Source: Methylocystaceae bacterium (GTDB lineage: Bacteria > Pseudomonadota > Alphaproteobacteria > Rhizobiales > Beijerinckiaceae). Taken from it: a DNA stretch of 58,362 bases. The notes beneath the pieces were generated by a model. The model was not told the DNA's origin. It made no database searches and saw nothing but the letters and a program-made list of their open reading frames with translations. The position numbers and the translations under genes were made by a program. Where the stretch lies: contig PLAI01000141.1 in assembly GCA_003134075.1 (NCBI GenBank), positions 30,352 through 88,713 of the forward strand. The letters are read 5' to 3'. Below are positions 1-58,362 of this stretch, piece by piece (the first letter of the stretch is position 1; the number at the start of each line of letters is the position of its first letter).

Positions 1-247
1 TCGCGCGGGCGCGGGAAACTGGTGAAGCCATTTGCTCTCGTCCTTGCTTCGCGCCGGCCGGACATATCGGGGTCTCGGCGCGGGAGTGAAGCTAAGATGA
101 GCGATTATGCTTAATGGCCGCTTAACATGCTTTCCATGAAGTTTACAACGCGACGAAAACCGCGCCACGCGTTCCAAAACGGCACGAAAACCCCGAGCGC
201 GGCCGCGCCGGCGAGGCCGACGCGAGACGCTTGGGATTTGCTTTGCG

Positions 248-784
248 TCAATGCATGAGCGTCGCGAAAATATAGTCGATCACGATCGCGATGGTCGCGG
301 CGAAGGCGAAGGCGGGTATGGTCCTCAAGCCCGCGTGCCGGAAGATGAAGGCGAAGGAGAACACCAGCCACAGGACGATCGGAAACAGCAGGAAGTTCAC
401 CAGCCTTTGGGTCGGCAAGGGCGGCGGCAGCGCGACCGCGAAAACGAAGTGCAGAATGATCGAGACGAGAGCGATGAAGGCGCCGACCCCGGCGAGAGCG
501 GTGATCGTCTGGATGGTCTTCTCGCGTTGCTTGTAGAGCTGGAGCACGCCCGCCGTCCCGGCGCCCACCACGGCGGCGCTGGAAACGCCGAAAAGCAGAG
601 CCGGCATGGGCTCGTGATCGAGCAAATGGACGGCCGCCTGCCCAAGGGCGTAAGCTGCAAGACAGCCGCCCATCAGCTTCGTGCTGATCGGCAACAGGCC
701 CTGTCCGGATTCAAGCGCGACGATGTCGTAAAAAACCTTGATTGTCGAAGCCTCCCAGGAGGCTTTTAGGCGGTCGAAGGCCAT
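248..784 (-). CDS. Hypothetical integral membrane protein (~178 aa)
   Basis: ORF 248..835 with several hydrophobic segments; ATG at 784 (MAFDRLK) preferred because the upstream extension is low-complexity and Arg-rich. Confidence 0.55.
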   Translation of the reverse strand: MAFDRLKASWEASTIKVFYDIVALESGQGLLPISTKLMGGCLAAYALGQAAVHLLDHEPMPALLFGVSSAAVVGAGTAGVLQLYKQREKTIQTITALAGVGAFIALVSIILHFVFAVALPPPLPTQRLVNFLLFPIVLWLVFSFAFIFRHAGLRTIPAFAFAATIAIVIDYIFATLMH

Positions 785-985
785 GGTGCTCGCTCGATTG
801 TTTGCGCGCGCTTTGCTTCCTCGACGCGCGGGCACGCCGACGAAGCGAAGCGCTGGTTACAGAAAGGCCATTTCCTCGCGCTCGCGAGGAACCCGCCGCG
901 ACATGGCCGATTGGCGCCTCCATATCACGCTTTTTCGCCGCGCGGAAAGCGGGCTGATAAAAGCGCCGCGCCACGCCGGCCCCGG

Positions 986-2416
986 TTATGGCAAACGCGC
1001 GCTCCACTCCTCGCGGGCGATCACTTCGACAATGCGCCGGGCCGCTTGGGCCCAAGTCGTGCGCGAGACCCGCGCGGGGTCGGCCCCGATCTTCCCGGCG
1101 AGGAAATCCCTTACGCAATCCGCCAGCGCGCGCGGGTCGTTGACGCGAAAATAAATCGCGCCGGCGCCGCCGACTTCGCGGAAAACCGGAATATCGCTGC
1201 ACAGAACCGCGCGGCCGCGCCACGCCGCCTCCACGATGGGCAGGCCAAACCCTTCCGCGAAGGAGGGGACGACGAGCGCGCGGGAATGCTCATAAAGAAA
1301 GGCCAGTTCGTCGTCCCCGACATCGTCGAACCAGAACAGCCGGCGCCCGAGTTCCGTATGATTCGCGATCTCCGCGACAACAGCCTCGTCGAGCCAGCCG
1401 CGCCTTCCGACGAAAAGCACCCTCGCGTCGACGCCCTCGCGCCAAAGACCGTCGAACGCCCGCAGCGCCACGCGCTGGCCTTTTCGTGGCTCGATGGTCG
1501 AAACGCACAGGAACAGCGGCGACAGGCCGACCGCGGCGTCGCGGATTTTCGCGCGCGGCTCTCGCGTCCCGGTGGGCGCAATATCGCAGCCGCAATGAAA
1601 CCAGCCGATCTTGAGGCCGCTCCGGTGGGGCAGCGCGCGGCTCTCGACAAAGGCGGCGAGTTCTTCCGCGACCGTGCGCGATATCGCGAGAAAGCCGTCG
1701 CTCTCGATCAGCGCCTTGCGCAGCCACGCGTCGTACAGCGGCACGGTGACGTCGTGGCAGGCGTGTGGATGCAACTCCGGGATTAGATCGAAGACGCAGG
1801 AAATGATTTCGCCGCCCTGTTCGCGGATGCGGGCGAACAAAGGCGCGAGTTCGTCGAAGGCGTTCCAGCTGTCGGACAGCATCAAGAAGCGGTCGCCTGG
1901 ACGGGGCTGGATTTGTTCGTCGGGTCCGCGCGAAGGCGCGCCGGTGAGCGTCGCGGCGTATTCATGCGCGCTGTAGAGGCGGCCGTCCACGCCGCGCACC
2001 GCCAGCGTCGGAATCTCATAGCTCTCACCGCCGTAAAGCGCTTGAACGACCTTTTTGACGACGCGCTGAATGCCGGTGCCGGCGTCGCGCTTGATCACGC
2101 CGGTCACGTCGACCAGCAGGCGCGCCGGCGGGACGCTCGCCTTGGATGGGGCCGCAGCGGTCGACGAAACGGCGGCCGCGACAGGCGGGGGCGGCGCCGG
2201 CGGGACAAAGCGCCGCCAGGCGGCGGTCACGGCGTCGACCAGCCGCGCCTCGATCCGCCGCAACGGCTTGAACACATGCCACGCGGCCGAATAGATGTTC
2301 TTGTCGCGCTCGCGGACCAGTTGCGACAATTCCGCGCGCAAGTAATCGAGCTGATATTCGAGCAGCCTGATCCGCTCGTCCTTCGTTTCGTCCCGCTCCG
2401 GCGCTTTCTCGGTCAT
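986..2416 (-). CDS. Glycosyltransferase family 4 (GT-B) with N-terminal coiled coil
   Basis: C-terminal part of the 821-aa ORF; start MTEKAP overlaps the rmd stop (ATGA); motifs VSTIEPRKG and EGFGLPIVEA. Confidence 0.85.
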   Translation of the reverse strand: MTEKAPERDETKDERIRLLEYQLDYLRAELSQLVRERDKNIYSAAWHVFKPLRRIEARLVDAVTAAWRRFVPPAPPPPVAAAVSSTAAAPSKASVPPARLLVDVTGVIKRDAGTGIQRVVKKVVQALYGGESYEIPTLAVRGVDGRLYSAHEYAATLTGAPSRGPDEQIQPRPGDRFLMLSDSWNAFDELAPLFARIREQGGEIISCVFDLIPELHPHACHDVTVPLYDAWLRKALIESDGFLAISRTVAEELAAFVESRALPHRSGLKIGWFHCGCDIAPTGTREPRAKIRDAAVGLSPLFLCVSTIEPRKGQRVALRAFDGLWREGVDARVLFVGRRGWLDEAVVAEIANHTELGRRLFWFDDVGDDELAFLYEHSRALVVPSFAEGFGLPIVEAAWRGRAVLCSDIPVFREVGGAGAIYFRVNDPRALADCVRDFLAGKIGADPARVSRTTWAQAARRIVEVIAREEWSARLP

Positions 2417-3396
2417 CGGCGGGCGCTCTCGAGCCCGCGCCAATAATCGAGCAGCGATTGCAGCATGTCGTCGATCGTATGCCTCTGGCGCCAACCGGTG
2501 GTTTCGCGCAGCTTCGTCGCGTCGCAGGCGATGGTGGGGATGTCGACCGCCGAGGGGCGCAGCAGCGCGGGGTCGACTTGCGTTTCGAACGGTCTTGCCG
2601 CGCGCGCGCGCAAGCGATCCAGCAGGTCGCCGATAGTGTGCGGCTGGCCGGAGGCGATGTTGAAGACGCTCACGCGATCCGGCAGTTCGGGCGCCTTCGC
2701 GATCAGGGCCCGATAGGCCGCGACGACATCGCGCACATCGAGGAAATCGCGGGCTTTCGAAAGGTCGCCGACCCGCAGTTCCGGTTCCTTGCGCCCGGCT
2801 TCGATCGCGGCGATCTGCGCGGCGAAGGAGGACAGCACAAAGCTCTTTTCGCTCTGGCGCGGCCCGGAATGATTGACGGGACGCGCGATCACGAGGCGCG
2901 ATCGCGGCCCCAGCACATCCGCCAGCGCTCCCTCGGCCGCGATTTTCGATCGCCCATAGGCGTCGAGCGGTCGCGGCGGCGCGTCTTCGGCGGCCATGCC
3001 GTCGTTGAGGCTTGCGCCATAGACCGAAACGCTGGAGGCGAACAGCGCCAAAGTCTCGGGGGCGTGACGGGCGAGCGCGCTCGCCAGATTGAAGCTGCCG
3101 AAAAAATTCGCGCGCCAGGTTTGTTCGGCGGCGTCCAGCGCCCTGCCGATCGACGCCTGTCCGGCGAGATGCACCACGAGATCGGGGCGCAGCGACGCGA
3201 CGATTTCGTCGATCGCCTCGGCGTCGAGCAGGTCGCCGGCGACCGGCGTCCAGCCCGCATCCACGGGAGCGGGCGAGTCGTTCAGCGTAAGCAGCGCGCG
3301 CCGCGCTCGCGGATAATCCGCCGCCAACAGCGGAGCGAGATAGGAGCCGACGAAGCCCGCGCCACCCGTCAATAAGATACGCTCGAAAACCGCCAT
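2413..3396 (-). CDS. rmd: Extended SDR epimerase/reductase, probable GDP-6-deoxy-D-lyxo-4-hexulose reductase (GDP-D-rhamnose synthesis)
   Basis: TGGAGFVG NAD motif, YGRSK catalytic motif, RDFLDVRDV; directly downstream of gmd. Confidence 0.75.
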   Translation of the reverse strand: MAVFERILLTGGAGFVGSYLAPLLAADYPRARRALLTLNDSPAPVDAGWTPVAGDLLDAEAIDEIVASLRPDLVVHLAGQASIGRALDAAEQTWRANFFGSFNLASALARHAPETLALFASSVSVYGASLNDGMAAEDAPPRPLDAYGRSKIAAEGALADVLGPRSRLVIARPVNHSGPRQSEKSFVLSSFAAQIAAIEAGRKEPELRVGDLSKARDFLDVRDVVAAYRALIAKAPELPDRVSVFNIASGQPHTIGDLLDRLRARAARPFETQVDPALLRPSAVDIPTIACDATKLRETTGWRQRHTIDDMLQSLLDYWRGLESARR

Positions 3397-3475
3397 TCAG
3401 ACTCCCGCGGCGAGGTTTCGCCAGCCCTATCCCATCGCAACGGTCTATCAATTTTCGCGAAGACTTGCTCTAGCG

Positions 3476-4474
<999 letters not shown>

Positions 4475-4768
4475 TTATGTCGGCCAACACGCTTCAACCG
4501 GCGTTCCGATGCGAAAGCTTAGCGTAGGTCTGGAGGCGATAGGCCGCGCCCCGGCTGATGTCGGTCAAGAGCCGGATTTCGACCTGGAACCGATCGCGCG
4601 TCCCCTTGGAGCGCAATGATCTTTGGCGGGCGAACCTTTTGCTTTATCGGGACATACAAAAACGCCGGTTTCCTGGCAAGTGAGACCCGGGTCTTTAGGC
4701 CCGCGGCGCGAAAATGCGCCAGAGCGCCAAAGCGGCGATCCGGCGGGAATATATGACGCGGGGCCGGT

Positions 4769-5107
4769 TCAGGGCGCGTTGGGCGGCACGACGCCGCCGG
4801 GGGTCGCCTTGTCGATCGCCGTCGGGAGGTGCTGGGCCAGATATTCGGCCGCCTTGTCGACGGGAATGCCGGTCGAGGCGGCGAGTTCCTTGAGCTTTTC
4901 GGAGCCGAGCGCCTTCTTGATGTCCTCGGCGCTGATCGGTAGATTGCCGCCGTCGCCAATCCAGGATTTGACCTGCGCGCCGTAGCCGGTCTTCTCGAGT
5001 TCGGCGATGACGCCGTCGATGCCGCCGTGCTTCTCGACGTAGCCCTTCACCAGTGACAAAGCCTCGGCGCCGATCACGCCTCCCAAAATACCATCAAGCA
5101 ATCCCAT
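4769..5107 (-). CDS. YidB/DUF937-family protein
   Basis: MGLLDGILGG start with AAGGAG RBS; VKSWIGDGGNLPIS and LAQHLPTAIDKATPGG motifs. Confidence 0.8.
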   Translation of the reverse strand: MGLLDGILGGVIGAEALSLVKGYVEKHGGIDGVIAELEKTGYGAQVKSWIGDGGNLPISAEDIKKALGSEKLKELAASTGIPVDKAAEYLAQHLPTAIDKATPGGVVPPNAP

Positions 5108-5227
5108 GTCATTCTCCTTATGTAACAAGCAGCGCGTCTCGGCGCGGCCGCGGTCAGTTAAGCAGCTTGCCGCGAAGGATCAATGGCGCCGCCCTCGCGT
5201 CCGCGACGAATAAACTCGCGGCGACCG

Positions 5228-6208
5228 CTACTGGTTGCAGCCATGCTGTTCGATCAACGGGTTGCCGGACTTCGCGCACCAGCGCAAAATATCGCTCCAG
5301 ATTTCTTCGGCTGTTTCGGCGTACCAGAGAAGCTCGCGGTCCTCGGGGTCGATGACGCCCTCGGAAACGAGAAAATCAATATCGAAAGCCCGTCGCCAAT
5401 AGCGCTCGCCGACCAGAATGATCGGCATCGGCGCGATCTTGCGCGTTTGCGCAAGCGTCAATGTCTCGAACAGCTCGTCCATGGTTCCAAAGCCGCCGGG
5501 GAAGGCGACCAATGCGCGGGCGCGCAGCAAGAAGTGCATTTTGCGCAAGGCGAAGTAATGGAAACGCAGACACAGGTCGGGGGTCACATATGGGTTCGGG
5601 AATTGTTCATGCGGCAAGGTGATGTTCAGGCCGACGCTCATGGCGCCCGCGTCGAGCGCGCCGCGATTGGCGGCCTCCATGATGCCGGGTCCGCCGCCGG
5701 TGATGATCGCCAGCCGGCCGCCGTTCGCCATGGGCGGGGCGGCGCCGACCAGCGCGCCGAACTCCCGCGCGATGTCATAATATACTGATTTATCCGAAAT
5801 TCGTTGGCTGATTGCCGCTTCTTGGGCCAGCGCCGCGTCATCGGGCCGCGCGGCCAGGGCGCATTGCGCCGCCAGCAGCCGCGCCGCCGCCGCCGAGGGT
5901 TCGACGAGGCGCGTGGAGCCGAACACCACGATCGTGTCGGTGACGCCATGACTCCGCAACTGTAGCTCGGCCTTGAGATAATCCAGTTCGAGTCGCGGGC
6001 CGCGGGCGTCTCCGCTGGCGAGGAAATCGATATCCGCGCCGGCTTCGCGATAGGCCGGGCTGTCGAGCAGCGCGCGGACCCGGGCGACGGCCGACGGGTC
6101 CTCGGCCTCCGGTTTGGGCCGGCACCCCGGCAGTGGCTCCCGCCGCTGGACAGGGTGCGGCGGCGAAGGAATGCGTCTTTCCCCGCCATGCTCCTTTTTC
6201 TCTTCCAT
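5228..6208 (-). CDS. LOG-family (TIGR00730-like Rossmann fold) nucleotide phosphoribohydrolase
   Basis: [32 protein letters not shown] motifs; GGAGG RBS before ATG 6208. Confidence 0.8.
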
Positions 6209-6327
6209 GGTCTTTGCTCCCTCCGCCCGACGCCTTCCTTTATTTCCATTGCGGGCCGGCGTATATGGGCCGCGATGGCCCGGCGGGCGGGCGGCAAGGA
6301 CGAGATAGGGACGACGGGGCGGTTTCA

Positions 6328-7074
6328 ATGGCGGGACATAGTCAGTTCAAGAACATTATGCACAAGAAGGGCAAGCAGGACGCGATCCGCTCCAAGCTCT
6401 TCGGGAAATTCGCCCGTGAAATCACCGTCGCGGCCAAAATGGGCTTGCCCGATCCCAATATGAACGCGCGTCTGCGCGCCGCCGTGCTGGCCGCCCGCGC
6501 CGAAAACATGCCCAAGGACAATATCGAGCGCGCGATCAAGAAAGCCTCGGGCGCCGACGCCGAGAACTACGACGAGGTGCGTTACGAAGGCTACGCGCCG
6601 GGCGGCGTCGCGATCATCATCGAGGCCCTGACCGACAATCGCAACCGCACGGCGGGCGAGGTGCGCTCCTATTTCACCAAGGCCGGCGGCGCCCTCGCGG
6701 AAACCGGGGCGGTGTCCTTCATGTTCGATCGGGTTGGGCTCGTGGAGTTCGATCGCAAGGTCGCCTCCGAAGACGCTGTCATGGAGGCGGCGCTGGAGGC
6801 TGGCGCGGACGACGTATCCTCCAACGAGGACTCGCACGAGGTCATCACATCGCTCGAAGGTCTGCGCGACGTGGCCAAGGCGTTGGAGGCGAAATTCGGC
6901 GACTCGAAGAAAGCCGCGCTGATCTGGCGTCCGCAAAACATGATCGCGGTCGACGACGAGGCCGGCGAGAAAATCCTGAAGTTGATCGGATCGCTCGAGG
7001 ACAATGACGACGTGCAGAACGTCTATGTCAACGCCGAGTTTTCGGACGCGCTGGTCGCGAAAATGTCAGGCTAG
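6328..7074 (+). CDS. yebC: YebC/PmpR-family protein
   Basis: [18 protein letters not shown] start, [34 protein letters not shown]. Confidence 0.95.
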
Positions 7075-7113
7075 TTCGATTGGCGCGAGCGCGTTTTCAT
7101 GCCCGCGTAATGT

Positions 7114-7197
7114 TCACAAGGCGCCGAGGACCACGGCGCCCGCGAATACGAAAGCCGCCGCCACCGCGCAGAGATCGAGCGTCAAACTGTTGATCAT
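7114..7197 (-). CDS. Putative 27-aa hydrophobic small protein (MINSLTLDLCAVAAAFVFAGAVVLGAL)
   Basis: Below the ORF-track cutoff; ATG at 7197 preceded by GGGGAG RBS, TGA at 7114-7116; one TM-like helix. Confidence 0.45.
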   Translation of the reverse strand: MINSLTLDLCAVAAAFVFAGAVVLGAL

Positions 7198-7351
7198 TCT
7201 CAACTCCCCTTGTTTTCATGCGCGTCGCCGCTTCGCGACAGGGTAGTTAAAGCAATACTAATGCCGCGCGTCGCGAGTCCGCCCCGTTTTGAAACGCCGG
7301 CGAATTTGCCAGCGGCGGAGCGAGTTGTTTCTTGAAAGGCGAGGCCATCGC

Positions 7352-8284
7352 ATGAATGTCGCGGACCGCGTGGACGATTTTATCCCTCGGCTCGAAAGCG
7401 CCGCAGGGGCGACCGAGACCGCGCTCGACGCGCTGCTGGCGCCGGCGGGGCTCGAAGGCGAGATATCGCGGCCCGCCCGCCTGCTGGAGGCCATGCGCTA
7501 TGCGACGCTGGGCGGCGGCAAGAGGCTGCGGCCCTTTCTGGTCATCGAAGCGGCCCGGCTTTTCGGCGTGACGGGCGACGGCCCGCTTCGAACGGCTTGC
7601 GCGCTGGAGATGATCCATTGCTACTCGCTCGTCCACGACGATCTGCCGGCGATGGACGACGACGATCTGCGGCGAGGACGGCCGACCGCGCATAAGGCTT
7701 TTGACGAAGCCACCGCCATTCTGGCCGGCGACGGACTGCTGACTTACGCCTTCGACGTGCTCGCCGATCCCGCGACGCATGCCGATCCGGCGGTTCGCGC
7801 GGCCCTGGTGCTGGCGCTGGCCCGCGCCGCCGGACTTGGCGGGATGGTTGGCGGGCAAGCGCTGGATCTCGCCGCCGAAACCGCCGGCCGACCCCTGACG
7901 CAGGACGAAATCCTCACCCTTCAGGCGATGAAGACCGGCGCGCTGCTGCGCTTCGCCGTCGACGCCGGCGCCATTTTGGGGAAAGCCGACGCCGCGAAGG
8001 CGCGGGCGCTGTCGCGCTATGGCTCCGCGCTCGGCGCGGCATTTCAGGTCGCCGACGATATACTCGACGCGGCCGGCGACACGGCGGCGCTCGGCAAACG
8101 CGCCGGCAAGGACGCCGAACGCGGCAAGGCGACGCTGGTCGGACTGCTGGGGCTGGACGCCGCCCGCGCCCGCCGCGATTCGCTGGTCGAAGAGGCGATT
8201 GCCGCGCTCGACGAGACGGGATTAGGGGCGGCGACCGGGACGCTGAAGGAGGCGGCGCGCTTCGTCGCCTGGCGCAACAACTGA
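7352..8284 (+). CDS. ispA: Polyprenyl (farnesyl) diphosphate synthase
   Basis: GGKRLRP, HDDLPAMDDDDLRRG (FARM), FQVADDILD (SARM), GKD. Confidence 0.9.
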   Translation: MNVADRVDDFIPRLESAAGATETALDALLAPAGLEGEISRPARLLEAMRYATLGGGKRLRPFLVIEAARLFGVTGDGPLRTACALEMIHCYSLVHDDLPAMDDDDLRRGRPTAHKAFDEATAILAGDGLLTYAFDVLADPATHADPAVRAALVLALARAAGLGGMVGGQALDLAAETAGRPLTQDEILTLQAMKTGALLRFAVDAGAILGKADAAKARALSRYGSALGAAFQVADDILDAAGDTAALGKRAGKDAERGKATLVGLLGLDAARARRDSLVEEAIAALDETGLGAATGTLKEAARFVAWRNN

Positions 8285-8295
8285 TCGGACAGGCC

Positions 8296-9012
8296 ATGAC
8301 GGACCAGCCGCTCCACGACCGGCGCGAAAGAAAATCGGCGCTGCTGAAGCCGTTTCGCGTCATCAGGGCGCGGCCGCGCCTGCTCGTTTGCGCGCTGCTT
8401 GGCCTCGCGATTGGCCTCGCCTTGCCGGAGCATATGCGCGCCGCGACGCGCGCGCTTATCGCCTGGAATGTCGCGGTCCTTTCATATCTTTTCGCCGCGG
8501 CGCATCTCGTCGCCCAGTCGGATCACGAGAGCGTGCGCCGCCACGCGCGGTTTCAGGACGAGGGGCGCCTCGTCATCCTGCTGCTGGCGATCGGCACGGC
8601 CTGCGCCTCGATCGGCGCGATCGTTTTGGAGCTTGGCCCGGTCAAGAACATGGAGGGTTGGTCGAAGGCATTGCATCTCGGGCTGACGGTTTTGACCGTG
8701 GTCGACAGCTGGATGTTTATGCACCTGACCTTCGCCTTTCATTACGCGCATGAATATTACGACGAATGCGAGGCCTGTCCCGACAAGAAGCCGGAGGAAC
8801 GCGGCGGCCTGATCTTTCCCGGCGGCGAGCAGCCGAGCTATGTCGATTTCCTCTATTACGCCTATGTGATCGGGTTGGCGTCGCAGACCGCCGATGTCTC
8901 CACCACCTCGCGCGGCATGCGTATCCTCACGGCGGTGCAAGGCACGCTGTCGTTTTTCTATAATCTGGCGATCATGGGGCTGACCGTGAACATAACGAGC
9001 GGGTTTATTTAG
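8296..9012 (+). CDS. DUF1345-family membrane protein
   Basis: FAFHYAHEYY, GLIFPGGEQPSYVDFLYYAYVIG, QTADV, SFFYN motifs. Confidence 0.8.
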   Translation: MTDQPLHDRRERKSALLKPFRVIRARPRLLVCALLGLAIGLALPEHMRAATRALIAWNVAVLSYLFAAAHLVAQSDHESVRRHARFQDEGRLVILLLAIGTACASIGAIVLELGPVKNMEGWSKALHLGLTVLTVVDSWMFMHLTFAFHYAHEYYDECEACPDKKPEERGGLIFPGGEQPSYVDFLYYAYVIGLASQTADVSTTSRGMRILTAVQGTLSFFYNLAIMGLTVNITSGFI

Positions 9013-9034
9013 TCAGGCCGATTCGAAAGGCCGT

Positions 9035-10483
9035 CTAGCCCCCGATCACCGTCGTGAACACCTGCCCGCCGCGTCCCACGGTGATCTTCCAGTAATAGGA
9101 CTTGGCGCTCGTGATCTGCTCGAGATCGCGCGTCGTGGCGACTTTCCTGTCGTTAATGGCGATAATCACGTCGCCTTTTTGCAGATTGAGCCGCTGCGCC
9201 ATTGAGCCGTCCTCGATCTCGGTCGCTACCACGCCGGTCGAAACGCCCTGGATGGAAAGTTCCTCGGCCACCGCCGGCGAGATGTTCTCGAAGGTCGCGC
9301 CGGCAAAGGGGTTCTGGCCCTTGAGTTTAACGGGATCGCGCTCCGGGATTTCCGGCGCGGCGACGAGCTTCATCGGCGCGACGATCTTCTTTCCGCCGCG
9401 CAAGACGCCAAGGCTCGCCACGCCGCCGAGCGGCTTTGTCGCGAGCCGGTAGCCGACCGCCTCGGGATCGTCCGCGATCTGGCCGTCGACCGAAACGATC
9501 ACGTCGCCCCGCTTGAGGCCGGCTTCCGCCGCCGGTCCCTTAGGGTCGAGATCGGCAAGCAACGCGCCGGTGGGACGCTCCAGCCCGAGACTCTCGGCGA
9601 TTTCCTGCGACAGTGTTTGCAGCGTCGCGCCGAGCCAGGGACGGCGAACCTGCTTGCCGCCGCTCTTGGCCGCCGCGACGACGATCTTGACCATATTGAC
9701 GGGAATCGCGAAGCCAATGCCGATCGATCCGCCGGATTTCGAGAAAATCGCTGAATTGACGCCGATCATGCGCCCGTTCATATCGACCAGCGGTCCGCCG
9801 GAATTTCCCGGATTAATGGCGGCGTCGGTTTGAATGAAAAAGCCGTAATCGGAAATGCCGACCTGCGTGCGGGCCAGCGCCGAAACGATTCCTTGCGTCA
9901 CCGTCTGCCCGACCGCGAAGGGATTGCCGATGGCGAGAACGAGATCGCCGACTTCGAGCGCATCCGAATCGCCCAGCTCCATTACTGGAAAATTGCCGCC
10001 CTCGGTCAGTTTCAGCACGGCGAGATCGGTGCGCGGATCGCGCAGCAGGACTTTGGCGGGAATCTCCCGCTTGTCGGCCAGCGACACCTTAACGTCGGTC
10101 ATGCCCTCGATGACATGATGATTGGTCACGACCAGGCCCGAGGCGTCGACGATGACGCCCGACCCCAGCGATTGCGCGATGTTGCGACCGGGCCGTCCGC
10201 CGCCCTCGCCAAAGAAGCGGCGAAAGATCGGATCGTCGAAAAACGGATTGGCGGGCGCGTGGTCGACGCGCGACGCGAAGACGTTGACGACGGCGGGCTG
10301 CGCCTTCTTCACCACCGGCGCGAAGGAGAGGAGGGCATCCGCGCGCGATTGCGGTATGACCCGTTCCTGTGGCGCGGGCGTCGTCTGCGCCAAGGCCATT
10401 TTTGTCGCGGCGCGCGGCAAGAAGATCGCGCCGATCAAGCAGATCGACGCGCCGACGATCACAAAACGCGGGAAGGGTCGCAT
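9035..10483 (-). CDS. degQ: DegP/DegQ (HtrA, Do family) periplasmic serine protease with two PDZ domains
   Basis: SLGSGVI, VTNHHV, TDLAVL, QTDAAINPGNSGGPL; signal peptide after ATG 10483. Confidence 0.88.
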   Translation of the reverse strand: MRPFPRFVIVGASICLIGAIFLPRAATKMALAQTTPAPQERVIPQSRADALLSFAPVVKKAQPAVVNVFASRVDHAPANPFFDDPIFRRFFGEGGGRPGRNIAQSLGSGVIVDASGLVVTNHHVIEGMTDVKVSLADKREIPAKVLLRDPRTDLAVLKLTEGGNFPVMELGDSDALEVGDLVLAIGNPFAVGQTVTQGIVSALARTQVGISDYGFFIQTDAAINPGNSGGPLVDMNGRMIGVNSAIFSKSGGSIGIGFAIPVNMVKIVVAAAKSGGKQVRRPWLGATLQTLSQEIAESLGLERPTGALLADLDPKGPAAEAGLKRGDVIVSVDGQIADDPEAVGYRLATKPLGGVASLGVLRGGKKIVAPMKLVAAPEIPERDPVKLKGQNPFAGATFENISPAVAEELSIQGVSTGVVATEIEDGSMAQRLNLQKGDVIIAINDRKVATTRDLEQITSAKSYYWKITVGRGGQVFTTVIGG

Positions 10484-10595
10484 CCGAGCTCCATGGCGAG
10501 GGCGTCGGATCGGTCCGGCCGCAGCGCGGCTCTGGCGTCCAGGCGCCGCGGGGTTTGGCCGGCGGGCGCCCGGGCGCGCGCCGCCGGCGACGGGA

Positions 10596-10985
10596 TTACT
10601 TGCTCGCGGGCGCGGCCTTGGGCTTGGTGTCGACGCGCTCGGCGATGCGCGCCGATTTGCCGCGGCGATCACGCAGATAATAGAGCTTGGCGCGGCGGAC
10701 CCTGCCGCGGCGGACCAGCTTGATCGAATCGATCAACGGCGCGTGGAGCGGGAACACGCGTTCCACGCCTTCGCCGTAGGAAATCTTGCGGACGGTGAAG
10801 CTTTCGTTGAGCCCACCGCCGTTGCGCGCGATAACGACGCCTTCATAGGCCTGAACGCGCGAGCGCTCGCCTTCCTTCACCTTCACATTGACGATAACCG
10901 TGTCGCCGGGGCGAAACTCCGGGATGACCTTGCCCTCAATGAGCTTGGCCGCCTGTTCGGCGTTGATTTCTTCGATGATATTCAC
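10596..10985 (-). CDS. rplS: 50S ribosomal protein L19
   Basis: [36 protein letters not shown]; GTG start with AGGAG RBS. Confidence 0.97.
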
Positions 10986-11202
10986 GTTAAACTCCTGCCG
11001 TTTCGTCTTGGTCCGCCATTTTTGGCGGATGACGAGCGTTTCGGGACGCTGTTTTAGTTGAGCCGGTCCCCTACACGAAGCGAAGCAAAATGTCGATAGG
11101 GCCACGCCATTACGAAAATTCGTCAGCGCGGCTGTTGCAAAGCAAATTCGTTTGCGTCATATAACGGCCCGCGCCCGGTTCGGTGGACCGGCGGAAACGG
11201 AT

Positions 11203-11277
11203 GCGGGTGTAGCTCAGGGGTAGAGCACAACCTTGCCAAGGTTGGGGTCGAGGGTTCGAATCCCTTCGCCCGCTCCA
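11203..11277 (+). tRNA. tRNA-Gly (anticodon GCC), CCA encoded
   Basis: GCGGGTG acceptor stem, AACCT-T-GCC-A-AGGTT anticodon arm, GGTTCGAATCC T-arm, ends CGCTCCA. Confidence 0.97.
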
Positions 11278-11496
11278 GATTTCCAGTAATGCGCGCGTTT
11301 CGCGCCCGGCGAAGCCTCTCGGGCGAATTGAGAGCGCTCGATCACGATGGCGGTCGTTGAAGCCGCTCGTGGCCAAGGCGGTTACGTCGAGCCTAATGCG
11401 ATGTTTGTCTGGATCACCGACAGGCGCGCGGCGCGGATCTTGGGGGATGCGGTGACGGCCCCGTAATCATCGCGGCCGCCGCGGGAAAGAGCCGAT

Positions 11497-11799
11497 ATGA
11501 ACGCCAACGCCAGCGGCCCCCGCTATTTCCTGTCCTACAGCGGGGTGAGCTTGCCGCTCAGGCTCGTTTCGCCGCTCGCCGCGAGCGAACTCCAAAATCG
11601 CAACACCTATTTTCGAGCCGTCTACGACGAAGCGGACAGACTCGTCTCCTGCGAAAAACTCGTCTATGGCGAAGTCGAGCTGACTCATCTTTATGAATAT
11701 CGGGCTGATGGCGTTCTTTCGCGCGCGCGCATCAGCATGGGCGACGACGAGCCGACCGAACTTCTGTTCGACGAGAGCGGCGCGCCCTTGCGCGCGTGA
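11497..11799 (+). CDS. Small conserved hypothetical protein (resembles DUF6156, recalled as nif-linked)
   Basis: YFLSYSGVSLPLRLVSPL ... YRADGVLSRARI; good codon usage; convergent with the AAA ATPase. Confidence 0.6.
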   Translation: MNANASGPRYFLSYSGVSLPLRLVSPLAASELQNRNTYFRAVYDEADRLVSCEKLVYGEVELTHLYEYRADGVLSRARISMGDDEPTELLFDESGAPLRA

Positions 11800-11802
11800 G
11801 CG

Positions 11803-13515
11803 CTACGCGGGCTCCAAAGCCTTCGCGCCGACGACGTCGAGCCCGCGGAAGATGGCGCAACGCCGGAACACCTCGATATCAGGCGAAACCTGCTTTTGAT
11901 GGCAAAATTTCGCCACGAGTTTCGCGAGTCCCTTGATGTCGCGCCCGGTCGCCGCCGGGAAGGTCGCGACGAGTTCGTCGATGAGCGCCTTGTCGAGCGA
12001 CAGATCGAACTGCCCCGCCATGACGCCCCAAATGCGCCGGCGCGCGTCGTCGTCGGGCGGATAATATTTGATCAACGCGATGCAGCGCGAAACGATGGCT
12101 TCGTCGATGTCGTCGACGCGATTGGTCGTGAGAAACAGCAGCCCGTTAAAATATTCGAGCACGCGCAAGAACACGCCGACGACGGCGTTCATGGCGATGT
12201 TATCGTCGCGGCGCTTGATATAGACGTCCGCCTCGTCGATCAGCATGACCGCGCCCCAGCGCTGCGCGCGCGTCAGTATCTCCTTTAACGCCGTCTCCAT
12301 CGTCGAAACGTTGAGCCCGAGTTGGCCCGAATGAACGCGGTAGAGCGGGCGCTGAATGATTTCCGAATAGACTTCCGCCGTCAGCGTCTTGCCGACGCCG
12401 GGCGGCCCCGCGCAGAGCACCGTCGTGCCGCCAGATTTTCCCGCGACGATATCGTCCATCAACATATCCATTTCGGCGGTCAATATGTCGATGAGGTCGG
12501 TTTGCTCGGGCGGCAGCACCAGCTTTTGCTTGAGTTCGGGCTGGTAGCGATAGGGCGCCATTTCGTCGACATGCACCCACAAATGGTGATGCAAGTCGAG
12601 ATGGAACATCAGAATATACGGATGCACCGGAACGCGCGTGAACATCCCTGCCGGGATTTGCTCTTGCAACTTCAGTATCTCGTCCTCGGCGGCGTAGTGG
12701 TTGCTCTTCGCCGCCTTGCGTACGAAGTGTCCGAGCACGTCGCCGGGCGCTTCGAGCGTTAGACTGCGCGCTGACAAGACGCCTTCGTCATTCACGAGTC
12801 GCGCGTCGCCGCCGCTCGTCGACAAAACGATGATGTCCTTGCGCGACCAGTCCATGTCGCGATGCGAGGCGTTGGGGTCTTCGGCGTGGAAACCCGTTCC
12901 CCTGCCGGTGAACTGCGAGCCATAGCGGCCGCGCCATTCGAAATAGGTTTCGGCCGCGGCGTCGAACGCCTCGATCAACGCCGGGGTTTCGCGCAAGAAG
13001 CCCTTGGCGGCGAGGATTTCGCTGATCGTGCGGCCGGCGACGTCGGCGGCGTTGATACGGACGGAGGTGGATTGCAGCACGCCTTTCGCGTTGGCCTTGA
13101 GTTCGACCAGAATCTTGCCGGATTCGTCGTTGGAGGTGGGAACATAGTCGAAGCGCGTGACGAGATAAGGGAGGGGCTTGCTGGCGACGCTCGCCGTGAA
13201 AAGCCAGCCGCGAATGGCGTTCGTCGTCAAATGCCGCACGAGCGCCGGAAGCGCCATTTCGAGATCGCCGGCCTCGAATCTCACGCCGTCGTTCAGCAGC
13301 GCGGCGCGAATAGTGGCGAGTTGCGCGGCCTTGGCGCGCATGTCCGGCCCCGATCCCCGGTAGCGCTCCTCCAGGAAGTCGAGTTCCTCGCTGGAGAGAT
13401 GCGACAGGTCGACCTCGACGCGCTCGTTGAACCGCAACTGTTCCGCGAGACCGGAATGCGCCGGGAAACGCTCCATCAAGGCTTCGACATGCGCCCGTTC
13501 GATCTGAATGTTCAT
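11803..13515 (-). CDS. AAA+ ATPase with uncharacterised N-terminal region
   Basis: Walker A GPPGVGKT, Walker B MLIDEAD, sensor LTTNR, SRC Arg finger, GRDIK. Confidence 0.85.
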   Translation of the reverse strand: MNIQIERAHVEALMERFPAHSGLAEQLRFNERVEVDLSHLSSEELDFLEERYRGSGPDMRAKAAQLATIRAALLNDGVRFEAGDLEMALPALVRHLTTNAIRGWLFTASVASKPLPYLVTRFDYVPTSNDESGKILVELKANAKGVLQSTSVRINAADVAGRTISEILAAKGFLRETPALIEAFDAAAETYFEWRGRYGSQFTGRGTGFHAEDPNASHRDMDWSRKDIIVLSTSGGDARLVNDEGVLSARSLTLEAPGDVLGHFVRKAAKSNHYAAEDEILKLQEQIPAGMFTRVPVHPYILMFHLDLHHHLWVHVDEMAPYRYQPELKQKLVLPPEQTDLIDILTAEMDMLMDDIVAGKSGGTTVLCAGPPGVGKTLTAEVYSEIIQRPLYRVHSGQLGLNVSTMETALKEILTRAQRWGAVMLIDEADVYIKRRDDNIAMNAVVGVFLRVLEYFNGLLFLTTNRVDDIDEAIVSRCIALIKYYPPDDDARRRIWGVMAGQFDLSLDKALIDELVATFPAATGRDIKGLAKLVAKFCHQKQVSPDIEVFRRCAIFRGLDVVGAKALEPA

Positions 13516-15128
13516 CGCCGTGTCCGTCTCTCTTCTGGATAGGGAGGCAAGGTGAGAATGCGCGCGTCTTCGACCGGCGCGCCGACCGTGAAGTGGTAGA
13601 CATCCTGGAACGCGGTTTGATCCTCCGCGAGGCCTAGCAGAGCATGAACCTCATCGTCGAAGAAGCAGCCGATGCCAGTTCCCGCGAAGCCGCTCGCGCT
13701 GGCGCCGAGATAGAGCGCCTGTCCGATGAGGCCGGCCTCCCAATGCAGGCGCCGATATGCGAAGGCGCCCTCCGCATCGAGCGTCCGGTCGAATTCGGCG
13801 ATCATCGCGACGCTGAAGCAGCCCTTACCGGAAATCGCCTGCAGACAGGCGAGACGCGTCGCCTCGCGTTGGGCGTCGCCGGCTCGCAAGCGAAACAACG
13901 GCAGCTCGCTCGGCTCGACAGGCGCCCATTCGAAATCTCGGGAACAGGCCGCGCGCAATCGCCCGGCGAGACGAGCGTCTCGGGCCAGCAGATAAAGTCC
14001 TGACTCGAGGCCCTCGACGCGGTGGACGAACAAGACGAGCGTCAGCGCCGCCGGCCATGGGAAGGCCGCGAGCAGTGGCTCCGCGCCCGGCATCGTCGCC
14101 GCGAGCATCGAGAAAAACGCGGCGCGGGGCAGCGTTGATTTTCCGTCGAAGCGTTGCGCGCTGCGTCGCCCGCGCACGACCTCGGCGATGGAGGGACCGC
14201 TTGCGCCGGCGGGCTGACACGCCTTCCGCGGCGGGGCGGCTACGCCCGCGCCGCGTGGCTTGCGGCAAAGTTGAAACGCGAGATCGACGAGCGGCCAGCC
14301 GTCGTGATCCTCGCTCAACTGGTTCGCCGCTCCATGCCAGATGCACGCCGCGTCGATAATGCCACGGGGGTCGAAAGGCGCGGGGAGCGAACGATCGACC
14401 TCGATCCAGGCCAATAGTTCGGGGTGCTCGCGCTCGCGCCGATGCGCGGCGTCTTCCCGCGCGAGGCCAAGCAGCGCGGATATTTCGTCGTCGGACGGCT
14501 CGCAAAGGACATGAGCGCGCCAGCCGAGCGCCGCCGCGGCTTGAGCCGCCGCGCCGATCGCATGGCCGGCGTCGAGCTGACAATAACGAAAGGCGCGCTC
14601 GCCATATTTCCAGGCCTCCCGCCACGCTATGGAGCCGAGCGCGAGCAGAAAACCGCCCGGCGGAAGCAGATCCGCGTCGGCGAAACTGGCGCGCGACTCC
14701 AGCGCGTGATCGAGCGGCGCGTAATGATAGAGCGCCGTCGTGTCGGCACCCACATCGCCTGCTCTCAAAATCACCCAGGCTTCCGTAGGATGCAGATTGC
14801 CGCTCGAGGGATTGTTGCGCAGCGCCCAGGTCGATCCCTCGACGCTCTTCCAGGCGCTGAGGCCGAACGCGAGTTCGAGAAACAATCCCAAGGCGTTGCG
14901 ATCGAGCTTCGCCGCGCGCGGCGCGGGACCTGGAAACGAAGGCGTGTCGCCGCCATCGTGCAGCGGAAGCGTGATCCGCGGACTGCCCACGAAGGAGCGA
15001 TAGGGCGACGGTTGCGAAGTCCAGTCGAGAAAGGCCGGACCGAGCGCATAGCGGTTCGGCGCATGTTTGGTGCGCCGGTGATAGCCTCTTATGTCGCTTG
15101 GGAGCCTATCGGCCTGGTGGATTGTCAT
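13512..15128 (-). CDS. SagB/ThcOx-type nitroreductase-fold flavoprotein (two domains)
   Basis: YHRRTKH, LRNNPSSGNLHPTEAW, REAWKYGERAFRYCQLDAGH, GRRSAQRF, GIGCFFDDEVH. Confidence 0.8.
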   Translation of the reverse strand: MTIHQADRLPSDIRGYHRRTKHAPNRYALGPAFLDWTSQPSPYRSFVGSPRITLPLHDGGDTPSFPGPAPRAAKLDRNALGLFLELAFGLSAWKSVEGSTWALRNNPSSGNLHPTEAWVILRAGDVGADTTALYHYAPLDHALESRASFADADLLPPGGFLLALGSIAWREAWKYGERAFRYCQLDAGHAIGAAAQAAAALGWRAHVLCEPSDDEISALLGLAREDAAHRREREHPELLAWIEVDRSLPAPFDPRGIIDAACIWHGAANQLSEDHDGWPLVDLAFQLCRKPRGAGVAAPPRKACQPAGASGPSIAEVVRGRRSAQRFDGKSTLPRAAFFSMLAATMPGAEPLLAAFPWPAALTLVLFVHRVEGLESGLYLLARDARLAGRLRAACSRDFEWAPVEPSELPLFRLRAGDAQREATRLACLQAISGKGCFSVAMIAEFDRTLDAEGAFAYRRLHWEAGLIGQALYLGASASGFAGTGIGCFFDDEVHALLGLAEDQTAFQDVYHFTVGAPVEDARILTLPPYPEERRTRR

Positions 15129-15140
15129 ATATGCCCCGCC

Positions 15141-15755
15141 TCAACGATATCCCTCTTCCGCCAGCACCTGCCGCACGGCGGGCCGCGTCCGCATTAGCGC
15201 GTAATGGGCGCGGCAATTGACCGGCAAATCCATCCCGATTTTGTCGGCCCAGAACTCAACATAGAACAGCGCGGCGTCGGCGATCGAAAAGGCGCCGGCG
15301 ACATAAGACTTTCCGTCGAGCCGGTCATTAACGAGCGCGAACGCCTCGGCCGCGATCCTGCGCCCGTCAGCCTTTATCGCCTCAACGGTTTGATGCTTTG
15401 AAACATATCGCTCGGGCGTGAACACGCGGCGAAAGCCCTCGCCGTGGATGTGACGCGCGCAGAAGTTCAACGTCTCCATGGCGTCATCAGCCGCGCTTTC
15501 GTCCGAAGGCAATAATTTTCGGCGAGGGTAGGCGTTGGCCAGCCATGTCGCGATGGAGACGAAGTCGGTCAGCGCGACGCCGTCGTCGCGAAGCAATGTC
15601 GGAATTGTCCCATTGGGATTGATGGCGAGATATTCGGGCGTCAAATGCTCTCCCTTCGGGAGATTGACGATATAGGCCTCGAAAACCAGGCCTATTTCCT
15701 CGAGCAGAATGTGAATGCCGGTCGAACAGGATCCTGGCACCATATAGAATTTCAT
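15141..15755 (-). CDS. Glutathione S-transferase family protein (beta-class-like)
   Basis: PGSCS N-terminus, INPNGTIPTL, FSIADAALF. Confidence 0.88.
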   Translation of the reverse strand: MKFYMVPGSCSTGIHILLEEIGLVFEAYIVNLPKGEHLTPEYLAINPNGTIPTLLRDDGVALTDFVSIATWLANAYPRRKLLPSDESAADDAMETLNFCARHIHGEGFRRVFTPERYVSKHQTVEAIKADGRRIAAEAFALVNDRLDGKSYVAGAFSIADAALFYVEFWADKIGMDLPVNCRAHYALMRTRPAVRQVLAEEGYR

Positions 15756-15803
15756 TAGGGCCCACGCTTTGATCCGCGGTTGCGATGATATTCAACTCGA
15801 TAA

Positions 15804-15819
15804 CGCAATTCGGGCGCCA
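15804..15819 (-). promoter_or_regulatory. sigma54 -24/-12 promoter for the GST-SagB-AAA operon
   Basis: Minus strand TGGCGCCCGAATTGCG: GG-N10-GC with TGGC and TTGC. Confidence 0.65.
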
Positions 15820-16127
15820 TTCATTCGACCGGAATCCGCCAGTCGCGCCAGCCGCGGCGGCGCCGTGAACGCGGAACCGCTCCGGCGGGTTGGACGCGAA
15901 AAGCCGCGCGCGGGGTATCCGAATAGGACTGATACGGATAAGCCCACGGTTTGCGTCGAGACAGAAAAGCAAAACGAAATTCACCGCGAAGCTGAGAAGA
16001 GCGCTAGGTTTAGTTTAGCCTCATATAAAATGGGCATCGACGCCTCCAAGCAAACAAGTTTGTTCGCATCGCTTCAATCATGTCGCAAATCCGCGTTTAT
16101 TGTCAGCTGGATATACTTTGTGACCCG

Positions 16128-16140
16128 CAAATAGTTGATT
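16128..16140 (-). promoter_or_regulatory. IHF binding site
   Basis: Minus strand AATCAA-CTAT-TTG is an exact match to WATCAANNNNTTR, just upstream of the sigma54 site at 16157. Confidence 0.65.
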
Positions 16141-16156
16141 TTTTTCGGCGCCACCT

Positions 16157-16172
16157 TGGCCCGCATGTTGCG
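16157..16172 (+). promoter_or_regulatory. sigma54 -24/-12 promoter for the FeSII-rubrerythrin operon
   Basis: TGGCCCGCATGTTGCG: GG-N10-GC. Confidence 0.75.
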
Positions 16173-16235
16173 TTTCGCCGCCGGAAGCAATCTAGCGCCG
16201 TCGACGGCGACGGTCGAAAAATCGGGAGGATAGCC

Positions 16236-17144
16236 TTGGCCAACGTGACTTTCTCATCACCCGTGCTTGCGCGCGACATTACGGTCTATGCCATCGCCGG
16301 CGATCGAGGCACGATCTTGGCTGTCGCCAAGGCTCATAAAATTCCCATTCCCTTCGATTGTCAGGATGGCGAATGCGGCTCCTGCCTCGTCGAGGTCAAG
16401 CATCTCAGCCCCCACGTCAAATACGGGATCGCCTTGACCGAGAAGGAAAAGGAAGTTCTGCGGCAATTGGGCAAAATCACCAAGACCGAGATCGAAAACG
16501 CCGAAGTCAACGACATGCCGCCGCGCTATCGCTTGGCCTGTCAATGTTTCGTGCGCAACGAGGACATCATCGTCACCTTCGAAGGCGACCAGACTCTTCC
16601 GGCGCAAGGCCCGCATATCACCCATGCCGCGAACCGCTTCAAAGGCGGTATAGAGATCGCCACGGTTAACGAATTCCTGGGGTACGCCGTGAAGGTCGAA
16701 GAGGACGCCGCCATACATTTCGATGAACTCGCGACGACCATGGAGAGTTGCGGAAATGAGGAAGTGGCCAAACTATTTCGTCAACTCGCTGGCTTTTCGC
16801 GGCTTCATCTCGCCGAGGCGAAGAACCGGGCCGGCTCGCTTGACCTCACCAAGGTCATTCCGCCCGACTACGTATGGCCGAGTCACGCGACGCCGGAGCG
16901 CACCGAGCTTTGGGCCGCCGATCCATCACTGTCGCGGCTTGACGGCTTGAAGGCGGCTCTGCAAGGTGAGCGTCGGGGCTACGAGTTTTATCGCGCCGTG
17001 GTCGCGAAGACCAAGTCGCCGGAAATAGAGGCGATGGCCAAGGAGTTCGTCAAGGAGGAGGCCGAGCACGTCAAAATTCTCGAGGCCTGGATCACGCGCG
17101 AGGAATGGGCGGCGAAGAACGCGAAATCGCGCGAGAACGCCTGA
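16236..17144 (+). CDS. FeSII (Shethna protein II)-like [2Fe-2S] ferredoxin fused to a rubrerythrin/ferritin-like domain
   Basis: TTG start after GGGAGG; IPFDCQDGECGSC ... LTEKEKEVLRQLGKI ... PPRYRLACQ, then a four-helix bundle with EEAEH. Confidence 0.8.
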   Translation: MANVTFSSPVLARDITVYAIAGDRGTILAVAKAHKIPIPFDCQDGECGSCLVEVKHLSPHVKYGIALTEKEKEVLRQLGKITKTEIENAEVNDMPPRYRLACQCFVRNEDIIVTFEGDQTLPAQGPHITHAANRFKGGIEIATVNEFLGYAVKVEEDAAIHFDELATTMESCGNEEVAKLFRQLAGFSRLHLAEAKNRAGSLDLTKVIPPDYVWPSHATPERTELWAADPSLSRLDGLKAALQGERRGYEFYRAVVAKTKSPEIEAMAKEFVKEEAEHVKILEAWITREEWAAKNAKSRENA

Positions 17145-17236
17145 GCGGCGTCCAACGAAGGTCGTGAAGGGGGCGTGGCGAGGCCGGCCCCCTGCTTTTC
17201 CTTCACGAAGCGCGATCAATTCAGGAGGAGCTGAAA

Positions 17237-17713
17237 ATGCAATCCGTCGAAGAATTTCTTGCTTACGCCATCAATGTCGAAACGGAGGCCGCGAGCCGCT
17301 TTGGTCAACTCGCCGACGCGATGGAAGCCTGCGGCAATCGTGAGGTCGGCAAACTGTTTCGTCGGCTCTCGGATTACTCCAGACTGCATCTCGCCGATGC
17401 GCGCGCGCGGTCCGGCTTTCGCGAAATTCCAAAGATGAAGTCCGAGGATTTCGTTTGGCCCGGGTTGGAAAGCCCGGAGACAGCCGCGATCTGGGCCGCC
17501 GATCCGTTCATTGGCCGGGAGCAGGCTCTGGAGATCGCGCTCGACGCCGAAACGGCGGGCTACGAATATTACAAGAACGTGCTCGAAACGACGTCCGATC
17601 CGGAAATCAAAGCGCTGGCGAAGGAGTTTGTCGAGGAGGAGAGCGGCCATGTCGCCGAACTCCGGAAATGGATCGCCGCGCATAAGGCGGGTCAAATCAC
17701 GCCAGCCGATTAG
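17237..17713 (+). CDS. Rubrerythrin/ferritin-like protein without a rubredoxin domain; paralogue of the upstream C-terminal domain
   Basis: AGGAGG RBS; EEFLAYAINVE, CGNREVGKLF, YSRLH, EEESGH. Confidence 0.85.
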   Translation: MQSVEEFLAYAINVETEAASRFGQLADAMEACGNREVGKLFRRLSDYSRLHLADARARSGFREIPKMKSEDFVWPGLESPETAAIWAADPFIGREQALEIALDAETAGYEYYKNVLETTSDPEIKALAKEFVEEESGHVAELRKWIAAHKAGQITPAD

Positions 17714-17864
17714 CCGCCGCTTTGATCTTTAGCTAGATCGCGTCCATGCCGCGTGGCGATTATTGAAACGCCGCCGGGGGCGTGGCGCCTTCCGATTGTC
17801 TCCCTACGCGCCGCCATTCGGCGCCGCGCGGCCCATGAAAGAATGGTCGCCGCGCGGCGTTGTT

Positions 17865-18164
17865 TCAGCCGAACTTGAACAGGACGCCATAACCGCCGCG
17901 CGGGTAGTTCCAAACAATGTCGCCGGACGGTTCGCACAAGATCCGGCAGGTGCCGCATTCCAGACAGCCGTCTGGCGTGATCTCGACTTGTCCCGCGCTA
18001 TTCTCGGCATAGCAGCCGGCGGGACAAAGCGTCGTCATCGCCAAGAGATTTTTCGAGGGCGTGCTGTGCGGCTCGATAACGATGTGCGGCTTGCCGGCAT
18101 CCACGAGATATCGGTTCTGGAACAGTTTCTCTTCGACACGCGCTGGCTGTATGGACATGACCAT
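17865..18164 (-). CDS. fixX: Ferredoxin-like protein FixX
   Basis: [29 protein letters not shown]; follows fixC. Confidence 0.93.
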
Positions 18165-18213
18165 TCTCCTGTCGCCATGGGATTGAATGCCCGGGGCGAG
18201 CCGGGCCGCTTTG

Positions 18214-19521
18214 TCAGCGCCAAGCGCGCGCCAAACGCACCGCGTCGCCGAACAGACCCGTCCAGTTGCGTTCCTTCACGAACGCGCGGATCGACGCCTT
18301 TTCCTTGTCGATTTTGGGCGTGCCGTCGACGCGCAGGAAATTTTCCATCGCGTTGGACATCAGCTTGGGATAGGCGAGGAAGTAGTTCTTGGCCTGCGTA
18401 TGCAGCAGCGCGGGCATATCCTTGTATTTTTTCAGATCCTTCATGACGAAGCTTTCGTCGAGCAGCTTTTTGTAAAGCGCGAGATTTTGCTTCGTCATCG
18501 GCTCCCGGCGCGTCTTCAACTGGAAGATCGCCTCGCCCGCGAAGCGCCCCGAGGTCATCGCGAGATTGGAGCCTTCGCGGTGGATCGCGTTGTTCAGCTG
18601 CGCGGCGTCGCCGACGACGACCCAGCCGTCGCCAAAGAGTTCGGGAATGGTTTTGTAGCCGCCCTCGGGAATGAGATGCGCGGCGTATTCCTTCACCTCC
18701 GAGCCCTCCAGCAGGGGCGCCACCGACGGGTGTTTCTTGAACGCTTCCAGCAAGCCATAGGGCGTTTCGGTGGTTCCCGCGAAGTCCGAAACCAGGCAGC
18801 CCATGCCGACCGAAATGCTCTCCTTGTTGGTGTATATGAAGCCCATGCCGGTCATCCCCTTGGAGATGGTCCCGGCGGCTTCGATAACCACGCCCTCGTC
18901 GCCGTGCAGATTGAATCTGGCGTCGATCGTTTCGCGCGGTAGAAAATGCATTTCCTTGACCGCGAGAGCCACGTGGTCCGCTTTCGGCGTTTCGCGAAGA
19001 CCTGCCCGGGAGCCGAGCAGACCGTTGACGCCTTCCGCGATGACGACGACATCGGCGAAGATCGTTCCGCCGCGGCGGTCGGTCGCAACGCCGATCACCT
19101 TGCCATAGGCGTCGCTCACAAGCTGCGTGACCGTGGTCTCCGCGATGACGATGGTTCCCTTCGCCTGCGCTTCCTTGTTGAACCAGCGATCGAACTGCGA
19201 GCGGATGATCGTGTATCGGTTCGGACTTTCCTCGTTGAAGTCGTCGGAGCGATATTGCAGCCCGGTGTGCGAACGGTCGGTCATCATCCAGAAGCGCTGC
19301 TCGACGAGATGGCGCTCCAACGGCGCCTCTTCGCGAAAATTCGGGATGATCTTCTCGAGCATGTCGGCATAGAGGATCCCGCCCTGCACATTCTTCGAGC
19401 CCGGATATTCTCCGCGTTCGAGCTGCAGCACCTTTAGGCCGCGCGACGCCATCGTGTAAGCGGCGGCGTTGCCAGCCATGCCGGCCCCGATAACGATCGC
19501 GTCGAATTTCTCTTCGATCAT
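18214..19521 (-). CDS. fixC: ETF-quinone oxidoreductase FixC
   Basis: [42 protein letters not shown]. Confidence 0.95.
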
Positions 19522-19555
19522 GGGACTGCTCCTTCCTTGCGATCCGGATGAACGG

Positions 19556-20656
19556 TCAGCCCGCAAGCCGATCGCGGTTGTGCGGCGACAGGCGTTTGCG
19601 GAAAGCCTCCGTCAACGCCGGCAGTAATCTGATGGCGTCGGTGACGACGCCAAGGTGCGCGAAGTCGAATATCGGCGCGTTCTTGTCGGTGTTAATCGCC
19701 AAGATCATATCGGCGCCTTCGACCCCGACGCGGTGTTGAATGGCGCCGGATATCCCGGCCGCGATATAAAGCTTGGGACGAATGGTCTTGCCGGTCTGGC
19801 CGATTTGACGGTCGGAACCGATCCAGCCTTTCTGCACCAGCGGCCGCGATCCGCCGAACTCCGCCCCAAGAACGCTCGCGAGATTGCGCACCAGTTGGAA
19901 ATTCTCGGCGCTCTGCAAACCGAGCCCGCCCGCCACGACGACATCGGCGAAGGCGAGGTTGGATTTCGTGGAGTCGCGGTCCGGAATGAATTTGAGAATC
20001 TTGGTGATGATCTCATCTTCGTTCAGGTCCGCCTTGAACGGAATAACCTGTCCGACGCGCGCGGCGTCTCGCGGCGGCATCGGCATTTGCCGCGGTCGCA
20101 CGGTGGCCATTTGCGGCCGATAGTTCAGCGTGTAGATCGTGCAGAGCAGCGAGCCGCCAAAAGTCGGGCGCGTCGCGGCGAGCGAACCGTCGGCGTCGAC
20201 CGCCAACTCCGTGCAATCGGCGGTGAGGCCGGTCAGCAGCGTTGTCGCGACCGAGCCCGCGAGATCGCGCCCGAGCGTCGTGGCGCCGAGCAACAAAATC
20301 TCCGGCTTATGGGCGTTGACGAGTTGCGTCAGAGCCTTCGAATAGGACTCGTTGCGGTAGTCGGCGAGAATGGGATCCTCGACGAGATAGGCGACGTCCG
20401 CGCCATGGCGGAAGGCTTCCGCGACAGCGGCGCGCGTCGCCTCTCCCGGAGCGCCAAACACCGCGCCGCAAAGCTGCACGCCAAGTTTGTCGGCAAGCTT
20501 GCGCCCCGCGCCGAGCAACTCCCAAGAGACGGGATGAACTTCACCGCGCTCCTGTTCGATGAACACCCACACATGTTTGTAGCCGCGAAAATGTTCCGGC
20601 AGCTCTTTCTTGGCGGCGGCGCGGCTCGCGGGCTGGGGTGCTGGAGCTTCGGACAT
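19556..20656 (-). CDS. fixB: Electron transfer flavoprotein alpha subunit FixB
   Basis: [38 protein letters not shown]. Confidence 0.95.
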
Positions 20657-20670
20657 CTCGCTCTCCTCGT

Positions 20671-21522
20671 TTAAAATCCGCTCGCCAGTTTCGTCATGTC
20701 TTCTTCGAGCGAAGCGGACCGTGCAAAGATGGCGCCGATCATCGCCTCCGCGGTGTCGCCGGCGGTTTTCCCCGGTTCGATCAACTTGGCGCGGTCCGTG
20801 CGCGGCGTCGGCGCGAAGACTTTCTTGACGATGGTCGGCGAGCCCTTGAGGCCGCACTTTGTCAAGTCGGCGATTTCGGCGTCCTTCGCGCTCCAGGTGA
20901 CGATCTGCGCGCGCGCGGCCCGCAAAGAATCGTCTATCGTGCCGCGCCGGACCTCGTTGGAGCCTTCCAGCATTGTGATGAGGCAGGGGAGCTTGGTCTT
21001 CAACACTTGCACGCCGCCTTCGGCGCGGCGCTCCAGAATAATCTCGCGCTTTTCGGGATCGCAGCTTTCGATCTTCGAGACGTAGGTCAGCTGAAGAATG
21101 TTGAGTCTCTTGGCGACGCCCGGCCCCACCTGCGCGGTGTCGCCGTCGATGGTCTGTTTGCCGGCGAATACAATGTCTTGATCGCCATAGACCTTCTCGA
21201 TCTTGCGGATCGCTTGCGATAGCGCGTAGGTCGTCGCGAGAGTGTCCGAGCCGGCGAAAGAGCGATCGGTCAACAATATCGCGCGGTCGGCGCCGATGGC
21301 CAGGGCTTTGCGCAGCGCTTCCGACGCCATTGGCGGCCCCATCGTCAAAACTGTCACTTCTCCGCCAAACTTGTCGCGAATCTTCAACGCCTCTTCCAGC
21401 GAGAAGAGGTCATACGGGTTGATGATGGTCGGCACGCCCTGGCGCATAATCGTGTTGGTCACCGGATGGACCCGGATTTGCGCGCTGTCGGGCACCTGCT
21501 TGATGCACACTAAAATTTTCAC
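20671..21522 (-). CDS. fixA: Electron transfer flavoprotein beta subunit FixA
   Basis: [38 protein letters not shown]. Confidence 0.95.
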
Positions 21523-21545
21523 GGCGGCTCTCCCTCTTCCCCGGG

Positions 21546-21890
21546 TTAGCTGTTGTCGGCGGTCGTTGTCGTGAGAACGCTCAACGGCACGAACGGAATT
21601 TTGGGCTCTTCCTTCGGCTTCACCGCGTCCTTGAGCACTTTGAAGACGCGTTGTTCGATGGGCGAGGACGCGACAAAATCCGTGTAGGCCTTAGCCAAAT
21701 GGGTCTTGCATGCGTCCTTCGCTTGCTCGTCCGAGGCGTCTCCCAGATCCGCGCTACGAAGATATTCGCCCATGCGCCGCAAGATATGGAGCCGCGCGAC
21801 GCGGATAACGGCGGGATCGTAGTCCACGCCGAGCACGTCGAAGAATTCCTCGGCGGAAGACAGTTTTCGCAAATCGTCAAGGATGGTCAT
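21546..21890 (-). CDS. nifW: Nitrogenase-stabilising protein NifW
   Basis: [29 protein letters not shown]. Confidence 0.92.
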
Positions 21891-22663
21891 CGTTCTGCGC
21901 TCCCATTCGTCTCGCGTACGAGCTTTGCTTCCGAGGCCGCGTTGCTCACCTTGAGCTGCAAGTGCGAAAAACGGGCTTCGAGGAAATCGATCCGGTCGAT
22001 GAGAGCGGCCATGGCGTCGCCGACGGGATCAGGAATCAGATGGTGCTCGAGGTCAATGCGGCCGTCCGCGCAGCCGCGGCGCCGTTCCTCGCGAACAATT
22101 CGTCCGGGGATTCCGACGACCGTCATTTCCGGCGGAACATCCTCGATGACGACGGAGTTGGCGCCAATCCGGGCGCGGGCTCCCACGGTGATTGGCCCCA
22201 GGATTTTGGCGCCGGCGCCGATCAAGACGCCGTCCTCCAACGTCGGATGCCTTTTGCCTGCGGCCCAGGACGTGCCGCCAAGAGTCACGCCGTGATACAT
22301 GGTGACGTCGTCGCCGACGATCGCCGTTTCTCCGATTACGACGCCCGCGCCATGGTCGATGAAGACGCGCTCGCCAATGGTCGCGCCGGGATGAATGTCG
22401 ATATTCGTCACAAGGCGCGCGAACCAGGAAACGAAGCGTCCGACAAACTTAAAGCCCGCGCGCCATAGCCGATGCGCGAATCGATGGAAGATCAGCGCAT
22501 GCACGCCGGGGTAAAGCAGCAAAACCTCGAGCATCCCGCGCGCCGCCGGGTCGCGTTGCGACACACAAGCGATATCGCCCCAGACGGTAGACAGCAGCTT
22601 CGCCCGCTTCTCATTGGCGCCAATGATCGGAGCCGACGACGCGTGCAGGGATATCTCGCTCAC
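21887..22663 (-). CDS. cysE: Serine O-acetyltransferase (nif-associated CysE/NifP)
   Basis: [32 protein letters not shown] hexapeptide repeats. Confidence 0.93.
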
Positions 22664-23835
22664 GTGGCGCTCTCCAATTTGTCGGAAGATGAGAGATGCT
22701 TGCTCTCCTCGCGGGCGCGTTCGATGATGCGGCTGAATTCGAGCCGGCTAAGCGGGCCCTTTTTCACGCGCGTCCGGTTCTTGATGTGGTCGAGAGCGCG
22801 AACCGCCGCCGCGCGGTCCAATTCGACGCCAAACTCCGCGCTTTTACCCGTGACCGCAGCGAGGCCCGAATGCTTGGCTATGACGATCTTGTTGCGTCGT
22901 CCAAGAAAGGCCGGATCGATGCCTTGGTAGGTTCGAGCGTCCTTGAGCAGCGCCGCGACATGAATCCCGGATTCATGGGTAAAAATATCGGCGCCCACGA
23001 TGGCCTTCGCGCGGCCGATGTTGCGCCGCGCCGCGCGAGCGACGACCCGCGCCAGTGTCTGCAATTTCCTGGGGTCGACGTTGGTGCGACCGCGCGCGAC
23101 ATGACCAAGCGCCACGACGACTTCCTCAAGCGCGGCGTTGCCGGCGCGTTCGCCCAGTCCAAGCACCGTCACCGAAGCGTGCAGGGCGCCCGCGCGGATC
23201 GCCGCCAGCGTATTGGCGGTCGCCAGTCCCACGTCGTCGTGCCCGTGAAACTCTATTGGCAAGTCCGTTTCTTCCCGCACGCGCTTGATCGACTCATAGG
23301 CGCCGAACGGATCGAGAAGGCCCAGAGTGTCGGCGAAGCGAAAGCGCGTGGCGCCCTCTTGCGCGGCCGCGCGTGAAATCTTTCCGATGTCTCGAGGATC
23401 GGCGCGCGAGGAGTCCTCGCCGCCAAGAGCAACGGAAAGACCGCGAGAGATCGCATAGCCGACGACGCGTCGCACCCGTTCCGCCGCGCCATCGACGTCG
23501 ACGCCGAGCTTCACGCCAATCTGCAAGCGCGACATCGGAGAGGATATATTGACGTGGCTAACACCCGCGCGAAGGCTCGCATCCACATCGGCCTCGTTTG
23601 CCCGGCACCAGGCGCTGACCCGGCAGGGCAGCCCGTCCGAAGCGATTTCGCCGATGGCGTCGATTTCGTCCGGTCCCATCGCCGGCGTGCCAGCCTCGAT
23701 CTCATCCACCCCCGCCGCGGCGAGCGCTCGCGCTATCGCGAGCTTCTCACCTTTGGTGAAGGCTACGCCAGGCGCTTGTTCTCCATCGCGCAAGGTCGTG
23801 TCATTGATGAAGATGCGGGATTGATCCTCGCTCAC
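22660..23835 (-). CDS. nifV: Homocitrate synthase
   Basis: [42 protein letters not shown]; start (GTG) uncertain by a few codons. Confidence 0.93.
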
Positions 23836-23843
23836 GGCGCGCC

Positions 23844-25046
23844 TCAAGCGTAGACGGGTTTGAATTCTTTTCCGCTTTTGTCGGCATTCGACCAGAACGG
23901 AGACAGCTCCCGCAGCTTTTCGAGAATGCCAGGCATGACCTCGATGACCCTGTCGATATCCTCCGGGACATTGTCCCGTGACAACGAAAAGCGGATCGAG
24001 CCGTGCGCGGCCGTGAAGGGAATATTCATCGCGCGCAACACGTGAGACGGCTCGAGGGAGCCCGAGGTGCAGGCCGATCCGGACGAAGCGGCGATTCCCG
24101 CGCGCGTGAGGTGCAGCAATATCCCTTCGCCTTCGACATATTCGAAAGCGATATTGCAGGTGTTGGGCAGGCGGTCGTTCAGATCGCCGTTGACGAAGCA
24201 GTTGGGAATGCGCTGAAGCAGCGCGCCTTCCAACCGATCGCGCAATCCCTTCACGTGAGTCTGTTCGTCGGACATATGGAGAGCGGCGAGCTCCGCGGCC
24301 TTACCCAGGGCCACGACGCCCGGCGTATTTTCGGTGCCGGCGCGCCGTCCCCGCTCCTGGTGACCGCCGCGCAGCAGCGGCTTGAAGCGCGCGCCGCGTT
24401 TGACATAAAGCGCGCCAATCCCCTTGGGCGCATGCAGCTTGTGGCCCGACAGGGACAGCATGTCGATCGCGCTGTCCTTCAGCGAGATCGGAACCTTGCC
24501 AACCGCCTGGACCGCGTCCGTGTGAAACAGCGCGCCATGTTCCTTGGCGAGATCGGCGAGTCCTTCGATCGGGAAAATCGTGCCTGTTTCGTTGTTGGCC
24601 CACATCAGTGAGACAACCGCCACCTTGTCCGACAGCGCGGCGCGGTAGGCTTCAATGTCTATGCGGCCAAGCGCATCCACGCCGATATAATGAACCTTGG
24701 CGCGCCCGATTTTTTCGAGATGCTGACATAAAGCGAGCACGGCGGGGTGCTCGACCTTGCTCGTGATAATCTCGTTTCGATCCGGCAAAGCCTCCAGCGC
24801 CGAAAGGATCGCCGTGTTGTCGGCTTCCGTGCCGCCAGAAGTGTAGATGATCTCGTGATCATGCGCGGCGCCGAGCAGGGACTGCAACTGCGCGCGCGCT
24901 GTTTTCACCGCGGCGCCGACGCTGGCGCCAAACGCATGGATCGACGACGGATTTCCGAATTGCTCGGAAAAGAACGGCAGCATTGCTTCGACGACCAGAG
25001 GATCGACTCGCGTCGTTGCGTTATTATCGAGATAGACAGCGTTCAT
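23844..25046 (-). CDS. nifS: Cysteine desulfurase NifS
   Basis: [41 protein letters not shown]. Confidence 0.96.
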
Positions 25047-25069
25047 GCCACTCTCCTCCAAGCAAGTTT

Positions 25070-26044
25070 TCAGTGAGCGTTGCGACCGACCGGAACGACG
25101 CGGACGGTCGTGCCCAGCTTGGCGATCAGGCGCTCCTGGATCCCCGATATGGTCACGCTCGACATTTGACAGCCGACGCAGGCGCCCGAGAGGTTGACCA
25201 GAACATTGGAGCCGTCGACATCGACCAATTCGCAGTCGCCGCCATCCTTGCGAAGATAGGGGCGCAGCTCCTCGATGACCTCTTCGATCAGCCGGATCCT
25301 CTGCAAGTTCGTAAGGCCAGCGGATGGCGGCGGAATCGGAGACGACGGCTTGAGCGGGGAGATTTCAATCGGCGCCTGCTGAGCCTTGGCGGCCTTGGCC
25401 TTTTCCTTCAGCTTCTTTGGATCGGCCGCGCCGACGCGGTAGGCCTCGTGTTCGGCCAGTATGCCCTCGGCGACCAATTCCGCATTGGTTCGGGCGAGAA
25501 TTTCCTCGAGCTTGTCGAAGCAGGTCAGGCAGCCGCCGCCCGCCTTGGTGTAATCGGTCACTTGCTCGACGCTCGTGAGCTTGTTCATCTTGATGGCGCG
25601 TTCGATCAGGCCTTCGTCGACGCCAAAGCACTTGCAGACAAGCGCGCCCTCTTCATGGTCGTCCTTCCAGACTTCCCCGCGGAAATTGGCGACGGCGGAC
25701 TGCAGCGCTTCGTAGCCCATCACGGAGCAGTGCATTTTCTCCGGCGGCAAGCCGCCCAGAAAATCCGCTATATCCTGATTGGTGATCTTCAAGGCTTCGT
25801 CGAGTGTCTTGCCGATCACCAGTTCGGTCAGGGCCGAAGACGACGCGATCGCCGAACCGCAGCCGAATGTCTGGAATTTCGCTTCCAGAATGATCTGCGT
25901 TGTCGGATCGACGTTGAGCATCAGCTTGAGCGCGTCGCCGCAGGCGATCGCGCCGACCTCCCCGACCGCATTGGCCTCGCTCAACACGCCGGCGTTCTTC
26001 GGATTGAAGAAGTAATCCTTCACTTTATCGGTATAGTCCCACAT
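25070..26044 (-). CDS. nifU: Fe-S scaffold NifU (IscU + BFD-like + NFU domains)
   Basis: [26 protein letters not shown]...CLTC, GACVGC. Confidence 0.96.
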
Positions 26045-26066
26045 CGCCGCGACTCCTGAAAAAGGC

Positions 26067-26387
26067 TCAACCGAAGGATTTGCCGCAAGAGCAGCTGGAT
26101 TTGGCTTGGGGATTATCGAAAGTGAAACCCGAGCCTTCGAGGCCGATCACGAAATCAACCTTGGCGCCGTCGAGATAAGCGAGGCTGCCCTCCTCGACAT
26201 AGACCTTCACGCCCTCGCGTTCGAACAGGACGTCGCTTGGGTTCGCCTCGCTGACGAGGCCCATCATATACTTGAAGCCCGCGCAGCCGCCGGCCTCGAC
26301 CATTATGCGCAGGCCCTCGACGTCCGGTCCCGCGCCGGCGATCGCCGTACGCACCGCGCTTAAGGCGCTGTCGGTAAGCTGTATCAT
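26067..26387 (-). CDS. iscA: HesB/IscA-family Fe-S carrier (IscA-nif)
   Basis: [27 protein letters not shown]. Confidence 0.9.
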
Positions 26388-26426
26388 GAGCTGCTCCCGC
26401 GATATGAGTGATCTCACCCTTCGTGT

Positions 26427-26442
26427 AGCAACCCCCGTGCCA
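26427..26442 (-). promoter_or_regulatory. sigma54 promoter of the iscA-nifUSV-cysE-nifW-fixABCX operon
   Basis: Minus strand TGGCACGGGGGTTGCT, canonical. Confidence 0.9.
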
Positions 26443-26486
26443 CTAAGAACATGGCTTGATTACAATGCATTAAGCAATGGTGACCC

Positions 26487-26519
26487 TGTGTGCAAGGCAA
26501 CAATGTACAGAGTCGTACA
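26487..26519. promoter_or_regulatory. Two tandem NifA upstream activator sequences
   Basis: TGT-GTGCAAGGCA-ACA (26487-26502) and TGT-ACAGAGTCGT-ACA (26504-26519). Confidence 0.75.
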
Positions 26520-26587
26520 AAAGGTTCCGAATGGTCCGCCGACGATCGTGCGAGGGTGGTCGAGCGGGGGCTTGTCGGAAAGGAGTT

Positions 26588-27241
26588 TTAATCTTTTGCG
26601 CGGAACGAATCGGGGGGCGCAAGGCGACTGGCGCCTGTCTCCTCGCCAAAGCAGCCGGTATAATCGGAACATTCGGCGCAGCTTGGCGCCGCGCAGAGAG
26701 AAAAGCCTTCCATTTCGCACAGGCAACGATAAAAAAACTTCTTCCATTTCATATTTTGCGTATTGCGAGCGGCGAGCGCTGGAAAGCGTTCCCGCATCAA
26801 ACGATTCAGATCGCCGCGCGTGGAGAGTCCGAGATCTTGCCAGAGATGGTTCGGCGACATGCAGCGACGCGCCAGCATGGAGACGAGCCAGCCGGTTTCG
26901 AGCGAATCGTCGACGCGATAGCGATCGAACAAAGCGCGAAGCTGCTCTTCCTCTTCGTCGAACTCAATTACCGAGGGTTGCGCCTCCAGCGCGACGGCGA
27001 TCGACGAAGGGTAGGTAGTTACAAGAGCATCGAGGTCGGCGGAGCGCAAACCCAGGGTTTCGCCGATAGTGGCGCCTGAGGCGATCGCTTCCTGCGCTGC
27101 TAGGGTGACCAGACAGGCGAAGACATGGACGGAGAACGGGTCGCGGGGCGCGGTCGGCGCGGCTTCCCAATTCCCGCTCGCCAACGCGCCGGCGACGAGC
27201 GTATCTTTGTCAGTTCCGCGATTTTCCCCAGCCCAATCCAT
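26588..27241 (-). CDS. nifQ: Molybdenum donor NifQ
   Basis: NHLWQDLGL, NTQNMKWKKFFYRCLC, CAAPSCAEC..C. Confidence 0.93.
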   Translation of the reverse strand: MDWAGENRGTDKDTLVAGALASGNWEAAPTAPRDPFSVHVFACLVTLAAQEAIASGATIGETLGLRSADLDALVTTYPSSIAVALEAQPSVIEFDEEEEQLRALFDRYRVDDSLETGWLVSMLARRCMSPNHLWQDLGLSTRGDLNRLMRERFPALAARNTQNMKWKKFFYRCLCEMEGFSLCAAPSCAECSDYTGCFGEETGASRLAPPDSFRAKD

Positions 27242-27247
27242 TGCGCG

Positions 27248-27568
27248 TCACGCCGCGAGTTCGCCCGCCGGAACATGCGTCTGACAATTCTTTGGACACA
27301 CGCGTGAACAGGCGTTGCAGCCGATGCAAGATCCGGGATGTTCGACCTTCATGATCTTGCGGTTGAGTTCGCCATCGAAGTCGTCCTCGTCGTCATCGGT
27401 GACGATTCCCAAAATTTCCCCCGTGTCATCGACGCCATAGAGGGCCATCACATTTTGCGGACACACCTTGAAACAGCGGCCGCAGCCGATGCAGGTCTCG
27501 CCGTTGATGTCGGTGAGATAGAGTGGCGTGTAGTCTGAACCATCCCTCGTTTTGAAAGCGCTCATCAC
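27248..27568 (-). CDS. fdxB: Ferredoxin III, nif-specific 2x[4Fe-4S]
   Basis: CIGCGRCFKVCP and CIGCNACSRVCPKNC. Confidence 0.88.
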   Translation of the reverse strand: MMSAFKTRDGSDYTPLYLTDINGETCIGCGRCFKVCPQNVMALYGVDDTGEILGIVTDDDEDDFDGELNRKIMKVEHPGSCIGCNACSRVCPKNCQTHVPAGELAA

Positions 27569-27765
27569 GCGACCTCCAATTCCTTGAGCTTCTTGCGCGC
27601 GGCTTCCAGAGCGGCGTAGGCGTCATGGGTTTCCTGCGCGAGCGGCAGGATCATGTGCCAGTTGATCGGCAGCTCCTCGGAGAGATCATGAAGATTCATC
27701 TTCATGTTCATCGCCTTCGCGGACAACTTCTTGATTTCGGCCTTTACTTCGTCGATGGAGCTCAT
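27565..27765 (-). CDS. CCE_0567/Rop-like nif-associated small protein
   Basis: KMNLHDLSEELPINW motif; typical position after DUF269. Confidence 0.82.
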   Translation of the reverse strand: MSSIDEVKAEIKKLSAKAMNMKMNLHDLSEELPINWHMILPLAQETHDAYAALEAARKKLKELEVA

Positions 27766-27776
27766 GGTCGCGTCTT

Positions 27777-28244
27777 TCAGTAGTTTGCGACTTCAGGGAA
27801 TTTTCGAATCATCTCGATTCCCGCGTCGACGTATTTCGTGCCCTCGGCGGCAAGTTTCTCCAGAGTTTCGAAGCCGAAGCGATGAACGTCCCGCAACTGC
27901 TTGTTGACGACGATGAGACGCCCGCCGATGAGAATCTGCCGACCGAAACCTTCGTGGCTCATTTTCATCATGGGCTGCACCATGACGCCTGTCGCGCCCT
28001 CAATGGCCAGCGCGACGGCGTTGAAGAACAGCTCGAGCCGCCACAATATCTCGGGGTCGGGGTCTCCGATGATCGGCAGAAGCTTGCGCGCTTCCTTATC
28101 GATGATGTAGGGAGCGATAAGATCGAGATCTTTCTTTTTCTCCCAGGTTCCATGCGTGTCTTGCGCGCGCCATTGCTTGATCAGCTCCTTGATGAAGGGA
28201 CTTTCCTCCGCGCGGGTCTCGCTGATCGTCGCTGCCTCAACCAT
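27777..28244 (-). CDS. NifX-associated protein (DUF269)
   Basis: [35 protein letters not shown]. Confidence 0.9.
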
Positions 28245-28647
28245 TTGCCGTTTCCTCTTCGAATTCGAATGTGCGCTCTTGATTTTTAGAGAGAATCTTG
28301 CGCAGCCACGGCGGCGGAACGCCGTTCAGCACGACCTTGAGCTTCTCCAGCAGATCGACGATCTTCTCGGGCTGCTGAACCTTCATCGGAAAGATATTGC
28401 TCGCGACGACACGCGCCGCTCCCGAACCGCCAATCGCCGCGACATATAAAATCGAACAGTCCTTGATCGCCTCGAGCTTTGGAAGGAGCTTGTCTTCGTT
28501 GCCGTCTTCCTGAAGGTCTCCAGAGAATTGGACCGCTTCGACAAAGTCGTAGCCTTCGGCCGTGAGCTCATATATCGCGATGTTTTTGGCCCAGCCGAAA
28601 TGCGCGTCGCATCTCTCAAGATCCTGTGTGGCGAATGCAACTTTCAT
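28237..28647 (-). CDS. nifX: FeMo-co precursor carrier NifX
   Basis: [34 protein letters not shown]. Confidence 0.93.
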
Positions 28648-28663
28648 GCTGCCTCCTTCGTCG

Positions 28664-30064
28664 TCAGACGATTGTTTCGATCTGGACGAGCTGATTACTC
28701 TGAGCCGCGGCGCCGGCATGGGCATGGTCTTGGAAGTCCTGGCGCCAAGTTTCCGCGTCGGGCTCGTGAGTCCGAGCGATGAAGATATTGCCGATCGCGA
28801 ATATCAGGTTTCGCGTCCCGCGATATCCCACAGAAACCTCCTGGGCGGCGCCCAGACGATCGAAGGTCGGCAAGCCCAGTCGAAACAGCGGCACGCCCAA
28901 CCGCTCCGAGGCCTGTCGTCCATGGGAATGCGTGATGATGAGGTCTGAGCCCTCGGCGCGCTGCTCCAAATCCTCGAGATCCCCGATCAAGACCTCCTCG
29001 GCGGGAAATTTTGCGAGCAGCGGCGATTTGGTCGTCGTTACGGCGCCAATGATTTCCGCGCCCATTTCCGCGAGAAAAGAACCCACGCTCCACAGGAGGT
29101 CCGGCTCCGCGCCAATGGCGATGCGCTTGCCGCCGAAATGAAAATGTCCATCGAGCATCGAATCGACGAGTTGTCCGCGCAGTCGGCGAATCTTGAGAGG
29201 AACCGGCCGCCCGCTGATCTTTGACAGAAAGGCGACAAAGTCGTCATTAACGCCAAGGCCAGTCAAGCGGTCGAACAGAGCGAAAGGAACGCCTGCCCGC
29301 GCCTCCAACGCTACGGCCGCGTCGCGCATCTGTTCGCCGATCGCCAGGGTCCATCCGGCCGTTCCCATCCGAGCGATGTCGGCTTTTGTCACGCCGCCGA
29401 GCGTCGTCGGCGTGAAGTCCTCGGGAATGTGGCCGTCGAGAGAGCCGGAGAGATCTGGAAGAAAGGTGGGCTCCAGGCCGAAGCATTCGATAATGTCGCG
29501 CAACTCGTCGATGTCGCCGGGCGTGAGATGGCAGCCCGCCAGGACATTTACGCGCGCGGGCGCGCGCTGAGGCGACTCTTCGTATCGGGGAACAAACTCC
29601 TCGATGATCTTCGTAACGGTCTTGCCGAAGCCGTCCTGGAATGCGTCCTTGAAGTCCGGCGTCGACACATAAACAATCCCAAGATCCGCAAGCTCGGGGC
29701 GGCGCTGACGCATGGACTTGAGGTAGCCATCCACATCGTCGCCCTTGGTCTCGGTGACGCCGGTCGAGCAAATTCCAATGACCTCGGGATTTGCGCGTTT
29801 GACGATATTGAGAATGGATTGTTCGATATTGTCCAGGCCGCCGAGAATCGTCGCCACTTCATTCATGGCAGTGGTCTGTAGTGGGATCGCTTCGCGAAAA
29901 TGCCGCACGAACAACACTAGACCGAACGAGGTGCAACCTTGAGAACCATGCAGCACCGGCATGCAGTTCGAAACGCCCATGAAGGCCAGCGCGCCGCCGA
30001 TGGGCTGACTCATTTTGAGCGGATTGACCGCGCAGGATTTTTTGGAGTGCTTTACGAGCGCCAT
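28664..30064 (-). CDS. nifN: FeMo-co scaffold subunit NifN
   Basis: NPLKMSQPIGG, HGSQGCTSF, HFREAIPLQTTAM. Confidence 0.96.
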   Translation of the reverse strand: MALVKHSKKSCAVNPLKMSQPIGGALAFMGVSNCMPVLHGSQGCTSFGLVLFVRHFREAIPLQTTAMNEVATILGGLDNIEQSILNIVKRANPEVIGICSTGVTETKGDDVDGYLKSMRQRRPELADLGIVYVSTPDFKDAFQDGFGKTVTKIIEEFVPRYEESPQRAPARVNVLAGCHLTPGDIDELRDIIECFGLEPTFLPDLSGSLDGHIPEDFTPTTLGGVTKADIARMGTAGWTLAIGEQMRDAAVALEARAGVPFALFDRLTGLGVNDDFVAFLSKISGRPVPLKIRRLRGQLVDSMLDGHFHFGGKRIAIGAEPDLLWSVGSFLAEMGAEIIGAVTTTKSPLLAKFPAEEVLIGDLEDLEQRAEGSDLIITHSHGRQASERLGVPLFRLGLPTFDRLGAAQEVSVGYRGTRNLIFAIGNIFIARTHEPDAETWRQDFQDHAHAGAAAQSNQLVQIETIV

Positions 30065-30072
30065 TGTTTGCC

Positions 30073-31743
30073 TCACGCCGCTTTCGAAGCAGGAATGGCG
30101 CCAGCGCTGCTCATCGCATCCAGAATTTCGGCGATTTTTCCTTGGCAGCCGCCGCAACCCGTTCCAGCGTGGGTCGCGCCGCCAATGGCCTCGACGCTTC
30201 CAAGCCCGTCCGCGCGAAGCGCGTCTTCAATCGCGCCGACATTCACGTTGTGGCACGAGCAAACTTTTTTCGCGCGCCGGGCTTCCTCGGCGCGCTCGGG
30301 GTCGGCGACCAGAGCCGCCGCCTCCGCTTCAAGAGCCTTCGTGGCGCGCTCTTCCCAACTCGTCTCTTCCCAGGGCGCCGGCAGACGAACTTGAGCCCAA
30401 ACAGGATTGTAGAGCGCCTTGTCGATTTCCTCGACCAACTCCACCATGCCCTCGTATCCGGCATACGCGTGATGGCGCTCCTGATTGATGTCGAGCCAGG
30501 GCATCTTGGCCTTGAGCGCGATGAACTGCGAACGTCCACCCGACAGCATGATATCGGCGCGCGCTTCCTTGAGCATTTTATACATTTCGCGCGGCGTCAT
30601 ATCGTCGATCATATGGGCGTCTTGTCCCATCAGCTCCTTGATCTTTTCCTTGTCTTCCTTTGTCGACTTCTTGACGCTGGTCCCCGCGATTTCGAGGCCG
30701 GCCTCTTGAAGCGCGGCCACGACGGACCACGACTTGACGCCGCCGGTGATGAGTAGCACGCGCTTGCCGGTGAGGCGCTCCTTAAAAGGAGCGATACGCG
30801 CCCAGGCGCGCGCTTCCTCGCGGGCGATGACCGCCTCCGTGCGCTCCATCAGCTCGGCCGGCGCGCCGCGCTCGATCAGCAGCCGCGCGATTTCGCGCAG
30901 ACTGTCGCTCATGTCGCCGATGCCGTAGAACGATCCTTCGAAGAACGGGATGCCGTAGCGCTCCTCCATCTTGCGGGCGACATTGATCATCGCCTTGGAG
31001 CAAACCATCATCGCGGCTTTGGCACGGTGCGAAGACGCCACTTCGTGATATTTGGCGTCGCCCGATATGCAGGACAGAATGCGGATTCCGAGTTCATCGA
31101 GCAGGGGCTTCACCTGCCACAATTCGCCGGCGAGGTTATATTCCCCGATAATGTTAATGTCGTAAGGCGTCGTATATTGGGGCTCGACCGTGCCAATCAC
31201 ATGGTCAAGGATCGCCTCTCCCGCGAGCTTGTTGCCGAGATTCTTGGGGCCGACGAAACCTGGCGAAATCACCGGGATGATCGGCTTGCCGAATTTGGCG
31301 CTCGCGGCCTTGCATACGGCGCCGATGTCGTCACCGGTCATCGCGGGAACGCAAGTCTGATAAACAAAGACCGCCGGCGGATCGTATTTATCGAGAATTT
31401 CCTTGATCGATTTATAGAGACGCTTTTCGCCGCCGAAAATGACGTCGTTTTCGTTCATATCGGTCGTGAAGCCGGTGCGATAAAGGCGGGAGCTGGAGGA
31501 TTTGGCGCCGCGATTGTCCCAGCTATTTCCTTCGCAGGCGATCGGACCATGCACGAGATGCGCGACATCGGTGATCGGCTGCAAGGCGATCTTCGCTCCG
31601 TCGAACGCGCAACCTCCGGCGGCGGCGCCCGGCGCGAGCTGCTTGGTGCAACCCTTCTTGCGTTCCTTCTCGGATTTGCCCTGATTCTTATCGCAACCCG
31701 GCTCGTTGAATACGTCCTGGATCTTATTCGCCAGACTGGTCAT
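30073..31743 (-). CDS. nifE: FeMo-co scaffold subunit NifE with a C-terminal BFD-like [2Fe-2S] extension
   Basis: GGCAFDGA, HGPIAC, GEYNLAGE, GGVKSWS, INQERHH; tail CSC-x32-CGGC. Confidence 0.96.
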   Translation of the reverse strand: MTSLANKIQDVFNEPGCDKNQGKSEKERKKGCTKQLAPGAAAGGCAFDGAKIALQPITDVAHLVHGPIACEGNSWDNRGAKSSSSRLYRTGFTTDMNENDVIFGGEKRLYKSIKEILDKYDPPAVFVYQTCVPAMTGDDIGAVCKAASAKFGKPIIPVISPGFVGPKNLGNKLAGEAILDHVIGTVEPQYTTPYDINIIGEYNLAGELWQVKPLLDELGIRILSCISGDAKYHEVASSHRAKAAMMVCSKAMINVARKMEERYGIPFFEGSFYGIGDMSDSLREIARLLIERGAPAELMERTEAVIAREEARAWARIAPFKERLTGKRVLLITGGVKSWSVVAALQEAGLEIAGTSVKKSTKEDKEKIKELMGQDAHMIDDMTPREMYKMLKEARADIMLSGGRSQFIALKAKMPWLDINQERHHAYAGYEGMVELVEEIDKALYNPVWAQVRLPAPWEETSWEERATKALEAEAAALVADPERAEEARRAKKVCSCHNVNVGAIEDALRADGLGSVEAIGGATHAGTGCGGCQGKIAEILDAMSSAGAIPASKAA

Positions 31744-31844
31744 TGTAGCCTCCTGCTAGGCCACCGCTTCCCACAAAGGCGCATAATCGCGCCCGCGCAG
31801 CGGTCGACCGGGACGACGTGGCTAATATCAGGGCTCTTCGGGAG

Positions 31845-31869
31845 ATCTCCGGGGACGGCCCCCGGAGAT
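31845..31869 (-). terminator. Stem-loop between nifK and nifE (attenuator or mRNA-stabilising element)
   Basis: ATCTCCGGGG / CCCCGGAGAT 10-bp perfect stem with a 5-nt loop. Confidence 0.55.
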
Positions 31870-31882
31870 TTTAATCTCGTTG

Positions 31883-33442
31883 TTAGCGAATGATGTCGAA
31901 GCTGTAATCGGACTTCGCCACGACGTTGGTGTTGCGGTCGATCTCGTCGAAGATTTTGTCGAGAATCCAAACCAGCACGTTCATGCCGCCCTGATAGCCC
32001 CACACCGGATAGCGGTGATAATGATGGCGATCGAAGATCGGGAAGCCTATGCGGATGAGCGGCGTGCCCGTGTCGCGCTCCAGATATTTGCCGTAAGTGT
32101 TGCCGATCAGGAAATCGACCGGATCGGTGAACAGCAGGGAGCGCATGTGCCACAGATCTTTGCCCGCGTACACATGGCAGTTCTTGCCGAACGGCGAACT
32201 TGCGAGCAGCTTTTCGGTCTTTTCCTGCCAGGCCTTGCCGCCATTGGTGGAGAGAATGGTCGTCGGTTCCGCGCCAAGCTCCAACAGGAAGGAGGTCAAT
32301 CCGAGGCAAAGATCGGGATCGCCATAGATCGCGAATTTTTTGCCGTGGATATGAGCGGCCGAGTCGGCCATGGCGTCGACGAGCCGGCCGCGTTCCTTGG
32401 TCAGCTCCGCAGACACCGGCTTGCCGGAAATGCGCGAGATCGCCATCAGGAATTCGTCGGTGCCCTTCACGCCAATCGGATGGTTGAGCGCGACCGTTTC
32501 TTGGCCGTGCGCGGCGATCACGGGAAGCGTCTTCTCGGTGCAATACTGCTGCATCGAGATCGTCGCCTTGGCGTGGATGGCGTTGGCGGCCTCCTCGAGC
32601 GTGGTGCCGCCGTCATACATGCGGAACTCGCCGTCGGTCGGCGTGTCCCAGACATCGCTGTTGTCGCCGAGGATCGTATATTCGACGCCCATCGAGTTGA
32701 AGATGCGTTTCACTTCGCGCAGATTGCCGACGGTGTAGCCGTCGAAGCCGCCGAGGAAGTTGATCTTCTCGTTCGGCACGCGTTCGAGCTTCGGCGCCGT
32801 GCCGGCCTTGCCATCCCAGAAATGCTCGATCACGCCCTTCATGACATTGTCGTAGCCGGTGATGTGGCTGCCGACGAAGGCGGGCGTGTGGGCGAAGGGA
32901 ACGTCGAATTCCTGGGGAACCGAGCCCTTTTCCTTGGAGGTCTTGATGAAGGCGTTAAGATCGTCGCCGATGACTTCCGCCATGCAGGTCGTGGAAACCG
33001 CGATCATCTTCGGCTTATACATATTATAGGTGTTGGCGAGGCCGTCGATCATATTGTTAAGGCCGCCAAACACCGCCGCGTCTTCGGTCATCGAGGAGGA
33101 GACGCAGGAGGTCGGCTCCTTGAAGTGACGGGAGAAGTGCGAGCGATAATAGGCGACGCAGCCCTGGCTGCCATGCACGAAGGGAATCGTGCTCTCAAAT
33201 CCAACCGCCGCGAAAACCGCGCCGAGCGGTTGGCAAGCCTTCGCCGGATTGACGGTCAGAGCTTCGCGAGCGAAATTCTTTTCGCGATATTCCTCGGTCT
33301 TGGTCCATTCGCGCACCCGCTCAAGTTCGGCGTCGGCGATCGGATTTTCGAAATTCTTCTTCTTGTTCTCGAACATCTCCTTGTATTCCGGCTGGCGGAA
33401 CAGGTTGAAATGGTCGAGGACGTTGTCTGCGTTCTGTGGCAT
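31883..33442 (-). CDS. nifK: Nitrogenase MoFe protein beta chain
   Basis: [41 protein letters not shown]. Confidence 0.98.
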
Positions 33443-33471
33443 GTCGATTCCCCATGTCGGTCCGCGAGCCG

Positions 33472-33493
33472 CCCCGCTCCTGTTGGAGCGGGG
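33472..33493 (-). other. Intercistronic stem-loop between nifD and nifK
   Basis: CCCCGCTCC-tgtt-GGAGCGGGG 9-bp stem. Confidence 0.5.
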
Positions 33494-33508
33494 GTCTTGC
33501 TTATCTAA

Positions 33509-34975
33509 TCAAGCGGCCCAAGGGGCCTTGGTCATTTTCCAGACCGGCGAGTTGATCGCCATGTCCATGTCGCGCGCGAAGATCGCGAAGCCGTCGTAGC
33601 CGTGATAGGGGCCCGAATAATCCCAGCTGTGCATCTGACGGAAAGGAACGCCCATTTTCTGGAAGACGTATTTTTCCTTGATGCCCGAGCCAACGAGATC
33701 GGGCTGGACCTTTTCGACGAACTTCTCGAATTCGTAGCCGGTCACGTCGTCATAGATCAGCGTGCCGTCCTTCACATAGTGAGTCGTGCGCTGATAATCG
33801 TCGTTGTGGCCAAACTCGTAGCCGGTCCCGACGATTTCCATGCCGAGGTCTTCATAGGCGCCGATGACATGGCGCGGACGCAGGCCGCCGACATACAGCA
33901 TGACCGTCTTGCCCTCGAGACGCGGGCGATATTTCGCGATCACCGCGTCGCAGAGCGCTTGATATTTCGCGATGACCTTCTCGGCGTTTTCCTTGATCGT
34001 CTCGTCGAAGTGACTGGCGATCTTGCGCAGCGACTCGGCGATCTTGGAGGGTCCAAAGAAGTTGTACTCGACCCACGGCGTGCCGTATTTTTCTTCCATG
34101 TGCCGCGAGATGTAGTTCATCGAGCGATAGCAGTGAAGAACATTGAGCTTGGCGCGAGGCGTGGCTTCGAGTTCCGCGATCGTGCCGTCGCCCGACCACT
34201 GCGCGACGACGCGCAGGCCCATCTCTTCCAGTAGAATGCGCGAAGACCAGGCGTCGCCGCCGATGTTGTAGTCGCCGATGATCGCGACGTCGTAAGGCGT
34301 TGACTCGAAGCGGGCCGGTTTGCCCTCCATCTTGTCGAACACCCAATCGCGGATCGCGTCATTGGCGATATGATGGCCGAGCGATTGCGACACGCCGCGG
34401 AAGCCTTCGCAGCGCACGGGCACGATCGTCTTGCCCGCATATTCCTTCGTTTTGGCCTTGGACACAGCTTCGATGTCGTCGCCGATGAGGCCGATCGGAC
34501 ATTCGGACTGCACCGAGATGCCCTTGTTCAGAGGGAACAGCACTTCAATTTCGTCGATGATCTTGGCGAGCTTCTTGTCGCCGCCGAACACGATATCCTT
34601 CTCCTGGAAGTCGGAGGTGAACTGCATCGTGCCGAAGGTGTCGACGCCAGTCGTGCCGATGTAATAATTGCGGCGCGAGGCCCAGGAATACTGGCCGCAG
34701 CCCACCGGGCCGTGGCTGATATGGATCATGTCCTTGATCGGACCCCAAACCACGCCCTTCGAGCCCGCATAGGCGCAGCCGCGAATGGTCATGACGCCGG
34801 GAATGGACTTGATGTTGGACTTGACGCCGCAGTCCGGCTTGCCTTCTTCGTACAGGCCAAGATGCTTGGCGCGGCGCTTTGCGGTCTTCTCGGGATAAGT
34901 TTTAAGGACCTCTTGAACGAGTTCCTTGTTTCTCGCCTTGATCTCGGCGACGGTTTCTGCAACTGCCACGCTCAT
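33509..34975 (-). CDS. nifD: Nitrogenase MoFe protein alpha chain
   Basis: [37 protein letters not shown] (Cys275 equivalent), GGLRPRH, QMHSWDY (His442 equivalent). Confidence 0.98.
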
Positions 34976-35008
34976 GTCGATGGCCCTCTAAAACCTTGTT
35001 GTGGACGC

Positions 35009-35034
35009 CGCCCGGTCGCCGAAGCAACCGGGCG
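35009..35034 (-). other. Intercistronic stem-loop between nifH and nifD
   Basis: CGCCCGGT ... ACCGGGCG 8-bp stem. Confidence 0.45.
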
Positions 35035-35050
35035 GAGGGTTGACTTAAAT

Positions 35051-35968
<918 letters not shown>

Positions 35969-36096
35969 TTAATTCGATCGGCGCGCGCGACCCGCAGGCC
36001 GAAGTCGTTTGCCCATTTCGACTAAGCCCGGCGTCGCGGTCGCGGTTCTCTTCGTGAGGAGAGTTTCCGCGGCCTGCCGCCTTGCGAGCCCATTAT

Positions 36097-36113
36097 CGCA
36101 AGGCGCGTGCCAG
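36097..36113 (-). promoter_or_regulatory. sigma54 promoter of nifHDKENX
   Basis: Minus strand CTGGCACGCGCCTTGCG, canonical. Confidence 0.92.
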
Positions 36114-36128
36114 CCGTGGCGCGCGTCT

Positions 36129-36141
36129 CAACTAATTGATA
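36129..36141 (-). promoter_or_regulatory. IHF binding site
   Basis: Minus strand TATCAA-TTAG-TTG, exact consensus, in an AT-rich tract between the UAS and the promoter. Confidence 0.75.
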
Positions 36142-36163
36142 TATAATGATATAAATTGATTGT

Positions 36164-36186
36164 TGTCGGCTGTTTCAAAGCCGACA
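36164..36186. promoter_or_regulatory. NifA UAS shared by the divergent promoters
   Basis: TGT-TTCAAAGCCG-ACA (36171-36186) within the inverted repeat TGTCGGC...GCCGACA. Confidence 0.75.
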
Positions 36187-36228
36187 TCGATGCGTGGAAT
36201 CGAACGAACCACGGCAGCGTTCGACGCC

Positions 36229-36244
36229 GGGCATGGGGTTTGCT
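36229..36244 (+). promoter_or_regulatory. Putative sigma54 promoter for the divergent receiver-domain gene
   Basis: GGGCATGGGGTTTGCT: GG-N10-GC. Confidence 0.55.
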
Positions 36245-36277
36245 TCTTTTGCGCGCACAATTTCTAGCGAGGGCGAC

Positions 36278-36673
36278 ATGCAGATTGGCGTCGAGACATC
36301 CACGGCCGTCGACAACAAGCGTATCTTTGTTGTCGACGAAAATGAGATCATGCGCGCGGCGGTTCAGTTCATGCTTCATGACGAAAACGAAACGCATGAA
36401 GCGCCGAGCCTCGAATGGGCTTACGACAAGGCGCGGGATTGGCCTCCGGACCTGATTATTCTGGCCGAGGCGCTGGTGCGCGAACGCGGGACCGGATTGT
36501 TGAAGGAAATCGCCGAGCGTCTTCCGGACACGAAGATTCTGGTCATTGTCGATTCCGCGACGGATGGTTTCGGGAAGCAATGTCTGGCGGACGGCGCCGA
36601 TGGCGTATTGATCAAGCCATTGACCATCGAATTCGTGCGTCGAAAAGTCGACGTGCTGCTCGGTCGCCGTTAA
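36278..36673 (+). CDS. Stand-alone atypical receiver (pseudo-response regulator)
   Basis: IFVVDE, PDLIILAE (Ala at the phospho-Asp position), GADGVLIKP. Confidence 0.82.
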   Translation: MQIGVETSTAVDNKRIFVVDENEIMRAAVQFMLHDENETHEAPSLEWAYDKARDWPPDLIILAEALVRERGTGLLKEIAERLPDTKILVIVDSATDGFGKQCLADGADGVLIKPLTIEFVRRKVDVLLGRR

Positions 36674-36709
36674 AATTTCTTTCGATGGCGCGGGCCGCCA
36701 TCGAACAGC

Positions 36710-36745
36710 AAAAAACCCCGGAGACGCATGCCGCGCATCCGGGGT
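36710..36745 (-). terminator. Rho-independent terminator at the convergent junction
   Basis: ACCCCGGA/TCCGGGGT stem followed by a T-run on the minus strand; a second perfect 10-bp hairpin at 36681-36705. Confidence 0.65.
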
Positions 36746-36768
36746 CCAAAGCTTCCGCTCACTCGCGA

Positions 36769-37101
36769 TCAGGGGGTCGGAACGATGATCAGGCGCTCCA
36801 CCGGATTTCCTTCGACGAAGTGAGATTGTATGATTTCGTCTATGTCTTCTTCCGTGCGCGGCACGTACCAAACGCCTTCGGGGTAGACCACCATGAGCGG
36901 TCCGGCGCGGCAAAAACCAAGGCACCCGGTCGCGGTCACAGAGACATCTGGATTTGGCGTCGCCGTGAGACGTCCTTGCAACCGTTCCCATAGGGGCTTC
37001 GCTCCCGCCCCCATGCAGCTTCCGCGCGGATGCCCGGCGGGCCGCTGCTGAAAGCAAGTGAACACATGATATTTGAACACTACGGGAATATCAGCCAGCA
37101 T
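36769..37101 (-). CDS. Thioredoxin-like [2Fe-2S] ferredoxin
   Basis: HVFTCFQQR..RGSC, TGCLGFC, GPLMVVYPEGVWY. Confidence 0.88.
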   Translation of the reverse strand: MLADIPVVFKYHVFTCFQQRPAGHPRGSCMGAGAKPLWERLQGRLTATPNPDVSVTATGCLGFCRAGPLMVVYPEGVWYVPRTEEDIDEIIQSHFVEGNPVERLIIVPTP

Positions 37102-37126
37102 GTCTTCTCCCTCTCAACGCAGCCGC

Positions 37127-38011
37127 TCAGACTAGCGCCGCTTCGACGTTGGCGCCGGTCAACTCGCCGACAAACTCGGCTAGAGATGCGTCGATCCGGA
37201 CGATATTTTGTTCAGCCAGGAACTTCGTTTCATTCTTGCTGAGCGGTCCCTCGATCACCGCCCAGTGGCGATCGGACGAGCGCTTCATGATCTGGCGCGC
37301 GAAGCCGCGTTCGACTTGAGTCGCGAAGCGACAGCCGAGAAACAGGAAGTTTCGGCCGCGGCGGACCATTTGCACAACTTCGGGGATCGGCGTTTGAATG
37401 TCGATTTCTGTCAGAATCTCGACATAGTCGGAGTCCGACACGATGTAATTCGACGCCGGCGTGATCGATCCGAGCGGCTGATACAGCAGAGTCTTCCACG
37501 CGAGAGTCTCTTGCGGCGCCTCCGCTGGCGCCTTCGCGCCGGTGCTGTCGCGTGTCGTTCTTTTGCCCGGAACGATTGCGCCGTCGGGACGAAAATAATG
37601 TACCCATTCGCCGAAATGCTCGGCTTGGCTGATTCCCTGGGCGAGGCCCCAATCGTCACGTCCGACAAGCGCCTTTTGCGGCAGATCATCGTACCATGCG
37701 TTGACCAGCAGCGGTAATTTGGGTCGCGCCGCGAGCCATTCGTGCAGCGCGCTTGGCCCGGTCGGCGCCGAGAAGGCGTTGTTCATCGCCGCGACGACAG
37801 TCTTTCGATGTTTGAAGTTTTCGATATATTGAGCCGCCGCTGTCAGATTATTGCGAATCTTGTGCGGCACGGTCGCCGTTTTTGTCAGGTAGGAGACAAG
37901 CGCCTCCGGAGACGCCGGCAATTCCGACGACCGCGCGAGCGACAGCACGCCAGGACCAAGATAGGGAATGACCTCGCCACGCTCGAACGCCGCGACTATT
38001 TCTTCGAACAT
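37127..38011 (-). CDS. SIR2-like domain protein, nif-associated, catalytically degenerate
   Basis: VIPYLGPG Rossmann start; NAWYDD for TTNYD; QPLGS for KLHGS; FLFLGCRF. Confidence 0.75.
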   Translation of the reverse strand: MFEEIVAAFERGEVIPYLGPGVLSLARSSELPASPEALVSYLTKTATVPHKIRNNLTAAAQYIENFKHRKTVVAAMNNAFSAPTGPSALHEWLAARPKLPLLVNAWYDDLPQKALVGRDDWGLAQGISQAEHFGEWVHYFRPDGAIVPGKRTTRDSTGAKAPAEAPQETLAWKTLLYQPLGSITPASNYIVSDSDYVEILTEIDIQTPIPEVVQMVRRGRNFLFLGCRFATQVERGFARQIMKRSSDRHWAVIEGPLSKNETKFLAEQNIVRIDASLAEFVGELTGANVEAALV

Positions 38012-38049
38012 CAGTCTCTCCTCGATCCATGGACGACGCCGCGCATGCA

Positions 38050-38265
38050 TTATTGCAGCGCCGCGGCCTTCAAAGCCTCGACTTCCGCCGCGGCGACACG
38101 ATAGACGCCGCGTCCGCCCGACAACGCCTGGAAGTCCATGGCGTGTTTGTCACTCAGCCTGTCGAACCATTGCTGTGCGGTCAGGCTGGCGGGGCGTTCT
38201 CCGATCTCGGTGACGCTGCCGTCCGGCGCGAAGCGGACATGTATGACAGTTGCGTTGCTCGCCAT
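38050..38265 (-). CDS. Small conserved hypothetical protein
   Basis: Operonic ORF with AGGAG RBS; VRFAPDG...W...L...GGRG. Confidence 0.7.
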   Translation of the reverse strand: MASNATVIHVRFAPDGSVTEIGERPASLTAQQWFDRLSDKHAMDFQALSGGRGVYRVAAAEVEALKAAALQ

Positions 38266-38301
38266 CGCTTGCTCCTTTCTATGTGCGGAATTTCCGCGAA
38301 A

Positions 38302-38607
38302 TTAGACGCCAGAACCGAACCCGAGCAGTTCGACCGTGACGTTGTCGTTGCCGAACAAGGTCTGACAGGCGAGACGCGACTTCGAGCCGACGCCGACGAT
38401 CGTATCGAGCTTCTCATTTTCGGCGCGTTGCATTTTCGAAACGCTCTTGCGGCCTTCCTGAACGAAGACGTGGCATTCCCCGCATTTGGCTTCGCCGCCA
38501 CATTTGCTGACGATCTTTTCGCCCGCCGCCAGAATCGCGTCGAGCAGGCGGCTGCCCGGCTCCGCGTCGATCGTTTTTCCAGACGGTAGAATGGTGAGAG
38601 TCGGCAT
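38302..38607 (-). CDS. Adrenodoxin/plant-type [2Fe-2S] ferredoxin
   Basis: KCGGEAKCGECHV ... SRLACQ; AGGAG RBS. Confidence 0.9.
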   Translation of the reverse strand: MPTLTILPSGKTIDAEPGSRLLDAILAAGEKIVSKCGGEAKCGECHVFVQEGRKSVSKMQRAENEKLDTIVGVGSKSRLACQTLFGNDNVTVELLGFGSGV

Positions 38608-38648
38608 GTTTTTTCTCCTGGTTGCCAAAGTGACCGCAAGTCCGTCAC

Positions 38649-38664
38649 TGCAAGTTTCGATCCA
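38649..38664 (-). promoter_or_regulatory. Putative internal sigma54 promoter for fdx-hyp-SIR2-fdx
   Basis: Minus strand TGGATCGAAACTTGCA: GG-N10-GC, perfect -12, one deviation at -24. Confidence 0.5.
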
Positions 38665-38739
38665 TGTGTGATCGTTTGCGCGTCTTTGGACAAGCAAAGC
38701 GCGGAATTGTTCACTCCGCTTGCTTGTCGCCCCGCGGCG

Positions 38740-39891
38740 CTAGAGGTAGATCGCGGCGCCGGCACCGAGATTAATCGACGCGTCCTTCATCGTTCCCACG
38801 ATGAACGCTATTTGATCTTCCGTCAGATGCGCGTGCAGGGGCAAAGCGACCGCGCGTTCGGCGACTTTCTCGGTCACGAAGAGATCGCGTCGCCGATAGC
38901 CGAGATCAAAATAGGCGCGCTGCAAATGCAGTGGCTGCGAATAAGCGCAAGCTCCGATTTTTTCCGTGTACAGGTCGTCGATAATGCTGTCGCGCGTCGA
39001 GCGGCTAAAGCGTGTGCCGAGATGCACGACGTAGAGAAACCAGCAGACCTGATCCACCTCGGGAGCGACATAGGGATCCTTGATGCCCTCGAACGATTGG
39101 ACATATTGATAATACCAGCGCTCCACCCGCTTGCGGCGCGCCAGCAACAATTCGATCCGACGCAGCTGCGCGAGGCCAAGCGCCGCAGCGATGTCGCTCA
39201 TGGAAGCCTGCAAAGGCGGATAGGCGCCGAGCACGACGGATGCGCGCTCCTCGAAGCGATGGCTGCGCAGCCGGCGAATGAGCGAGGCGAGTTCATCATC
39301 ATCGGTGACGATCATCCCCCCTTCGCCGCAAACAAGAGGGCCGGGCTGGGAAAAATCAAAAACAGAGCAGTCGCCAAACCCGCCGACAATCTTGCCCTTA
39401 TATACGGAGCCGATCGCCTCCGTGGAATCCTCGATCAGCATGACGCCGGCTTCCGAGGCCAATTCGCGCAGCGGCTCCCAAGGCGCCGGATGTCCATTCG
39501 TGTTGCCGGCGATGATGGCGCGGGTGCGTTCGGTGATTTTGGCTTTCGCCTTGACTGGATCGAGCGTGCCCGCCCAATAATCTATATCCGCGAAGACGGG
39601 CCGCGCGCCGCAAAGCGTGATGGCGTGCGCGGTTTCCCGGAAGGAATGAGCGGAGGCGATCACCTCGTCCCCCGCTCCAATGCCGCGCGCGCGCAAAGCC
39701 AACAGCAGGCCAATGGTTCCGCTCGCCACGGCGATGGCGTGTTTGCGAGACAAATAGCTCGCGAATTCCGTCTCGAACTGCTCGACCGCCGGACCCGCGG
39801 AAAGGCTCTGCGAATTCAGGATTTCGAGCACGGCTTCGAGATCGCTTTGCAGCAGATCTGGGTCGCTCAGCGGAAGAAATGTTGTTTTCAC
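38740..39891 (-). CDS. DegT/DnrJ/EryC1/StrS-family aminotransferase-like protein lacking the PLP lysine
   Basis: VASGTIGL, PVFADID, IEDSTEAIG, FDFSQPGPLVCGEGG; GTG start with AAGGAG RBS. Confidence 0.85.
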   Translation of the reverse strand: MKTTFLPLSDPDLLQSDLEAVLEILNSQSLSAGPAVEQFETEFASYLSRKHAIAVASGTIGLLLALRARGIGAGDEVIASAHSFRETAHAITLCGARPVFADIDYWAGTLDPVKAKAKITERTRAIIAGNTNGHPAPWEPLRELASEAGVMLIEDSTEAIGSVYKGKIVGGFGDCSVFDFSQPGPLVCGEGGMIVTDDDELASLIRRLRSHRFEERASVVLGAYPPLQASMSDIAAALGLAQLRRIELLLARRKRVERWYYQYVQSFEGIKDPYVAPEVDQVCWFLYVVHLGTRFSRSTRDSIIDDLYTEKIGACAYSQPLHLQRAYFDLGYRRRDLFVTEKVAERAVALPLHAHLTEDQIAFIVGTMKDASINLGAGAAIYL

Positions 39892-40160
39892 GCGCTTGCT
39901 CCTTTCGCCGCGATGATTAGCCCGGTGGCGACCGCCGGATCGGCGGTCACCCGGACACAATGGTCACGCCCGTCGAGCAGATAGAGATCGCAGTGCGCAT
40001 AGCTGCGGAACGGGATTTCATCGGCCATGTCCGAAGCGTCACAGCGGGTCGCCGTGACGCCGGGCTTTAGCCCGCGCAAACTCGCGACCGTCGCGGCGTC
40101 CGCGCGGCTCGTCGCGAGCAGTCGATCGATTTCCTGCAAATGTTCGATCGTAATCGCCAT
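39888..40160 (-). CDS. Small nif-associated hypothetical protein (DUF6129-like)
   Basis: C-terminal part of ORF 39888..40643; CDASDM, LYLLDGRDHC; stop overlaps the degT-like start. Confidence 0.7.
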   Translation of the reverse strand: MAITIEHLQEIDRLLATSRADAATVASLRGLKPGVTATRCDASDMADEIPFRSYAHCDLYLLDGRDHCVRVTADPAVATGLIIAAKGASA

Positions 40161-40162
40161 TG

Positions 40163-40381
40163 TCAGTCGCCACCGCCGCTCAGTCGACGCGCTTCCACGG
40201 TGATGGGCAGCGTGGTTCCCACGATCATTTCCGGCAGTTGCAACACCCAACCGTTGGCCAAGGTCACCGATCCTCCCCAAAGATCCGGATTTTCCTGCGC
40301 GACGATCGGCTCCTCCAGGTCTTTCTTGGGCACATAGGCGGAGAGCACGCCCTCGGAACTTCTGCGGATCATGACTTTCAA
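40163..40381 (-). CDS. nifT: NifT/FixU
   Basis: MKVMIRR..LSAYVPKKDLEE, WGG.VTLANGW, LPITVEA; TTG start inferred. Confidence 0.9.
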   Translation of the reverse strand: MKVMIRRSSEGVLSAYVPKKDLEEPIVAQENPDLWGGSVTLANGWVLQLPEMIVGTTLPITVEARRLSGGGD

Positions 40382-40432
40382 AGCACGCCTCTTTGGCTGG
40401 GCGCCGCCGGATGGCGACGCGGGAAACACTTG

Positions 40433-40672
40433 TCAGGCCGGCACGATTTCGTCCTCGAGACAACCGATGACGATCTTTTCGGAAAACTCGACGAGATAGA
40501 TGGTCGTCTCGCTTTCGACATGCGCGCCGACCTGCACCACCTCGCCGAGGTCGCCCGCCTTCACGAGCAAGCTCTCTGGTTCGGAATCCGGAAAACTTCC
40601 ATCGTTGAACAGCTCGACGGCCGCGCGAACACGGCGACCCCAATCAAACTTAGGCCGCGCGTCGTCGCTCAT
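40433..40672 (-). CDS. nifZ: NifZ-family protein (copy 2)
   Basis: PKFDWGRRVRA, NDGSFPD, GEVVQVG, GCLEDEI. Confidence 0.85.
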   Translation of the reverse strand: MSDDARPKFDWGRRVRAAVELFNDGSFPDSEPESLLVKAGDLGEVVQVGAHVESETTIYLVEFSEKIVIGCLEDEIVPA

Positions 40673-40965
40673 CCGAATTTTTCCTCCGATGTTTCGACCG
40701 GATCGAGTTCCTTGCTTTTCATGCCGACCCGGTTGCCGGTCGCGGGAAACTCGACGCCATAGATGTAGAACTGTTGCAGGAAGGTGCCGATGTTCACGAC
40801 AAAGCCTTCGTCGCCCTTCTTGCAAAGAATGTCGCCAATGTCCTTTCCCGCGTAAGTCCCGTCATTACGAACGGTTTTGCGGGCGCGAACCTTTTCGCCG
40901 AAAGTGTAAATCGGCGGGTCGTTGAGTTCGACGACGGCGCTGTCGCGACTGATATTCGTTCCCAT
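40669..40965 (-). CDS. nifZ: NifZ-family protein (copy 1)
   Basis: FGEKVRA, RNDGTYAG, GTFLQQFYIYGVEF, VGMKSKEL. Confidence 0.9.
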   Translation of the reverse strand: MGTNISRDSAVVELNDPPIYTFGEKVRARKTVRNDGTYAGKDIGDILCKKGDEGFVVNIGTFLQQFYIYGVEFPATGNRVGMKSKELDPVETSEEKFG

Positions 40966-40967
40966 GG

Positions 40968-41765
40968 TCAGTGCTCCCTTGAGATGACGTTCGAGATATC
41001 GATCGGCCCGGCCCCTCCGCCGTGGGGCCACAGACGTTCCCGCGCGATTTCCTTGACCATCGGGTCCTCGTCTTTCGCGAGCGGCGCTAAATAGGCTGGC
41101 GCCGCCCGGCGCGCGACTTCGTACCGAACGCGCCAGTCGGCGTCGTGGGTGAGGGCGGGAAGCGCGTCCGCCGGCAAGCGCTGCGCCGCCTCGGCGCGAA
41201 TGCTCGCCTCCGGGTCTTCGGTCAAAATGCGCAGCGCGGGCATTGGAATTCGACGCGCCACCGCGCGCCGCACCTCGACGTCGAGATCTCGCACCATCAG
41301 AATGAGAAGATCGACTGATATCCGCCGCGCCACGACTTGCCGGACCGCGTAGTCCGCATCGGAAATCATTGGCCGCAGGTCTGGCGGATCGAGACGTTGC
41401 GCGACCCGAATTCGCACTTCGCGATGCGGGTCGTCGCGCAATTTCAGAAGGTAGCTTTTCGGCAAGCGTCGCGCCGCGCTCCAGCGCACTGCTTCTTCCG
41501 GATCGGAAAGCATCGGCGGCAACAAGAAGACGTCGGCGGCCTTGGCCGCGCACGCGCGCACTTCGAAGTAGGGGTGGCGCAAATAGGATCCGGCGAGGTC
41601 GGGGTTCCAATCGAAGAACCGATCGATGCGACGAGCGTAGCGATCAAACACGCAGGCGCGCAATGGCTGACATTTCTCCGCCTCGCGAAGCGGAAGATGC
41701 GGGCAAGCGCTACAGTCCAAGGGGGCGCCGAGCCAGTCGATCGCCTCGTCGATTTCAGTCGACAT
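40968..41765 (-). CDS. LRV (leucine-rich repeat variant) protein with N-terminal 4-Cys Fe-S domain, copy 1
   Basis: C..C.........C.....C followed by ~24-aa repeats (D...VR..AA.RL). Confidence 0.85.
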   Translation of the reverse strand: MSTEIDEAIDWLGAPLDCSACPHLPLREAEKCQPLRACVFDRYARRIDRFFDWNPDLAGSYLRHPYFEVRACAAKAADVFLLPPMLSDPEEAVRWSAARRLPKSYLLKLRDDPHREVRIRVAQRLDPPDLRPMISDADYAVRQVVARRISVDLLILMVRDLDVEVRRAVARRIPMPALRILTEDPEASIRAEAAQRLPADALPALTHDADWRVRYEVARRAAPAYLAPLAKDEDPMVKEIARERLWPHGGGAGPIDISNVISREH

Positions 41766-42276
41766 CGTCGCGCTCCCGTTGTTCGAGAACCGCGAGAAGG
41801 ATCGCGGCGCCAACCTTGTCGGTGGGGTCGAGTTCGAGCAGCTTGCCGACCGCCGCGCGGCCTTCCTCGATGTCGCCAAGGCGCATATTGAGATAGGCGT
41901 AACCCTTCAGCACGAACATGAAGAAGCGCGCCATCGGAGCGTCGAAGGAGGCGAACGCGGCCTGTCCGGGACGAACGAGACGCCAGTCGAGCGGCAGCGA
42001 ATTGTCGATCGCCGCGCGGAGCAAGCAGGTCCGGGCGACGTCCAGCGCCTCGACCAGTCGGCCCTTGTAAAAGAAAAAGCGGTAGAGGCCGATCAGCACG
42101 GCGACGTGGTTTGGCGCGAGACGGCGGGCCTCGCGCAAATGCGCGAGCGCCGTCTCCGCTTGATCGTAGCTTAGCCCCGCCTGATGGAGCAGGCTTTCAG
42201 CTTCGGGCGGGAGACCGCCCCCGAACACGGAAGCGCCCAGGACGTCCGTCATTTCGTCGATGGCCGCAAGTGTCAT
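41755..42276 (-). CDS. TPR-like helical protein, copy 1
   Basis: Helical-hairpin pattern A..LAP, LELDP; operonic between iscA and the LRV gene. Confidence 0.7.
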   Translation of the reverse strand: MTLAAIDEMTDVLGASVFGGGLPPEAESLLHQAGLSYDQAETALAHLREARRLAPNHVAVLIGLYRFFFYKGRLVEALDVARTCLLRAAIDNSLPLDWRLVRPGQAAFASFDAPMARFFMFVLKGYAYLNMRLGDIEEGRAAVGKLLELDPTDKVGAAILLAVLEQRERDDVD

Positions 42277-42310
42277 GACGGCGTCTCCCGAAGGCGAAGT
42301 CGTCCGGTTT

Positions 42311-42652
42311 TCAGGCCGTGACCGACTCGGAAGCGGTGTCGGTAGTCGAGCAACCGCAATTCTTCTTTTTCGGATCGATGAAGACAAATCCGCTCGACGT
42401 GGCCGTTTCGGCGAAGTCGATCGTGACTCCGTCCAGCAACAGACGACTCTGCGCCGGAAGGAAAAGCTTCAGATCACCGTGTTCGAACAGTTTCTCGCCA
42501 TCGCCCGGCGCCGCCTGGACGCCGAACTCCGCCGACATGCCGGAGCAACCGCCTGGCGAAACCATCAGGCGAAAACCGTAACCAGGCTTGCCGTCGAACT
42601 TCAGCATGCGGCGAATGAATTTCTCCGCCGCGGGGGTGAAAGCGATATTCAT
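42311..42652 (-). CDS. HesB/IscA-family protein (second copy, IscN-like)
   Basis: PGGCSG, SGFVF, CGCS. Confidence 0.88.
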
Positions 42653-42882
42653 GCCGCGCCTCCCGTCGGCTGGTAGCGCGGAAGGGACGTGTCGATGATG
42701 CAGGTGTCATCGACCGGGCAGACCGCGACGCATTGCGCAACGTCGAAGTAGCCGATGCACTCCGTGCATTTTTTCGGGTTTATGACGAACGTGCCGTTCT
42801 TTTCCGAAATCGCCACATTGGGGCATTCGGCTTCGCACGCCGAGCAAGACGTGCACTGGGAAGCAACTATCTTATACGTCAT
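42649..42882 (-). CDS. fdxN: 2x[4Fe-4S] ferredoxin FdxN
   Basis: [12 protein letters not shown] and CTECIG...CVAVCP; immediately downstream of nifB. Confidence 0.9.
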
Positions 42883-42919
42883 TTTTTGCTCCTCTATGGA
42901 GAAGGGTTGAGCGGGACGT

Positions 42920-44473
42920 CTACGCCGAGATGTAGGCGCCCTGCCGGATGTCAGCGTCGCCGCGCGCGACGTGAGCGATCTCGCCGCGCTTCACGCGATC
43001 GAGATAGTCCTTGAAGTAGGCGATGGCCGATTGCTCGATGAACTCGAACGCGTATTGATCGATCGGTTCGATGCCGGCCGCGGTCAGTTCGTCTTTCGGG
43101 CAATGGCCGATTTTGGCGACGAATACCGCCGCGCAATCGTTGATCGCCTTGATCACGGTTTCGAGACTGTCTTCCTCGCCGTAACCGCCTTGGCAATAGA
43201 GATCGACGCGACGGTGGCCGACGAATTTCGCCCCCTTGGAGCTGAGTTCATAGACCTGGAACTCCTTGGCGTGGCCAAAGTGTTCGTTGATGCGGCCTTG
43301 GCCCTTGGTGGCGACGGCGACGAGGATCTTGATGTCGCTCGCCTCTTCGGCCGCGAGCGTCTCAAGTTCGGCGTTCTTCGCCGCGACCTTCGCGAGACGC
43401 TCTTGTTCGACCGCGTTCTGATAGGCTTGACGCGATTCGAGATCGTAGGAAACCTCCATTTCCATGATCTTTTCCGTGGTGAATTCCGCGGAGCGGTCTT
43501 CCCCGAGCAGGCCCACCGCGTCGGCGCGACATTGGCGGCAATGCCGCATCATGTTCATCTCGCCTTCGCAGCTGTCCTGCAACGCCTTCAGTTCTTGCGC
43601 CGTCGGTCCGCGCTGGCCGGTGAGACCAAACACCGTGCCATGTTCGGGCGCGGAAATCAGCGGCATGATGTTATGCAGGAAGGCGCCGCGAGATTTCACC
43701 GCGCGGTTGACCTCGACCAGATGCTTGTCGTTGATCCCGGGGATCATCACGGAATTCACCTTGCAGAGAATGCCGCGCTCGGTCAGCATTTCGAGGCCCT
43801 GCATTTGGCGCTCGGTCAAAATCCGCGCCGCCTCGATTCCGGTGACGCGCTTGTTCTTCCAGAAGATCCAGGGATAGATTTGCGCGCCCACTTCCGGATC
43901 GACCATGTTCACCGTGATGGTCACGTGATCGACGTTGTATTTGGCGATCGTGTCGACGTGATCGGGCAGCGCCAGACCGTTGGTCGACAGGCACAGCTTA
44001 ATGTCGGGCGCCGTCTGCGAGATTAGTTCGAACGTCTTGAATGTCTTGGCCGGATTGGCGAGCGGATCGCCGGGGCCGGCGACTCCAAGAACGGTCATCT
44101 GCGGAATGGTGGAAGCCACGGCGAGCACTTTTTTCGCCGCTTGTTCGGGTGTCAGCTTTTCGCTTACGACGCCGGGCCGGGATTCATTGGCGCAATCATA
44201 TTTGCGATTGCAGTAGTTGCATTGAATGTTGCAAGCGGGCGCGACCGCGACATGCATGCGGGCGTAGTGATGATGCGCTTCTTCGCTGTAACAGGGATGG
44301 TTCTTGACCTTCTCCCAAATCTCTGGCGCCATGTCGTCGGGCCCATCGCTGGTCCCGCAACTGGACTTGCCGGAACCGCCGCTTGTCCCGCAGCCTTTGT
44401 GGTCGGCGATTTTTTGCATGATGTCGTCCAGCGGCTCGGCCGCGGCGAATTCGAAGTTGGAAGAATCGTCCAT
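42920..44473 (-). CDS. nifB: Radical-SAM NifB with C-terminal NifX-like domain
   Basis: [39 protein letters not shown]. Confidence 0.98.
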
Positions 44474-44588
44474 GACAGCTCCTAACGAGTTGTTATTTCA
44501 CAAGACACCTCGCGGAGCGCATCGTGACGTCGACGGGCTTTGATATGGCCGCTTCGTCGCGCAGCGCGATCCGATTTCTGGAAAGGTT

Positions 44589-44604
44589 CGCAACAAGCGT
44601 GCCA
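44589..44604 (-). promoter_or_regulatory. sigma54 promoter of the nifB operon
   Basis: Minus strand TGGCACGCTTGTTGCG, canonical. Confidence 0.92.
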
Positions 44605-44663
44605 TCTCGTTCAATTTGATAAATTACAACATAAACAGAATGTTATTGGCTAACCCGGGTGGT

Positions 44664-44720
44664 TGTTGGCATGCCGACAACGAACATAGGGGCACGCTTT
44701 CGTTTGTCGCCAACTCGACA
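44664..44720. promoter_or_regulatory. Two NifA UAS
   Basis: TGT-TGGCATGCCG-ACA (44664-44679) and TGT-CGCCAACTCG-ACA (44705-44720). Confidence 0.85.
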
Positions 44721-44779
44721 TTTGGACCGCGCGGCGCGTCGCGGCATGTCGGCGGCGCGATATTTGCGTTAGGGGACTC

Positions 44780-45259
44780 ATGAAAGAGATTGGAATGGAA
44801 GCGCCGTCGATCGACTTTGGCGAGTTGCCGGCGCCGATCAATGAACTGCTGCAACGCGGAGTTCGGGCTTATCGAAGCGACCGTGAGCTTGCGGACACGC
44901 TGTTTCGGCGAGCTCTAGCGCTGGCGCCCCAGGAGCTGGCGACATATTACTGCCTCTATAAAATACACACCTACATGGGCAACCTCGACTTCGCCGCCGT
45001 CATCGCCAAGCAAGGCATGTGCGAGGCCGCGCGACAAGCCGGATGGAGCGCCGATCCCGCGCATTGGCCGCCTCAAAATGCGGCAGGCGAGGGTCCGGCG
45101 CGCTTCGCATTGTTCACATTAAAGGCGCTCAGCTTCATCGAGCTGAAGCGAGATAATAGGGAAATAGCGCTGAAACATCTGGCCTCGCTTGAGTTTCTCG
45201 ATCCTTCGGGCAGCGTGGGCTGGTCCGTGATTTCTCAACTGGCGCAAGGGTGCGCGTAA
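44780..45259 (+). CDS. TPR-like helical protein, copy 2 (directly upstream of nifA)
   Basis: Aligns by eye with 41755..42276: LL...A..LAP...LY...Y.G.L...ARF..F.LK...L..LDP...VG. Confidence 0.72.
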   Translation: MKEIGMEAPSIDFGELPAPINELLQRGVRAYRSDRELADTLFRRALALAPQELATYYCLYKIHTYMGNLDFAAVIAKQGMCEAARQAGWSADPAHWPPQNAAGEGPARFALFTLKALSFIELKRDNREIALKHLASLEFLDPSGSVGWSVISQLAQGCA

Positions 45260-45285
45260 AAACCGTGAACCGCGCGACAATGTCC

Positions 45286-45300
45286 GCGTCGGTTTGTCGC
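45286..45300. promoter_or_regulatory. RegR/RegA(PrrA)-like box upstream of nifA
   Basis: GCGTC-GGTTT-GTCGC fits GCGNC-N5-GNCGC; the motif is GC-rich, so a chance match is possible. Confidence 0.4.
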
Positions 45301-45319
45301 GGAGACATTGTCTCAAATG

Positions 45320-45335
45320 CGGCATGCGCTTTGCG
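45320..45335 (+). promoter_or_regulatory. Putative sigma54 promoter of nifA
   Basis: CGGCATGCGCTTTGCG: GG-N10-GC, ~50 nt before the ATG that has an AGGAG RBS. Confidence 0.6.
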
Positions 45336-45384
45336 TATATTATGACAATAAGGCCACTCCCACGCGTTCTTTCAGGAGAAGGCA

Positions 45385-47127
45385 ATGGGCTGTCACCCCG
45401 GACCCAGCATGACCATATCAGCAATGCCGTCGTCGAACTTGAGCGAATCCGCTTTGGTCGGCATCTACGAAGTATCGAAACTACTGGCATCCCCCAACCG
45501 CCTCGAACGCACCTTGGCGGGGGTGCTAGCGCTGCTATCGAGTTTTCTCGACATGAGGCATGGGCTGTTCGCCTTGCTGGATAAGCAGGGCGAACCGGAA
45601 ATCGTCGTGGGGTCCGGTTGGTCCGAGACCAACGCGAAAAAATATTTCGATCATTTGCCCGAGCGCGCGGTTGGCCAGATCTTCGCCACCAAAATGCCGC
45701 TGGTCATCGAAAACGTGCACACATCGCCTTTGTTCGAGGGGTCGGATCTCTCGGATTGGGGTCCAACGGACGGCCAGCCGTTTTCGCTGGTCGGCGTGCC
45801 GATCAAGGACGGCGACACCGTGGTCGGCACGCTGACGATCGATCGCGTATTCAGCGATCGCTCGGCGATCAGGTTCGATCACGATGTCCGCTTTCTGACC
45901 ATGATCGCCAATCTGGTCGGGCAAACATTACGGCTGCATAAGCTTATCTCGCGCGACCGCGACAGGCTGATGCAGGAGAACGCGCGCCTCGGCAAGGGCG
46001 ACCGGCCGACGATCGCCGAATCGAAGATTAACGGGATCAAGGGCATTGTCGGATCCAGCCCGTCCGTGAGCGCGGTGATCGACAAAATCCGCATCGTCGC
46101 CAAATCTCGATCGACCGTGCTGCTGCGTGGCGAATCGGGCACCGGGAAGGAATTGTTCGCGGCGGCGATTCACAATCTCTCGCCGCGCCATTCCAAGCCG
46201 TTCGTGAAGCTCAACTGCGCCGCGCTGCCTGAAAGCGTGTTGGAGTCCGAATTGTTCGGCCATGAGCGCGGCGCCTTCACGGGCGCGGCGAACTTGCGCA
46301 AGGGCCGGTTCGAACTGGCCGACGGCGGCACGTTGTTCCTTGACGAAATCGGCGAGATCACGCCTTCCTTCCAGGCCAAGCTGCTGCGCGTTTTGCAGGA
46401 AGGCGAATTCGAACGGGTCGGCGGTTCGCGCACGATGAAGGTGGATGTCCGCTTCGTTTGCGCCACCAATAAAAATCTCGAAGAAGCCGTGCAGAAGGGC
46501 GAGTTCCGCGCCGATCTCTACTATCGTATCAGCGTCGTTCCGATTTTTCTGCCGCCGCTGCGCGAGCGCAAGGGCGATCTCGGGCCTCTCGCCAACGAGT
46601 TCCTGCGCCGGTTCAACGCCGAACAGGGCACGCATCTCACGCTGTCTCCTTCCGCCATGGAGGTGCTCTCGGAATGCGGCTTTCCCGGCAACATCCGCGA
46701 ATTGGAGAATTGCGTGTTCCGCACCGCGACATTGGCGCGGGGAGAGGCGATTATCGACAAGGATTTCTCCTGCCGCAACGATGGCTGTCTCTCGGCCGTG
46801 TTGTGGAGCGGTTCGCATGAGGCGCCGTCGCCGTCGCCTCTGTTCAAGCAGCAGTTGCCGATCGTCCCCAGCCAAAAGGCGCCGGTCGCCGCCGAGCCGC
46901 GCCCGCCCGCGCCAAGCGCCGCGGAACCGGACGCGCCGATGAATTGTCCAGGGGCGGAAAACTGCACCGTTGTGGGCGTCGATCAGCGCGGCGATCGCGA
47001 GAAACTCATCCGCGCGATGGAGCAGGCGGGTTGGGTGAAGGCCAAGGCGGCGCGTCTGCTCGGCTTGACGCCGCGCCAGATTGGCTACGCGTTGCAAAAG
47101 CATGACGTGCCCGTGCGGAAATTCTAA
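45385..47127 (+). CDS. nifA: Nif-specific sigma54 activator NifA, O2-sensitive type
   Basis: GAF domain, GESGTGKE, ELFGHERGAFTGA, C-x11-C-x19-C-x4-C motif, C-terminal HTH AKAARLLGLTPRQIGY. Confidence 0.97.
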   Translation: MGCHPGPSMTISAMPSSNLSESALVGIYEVSKLLASPNRLERTLAGVLALLSSFLDMRHGLFALLDKQGEPEIVVGSGWSETNAKKYFDHLPERAVGQIFATKMPLVIENVHTSPLFEGSDLSDWGPTDGQPFSLVGVPIKDGDTVVGTLTIDRVFSDRSAIRFDHDVRFLTMIANLVGQTLRLHKLISRDRDRLMQENARLGKGDRPTIAESKINGIKGIVGSSPSVSAVIDKIRIVAKSRSTVLLRGESGTGKELFAAAIHNLSPRHSKPFVKLNCAALPESVLESELFGHERGAFTGAANLRKGRFELADGGTLFLDEIGEITPSFQAKLLRVLQEGEFERVGGSRTMKVDVRFVCATNKNLEEAVQKGEFRADLYYRISVVPIFLPPLRERKGDLGPLANEFLRRFNAEQGTHLTLSPSAMEVLSECGFPGNIRELENCVFRTATLARGEAIIDKDFSCRNDGCLSAVLWSGSHEAPSPSPLFKQQLPIVPSQKAPVAAEPRPPAPSAAEPDAPMNCPGAENCTVVGVDQRGDREKLIRAMEQAGWVKAKAARLLGLTPRQIGYALQKHDVPVRKF

Positions 47128-47132
47128 AGCCC

Positions 47133-47900
47133 ATGGTCGGCGATTTCGATCCGGACGCGCACCCGTTGGATTGGCAGGGTCAGCCGGTCCGCTGTCGCGA
47201 TTGCGCCCATTTCTCGCTCAACCGCGAGGGCCTTTGCCGCAAGGGCGCGGCGTGCGTGCGCGATCGGCGCGCGCGCCGCGTCGACGGCTTCTTCAAAAAG
47301 CATCCGCAGCTCGCGAACAACTATCTCGACCACTCCTATTTCGAGGTGCGCGCGATGGCGGCGAAATACGCCAGCCTGTTGCGCTTGCAAACCCTGTTGA
47401 TCGATCCGGAACCCGAGGTGCGCGCCATGGCTGCGGCGCGCCTCCCGACTTCGCGTCTCGGCGCGCTCGCCCGCGACCCAGAGCCGCGCGTGCGCATCGT
47501 TCTGGCCAATCGATTGGAAGGCGCCGCGTTGGTCGCGATGCTGGACGATCCCGACTATCTGGTGCGCGTGAATGTGGTGCGGCGCCTTGATCCCGATCTG
47601 CTGCCCTTGGCGGTTGGAGACGCGGACCCGGAGGTGCGCGGCTGGGTGGCGCGGCGGCTGCCGCCGGAACGGCTTGGTTTGTTGATGTTCGACCCGGAGC
47701 CATTGGTGCGCCTTGTCGTCGCCGAGCGCCTGCCGGAGGAACGGCTCGAGGCCATGCGCGAGGACGAGGATCTCCGCGTGCGCTTCACGGTGGCCGAACG
47801 CGCGCCAATGGCTTTGTTGCCGGCTCTGCTGAACGACAAGGACGAACTCGTGCGCGCGGCCGCCCAAGCCAGGCTTTCGTCATCGGAAAGCCGCGGCTGA
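47133..47900 (+). CDS. LRV Fe-S repeat protein, copy 2
   Basis: CRDC.........C.....C then DPEPEVR..AA.RL repeats; 5 nt after the nifA stop. Confidence 0.85.
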   Translation: MVGDFDPDAHPLDWQGQPVRCRDCAHFSLNREGLCRKGAACVRDRRARRVDGFFKKHPQLANNYLDHSYFEVRAMAAKYASLLRLQTLLIDPEPEVRAMAAARLPTSRLGALARDPEPRVRIVLANRLEGAALVAMLDDPDYLVRVNVVRRLDPDLLPLAVGDADPEVRGWVARRLPPERLGLLMFDPEPLVRLVVAERLPEERLEAMREDEDLRVRFTVAERAPMALLPALLNDKDELVRAAAQARLSSSESRG

Positions 47901-48136
47901 CGCTGGCTCGCGCCGCGCGAAGATCACAGTTTAAATCAAGTCGCCCCTGACAAGTATTCGGCGCGAATATAGCGCCGTTGCGCGGCAAGTCGCGTGCTAA
48001 ATAAAGGCGACGTAATCCACGCAAGACGTAATGCGGCGATAATAATATGACGTTAATTCGTCTTAGGCGCGATATATAGTTATAGTTGCATTATTATACG
48101 TTATTAATACATATAATGTCTATTTTTAGTATGTTC

Positions 48137-48152
48137 TGTTATATAGCGCACA
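48137..48152. promoter_or_regulatory. NifA UAS upstream of the YqeB-like pair
   Basis: TGT-TATATAGCGC-ACA; IHF near-match CAAGTTATTGTTT at 48194-48206. Confidence 0.65.
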
Positions 48153-48234
48153 ATTTGGTGTCGCGGTGTTGCCGCGCGGCGCGGTGGATTGCACAAGTTA
48201 TTGTTTTTAATTCGTGTATTTCTGCCATCCCGCT

Positions 48235-48250
48235 TGGCGCGCAGGTTGCA
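48235..48250 (+). promoter_or_regulatory. sigma54 promoter of the YqeB-like pair
   Basis: TGGCGCGCAGGTTGCA: GG-N10-GC. Confidence 0.8.
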
Positions 48251-48295
48251 TGGGTGTTTCGAGGGAGTGAGGCTTGGCAATCTAGGGGGCATTCA

Positions 48296-49156
48296 ATGCG
48301 GGAAGTCGTGGCGCCATCAAATCGATATATTCAACCCTATGCATTGATTCTCGGAACGAACGAGATCGCCTCCGCCGTGGCGGTGGAAATGCGCCGCGCG
48401 GGTTGGTCCGTCGTGCTTGCTCACGATCCCTTTCCCCCGGTCATTCGCCGCAAAATGGCGTTTCACGATGCCCTGTTCGGCGAATCGGTCGTGATCGAGG
48501 CGATAGAAGGCGTGCTGGCCGAGGATGTCCTCGATCTCTTGGACGCTTTGAACGCGAGCCAGCATGTAATTGTGACGCGGCTTCAACTACCCGATCTCAT
48601 CGCGCTCCGCACGCCGGAGGTCCTGATAGATGGACGAATGCAGATGTACCGCGTCACGCCAGACTTGCGCCACATAGCGCCGATGACGATCGGCTTGGGG
48701 CCGAACTTCGTGGTTGGCGAAAACTGCGACATAGCGATCGAAACGAAGCCGAGCCGATCGGGACGCCTCGTCAAGCGCGGCTCGTCCGAGAAAGCCGATC
48801 ATGATCCGCAGCGATTGGGCGGCCTGGGCAAGGAGCGGTTCGTCCATGCCTCTCGCGAAGGGCTTTGGCACACGGCGGTCGACATTGGCGTTCGTGTTTT
48901 CAAGGACTTTGTCGTCGGGCGTTTGGACGGATTGCCGGTCTGCGCGCCGGTCGACGGAGTGGTGCGCGGCGTCGCTCGCGACGGTTCGCGCATCGCGCCT
49001 GGCGTCAAGGTGCTCGAAATCGACCCGCGTGGCCGCGACGCGCAATGGACAGGAATAGACAATCGATCAACTCTAATCGCCAGGTCCGTGCTAAAGGCGG
49101 CTCAAGGCGGCGAATTGGAGCGGGCGGCGAAGTCGAACTCGTCGATTCTCGCGTAA
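48296..49156 (+). CDS. YqeB/EF2563-like protein (selenium-dependent Mo-hydroxylase accessory family), copy 1
   Basis: ILGTNEIASAVA, P..IRRKMAFHDA, IGLGPNF, APVDGVVRG, KVLEIDPR. Confidence 0.75.
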   Translation: MREVVAPSNRYIQPYALILGTNEIASAVAVEMRRAGWSVVLAHDPFPPVIRRKMAFHDALFGESVVIEAIEGVLAEDVLDLLDALNASQHVIVTRLQLPDLIALRTPEVLIDGRMQMYRVTPDLRHIAPMTIGLGPNFVVGENCDIAIETKPSRSGRLVKRGSSEKADHDPQRLGGLGKERFVHASREGLWHTAVDIGVRVFKDFVVGRLDGLPVCAPVDGVVRGVARDGSRIAPGVKVLEIDPRGRDAQWTGIDNRSTLIARSVLKAAQGGELERAAKSNSSILA

Positions 49157-49227
49157 ATCGCCGTTGCCCGCGATCCGTTTTCGCTATTCAATCCGAGTCT
49201 GGATCACCGCTAATCGAAGTTAAAGCC

Positions 49228-50052
49228 ATGAGCGAAGAAACCTGCATCCTGGTCTGTGGCGTCGGCGAGACCGCTTCGGCGGTGGCGCGCCGGCTTTTCG
49301 CCGAGGATCGCGCGGTCGCGATTCATCAGGCGACGCCGCCGCGAACGCTTCGGCGAAAGATGGCCTTCTCCGACGCATGGTTCGACGGCGCCGCGTCACT
49401 CGACGGAGTCGAGGCCAGGCGCGCCGATTTGAGCAGCGAGTTTCTGCTCGGCCTTCGAGCTCGCCAATTCATTCCGCTTCTCACGCAACGGTTCGCCGAT
49501 GTGGTCGAACGCTGGCCGTGGGACGTGATCGTCACGGCCCGCGGCGAGGACGGTTCCCCGGGGGACTATCTGGCTGATCTCGCCGATTTGACGATCGGCC
49601 TTGGCGCGGGTTTCGTTGCTGGCGAAGACTGCGACATCGCCATCGAAACACAAGGACCAGATCCTGGGGCGATCGTTCGCGCCGGCCGCGTCCCTTTGCG
49701 CCACCAGGGCAAATCCGACGGTGATCTCGCGGATCAGCACGAAGTGCGCGCGCCTTCGTCTGGCCTGTTCCAAACCACGAAAATCATCGGCGCCTTTGTC
49801 GAAGGCGGCGAGGCGCTGGGGACGGTCGGCGAAAGCGTCGTCCTCGCTCCGGTTTCCGGCCGGATCAGAGGTCTGGTTCGAAGAGGGCAGGCGGTCGCGG
49901 CCGCATCGGTAATCGCCGAGATCGCGACATCGAACGCGACGCGGGTCGCGGGCGTCTCCGATCGAGATCAACTGATTTCACGCGGCGTGGCTTTCGCGGT
50001 GGAGATGGAAGTCAGCGGGTGGGCTCCGGCGACTTTCGAGGACTGGCGTTGA
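49228..50052 (+). CDS. YqeB-like protein, copy 2 (more diverged)
   Basis: VCGVGETASAVARRL, LRRKMAFSDA, IGLGAGF, APVSGRIRG. Confidence 0.72.
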   Translation: MSEETCILVCGVGETASAVARRLFAEDRAVAIHQATPPRTLRRKMAFSDAWFDGAASLDGVEARRADLSSEFLLGLRARQFIPLLTQRFADVVERWPWDVIVTARGEDGSPGDYLADLADLTIGLGAGFVAGEDCDIAIETQGPDPGAIVRAGRVPLRHQGKSDGDLADQHEVRAPSSGLFQTTKIIGAFVEGGEALGTVGESVVLAPVSGRIRGLVRRGQAVAAASVIAEIATSNATRVAGVSDRDQLISRGVAFAVEMEVSGWAPATFEDWR

Positions 50053-50161
50053 CTGGCGGAGATCGCCGGCGAGAAAACTCCGCTCCCGGTCGAATGGGAA
50101 TAAGACGCCGCTCAACATTGTGAAACTCGCGCCTTCGCTTCGCGAGTCACGGGAGGAGAAA

Positions 50162-50590
50162 ATGCAATTCGATTTTCCCAAGGTTGAAGACGAAGCCAGC
50201 AAGGCGCGGATTGAAACCGCGATCAATGCCTTCGTGCGCGTCTTTTATGCAAAGGGCGGGGCCGATCCGCTGCTCGGCCCCGTTTTCGCGGATTCGATCG
50301 CCGATCTAGATCGCCACATCGAAATCGTGGCGAACTTCTGGTCGCGTTCGCTGCTGCAAACGGATCGCTACGAGGGCCATCCTTTTCCGGTCCATATCCA
50401 CTTGCCGATCGAGCCCGCGCATTTCAAACGTTGGCTGGAATTGTTCGTCGAGGCGGCGCGGGAAGTCTTGCCCGAAACCCAGGCGAACCAGGCGATCGCC
50501 AAGGCCAGCCACATGGCCCAGTGTTTCCAATCGGGCTTGTTTCCGTTCACGGGGGCGGATGGACAGCCGTCGCGAACGCCCGCGTCCTGA
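50162..50590 (+). CDS. Group III truncated (2/2) haemoglobin
   Basis: FVRVFYAK, DPLLGPVF, HIEIVANFW, GHPFPVH, HFKRWLELF; GGAGG RBS. Confidence 0.88.
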   Translation: MQFDFPKVEDEASKARIETAINAFVRVFYAKGGADPLLGPVFADSIADLDRHIEIVANFWSRSLLQTDRYEGHPFPVHIHLPIEPAHFKRWLELFVEAAREVLPETQANQAIAKASHMAQCFQSGLFPFTGADGQPSRTPAS

Positions 50591-50767
50591 GGGCGGCGCC
50601 AGCAACGAGGCATAGGTGTCGCAATCCGTCCGGAGCATTGTCCGTTCCACGACAATGATGTCGCGGCGGCGATCCATCGCGATGGCGGAGCCTTTCGCGA
50701 TGGAGAGGGAAGGGGCGAGGCTCGCCCATTCGGGCTCGACAGAGGTGAATCCCATGGTGGTGTTTTC

Positions 50768-51307
50768 ATGAGCATGAAATTCAAGTTCGCGGGAGCGGCG
50801 CTCGTCGCCGTGCTTGGACTCGGCGCCATGCTTGGAGCGGCCGCGCCCGCCGCCGGTCAAATGGATCACATGTCCATGATGTCGCATGCGCCGGACACAC
50901 GTAAGCTGCTGGATTTTCCGGCGCCCATGCGCGAGCATATGCTGTCCAATATGCGCGGCCACCTGCAAGCCTTGAATGAAATTCTTGCGGCCCTGTCGAT
51001 CGGCGATGTCGCCAAGGCGGGAAAGATCGCCGAGACAAGGCTGGGCGTCGAGTCGCCCGGCGCCGCGGCCTGCGTTCCAAACAGCGGGACGACCGACCAC
51101 TCGACGCACGACATGGCGGCGATGATGGCCAAATTCATGCCTGAAGACATGCGGGCGCTGGGGCTGACGATGCACGAGTCCGCGAGCGAATTCGCGCGCG
51201 AGGCGGCGAAGTCGCAGACCGGCGGCGATCTGAAGCCCGCCCTCGCGGCGCTCGCGCGGGTGACGCAAAGCTGCGCCGCTTGTCACGCCGAATATCGCCT
51301 GAAATGA
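50768..51307 (+). CDS. Exported c-type cytochrome, cytochrome c'-like, with Met/His-rich segments
   Basis: Signal peptide, helical body, C-terminal CAACH haem motif. Confidence 0.8.
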   Translation: MSMKFKFAGAALVAVLGLGAMLGAAAPAAGQMDHMSMMSHAPDTRKLLDFPAPMREHMLSNMRGHLQALNEILAALSIGDVAKAGKIAETRLGVESPGAAACVPNSGTTDHSTHDMAAMMAKFMPEDMRALGLTMHESASEFAREAAKSQTGGDLKPALAALARVTQSCAACHAEYRLK

Positions 51308-51311
51308 CGCT

Positions 51312-51327
51312 TGGCATGTCGATTGCT
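51312..51327 (+). promoter_or_regulatory. sigma54 promoter upstream of the group II globin
   Basis: TGGCATGTCGATTGCT, near-canonical. Confidence 0.7.
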
Positions 51328-51338
51328 CGTTCACGGAT

Positions 51339-51764
51339 ATGACGATGAACGCCGCCCAGTCCACTGAGTCCGTGTTCACCAGAATCGGCGGAGCGGCGGT
51401 CATCGATAACCTCGTCGAGGCGTTCTACGCGAATATGGACGCTTTCGCCGCCGCGAAGGGAATTCGCGCCATGCACGGACCGAACCTTGGTCCGGTGAAG
51501 GCGATATTGAAACTCTATCTCGCCGAATGGCTCGGGGGTCCGAAGGATTACTCAGCACGGCGCGGCCATCCGCGATTGCGGATGCGACACGCTAAATTCC
51601 CGATTGGCCCCGCCGAACGCGACGCCTGGATGCTTTGCATGGGCGCCGCGCTGGACGTTGCGATCGAGGATGCGGCCTTGTGCGAGAGCGTGAGACGAGA
51701 GCTGGCCAAACTGGCCGATTGGGTTCGTAACGATCCGGATAATCAACATGACAAGCATCACTGA
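51339..51764 (+). CDS. Group II truncated haemoglobin (trHbO-like)
   Basis: IGG...LVEAFY, WLGGPKDYS..RGHPRLRMRHAKFPIG..ERDAW. Confidence 0.9.
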   Translation: MTMNAAQSTESVFTRIGGAAVIDNLVEAFYANMDAFAAAKGIRAMHGPNLGPVKAILKLYLAEWLGGPKDYSARRGHPRLRMRHAKFPIGPAERDAWMLCMGAALDVAIEDAALCESVRRELAKLADWVRNDPDNQHDKHH

Positions 51765-52338
51765 GACCGCATTCGCGACATTGGAACAACAAGGGCGCCT
51801 GCTGAACGCGGTGCTGAAGGGGCCGACGGAGCGGCCGGGTCGCTTTGGGTTTCGCGGCGAGCTCGCGCTCAAATTCGCGCAACAATTCGCGGACGAAAAG
51901 CGTCCGCCGGAACTGACGACCGACCAGGTGATCGCGGTGGCCAACGCCGGCGAGCCGACGATCGCGTTTTTCGCGTCCTATCTTCTGTCGTTCGAATATC
52001 TGAACGCATTGACGGAAGTTTTGAAGGGCCTGCTCAGCCCATCGGGAAAATACTTCGTCTTCTGCAACAATATCGACCTGTTGAGCAAATATGAGGTCGA
52101 GATCGACGGGATCACATTTAATGTGCTGCCGATCGACGAGGCCACGGTCTACAACGAACTGCTCGAACTGCTTTATCTCGACAAGACGTCGTTGAAGAAA
52201 GCGTCGACGGCGGGCAAGACCGACGCCATCGCCGACGCGGCCCTCAAATTCGACGGCAAATTCGCGCCCATCAGCTTCGCGCAGGGCGTCGAACGCATGG
52301 GCCCCGTCCGCGACCGCTACGCGGATCGCCCGGTGTAA
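51748..52338 (+). CDS. Conserved hypothetical protein coupled to the globin gene
   Basis: 17-nt overlap with the globin gene, good codon usage, no recognised motif. Confidence 0.75.
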   Translation: MTSITETAFATLEQQGRLLNAVLKGPTERPGRFGFRGELALKFAQQFADEKRPPELTTDQVIAVANAGEPTIAFFASYLLSFEYLNALTEVLKGLLSPSGKYFVFCNNIDLLSKYEVEIDGITFNVLPIDEATVYNELLELLYLDKTSLKKASTAGKTDAIADAALKFDGKFAPISFAQGVERMGPVRDRYADRPV

Positions 52339-52412
52339 CGAGGCGCTCACCTACAGAGCGAAGGCGGCGCGGTCAAGAACTCGTTGTCTCGACCGCGCCG
52401 GACTCGGCTCTA

Positions 52413-52634
52413 TTACTTCGCGTCGCCGCCCTTTTCGGTGTCGGCGCCTTCGGTTTTCGCCTTGGCCTTCTTGGCCGCGTGTTTCTTGTGCTTCTTATGA
52501 GCCGGCTTCGCGGGCTTGGCGGCTGACTGATCCGCCTCGGCGGCGGGCGCATTGGCGTCGGGCGCCTGCGCGAGCGCGGGCGTCAAAAAGGCGAAGGCGG
52601 CCACGATCGATGTGACAACGAACTTTTTCAGCAT
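52413..52634 (-). CDS. Small secreted Lys/Ala/His-rich protein (Asr-like low complexity)
   Basis: MLKKFVV...ALA signal peptide; AKPAHKKHKKHAAKKAKAK. Confidence 0.65.
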   Translation of the reverse strand: MLKKFVVTSIVAAFAFLTPALAQAPDANAPAAEADQSAAKPAKPAHKKHKKHAAKKAKAKTEGADTEKGGDAK

Positions 52635-52968
52635 AAAGTTTTTCCTTGTTCGAGAGGGCTCCTCGCCAAACGCTGGCTTGGCAGCCCCGCTAGCTTTTGG
52701 CTTCCAAAGGCGGCGATTGTTCGACGCCTGCCGTCTAAACAAAGCGCTCTTTCGGCGCTCGCGCAAGTCCGCTTGATCAGCTCGAAACGAGCGTTCTTTA
52801 AATCAATCCCATCGACAACGGCGTCGATGCGGCGGACGGGGCTGGATTCGCAAATATTAGTCACGCCGGATTCTATCCGAATGCCGGCGCCAACGGAATC
52901 CCTTCATCAGAATTTTCACACGGTCCGCCTGATTCATGGACATTCCGTTCTCATGGTGGCCCGCCACT

Positions 52969-55194
52969 TCACCCCCCAAACAGCTTCTCAAAAAAGTTCT
53001 TTTCCTCGCCCCTCGGCGGCGCTCTTCTTTCCCCGCGTTTCGTTCCGCCCGTCGGAATATCCTCGGGCGGCAGCAGCGCCTCCAGCCCGTGCACGGGCCT
53101 CTCCGGGTTTTGTTCGCCGGCGCCGCCCTGAGACGCCGCGCGAGAACGAGGCGGCGCGGCTTGCGGTTCCACGCGCGGCGGCGGTGGCGCGGCAGGGCCG
53201 GCGCCAAACAGGTTCAGCACGGAATCGGCGAGCCGCGCCGGCTCCGGCTCCGCGGCGCGCCAGGCGCCCGAAGGCAATCCCGCGACCGGCACGCCCTGGT
53301 GCGCCGTCTTCATGAAGCGGCTCCAGATCTCGACCGGCAAATTGCCGCCGGACGCCTTTTGCGTCGGCGAATTGTCGTCGTTGCCGAGCCAAACGCCGGT
53401 GACGAGATGGCTGGTGTAGCCAACGAACCAGGCGTCGCGCCAATCCTGGCTGGTGCCGGTCTTGCCGGCCGCCTGCCAACCCGGCAATTCCGCCTTGCGC
53501 GCGGTGCCGGTGAGCAGCGTCTCCTCCATCATCGTGTTCATCATCGCCACATATTCCGGCTCGATGACGCGGCCGTTGGAGCCCGTCTTGCGGGCGTAAA
53601 GCTGCTTGCCGTCCGCCGTGCGGACGCGCGTGATAATATGCGGCTGCACGCCGATGCCGCCATTGGCGAAGGGCGCATAGGCCGCGACCATCTCAAGCGG
53701 CGTGACCTCCGACGTGCCCAGCGCCAGCGAGGCGTTGGGCTGCAATTCCGAGGTTATGCCGAGCCGGTGCGCCGTGCGCACGACCGCCTTGGGGCCGACC
53801 TCCATGCCGACGCGCACGGCGACCGTGTTGAGCGAGAGCGACAGCGCCTTGGTCAGCGTCACCGGGCCGAAATATTCGCGGCTGTAGTTTTCCGGCTGCC
53901 AGCCCTTGACGTTGATAGGCCCGTCCTCGCGGACGGTGTCCGGCGTCAGGCCATGCTCCAGCCCGGTCAGATAGACGAACGGCTTGAAGGACGAGCCGGG
54001 CTGGCGCTTCGCCGCGATGGCGCGGTTGAACTGGCTTTCGCCATAGTCGCGACCGCCGACCAGCGCGCGGATCGCGCCATTGGGATCGAGCGCCACGACG
54101 GCGCCCTGGGAAACCCCGAACTTGCTCCCCTTTTTGGCGAGTTCATCGGTCAGCGCGTGTTCGGCGGCGGATTGGAGATTGTGATCGAGCGTCGTCGTGA
54201 CGACGAGATCCTGGTCGATCGCACCGACCGTGTCGGCCAGCACGTCCATCACATAGTCCGCGGCGTAATTGATCGAGCCGGCGCCGCTGTCGCGATGGAC
54301 GCGGGCGGGATTGGCCAGGGCGACCTTGGCCATCGCCTCGGTGATGTGGCCCTCCTGCGCCATGGCGGTGATGACCTGCGCCGCGCGTTCGGTCGCGCCT
54401 TCGGGGTTGCGGTCCGGCGCGAGCTTGCTCGGCGCCTTCATCAGCCCGGCCAGCACGGCGGCCTCGGCCAGCGTCACGGCCTTGGCGCCGTGGCCGTAAT
54501 AGCGCTCTGCCGCGGCCTCGACGCCATAGGCGCCGGAGCCGAAATAGACGCGGTTCAGATAAAGCTCGAGGATCTGGCCCTTGGAATATTTATGTTCGAG
54601 CCAGAGCGCGAGAATCGCCTCCTGAATCTTGCGGGAAATCGTGCGTTCCTGCGTCAGGAACAGGTTCTTGGCGAGCTGCTGGGTCAGCGTCGAGCCGCCC
54701 TGCACGCCGCCGCGTCCAGTGACATTGCGCGTCAGCGCCCGCACGATGCCGAGCGGGTCGATTCCGAAATGGGAGTAAAAGCGGCGGTCCTCGATGGCGA
54801 CGAAAGCCTTGGGCAAATAGGGCGGCAGTTCCGAAAGACGGACCGCCGCGCCGCCGGTGTCGCCGCGATTGGCCAAGAGCTCCCCGTCGGCGGCGAGGAT
54901 GGCGATGTTGGGCGGACGCTTGGGGATGGCGAGTTGGTCGATCGGCGGCAACTGCGAGCCATAATAGACAAAAATCCCGCCGGCGCCGATGGCGCCCCAG
55001 AGGCCGAGCACGAGGGTCCAATAAATCAGCCCGCCGAACAGGAAGCCGGACCGGCGATGCGCGTTTTTGCGCGCCCGCGCGGGTTTTTCCGCGCCTTCAT
55101 GCGCGTTTTTGCGCGCGCCGCGTCGTTCGGCCCGAAGGTCGTCGCCCCGGTCGTCGTCGAAAGCCGGTTCGCGGCGTCTGTCGCTACGCGCCAT
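52969..55194 (-). CDS. Class A penicillin-binding protein (PBP1A family)
   Basis: EDRRFYSH, GGSTLTQQLAKN, RKIQE, RQPGSSFKP (SxxK), SLN, GKTGT. Confidence 0.93.
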   Translation of the reverse strand: MARSDRRREPAFDDDRGDDLRAERRGARKNAHEGAEKPARARKNAHRRSGFLFGGLIYWTLVLGLWGAIGAGGIFVYYGSQLPPIDQLAIPKRPPNIAILAADGELLANRGDTGGAAVRLSELPPYLPKAFVAIEDRRFYSHFGIDPLGIVRALTRNVTGRGGVQGGSTLTQQLAKNLFLTQERTISRKIQEAILALWLEHKYSKGQILELYLNRVYFGSGAYGVEAAAERYYGHGAKAVTLAEAAVLAGLMKAPSKLAPDRNPEGATERAAQVITAMAQEGHITEAMAKVALANPARVHRDSGAGSINYAADYVMDVLADTVGAIDQDLVVTTTLDHNLQSAAEHALTDELAKKGSKFGVSQGAVVALDPNGAIRALVGGRDYGESQFNRAIAAKRQPGSSFKPFVYLTGLEHGLTPDTVREDGPINVKGWQPENYSREYFGPVTLTKALSLSLNTVAVRVGMEVGPKAVVRTAHRLGITSELQPNASLALGTSEVTPLEMVAAYAPFANGGIGVQPHIITRVRTADGKQLYARKTGSNGRVIEPEYVAMMNTMMEETLLTGTARKAELPGWQAAGKTGTSQDWRDAWFVGYTSHLVTGVWLGNDDNSPTQKASGGNLPVEIWSRFMKTAHQGVPVAGLPSGAWRAAEPEPARLADSVLNLFGAGPAAPPPPRVEPQAAPPRSRAASQGGAGEQNPERPVHGLEALLPPEDIPTGGTKRGERRAPPRGEEKNFFEKLFGG

Positions 55195-55257
55195 CGGATC
55201 TCCTGCGGCGGTCCGCCGGGGCTGGGAAAATGATTGATAAAGCTTAACGCCGGCGTT

Positions 55258-55272
55258 TTAAGGGCGGGTTAA
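55258..55272. promoter_or_regulatory. CtrA-like box upstream of the PBP1A gene
   Basis: TTAA-GGGCGGG-TTAA (TTAA-N7-TTAA) in a GC-rich background, plus another TTAA at 55244. Confidence 0.6.
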
Positions 55273-55608
55273 GGGTCGTACGGCGGACGGGCCATTGGGC
55301 GGCCTCTGCAATGTGGCGAGCCCGCGAAACGGCCTCACGTGATTTGGCGCCCGAGCCCGCATCGTTTTCCTGTTTCCGAAGCGACCGCGCGCGGTCTGTA
55401 ACAAACTGATTAGTCAACCGCTATTGTAATTCGACGCTTGAAACTTTGCTCCCGGAGGGAGTCATGGCCGCGGCCTTGAGCGGATTGCCGTGGGCGAGCG
55501 CCTCGGCGGCAAAGACAAAGGCGGCGCGTGTGCAATTGAAAAACCCGGCCACGAGGGCCGGGTTAGCGTCGATCAATTCCATGGTCGGGGCGCGAACGCC
55601 GCAGCCGA

Positions 55609-56457
55609 TCAATATTTCGCGACGACCGGAGCGGACGGGGCGAAATTGAACAGATAGTTCACGCCAAGGCGCACGACGTTGATCTCCGGATGATGGTTGT
55701 TGCCCAACTCCCAGCCGGTGTAGGCGCCATAAATTCCGCTGCTGGCGAGATCGACATAGAGATACTCAAGCTTCGCCGACCAATGCGGCGCGAACTGCCA
55801 CTCGATGCCGCCGCCAGCGGTCCAGCCGGTGCTGGTGTTGCTCCGCTGGAAGGCGGTCACGCCGCCGTAAGCGAAACCGCCCGTGCCGTAGAGCAACAGG
55901 GTCGGGGTGAGGAGATAGCCGACGCGGCCGCGCACGGTGCCGAACCACGGCAGACCGAGATTGCCGCCATTGCCGGTCACGAGAGGCGTGAGGAGGCCGG
56001 TGTTCGAATTAACATAGGGGCTATCGTACAGGCCGGCGTAATTGCCCTGGTGGCCGCCGGTGATGCTGGTGCCCTGGAAGTCCGTCTCGGCGCCGATCAC
56101 GAAGGAGTTGAACTGATAGTTATACCCAATCTGACCGCCGCCGACGACGCCGCCGGTGTTACTGGCGGTGGTGCCGCCGCCGGGCAGGAAGAACAGGTTC
56201 GGAGTGGCGGTGCCACCCGGGGTGCTGCCGATCGGGTAGGTCGTGTCCGCGTAGGGCAGATAGCTGTCGTTGCCGCCGTTGGAGGACCAGCCGCCGCCGA
56301 TGTTCAGACCAGCGTAGAAGCCGGTCCAAGTGGCGACGGGCGCCGGCGCGAGGTAGACCGGCGGCGCTTCCTTGCGGTAGGGAAGATCGGCGGCCATGGC
56401 CGACCCGGTGGAAATCGCCAACCCAAAAGCGGCGACGGAAAGCAAAGATGTCTTCAT
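55609..56457 (-). CDS. Omp25/RopB-family outer membrane beta-barrel protein
   Basis: AMAADLP, WTGFYAG, GGQIGYNYQ, GTVRGRVGY, WSAKLEYLYVDL. Confidence 0.88.
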   Translation of the reverse strand: MKTSLLSVAAFGLAISTGSAMAADLPYRKEAPPVYLAPAPVATWTGFYAGLNIGGGWSSNGGNDSYLPYADTTYPIGSTPGGTATPNLFFLPGGGTTASNTGGVVGGGQIGYNYQFNSFVIGAETDFQGTSITGGHQGNYAGLYDSPYVNSNTGLLTPLVTGNGGNLGLPWFGTVRGRVGYLLTPTLLLYGTGGFAYGGVTAFQRSNTSTGWTAGGGIEWQFAPHWSAKLEYLYVDLASSGIYGAYTGWELGNNHHPEINVVRLGVNYLFNFAPSAPVVAKY

Positions 56458-56952
56458 GGCGCGTCCCTTCGCACAAAAACCGTTCAACTCAATGGACCAA
56501 CGTGTACGTATGCCTGGTCCCGACCTATGGATGAGATTGTAACGTCTTCTCTTCGTCTTAAGGCTCTCCTAAACCATGCCCTCGCCTCGCAATAAAGGCA
56601 ACGTGGCGTCACGCCGCAAGCTAAGTTAGTTCAGCGGTGTGATATTTTTGCCACAGCCGGTTTTCCCGGCAGAAAATCTTAAAATGATGAAATGAGCCTC
56701 AATATCATGTAGTTGGCCACAAGGCGGAAGCGACGGCGGAGTCAATTAAGTCCGGCCGCATGACAAGCGCGGAAACAAAACAATACCAATCCATAAATGA
56801 GGACAGACATAGATCCCGCCCGCCACTTATTAACAACTCTTGCCCTTCACGGCGTCTGCCCCTCTTGCGCTAATCGTCCAGCCGCGCCAAAGTCCCGCCC
56901 CCGGCGCCCGGTTCGGAGCCGCCGTCCACAGAGGCCAACGGAATTTCCCTCC

Positions 56953-58071
56953 ATGAAGGTCACGATCGAGAGAGCGGCGCTACTGCGGGCGCTTGGCCAT
57001 GTTCACCGGGTGGTGGAGCGGCGCACGACGATTCCGATCCTCGCCAATGTGCTCATCGAGGCGACGGCCGGCGAATTATTGCTTAAAGCCACCGATCTCG
57101 ATCTCGAAATCACCGAGCGCGCCGCCGCCGATGTGACGCAAGAGGGCGCGACCACCTTGCCTGCTCACACGCTTTACGACATCACGCGCAAATTGCCGGA
57201 AGGCGCGCAGGTTTCGCTCGAGGAGACCGGCGAGCAGGGCCAGTTGACGCTGCGCTCGGGGCGCTCGCGCTTCCAGCTGCAAACCCTGCCGCAGAGCGAT
57301 TTTCCCGAGGTGACCTCGGGCGAGTTCGGCCATAAATTCTCGCTGCCGCCGGCCGAGCTGAAGCGCCTCATCGACAAGACGCAATTCGCGATCTCCAGCG
57401 AGGAGACGCGCTATTACCTCAACGGCATTTTCATCCATGTCGCCGACATTGAGGGCCGTTCGCTGCTGCGCGCCGTCGCGACCGACGGGCATCGTCTCGC
57501 GCGGCTCGAACTGCCGGCGCCGGAAGGCTCGATCGGCATGCCCGGCGTCATTCTGCCGCGCAAGGCGGTCGGCGAAATCCAGCGCCTCATCGAGGACGCG
57601 CAGGGCGACGTCACGGTCGAGGTTTCGGCCAACAAAATGCGTTTCGCCTTCGGCGAGGCGTTGCTGACCACCAAACTCATCGACGGCACCTTCCCCGATT
57701 ACGGGCGCGTCATTCCCTCGGGAAACAACAAGCGGCTCACGGTCGAGCGCGACATGTTCGCCAAGGCGGTCGATCGCGTGTCGACGATCTCGTCCGAGCG
57801 CGGCCGCGCCGTCAAGCTCGCTGTGTCCGAGGGCAAGGTGGTGCTCTCCGTCACCAACCCGGATCAGGGCTCGGCGGTCGAGGAACTCGAAGCTGATTAT
57901 GACAGCGAGCCGATCGACATTGGTTTCAGCTCCAAATATCTGCTCGACATCGTGAACCAGCTCGACAGCGACACGGCGCTGTTTCTGCTGGCCGATCCCG
58001 GCTCGCCGACGCTTATCCAGGATCGCGACGGCGCAAGCGCGCTTTACGTGCTGATGCCGATGCGGGTGTAG
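56953..58071 (+). CDS. dnaN: DNA polymerase III beta sliding clamp
   Basis: TIPILANV, ATDLD, ETRYYLNG, ATDGHRL, LIDGTFPDY, VLMPMRV. Confidence 0.97.
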   Translation: MKVTIERAALLRALGHVHRVVERRTTIPILANVLIEATAGELLLKATDLDLEITERAAADVTQEGATTLPAHTLYDITRKLPEGAQVSLEETGEQGQLTLRSGRSRFQLQTLPQSDFPEVTSGEFGHKFSLPPAELKRLIDKTQFAISSEETRYYLNGIFIHVADIEGRSLLRAVATDGHRLARLELPAPEGSIGMPGVILPRKAVGEIQRLIEDAQGDVTVEVSANKMRFAFGEALLTTKLIDGTFPDYGRVIPSGNNKRLTVERDMFAKAVDRVSTISSERGRAVKLAVSEGKVVLSVTNPDQGSAVEELEADYDSEPIDIGFSSKYLLDIVNQLDSDTALFLLADPGSPTLIQDRDGASALYVLMPMRV

Positions 58072-58093
58072 CCCCGCCCTTGCGAATGGAGGC

Positions 58094-58362
58094 TTACTCC
58101 GTCCATCCGAGCGACCGTTTGACCGCCTTTTCCCAGGAGGCGACGAGGCGCACGCGCTCAAGGGCGGTCATTACCGGATTCCAACGGCGGCCTGGCCGCC
58201 AATGGGCGGCGATTTCCTCGGCGTCGCGCCAAAAACCCACGGCGAGCCCCGCCGCGTATGCGGCGCCGAGCGCGGTCGTCTCCAGACTGCGCGGGCGTAC
58301 GACGGGAACCCCGAGAATATCCGCCTGAAATTGCATCAGCAGTTCGTTCGCCGCCATGCCGC
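58094..58362 (-). CDS. glpK: Glycerol kinase, 3' end (truncated by the window edge)
   Basis: [37 protein letters not shown]. Confidence 0.88.

What the first reader, a model, noticed from the sequence alone, without database searches (positions are those of the whole stretch)
38740..39891. DegT-family 'aminotransferase' in the nifB operon lacks the Schiff-base lysine
SEEN: the family motif F-S-F-x-x-x-K-x-x-x-x-GEGG reads F-D-F-S-Q-P-G-P-L-V-C-GEGG, so Gly184 (39340-39342) occupies the Lys position. The PLP-ring Asp (IED) is kept. No sugar-nucleotide genes are nearby. KNOWN: this Lys is essential for transamination. INFERENCE: the usual annotation is functionally wrong, and the protein is a repurposed scaffold or ligand-binding protein in nitrogenase maturation.
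Basis: partly seen in the sequence, partly recalled or inferred. Interest (0 to 1): 0.65.

Follow-up and report, generated by a model that had tools for sequence, protein, structure and literature searches.

The report
Lysine-less DegT-fold protein of nif operons
A gene annotated as a sugar aminotransferase in the nitrogen-fixation (nifB) operon belongs to a widespread, strongly conserved and unstudied clade that lost the enzyme family's catalytic lysine once and is found only beside nitrogenase genes, so it is very probably not an aminotransferase but an unknown nitrogenase helper.

Summary
Window 38740-39891 (minus strand) encodes a 383-aa DegT/DnrJ/EryC1/StrS-fold protein (PF01041, E 6e-95). 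Gly184 (39340-39342) aligns without gaps to the Schiff-base Lys186 of GDP-perosamine synthase, and the PLP-ring Asp (D155) is kept.

This is a clade trait, not a local defect. All 80 orthologues from reference genomes and 120 further homologues lack the Lys (G/S/A/F/L/C). Every next-nearest relative aligned across the site that lies outside the clade (41% identity or less) has it, bar two aberrant sequences. The Lys-less proteins form one split in the tree (100/98 support). They evolve under purifying selection (dN/dS about 0.09). They carry their own invariant pocket motifs: NxNGHPAxW, EDSxEAIxSxY and FDxS.

All 80 orthologues lie in nifB-fdxN-iscA-TPR-LRV-nifZ-nifZ-(nifT)-DUF6129-like-DegT-like-[2Fe-2S] ferredoxin operons. 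Divergent members directly follow nifT, or follow anfHDGK-anfO. In an order-wide sample the gene occurred in 3 of 41 NifB-positive genomes and 0 of 260 NifB-negative genomes.

The aminotransferase annotation is therefore unsupported. The protein is a functional, re-tooled nitrogenase accessory factor. Whether it is an enzyme with non-covalent PMP/PLP or a pure binding scaffold cannot be decided in silico. No functional study was found.

The parts
38740..39891 (-). Lys-less DegT-fold protein, 383 aa, GTG start
   Evidence: PF01041 E 6e-95. Best PDB match is GDP-perosamine synthase, E 4e-61. AF2 model has pLDDT 80 and TM 0.85-0.89 to 3bn1.
39340..39342 (-). Codon of Gly184, at the position of the family's Schiff-base Lys
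   Evidence: The position is G/S/F/L in 80 orthologues and S/G/A/C/L in 120 more homologues.
39427..39429 (-). Codon of Asp155, the retained PLP N1-binding Asp within the invariant EDSxEAIxSxY motif
   Evidence: The role of the equivalent Asp170 in Spr1654 is described in PMC5936713.
39355..39357 (-). Codon of Asp179, which replaces the cofactor-phosphate Ser of the FSF motif. It is invariant in the whole Lys-less clade.
   Evidence: Ser194 of Spr1654 binds the phosphate (PMC5936713).
39328..39330 (-). Codon of Cys188, which replaces the Thr of TTGEGG. It is 97% conserved in the core clade.
39478..39504 (-). Clade signature N130-x-N-G-H-P-A-x-W138, which replaces the family motif (P)VHL(Y/F)G
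   Evidence: Invariant in the core clade and in all five divergent members.
39888..40160 (-). 90-aa DUF6129-like ORF. Its stop overlaps the DegT-like start by 4 nt (GTGA).
   Evidence: Lies immediately upstream in 80 of 80 loci. Invariant residues are D41, D44, H67 and C68. A weak PF19624 hit is on record for an orthologue. The AF2 model has pLDDT 89.5 but no PDB fold relative.
40163..40372 (-). nifT/fixU
   Evidence: PF06988 E 9e-27 and TIGR02934. In divergent clade members nifT directly abuts the DegT-like gene.
38302..38607 (-). ISC/vertebrate-type [2Fe-2S] ferredoxin (Cys pattern C-x5-C-x2-C...C)
   Evidence: PF00111, and TIGR02007 at E 4e-19 but below its cut-off. Lies downstream in 79 of 80 loci.
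38050..38265 (-). 71-aa conserved ORF with no family match
   Evidence: Present in 74 of 80 loci. No Pfam or NCBIfam hit.
44590..44604 (-). Sigma-54 -24/-12 element TGGCAC-N5-TTGC upstream of nifB
   Evidence: Read directly from the sequence.
44664..44720 (.). Two NifA UAS motifs (TGT-N10-ACA), at 44664-44679 and 44705-44720
   Evidence: 10 matches in the window against 3.0 expected by chance.
36769..44473 (-). Putative operon: nifB-fdxN-iscA(nif)-TPR-LRV-nifZ-nifZ2-nifT-DUF6129-like-DegT-like-fdx(2Fe-2S)-orf71-SIR2_2-fdx(Trx-like 2Fe-2S)
   Evidence: Pfam and NCBIfam scans. All genes are on the same strand with gaps of 132 nt or less, several of them 4-nt overlaps.

Best explanation
The gene encodes a functional, neofunctionalised member of the DegT/DnrJ/EryC1/StrS (fold-type I) superfamily. 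It is a nitrogenase-specific accessory protein, not a sugar aminotransferase.

Shown:
- The catalytic Lys was lost once, at the base of a clade found only in nif or anf gene clusters.
- The protein is under strong purifying selection.
- It is expressed as part of the NifA/sigma-54 nifB-...-nifZ-nifT operon (this rests on a promoter motif and overlapping genes).
- Its K-loop and neighbouring pocket strands were rebuilt into new invariant motifs: FDxSxP, xCGEGG and NxNGHPAxW.
- The residues that in characterised relatives hold the pyridoxal ring (Asp155, Glu158, an aromatic at 84) and the phosphate loop (Ser57-Gly58-Thr59, Glu190-Gly191) are retained.

Inferred mechanism:
- The old cofactor pocket at the dimer interface is still used. 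It most probably holds a vitamin-B6 cofactor (PMP or PLP) or a related ligand non-covalently.
- Without an internal aldimine the protein cannot turn over as a ping-pong transaminase.
- It therefore either performs Lys-independent chemistry, as the PMP-dependent ColD/E1 dehydratases do, or captures a carbonyl or amine ligand tightly. It acts together with NifT.
- In most lineages it also acts with the translationally coupled DUF6129-like protein and the adjacent ISC-type [2Fe-2S] ferredoxin.
- The role would be in making or keeping nitrogenase active in free-living, largely aerobic diazotrophs.
For: Lys position:
- K186 of 3bn1 aligns to G184, encoded at 39340-39342.
- The Lys is absent in 80 of 80 orthologues and in 120 of 120 further homologues.
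- K is present in every next-nearest relative aligned across the site that lies outside the clade, bar two aberrant sequences, and in 99% of the 89-sequence outgroup.
- The Lys-less sequences form a single split with 100/98 support, recovered in 100% of bootstrap trees.

Selection and retained residues:
- dN/dS is 0.08-0.10 against close orthologues.
- Median identity to the window protein is 67.8%, similar to NifZ (69.8%) and NifT (72.5%) and higher than IscA and LRV.
- 44 of 50 family-conserved columns are retained, including D155, SGT, GEGG and H322.
- The roles of these residues are described for Spr1654 in PMC5936713.
- New invariant pocket residues persist even in members about 37-44% identical to the window protein.
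- The fold is intact.
- Engineered Lys-to-Ala mutants of relatives still bind cofactor or external aldimine: PDB titles 3dr4, 4oca and 3nys.

Genomic context:
- Synteny across the 80 loci: DUF6129-like 80/80, ferredoxin 79/80, NifZ 78/80, NifB 70/80.
- The same gene order occurs in Paraburkholderia pBC201 and Bradyrhizobium ORS278 (BRADO5410/5411; PMC3899966).
- Divergent members follow nifT with a 4-nt overlap or follow anfHDGKO.
- In the order-wide sample the gene is in 3 of 41 NifB-positive genomes and 0 of 260 NifB-negative genomes.
- A sigma-54 promoter and NifA UAS lie upstream of nifB.
- According to PMC3899966, the surrounding nif accessory operon (it names BRADO5414, 5416, 5418 and 5424) is conserved in Nod-independent photosynthetic bradyrhizobia and in A. 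caulinodans but not in USDA110, S. meliloti or M. loti, which do not fix nitrogen free-living; BRADO5410/5411 appear in the same table of Nod-independent-specific genes.
Against: - No biochemical or genetic data exist for any member. None was found in ten full-text searches.
- Cofactor binding is inferred from retained residues only. The phosphate-binding Ser is an invariant Asp, which could disfavour a phosphate, although 3 of 89 Lys-bearing relatives also have Asp there.
- The ferredoxin and DUF6129 partners are missing in the divergent subclade. They are therefore not obligatory, which weakens any redox-coupled mechanism.
- Only 3 of 41 NifB-positive genomes in the order-wide sample carry the gene. 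It is dispensable for nitrogen fixation as such.
Confidence: 0.5

Rival explanations
1. It is a pure pseudoenzyme or scaffold. The protein binds no cofactor and catalyses nothing. It serves as a dimeric docking platform or chaperone for NifT, NifZ, the DUF6129-like protein, the ferredoxin or apo-NifDK during cluster insertion.
For: - The catalytic Lys is lost and position 184 is free to vary among G, S, F, L, A and C.
- The phosphate Ser is replaced by Asp.
- The protein is always encoded with small partner proteins, with translational coupling to DUF6129 or NifT.
- There is a precedent: the Lys-less Ser4 acts as a non-catalytic subunit in SerTA (PMC11726168).
- A clade-specific conserved C-terminal tail and many clade-specific surface Arg/Lys residues could form an interaction surface.
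Against: - The ring-binding Asp/Glu, the SGT loop and GEGG are invariant even in the most divergent members. This is unexpected if the pocket were unused.
- The pocket replacements are themselves invariant polar residues (N130, N132, H134, D179, S181), which is typical of a ligand or catalytic site.
- Unlike Ser4, the protein is full-length and has no Lys-bearing paralogue beside it.
Confidence: 0.3
2. It is an E1/ColD-like PMP-dependent sugar dehydratase or deoxygenase, fed by the adjacent [2Fe-2S] ferredoxin. It would make a deoxysugar for an oxygen-barrier polysaccharide during nitrogen fixation.
For: - Known natural Lys-less DegT members are PMP-dependent 3-dehydratases: E1 (3bb8/3bcx) and ColD (2gms/3gr9) are among the PDB hits.
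- From general knowledge, E1 works with [2Fe-2S] centres.
- A ferredoxin gene follows in 79 of 80 loci.
- A gmd gene, which makes GDP-4-keto-6-deoxymannose, exists in the window at 3476-4462.
Against: - Those enzymes carry a catalytic His at the Lys position. The genome's own ColD/E1-type paralogue reads FYPAHH. Here the position is variable and never His.
- There is only one conserved Cys, so an E1-type Cys4 cluster site is absent.
- No NDP-sugar synthase, dehydratase or glycosyltransferase lies within 6 kb in any of the 80 loci.
- The gmd gene is 34 kb away and outside the nif cluster.
- The substrate loop (residues 210-232) is remodelled.
- The divergent subclade lacks the ferredoxin.
Confidence: 0.07
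3. It is still an aminotransferase, using another lysine (its own or a partner's) to form the aldimine, or working through free PLP/PMP exchange.
For: The overall fold and most cofactor contacts are retained. Four Lys residues are invariant in the core clade: K114, K271, K342 and K369.
Against: - None of those four Lys residues is conserved in the divergent Lys-less members.
- The DUF6129-like partner has no conserved Lys.
- No fold-type I enzyme is known to me that relocates the Schiff-base Lys (this is from general knowledge, not tested here).
- No amino-donor or amino-acceptor pathway genes are nearby.
Confidence: 0.05
4. It is a decaying pseudogene or an annotation artefact.
For: The catalytic residue is missing. 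A truncated, unannotated copy exists on a Bradyrhizobium symbiosis plasmid (hit H5).
Against: - The frame is open in all 80 loci.
- dN/dS is about 0.09.
- Identity is 65% across classes and phyla.
- The clade has its own invariant motifs.
Confidence: 0.01

Closest known systems
GDP-perosamine synthase PerA of Caulobacter crescentus (PDB 3BN1/3DR4/3DR7), and ArnB, PseC and other DegT-family sugar aminotransferases
   Same: Same fold: TM 0.85-0.89 and 36% identity, phmmer E 4e-61. The N1 Asp, the Glu at D+3, the SGT phosphate loop, GEGG and H322 are all retained.
   Different: - Lys186 is replaced by Gly184.
- The phosphate Ser181 is replaced by Asp179.
- K-3 Tyr/His becomes Ser; K-2/K-1 becomes Gln-Pro.
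- Thr190 becomes Cys188.
- PVHLYG becomes GNTNGH.
- The GxNxR loop of the second subunit is remodelled.
- There is an extra conserved C-terminal tail.
- The gene sits in a nif operon, not a sugar cluster.
PMP-dependent 3-dehydratases ColD (GDP-4-keto-6-deoxymannose 3-dehydratase) and E1/RfbH/DdhC. These are the known natural Lys-less DegT members.
   Same: They belong to the same superfamily and lack the Schiff-base Lys, so the cofactor is held non-covalently (PDB hits). E1 works with [2Fe-2S] electron transfer, and here a [2Fe-2S] ferredoxin gene is adjacent.
   Different: - They have a catalytic His at the Lys position. Here the position is variable and never His.
- There is no E1-type Cys4 motif.
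- Their matches cover only the N-terminal half of the query, residues 16-214.
- The genomic context differs.
- The genome has its own ColD/E1-type paralogue elsewhere (C247, FYPAHH).
Ser4 of the SerTA heterotetramer, Serratia sp. ATCC 39006 (PMC11726168)
   Same: It is annotated as a sugar aminotransferase, lacks the catalytic Lys, and is nevertheless functional within a complex.
   Different: Ser4 is truncated at both ends and pairs with an adjacent Lys-bearing paralogue, Ser5. The nif protein is full-length and has no such neighbour in any locus.
BRADO5411 of Bradyrhizobium sp. ORS278, and orthologues annotated 'DegT/DnrJ/EryC1/StrS family aminotransferase' in Methylocystis, Methylosinus, Methylocella, Xanthobacter and Paraburkholderia
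   Same: These are true orthologues in the same gene order. BRADO5410/5411 appear in the paper's table of genes specific to Nod-independent bradyrhizobia. The paper's text states that the surrounding nif accessory operon (BRADO5414, 5416, 5418, 5424) is conserved in those strains and in A. caulinodans but not in rhizobia that do not fix nitrogen free-living (PMC3899966).
   Different: Nothing differs. They are the same family, known only as annotation lines. The Lys loss and the clade signature are not mentioned in the papers found.

Membership tests
DegT/DnrJ/EryC1/StrS sugar aminotransferases (PF01041, functional sense) | Fold-type I DegT domain | tested here: met
   PF01041 at 318.9 bits, covering 5-359 of 360 profile positions. 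Foldseek TM 0.85-0.89 to 3bn1.
DegT/DnrJ/EryC1/StrS sugar aminotransferases (PF01041, functional sense) | Schiff-base Lys in F-x-F-x-x-x-K-x-x-x-x-GEGG | tested here: not met
   Gly184 in the window protein. No Lys in more than 200 clade members.
DegT/DnrJ/EryC1/StrS sugar aminotransferases (PF01041, functional sense) | Asp that hydrogen-bonds the pyridine N1 of PLP | tested here: met
   D155 is invariant.
DegT/DnrJ/EryC1/StrS sugar aminotransferases (PF01041, functional sense) | Ser/Thr contacts to the cofactor phosphate (Ser at K-5, Thr of the SGT loop) | tested here: inconclusive
   The SGT loop is kept (S57 99%, T59 84%). The K-5 Ser is an invariant Asp179. Asp also occurs in 3 of 89 Lys-bearing relatives.
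DegT/DnrJ/EryC1/StrS sugar aminotransferases (PF01041, functional sense) | Match to a curated equivalog such as ArnB, PseC, DesI, WecE or LegC | tested here: not met
   The best match, TIGR03588 (PseC), scores 239.7 bits against a cut-off of 423.5. All other matches are also below their cut-offs.
DegT/DnrJ/EryC1/StrS sugar aminotransferases (PF01041, functional sense) | Genomic context of NDP-sugar biosynthesis or glycosyltransfer | tested here: not met
   All 80 loci are nif operons. The only sugar genes in the window are 34 kb away.
PMP-dependent 3-dehydratases (ColD / E1) | Catalytic His replacing the Lys | tested here: not met
   The position is G/S/F/L/A/C and never H. The genome's own ColD/E1-type paralogue has H.
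PMP-dependent 3-dehydratases (ColD / E1) | E1-type four-Cys [2Fe-2S] site | tested here: not met
   Only one conserved Cys column, at 188.
Ser4-type non-catalytic aminotransferase subunit | Truncated termini and an adjacent Lys-bearing paralogue that forms the active hetero-oligomer | tested here: not met
   The protein is full-length at 383 aa. No second DegT gene lies within 6 kb in any of the 80 loci. The other DegT paralogues are on other contigs.
nif accessory genes (operational definition) | Encoded within nif/anf clusters and confined to genomes that have nitrogenase | tested here: met
   80 of 80 loci are nif-linked. Divergent members lie next to nifT or anfO. In the order-wide sample the gene is in 3 of 41 NifB-positive and 0 of 260 NifB-negative genomes.
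nif accessory genes (operational definition) | NifA/sigma-54-dependent expression and a nitrogen-fixation phenotype | not testable with these tools
   Only promoter and UAS motifs upstream of nifB were seen. No mutant data were found.

The most novel reading that the evidence does not exclude
The Lys-less DegT-fold clade is a new catalytic class within the fold. It would be an enzyme that uses non-covalently bound PMP/PLP, or a different ligand held by the new residues N130, N132, H134, D179, S181 and C188, to carry out a so far unknown step. That step would be needed to assemble or protect nitrogenase (both Mo and Fe-only forms) in free-living aerobic diazotrophs. It would work as a complex with NifT, and so would also give the long-orphan NifT its first functional partner.
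Probability: 0.25. Interest if true: 0.8.

Novelty: new variant of a known kind. Interest (0 to 1): 0.6.

Why it matters
Nitrogenase assembly in oxygen-exposed, free-living diazotrophs depends on accessory genes that are missing from the minimal nif sets used for engineering nitrogen fixation into crops and industrial hosts.

This clade has relatives in 529 genomic stretches of the species-level reference genome set, across Alpha-, Beta- and Gammaproteobacteria and Acidobacteriota. It is as conserved as NifZ and NifT, is confined to nif/anf clusters, and is mislabelled everywhere as a sugar aminotransferase.

Recognising it as a Lys-less, re-tooled protein does four things:
- It corrects a systematic annotation error.
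- It defines a testable new nif factor with a clear sequence signature.
- It links that factor physically to NifT, whose function is unknown.
- It adds a natural case of a fold-type I PLP scaffold that lost its Schiff-base lysine yet remains under strong selection.

Tried and rejected
Dead ends and unavailable tools:
- Ten full-text searches were run. They found only gene-list mentions (PMC3899966) and no functional work. The guessed R. palustris locus tags returned nothing. The R. rubrum DegT hit is unrelated.
- NCBIfam has no equivalog for the DegT-like protein, the 90-aa ORF, the 71-aa ORF or the SIR2-like protein.
- The 90-aa partner folds confidently but has no PDB relative (best E 0.39), so it gives no functional clue.
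- The small ORF upstream of the most divergent member (P0171) is not DUF6129-like by hhalign.
- A class-wide genome sample was too sparse in diazotrophs to be informative (2 of 301), so I used an order-wide sample with NifB as the yardstick instead.
- Model coordinates are not exposed. I therefore could not measure distances between the new invariant residues and the cofactor site, or between any alternative Lys and that site.

Ideas rejected:
- Pseudogene: rejected on dN/dS and conservation.
- Mis-alignment of the Lys: rejected because the alignment is gap-free and there is no Lys within 9 residues upstream or 10 downstream of position 184 (residues 176-194) in any orthologue.
- An obligatory ferredoxin-coupled E1-like mechanism: rejected because the divergent subclade lacks the ferredoxin and no member has His.
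Full report
**What is at the coordinates**

The gene lies on the minus strand at 38740-39891. It starts with GTG, and this start overlaps the TGA stop of an upstream 90-aa ORF by 4 nt (GTGA). The 383-aa product matches Pfam DegT_DnrJ_EryC1 over almost the whole model (E 6.3e-95). It reaches no curated NCBIfam equivalog: the best match, PseC, scores 240 bits against a cut-off of 423.

The closest solved structure is GDP-perosamine synthase (3bn1, E 6e-61). The phmmer alignment is gap-free across the active-site loop, so FSFFGNKIITTGEGG of the enzyme lies over FDFSQPGPLVCGEGG of the query. The 'IED' aspartate (D155) is present.

**Is it chance or decay?**

It is neither. A scan of one genome per prokaryotic species found 529 stretches encoding relatives. 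The best 80 are 64-87% identical and come from Alpha-, Beta- and Gammaproteobacteria and Acidobacteriota. All 80 lack a Lys anywhere in the loop. Position 184 is G, S, F or L, while the flanking FDFSQP and CGEGG are nearly invariant. A second, Betaproteobacteria-rich sample of 120 homologues reads S 84, G 21, A 12, C 2, L 1 at this position, and never K.

In a library of 50%-identity cluster representatives, every sequence with the FD(F/L)S-type loop lacks K. Every relative outside that group that aligns across the site (41% identity or less) has K, bar two aberrant sequences. In an 89-sequence outgroup alignment, K is 99% conserved. A maximum-likelihood tree places all 27 sampled Lys-less sequences on one side of a single branch. 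That branch has support 100/98 and is recovered in 100% of bootstrap trees. This indicates one ancestral loss.

Pairwise dN/dS against close orthologues is 0.08-0.10. Median identity to the window protein across the 80 loci is 67.8%. That is like NifZ (69.8%) and NifT (72.5%), and above IscA-nif (59.6%) and LRV (57.7%). The AlphaFold model is confident (pLDDT 80, pTM 0.84) and superposes on perosamine synthase and ArnB with TM 0.85-0.89. The protein is a selected, folded product.

**How the active site changed**

I compared 79 clade members with 89 Lys-bearing relatives. The clade keeps 44 of the 50 columns that are at least 80% conserved in the family. The retained columns include:
- D155, the Asp that contacts N1 of the pyridoxal ring;
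- the Ser57-Gly58-Thr59 loop;
- Glu190-Gly191-Gly192;
- His322.

Glu158, which sits three residues after D155 at the O3' contact position (Glu in PerA), is also invariant in the clade.

The functions of these positions are documented for the relative Spr1654 (PMC5936713). There, Lys199 forms the aldimine, Asp170 binds N1, His173 binds O3', Tyr84 packs on the ring, Ser194 and Thr59 bind the phosphate, and Glu205/Gly206 bind it through water.

What changed in the clade is concentrated around the same pocket, and the changes are themselves fixed:
- K becomes variable;
- the phosphate Ser (K-5) becomes Asp179 (100%);
- K-3 Tyr/His becomes Ser181;
- K-2/K-1 becomes Gln182-Pro183;
- the Thr before GEGG becomes Cys188 (97%);
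- PVHL(Y/F)G becomes G-N130-T-N132-G-H134;
- Ala88 becomes Glu86, and Asn91 becomes His89;
- a conserved C-terminal tail (ASxNxGAGxAIY) is added.

When five much more divergent Lys-less members (37-61% identical) are added, 43 positions remain invariant. Among them are N130, N132, G133, H134, P135, A136, W138, E154, D155, E158, S162, Y164, F178, D179 and S181.

None of the four Lys residues that are invariant in the core clade (K114, K271, K342, K369) survives in the divergent members. This argues against a relocated catalytic lysine.

The picture is a rebuilt pocket, not an abandoned one. As controls, the same genome encodes three ordinary DegT paralogues on other contigs. Two of them carry the Lys. 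The third reads FYPAHH, the His-for-Lys signature of ColD/E1-type PMP dehydratases.

**Genomic context**

In the window the gene is the tenth gene of a same-strand array:

nifB (44473-42920) - fdxN - iscA(nif) - TPR protein - LRV-FeS protein - nifZ - second nifZ-domain gene - nifT - 90-aa ORF - DegT-like - [2Fe-2S] ferredoxin - 71-aa ORF - SIR2_2-domain protein - thioredoxin-like [2Fe-2S] ferredoxin.

nifHDKEN follow this array, and nifA lies divergent upstream. Gaps between the genes are 132 nt or less, and several genes overlap by 4 nt.

Upstream of nifB there is a perfect TGGCAC-N5-TTGC element (44590-44604) and two TGT-N10-ACA NifA sites (44664-44679 and 44705-44720). Operon membership and NifA dependence are inferred from these sequence features.

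Across the 80 related loci the arrangement is very stable:
- the 90-aa ORF lies immediately upstream in 80 of 80;
- the ISC-type ferredoxin lies downstream in 79 of 80 (the exception ends at a contig edge);
- the 71-aa ORF is present in 74, NifZ in 78 and NifB in 70.

The annotated Paraburkholderia atlantica plasmid pBC201 shows nifB-fdx-hesB-nifZ-nifT-hypothetical-DegT. Bradyrhizobium ORS278 has the same order (BRADO5410 ferredoxin, BRADO5411 DegT, BRADO5414 NifZ domain, 5416 LRV, 5417 TPR, 5418 SufA-like). All of these appear in the paper's table of genes specific to Nod-independent strains. In its text the paper names BRADO5414, 5416, 5418 and 5424 as an operon conserved in those strains and in A. 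caulinodans, but not in USDA110, S. meliloti or M. loti, which do not fix nitrogen free-living (PMC3899966).

The divergent members are informative:
- In Paludibacterium yongneupense and a related metagenomic contig, the gene directly follows nifT with a 4-nt overlap. The operon there is a minimal nifB-fdxN-nifZ-nifT-DegT-like operon, with no 90-aa ORF and no ferredoxin.
- Another divergent member also abuts nifT.
- One sits downstream of anfH-anfD-anfG-anfK-anfO and an AIG2-like gene, that is, beside the Fe-only nitrogenase.

The one link that holds across the whole clade is therefore to nitrogenase clusters, and most often to nifT. The DUF6129-like ORF and the ferredoxin are frequent partners but not obligatory ones.

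In an evenly drawn sample of 301 genomes of the same order, the clade profile (E 1e-100 or better) hit 3 genomes. All three are among the 41 genomes that have NifB. None of the 260 genomes without NifB was hit. My calculation of the hypergeometric probability is about 0.002. The gene is thus nitrogenase-specific but optional.

**The partners**

The 90-aa ORF has invariant D41, D44, H67 and C68, and a nearly invariant C40. A weak PF19624 (DUF6129) hit is on record for an orthologue. It folds confidently (pLDDT 89.5), but no PDB structure resembles it (best E 0.39).

The ferredoxin has the C-x5-C-x2-C...C pattern. Its best match is the ISC-system ferredoxin model, though below that model's cut-off.

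A 2026 preprint on Thalassolituus lists SIR2_2, nifT and DUF6129 proteins as conserved nif-cluster components, without assigning them functions. In Rhodobacter capsulatus the nifB1-...-nifZT-SIR2 operon is NifA-dependent, but it has no DegT-like gene (PMC6925177).

**Mechanism**

What is shown is the following. Classical transamination through an internal aldimine at the family's site is impossible. The protein is nevertheless functional and specific to nitrogenase clusters.

What is inferred is the following. Every ring contact and most phosphate contacts other than Lys and Ser are retained even in the most divergent members. Engineered Lys-to-Ala mutants of PerA, ArnB and WbpE still crystallise with PLP or an external aldimine (PDB titles 3dr4, 4oca, 3nys). 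On this basis the most likely state is a dimer that still binds PMP/PLP, or a related ligand, non-covalently in a re-tooled pocket.

It would then either catalyse Lys-independent chemistry or hold a ligand tightly. The natural precedents for Lys-independent chemistry are ColD and E1, although those use a His that is absent here. It would act with NifT, and in most lineages with the DUF6129-like protein and the ferredoxin. I put this reading at about 0.5.

Its precedent is the Lys-less Ser4 subunit of SerTA (PMC11726168). That protein, however, is truncated and sits next to an active paralogue, which is not the case here.

I rate the remaining rivals as follows:
- an E1/ColD-like sugar dehydratase: about 0.07, because there is no His, no Cys4 site and no sugar genes in any locus;
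- a cryptic aminotransferase: about 0.05;
- a pseudogene: about 0.01.

The invariant Asp at the phosphate-Ser position is the main caveat for cofactor binding. Asp does occur there in 3 of 89 Lys-bearing relatives.

**Comparison with what is known, and novelty**

By fold the protein is a DegT-superfamily member. It fails the functional definition of a sugar aminotransferase on the Lys, on context and on every curated equivalog. It also fails the defining features of ColD/E1 and of Ser4-type subunits.

Orthologues are annotated in many genomes as 'DegT/DnrJ/EryC1/StrS family aminotransferase', 'perosamine synthetase' or 'dTDP-4-amino-4,6-dideoxygalactose transaminase'. They appear in one comparative-genomics gene list (PMC3899966). 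I found no paper that notes the lysine loss, defines the clade or tests a function.

An earlier AI note of this scan, on another genome (e1-4129267), described the same five-gene operon tail and reached a compatible conclusion. I re-derived its claims independently here.

I classify the finding as a new variant of a known kind: a nitrogenase-specific, Lys-less subfamily of a well-known fold.

**Verdict**

Interest is 0.6. A conserved, mis-annotated, experimentally tractable nif factor that is tied to the orphan NifT is a worthwhile lead. Its actual activity is still unknown.

Noticed in passing
window 986-4462 (minus strand): A GDP-mannose 4,6-dehydratase (3476-4462) and a large group-1 glycosyltransferase (986-3451) lie 34 kb from the DegT-like gene, outside the nif cluster. 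Gmd makes the substrate of perosamine synthase and ColD.
   Followed up: partly
L090:6001-7083 (metagenome contig; also L092): A divergent Lys-less relative (42% identity, loop FDLSSPGPLSCGEGG) sits just downstream of anfH-anfD-anfG-anfK-anfO and an AIG2/GGACT-like gene. This places it beside the Fe-only nitrogenase rather than nif.
   Followed up: partly
L098:8792-10104 (Paludibacterium yongneupense CP069162.1) and L100, L101, L097: These loci carry a minimal nifB-fdxN-nifZ-nifT-DegT-like operon. The DegT-like start overlaps the nifT stop by 4 nt. There is no DUF6129-like ORF and no 2Fe-2S ferredoxin. This suggests NifT is the most constant partner.
   Followed up: partly
window 39888-40160 (minus strand): The 90-aa DUF6129-like protein has invariant D41, D44, H67 and C68. 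It folds confidently (pLDDT 89.5) into a two-helix plus beta-sheet domain with no detectable relative in the PDB.
   Followed up: partly
own genome, contig C247:29018-30160 (L082): A DegT paralogue reads FYPAHHITMGEGG, with His at the Lys position. This is the ColD/E1-type PMP-dependent 3-dehydratase signature, and it serves as a built-in contrast to the nif copy.
   Followed up: no
window 38608-38739 (minus strand): The 132-nt gap between the DegT-like gene and the ferredoxin gene holds an imperfect 12-bp hairpin (about 38689-38728) with no T-run. It also holds a sigma-54-like TGG-N8-TTGCA element (38649-38664), about 42 nt before the ferredoxin ATG. This could be an internal promoter or a processing site. 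The motif count in the window is at chance level (4 found against 2.3 expected).
   Followed up: no
window 37127-38050 (minus strand) and 36194-36673 (plus strand): A SIR2_2-domain protein is conserved in 72 of 80 related loci. In about half of them it lies at the other end of the locus, upstream of nifB. A stand-alone receiver-domain protein lies divergent from nifH. Other first-stage notes claim that both lack catalytic residues. I did not check this.
   Followed up: no
plasmid hits H2 (NC_014120.1, L089) and H5 (NZ_CP136627.1): In Paraburkholderia atlantica pBC201 an IS5-like element sits right after the DegT-like gene, where the ferredoxin gene would be. On a Bradyrhizobium sp. BWA-3-5 plasmid the copy covers only residues 75-378 and is unannotated, so it is probably a pseudogene in a symbiotic replicon.
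   Followed up: no
order-level genome sample: Several genomes whose NifB is 74-78% identical to the window's (G333, G384, G465, G341) lack the DegT-like gene at E 1e-100 or better. The gene has therefore been lost or never gained even among close nif lineages.
   Followed up: no

What the first reader, a model, noticed from the sequence alone, without database searches (positions are those of the whole stretch)
48137..50052. Tandem YqeB-like genes under a NifA UAS and sigma54 promoter
SEEN: a perfect TGT-N10-ACA (48137-48152), an IHF near-match and a sigma54 site (48235-48250) precede two paralogues sharing ASAVA, RRKMAF.DA, IGLG..F and a C-terminal APV.G..RG segment. Copy 1 keeps EIDPR, whereas copy 2 has EIATS. 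KNOWN: YqeB (EF2563 family) normally travels with yqeC/selD and selenium-dependent molybdenum hydroxylases, none of which is in this window. INFERENCE: the family was recruited into the nif regulon, perhaps for Mo or S/Se trafficking to FeMo-co assembly or for maturing a Mo-enzyme needed during diazotrophy, with the two copies possibly forming a heterodimer.
Basis: partly seen in the sequence, partly recalled or inferred. Interest (0 to 1): 0.75.

Follow-up and report, generated by a model that had tools for sequence, protein, structure and literature searches.

The report
Nitrogen-fixation-controlled, selenium-independent YqeB-like gene pair
Two relatives of YqeB, a protein otherwise tied to selenium-molybdenum enzymes, sit behind a nitrogen-fixation (NifA/sigma-54) promoter; the first belongs to an unstudied clade found only in nitrogen-fixing Alphaproteobacteria that lack the selenium pathway and always lies beside nitrogenase or molybdenum-handling genes, so it is a good untested candidate for molybdenum processing for nitrogenase.

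Summary
Two intact genes (48296-49156 and 49228-50052, + strand) follow a perfect TGT-N10-ACA, an IHF near-match and TGGCGC-N5-TTGCA, just downstream of nifA and an LRV-FeS gene.

- **Family:** both proteins match TIGR03309 (YqeB) end to end but below its cut-off (150 and 119 bits against 220). They are superfamily members, not equivalogs.
- **Not a recent duplication:** copy 1, copy 2 and canonical YqeB form three separate, well-supported clades.
- **Copy 1:** its clade occurred in 16 of 401 genomes of the order. All 16 carry nifD, and none carries selD.
- **Neighbours and promoter:** in 79 related loci the gene lies within 10 kb of nif genes (40) or within 5 kb of mod/mop/modD/DUF2478 genes (30). 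A NifA-UAS plus sigma-54 pair precedes it in 46 of 84 cases, against 2-4% in controls. In 14 molybdenum-linked loci the UAS is fused to a ModE-box-like palindrome.
- **Copy 2:** it has lost three family motifs, belongs to a clade seen only in Beijerinckiaceae/Methylocystaceae-type methanotrophs and allies, and is probably co-transcribed with copy 1 only in this lineage.

Nif-regulon membership and independence from selenium are well supported. A molybdenum-handling role is inferred, and a heterodimer is untested. I found no paper describing this link.

The parts
48137..48152 (.). NifA upstream activator sequence, TGTTATATAGCGCACA (TGT-N10-ACA). Its first half, GTTATAT, equals the left half of the ModE-box-like element seen in orthologous loci. 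The right half is degenerate here.
   Evidence: Conserved as TGTTATAT... in related loci. No full ModE-box-like match anywhere in the window.
48194..48206 (-). IHF-like site with one mismatch to WATCAANNNNTTR, between the UAS and the promoter.
   Evidence: Weak: 26 such sites in the window against 15.8 expected.
48235..48250 (+). Sigma-54 (-24/-12) promoter, TGGCGC-N5-TTGCA, 98 nt downstream of the UAS and 46 nt before the start codon.
   Evidence: 3 matches against 0.28 expected. The equivalent site is conserved upstream of orthologues.
48296..49156 (+). Copy 1, 286 aa. A stand-alone TIGR03309-domain protein of the diazotroph-restricted clade. It keeps PPVIRR, DxRMQ (DARMQK in the clade), GLGPNF..G.NCD.AIET, LGG.G.ERF, AP.DG..RG and EIDPRGR. 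The Rossmann-like loop reads GTNEIAS instead of GxGxxA.
   Evidence: AlphaFold2 model with pLDDT 89.6. Clade support 96-100.
49157..49227 (+). 71-nt spacer between the two genes, with no terminator-like site and no promoter-like site. Co-transcription is inferred.
49228..50052 (+). Copy 2, 274 aa. A member of a separate clade of the same superfamily, seen only in Beijerinckiaceae/Methylocystaceae-type organisms. It keeps GxGxxA (GVGETAS), P..LRR, GLG.GF..G.DCD.AIET and AP..G..RG, but has lost RMxK, G.ER and DPRG.
45385..47900 (+). Context: nifA (45385-47127) and the LRV-FeS gene (47133-47900) lie directly upstream. A 395-nt AT-rich spacer (47% G+C) follows and carries the regulatory sites.

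Best explanation
The locus is a two-gene operon driven by NifA and sigma-54. It encodes two stand-alone proteins of the YqeB C-terminal-domain (TIGR03309) superfamily, and neither is the selenium-linked equivalog.

[quoted passage not shown] It is switched on with nitrogenase. In the many lineages where its NifA site is fused to a ModE-type operator, it is probably switched off when molybdate is plentiful.

Canonical YqeB acts in finishing a molybdenum centre, and this clade travels with nif, modA, modD, mop/TOBE, ModE-like, DUF2478 NTPase-like and ArsC-like 'nitrogenase-associated' genes. The most likely job is therefore selenium-independent handling of molybdenum for nitrogenase when molybdenum is scarce: binding, reducing or thiolating molybdate, or passing it on. 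It would act alongside NifQ and not in its place.

Copy 2 is a motif-degenerate relative. In this lineage it has been placed behind copy 1 and probably acts as a non-catalytic or modified partner.

Shown here: the homology, the clade structure, the absence of SelD/YqeC, the restriction to nifD-positive genomes, the synteny and the promoter conservation. Inferred: NifA dependence in vivo, co-transcription, the molybdenum chemistry and any interaction between copy 1 and copy 2.
For: **Homology**
- Both proteins give full-length TIGR03309 matches of 149.7 and 119.3 bits.
- The family motifs are shared with an enterobacterial 541-aa YqeB whose neighbour is a YqeC-family gene.

**Selenium independence**
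- The own genome has no selD above the cut-off and no yqeC.
- None of 15 other carrier genomes has selD, while both canonical-YqeB genomes do.

**Restriction to diazotrophs**
- 16 of 401 genomes of the order carry the clade, 62 carry nifD, and all 16 carriers are among the 62. The hypergeometric P is 1.7e-14.

**Synteny**
- 40 of 79 loci have nif or fix genes within 10 kb. Examples are nifB-nifA-fixR/yqeB in Rhodopseudomonas, and nifHDKEN-yqeB in Acidocella, Acidiphilium, Nitrospirillum and Methylocella.
- 30 of 79 loci have ModA, ModD, Mop/TOBE, ModE-N-like, HTH+PBP-like or DUF2478 genes within 5 kb.
- 22 loci have the TIGR01616 'nitrogenase-associated' ArsC-like gene, in most directly downstream on the same strand.

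**Promoter**
- A UAS plus -24/-12 pair in the right geometry precedes the gene in 46 of 84 cases. This compares with 3.6% of other gene upstream regions and 1.7% of random windows in the same loci.
- The pair is present even in Methylosinus loci that are not next to nif genes.
- A composite UAS/ModE-box-like element occurs in 14 of 30 molybdenum-linked loci and 0 of 47 others.

**Precedent and known function**
- The morAB operon of R. capsulatus is activated by NifA and repressed by Mo through MopA/MopB (PMC6925177).
- Canonical yqeB is genetically required for selenium-dependent purine use in C. difficile (PMC11448449).
Against: - There is no expression or biochemical evidence.
- The window's own promoter lacks the right half of the ModE-box-like element, so molybdenum control is uncertain here.
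- NifQ is present in 61 of 62 nifD-positive genomes, including this one, so no obvious gap needs filling.
- 46 of 62 nifD-positive genomes in the sample fix nitrogen without this gene, so it is dispensable or conditional.
- One orthologue lies beside an alternative nitrogenase D-G-K cluster. This fits a molybdenum-starvation response better than direct molybdenum insertion.
- Truncated globins and an unknown 196-aa gene co-occur in 26 of 79 loci, which allows a redox or oxygen-related role.
- The fold search gave no informative whole-protein match: TM about 0.27, with only Rossmann-like and biotinyl/lipoyl-like barrel pieces.
Confidence: 0.6

Rival explanations
1. The proteins mature an ordinary molybdopterin enzyme, such as a xanthine-dehydrogenase/CoxL-type hydroxylase needed during diazotrophic growth. 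They would act like XdhC-type cofactor chaperones, as the public annotation 'xanthine dehydrogenase accessory factor' implies.
For: - Sources name the homologues 'xanthine dehydrogenase (accessory factor)'.
- Canonical YqeB is fused to XdhC domains in enterobacteria.
- The genome has one molybdenum-hydroxylase large subunit on contig C101.
Against: - Neither protein gives any Pfam match, including XdhC_CoxI and XdhC_C.
- Only one weak, distant hit to the hydroxylase large subunit was found in all 79 loci.
- The clade is absent from all 339 nifD-negative genomes sampled. Many such genomes would be expected to have molybdenum hydroxylases; this was not checked here.
- The neighbours are molybdate-level genes (modA, modD, mop, ModE-like), not molybdopterin-synthesis or hydroxylase genes.
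Confidence: 0.1
2. The proteins are nucleotide-dependent redox partners of the adjacent haem proteins (two truncated globins and a cytochrome c'-like protein). Together these would form an oxygen or nitric-oxide protection module for nitrogenase, with no role in molybdenum handling.
For: - Globin or orf196 homologues lie within 10 kb in 26 of 79 loci, and directly downstream in the window.
- The N-terminal half is Rossmann-like, and copy 2 keeps a GxGxxA loop.
Against: - Most loci (53 of 79) have no such globin.
- The ModE-box-like operator and the mod/mop/modD neighbours point to molybdenum, not oxygen.
- Copy 1 itself has lost the second glycine of the nucleotide loop.
- The only functional knowledge of the superfamily concerns a molybdenum centre (PMC11448449).
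Confidence: 0.12
3. The proteins move sulfur, or traces of selenium, to nitrogenase metal clusters. They would act as a persulfide or perselenide carrier through the conserved Cys of the NCD.AIET motif.
For: - Cys144 is conserved in at least 80% of both the copy-1 and copy-2 clades.
- Canonical YqeB is tied to labile selenium on molybdenum (PMC2276186, PMC11448449).
- nifS, nifU and iscA genes are in the same island.
Against: - None of the 16 carrier genomes has SelD.
- The Cys that more than half of the canonical clade has after DPRG is an invariant Trp in this clade.
- No cysteine desulfurase is a conserved immediate neighbour.
- The third paralogue in this genome lacks Cys144.
Confidence: 0.08
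4. The genes are passengers with no nitrogen-fixation function. The upstream sites would be chance matches or would serve the neighbouring genes.
For: - The IHF site is not above chance.
- About three quarters of nifD-positive genomes lack the gene.
- Copy 2's clade occurs at unrelated loci.
Against: - The promoter pair is conserved across at least ten named genera at 55%, against a 2-4% background.
- The clade is strictly restricted to nifD-positive genomes, P = 1.7e-14.
- The reading frames are intact and the motifs strongly conserved.
Confidence: 0.05

Closest known systems
YqeB / EF2563 family (NCBIfam TIGR03309), the marker of the labile-selenium cofactor trait of selenium-dependent molybdenum hydroxylases (Haft and Self 2008, PMC2276186; C. 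difficile yqeB deletion, PMC11448449)
   Same: - The same domain from end to end (profile positions 2-252 of 256).
- For copy 1, the same motifs: P..(I/L)RR, RMxK-type, GPGF..G..D.AIET, AP..G..RG and (E/D)IDPRG.
- The same size as the stand-alone Firmicute form.
- An association with a molybdenum-related process.
   Different: - The scores are far below the equivalog cut-off (150 and 119 bits against 220; true members score about 394).
- The proteins form separate clades.
- The genomes have no SelD or YqeC, and the loci show no linkage to hydroxylase genes.
- The genes lie in nif or mod neighbourhoods under NifA/sigma-54 control.
- The Cys that follows DPRG in many canonical members is Trp here.
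- Copy 2 lacks DPRG, RMxK and G.ER altogether.
Rhodobacter capsulatus morAB (ModAB-like) operon: activated by NifA/RpoN and repressed by molybdenum through MopA/MopB at a Mo-box (Demtroeder et al. 2019, PMC6925177)
   Same: - The same regulatory logic in the orthologous loci: a NifA UAS and sigma-54 promoter combined with a ModE-type palindrome.
- A molybdenum-linked accessory function outside the core nif genes.
- The morABC deletion has no phenotype under standard conditions, which warns that this gene may also be conditionally dispensable.
   Different: - The proteins are unrelated: MorABC is a transporter.
- In the window itself the operator's right half is degenerate.
NifQ, the molybdenum donor to NifEN/NifH in FeMo-cofactor synthesis (my own knowledge: Hernandez et al. 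2008)
   Same: - A nif-regulated, molybdenum-related accessory protein.
- Dispensable when molybdate is high.
   Different: - The fold is unrelated.
- NifQ co-exists with this gene: it is in the window at 26645-27121 and in 61 of 62 nifD-positive genomes. The YqeB-like protein therefore does not substitute for it.
XdhC/CoxI-type molybdenum-cofactor chaperones
   Same: - The public annotation of the homologues.
- The canonical enterobacterial YqeB carries XdhC-like N-terminal domains fused to the TIGR03309 domain.
   Different: - Neither window protein gives an XdhC Pfam match.
- The XdhC part is simply absent from these stand-alone proteins.

Membership tests
TIGR03309 YqeB equivalog (selenium-dependent molybdenum cofactor biosynthesis protein) | HMM score at or above the curated cut-off of 220 bits | tested here: not met
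   149.7 bits for copy 1 and 119.3 bits for copy 2. Enterobacterial YqeB scores about 394 bits.
TIGR03309 YqeB equivalog (selenium-dependent molybdenum cofactor biosynthesis protein) | Full-length match to the domain and the conserved family motifs | tested here: met
   Profile positions 2-252 and 1-252 of 256 are matched. Copy 1 keeps all motifs. Copy 2 lacks RMxK, G.ER and DPRG.
TIGR03309 YqeB equivalog (selenium-dependent molybdenum cofactor biosynthesis protein) | Co-occurrence with selenophosphate synthetase SelD | tested here: not met
   The best selD-model hit in the own genome is 54 bits against a cut-off of 125. None of 15 other carrier genomes has selD, while 2 of 2 canonical-YqeB genomes do.
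TIGR03309 YqeB equivalog (selenium-dependent molybdenum cofactor biosynthesis protein) | Co-occurrence with YqeC | tested here: not met
   TIGR03172 gives no match in the own genome, which is 90.6% complete. The canonical locus L091 has a YqeC-family gene next to yqeB.
TIGR03309 YqeB equivalog (selenium-dependent molybdenum cofactor biosynthesis protein) | Linkage to molybdenum-hydroxylase (xdh-type) genes | tested here: not met
   The genome has one hydroxylase large subunit, on another contig. Only one weak hit (34% over 138 aa) was found in the 79 related loci.
NifA/sigma-54 (nif) regulon | TGT-N10-ACA about 80-150 nt upstream of a GG-N10-GC (-24/-12) promoter in front of the gene | tested here: met
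   UAS at 48137-48152 and promoter at 48235-48250, 98 nt apart.
NifA/sigma-54 (nif) regulon | Conservation of the sites in front of orthologues, and co-occurrence with nitrogenase genes | tested here: met
   The site pair is present in 46 of 84 cases against 3.6% and 1.7% in controls. All 16 carrier genomes have nifD, and none of 339 nifD-negative genomes carries the clade.
NifA/sigma-54 (nif) regulon | NifA- and RpoN-dependent transcription | not testable with these tools
No paper with expression data for this gene was found.
ModE/Mop (molybdenum) regulon | Palindromic ModE-type operator (GTTATAT-N8-ACATAAC type; RTTATGT-N8-RCATAAY in PMC12327845) at the promoter | tested here: not met
   The window has only the left half (GTTATAT), and the right half reads ATTTGGT. 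The full element is present in 14 orthologous loci, all with molybdenum-gene neighbours.
XdhC/CoxI accessory proteins | Pfam XdhC_CoxI or XdhC_C domain | tested here: not met
   No Pfam family matched either protein at E up to 1.

The most novel reading that the evidence does not exclude
The diazotroph-restricted YqeB-like protein carries out the long-missing step between molybdate uptake and NifQ. Its frequent neighbours, the ArsC-like 'nitrogenase-associated protein' (TIGR01616) and the DUF2478 NTPase-like protein, would act with it. Together they would reduce and/or thiolate molybdate into a form that can enter the Mo-Fe-S cluster pathway, by chemistry parallel to placing labile selenium on molybdenum in canonical YqeB systems. 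The step would be needed mainly when molybdenum is scarce. Copy 2 would be a catalytically dead scaffold subunit specific to methanotroph-type lineages.
Probability: 0.2. Interest if true: 0.9.

Novelty: new variant of a known kind. Interest (0 to 1): 0.66.

Why it matters
How molybdate taken up by ModABC becomes the molybdenum that NifQ hands to NifEN is an open step in nitrogenase cofactor biosynthesis. It also matters for attempts to transfer nitrogen fixation to new hosts.

This analysis points to a conserved gene that is annotated only as 'xanthine dehydrogenase' and that no paper I found describes in a nif context. In loci drawn from Rhodopseudomonas, Xanthobacter, Methylocystis, Methylosinus, Methylocella, Azospirillum, Nitrospirillum, Acidocella and others it has three properties:
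- In an order-level sample it was found only in genomes that carry nifD.
- It usually carries a NifA/sigma-54 promoter, and often a ModE-type operator.
- It is usually embedded among nif or molybdate-handling genes.

Several of these organisms are genetically tractable, so the hypothesis can be tested directly. The analysis also shows that the YqeB domain, used in comparative genomics as a marker of the selenium-cofactor trait, has at least two selenium-independent clades. This cautions against reading YqeB homologues as evidence of selenium use.

Tried and rejected
- **Selenocysteine in the third paralogue.** The in-frame TGA on contig C242 could have been selenocysteine. I rejected this because the genome has no selD and the position is variable in the family.
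- **Replacement of NifQ.** Rejected: NifQ is in the window and in 61 of 62 nifD-positive genomes.
- **Class-level and phylum-level even sampling.** These were too sparse to be informative, with 3 of 301 and 4 of 401 genomes matching. Order-level sampling was used instead.
- **Solved structures.** A sequence search found nothing. The fold search of a confident model gave only domain-level resemblances, to Rossmann-like folds and to the biotinyl/lipoyl-like barrel of pyruvate carboxylase and BesA. No whole-chain relative and no XdhC structure appeared among the 50 hits listed.
- **YqeC against DUF2478.** No detectable sequence similarity.
- **Literature.** Searches for YqeB + nitrogenase, 'xanthine dehydrogenase accessory' + NifA, and RPA4632-4634 found no description of this gene. 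Oda et al. 2005 (R. palustris nif transcriptome) is not held.
- **morAB.** The mor proteins turned out to be ModABC-like, so morAB is only a regulatory analogue.
Full report
**1. What is in the sequence**

The region lies in a complete nif island. It holds nifHDKEN, nifX-associated genes, fdxN, nifQ, iscA-nifUSV, nifW, fixABCX, nifB and nifA. nifA (45385-47127) and an LRV-FeS gene (47133-47900) come first. A 395-nt AT-rich spacer (47% G+C against 62% for the window) follows, and then two co-oriented ORFs.

The spacer carries three sites:
- TGTTATATAGCGCACA at 48137-48152, a perfect TGT-N10-ACA.
- A one-mismatch IHF-like site at 48194-48206.
- TGGCGCGCAGGTTGCA at 48235-48250.

TGT-N10-ACA occurs 10 times in the window against 3.0 expected, and seven of these sites lie in front of gene starts in the nif cluster. 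The strict sigma-54 pattern occurs 3 times against 0.28 expected. The IHF match is not above chance.

The genes are 48296-49156 (286 aa) and 49228-50052 (274 aa). They are separated by 71 nt with no terminator-like hairpin.

**2. What the proteins are**

Both match NCBIfam TIGR03309 (YqeB) over the whole profile, but at 149.7 and 119.3 bits against a curated cut-off of 220. Neither matches any Pfam family, including the XdhC families. They are 31% identical to each other.

An enterobacterial-type YqeB fetched as a yardstick scores about 394 bits. It is a 541-aa fusion of XdhC-like N-terminal domains with the TIGR03309 domain and sits next to a YqeC-family gene.

An AlphaFold2 model of copy 1 is confident (pLDDT 89.6, pTM 0.88). 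It shows an N-terminal Rossmann-like alpha/beta half and a C-terminal beta-barrel half. The fold search found only domain-level resemblances, to Rossmann-like folds and to biotinyl/lipoyl-like barrels. There was no whole-chain relative, and the sequence search found no solved relative.

The superfamily is large, with 2,845 clusters at 50% identity. On trees of representatives, copy 1, copy 2 and canonical YqeB fall into three separate clades. Support was 100, 100 and 99 with FastTree, and 96, 100 and 99 SH-aLRT with IQ-TREE. The two genes are therefore old relatives brought together, not a recent tandem duplication.

Motif comparison across clades:

| Motif | Copy 1 clade | Copy 2 clade |
|---|---|---|
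| Rossmann-like loop | GTNEIAS (second Gly replaced by Asn) | GxGxxA kept |
| P..(I/L)RR | kept | kept |
| DARMQK | kept | lost |
| GLGP.F..G.NCD.AIET | kept | kept |
| G.G.ERF | kept | lost |
| AP.DG..RG | kept | kept |
| EIDPRGR | kept | lost |

**3. Selenium is not involved**

The own genome is 90.6% complete. It has no selD above the cut-off (best hit 54 bits against 125) and no yqeC. It has a single molybdenum-hydroxylase large subunit, on another contig. Fifteen other genomes that carry the copy-1 clade also lack selD. The two canonical-YqeB genomes searched in the same call have it at about 445 bits.

Earlier comparative work had noted that lone YqeB homologues may serve selenium-independent processes (PMC5029168), but gave no context for them.

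**4. Copy 1's clade belongs to nitrogen fixation**

- **Phyletic pattern.** In an even sample of 401 genomes of the order, 16 carry the clade and 62 carry nifD. All 16 carriers are nifD-positive, and none of 339 nifD-negative genomes carries it. The hypergeometric P is 1.7e-14.
- **Synteny.** Among 79 loci from named genomes, 40 have nif or fix genes within 10 kb. The genera include Methylocystis, Methylosinus, Methylocapsa, Methylocella, Rhodoblastus, Methyloceanibacter, Rhodopseudomonas, Bradyrhizobium sp. STM 3843, Xanthobacter, Azospirillum, Nitrospirillum, Acidocella and Acidiphilium. In Rhodopseudomonas the gene is divergent from fixR-nifA-nifB. fixR2 is RPA4633 in strain CGA009, so the gene lies just outside the cluster usually quoted as RPA4602-4633.
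- **Promoter.** A TGT-N10-ACA lies 50-220 nt upstream of TGG-N9-TGC, within 450 nt of the start, in 46 of 84 cases. The same arrangement occurs in 3.6% of other gene upstream regions and 1.7% of random windows in the same loci. It is present even in Methylosinus loci that are not next to nif genes.

**5. The molybdenum link**

I clustered all neighbours within 5 kb and scanned them against family libraries. The recurrent neighbours are:
- ModA and ModD, both above their cut-offs.
- Mop/TOBE proteins.
- A ModE N-domain-like protein directly downstream.
- An HTH plus molybdate-binding-like regulator.
- DUF2478, an NTPase-like protein.

Thirty of 79 loci have at least one of these, and 65 of 79 have nif or molybdenum genes. 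The TIGR01616 ArsC-like 'nitrogenase-associated protein' is present in 22 loci, in most directly downstream on the same strand.

In 14 loci the NifA UAS is extended to GTT(A/G)T(A/G)T-N8-A(T/C)A(T/C)A. This has the architecture of ModE operators (RTTATGT-N8-RCATAAY, PMC12327845). All 14 are molybdenum-linked loci, that is 14 of 30 against 0 of 47. Only 20 matches exist in 2.9 million strand-bases scanned (both strands of about 1.46 Mb of loci), and 15 of them are at this promoter. Such a composite site would let molybdate-bound ModE compete with NifA. R. capsulatus morAB shows the same logic experimentally (PMC6925177).

The window keeps only the left half of the operator, so molybdenum control here is doubtful.

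The genome's third paralogue, on contig C242, is followed by a DUF2478 gene. It is preceded by the palindrome ATCATATA-N7-TATATGAT just upstream of a sigma-54-like site. My results agree with it and extend it.

**6. Copy 2**

In these searches its clade appeared only in Beijerinckiaceae/Methylocystaceae-type organisms: Methylocystis, Methylosinus, Methylocapsa, Methylocella and Beijerinckia.
- It lies directly behind copy 1 only in the window's near relatives (L005-L009, L070).
- In Methylosinus-type loci it lies about 1.7 kb away, among mop/TOBE, globin and ModE-like genes.
- In Methylocapsa acidiphila and Beijerinckia mobilis it lies alone at housekeeping loci.
- It never has its own NifA/sigma-54 sites.
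- A same-genus genome has copy 1 only.

NifA control of copy 2 is therefore a local innovation that arises through co-transcription. The complementary motif losses make a partnership with copy 1 plausible, but it is untested.

**7. Mechanism, rivals and limits**

The best-supported reading is a NifA/sigma-54-driven, selenium-independent YqeB-like accessory that handles molybdenum for nitrogenase under molybdenum scarcity. It would act alongside NifQ, which is present in the window at 26645-27121 and in 61 of 62 nifD-positive genomes.

Cautions:
- About three quarters of the sampled diazotrophs lack the gene.
- One orthologue sits by an alternative-nitrogenase D-G-K cluster, which fits a molybdenum-starvation response.
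- Globins co-occur in a third of the loci.
- No expression data could be obtained.

The rivals are maturation of a molybdopterin enzyme, a globin redox partner, a sulfur carrier, and a passenger gene. Each is less consistent with the phyletic, synteny and operator data, but none is excluded biochemically.

**8. Novelty**

I found no paper linking YqeB homologues to nif. Public annotation is 'xanthine dehydrogenase (accessory factor)' or 'hypothetical'. I rate this a new variant of a known kind: a known domain family in a new, selenium-free, nif- and molybdenum-regulated role.

Noticed in passing
Own genome contig C242 (locus L002, 1540-2295, minus strand): A third paralogue of the copy-1 clade ends at an in-frame TGA aligned with Q250 of copy 1. 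The frame stays family-like after the stop (WTNPDARARAIAKAG). The genome has no selD, so this is probably a recent nonsense change or an assembly error, not selenocysteine. The paralogue also lacks the conserved Cys of NCD.AIET.
   Followed up: partly
L002, 866-1543 (minus strand) and 2296-2420 (upstream region): The third paralogue is followed by a DUF2478 gene (156 bits). It is preceded by the perfect palindrome ATCATATA-N7-TATATGAT, 9 nt upstream of a sigma-54-like TGGCCTGAAGCTTGC. This looks like a molybdenum-repressible sigma-54 promoter.
   Followed up: partly
Loci L010, L011, L013-L016, L018, L020, L024, L030, L034, L035, L038 and L079, 156-222 nt upstream of the tblastn match start of the YqeB-like gene: A composite element in which the NifA UAS overlaps a ModE-box-like palindrome (for example TGTTATATACGTGACAATATAGG). 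It is found only in loci with mod/mop/modD/DUF2478 neighbours.
   Followed up: yes
L045, 2600-5800: A second YqeB-like gene of one MAG lies about 4 kb from an alternative nitrogenase D-G-K cluster. A delta-subunit ORF with CLWQFFSRTWDRREN is visible.
   Followed up: partly
22 related loci, for example L005 14618-15088: The TIGR01616 ArsC-family 'nitrogenase-associated protein' is present near the YqeB-like gene, in most of these loci directly downstream on the same strand. It is a possible oxyanion reductase partner. The window itself has no copy at this position.
   Followed up: partly
window 48093-48122 (minus strand): A strong sigma-70-like promoter match (TAGACA-18-TATAAT, 11 of 12) lies inside the AT-rich spacer. 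It points away from the YqeB-like genes towards the end of the LRV gene, with no obvious gene to serve.
   Followed up: no
window 50639-50654 and 51312-51327: A further TGT-N10-ACA lies upstream of the cytochrome c'-like gene, and a near-consensus sigma-54 site (TGGCATGTCGATTGCT) lies 12 nt before the group II globin start. The downstream haem cassette therefore seems to have its own nif-type control. Globin or orf196 homologues accompany the YqeB-like gene in 26 of 79 loci.
   Followed up: partly
L093 and L094, 8001-8822: Copy-2-clade genes of Methylocapsa acidiphila and Beijerinckia mobilis sit alone near ubiA and an rsmE-like gene. They have no NifA or sigma-54 sites, so this clade has a life outside the nif regulon.
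   Followed up: partly
window 26645-27121 (minus strand): A NifQ gene lies between the iscA-nifU operon promoter and fdxN. My composition-based ORF filter missed it, and the genome search found it.
   Followed up: partly
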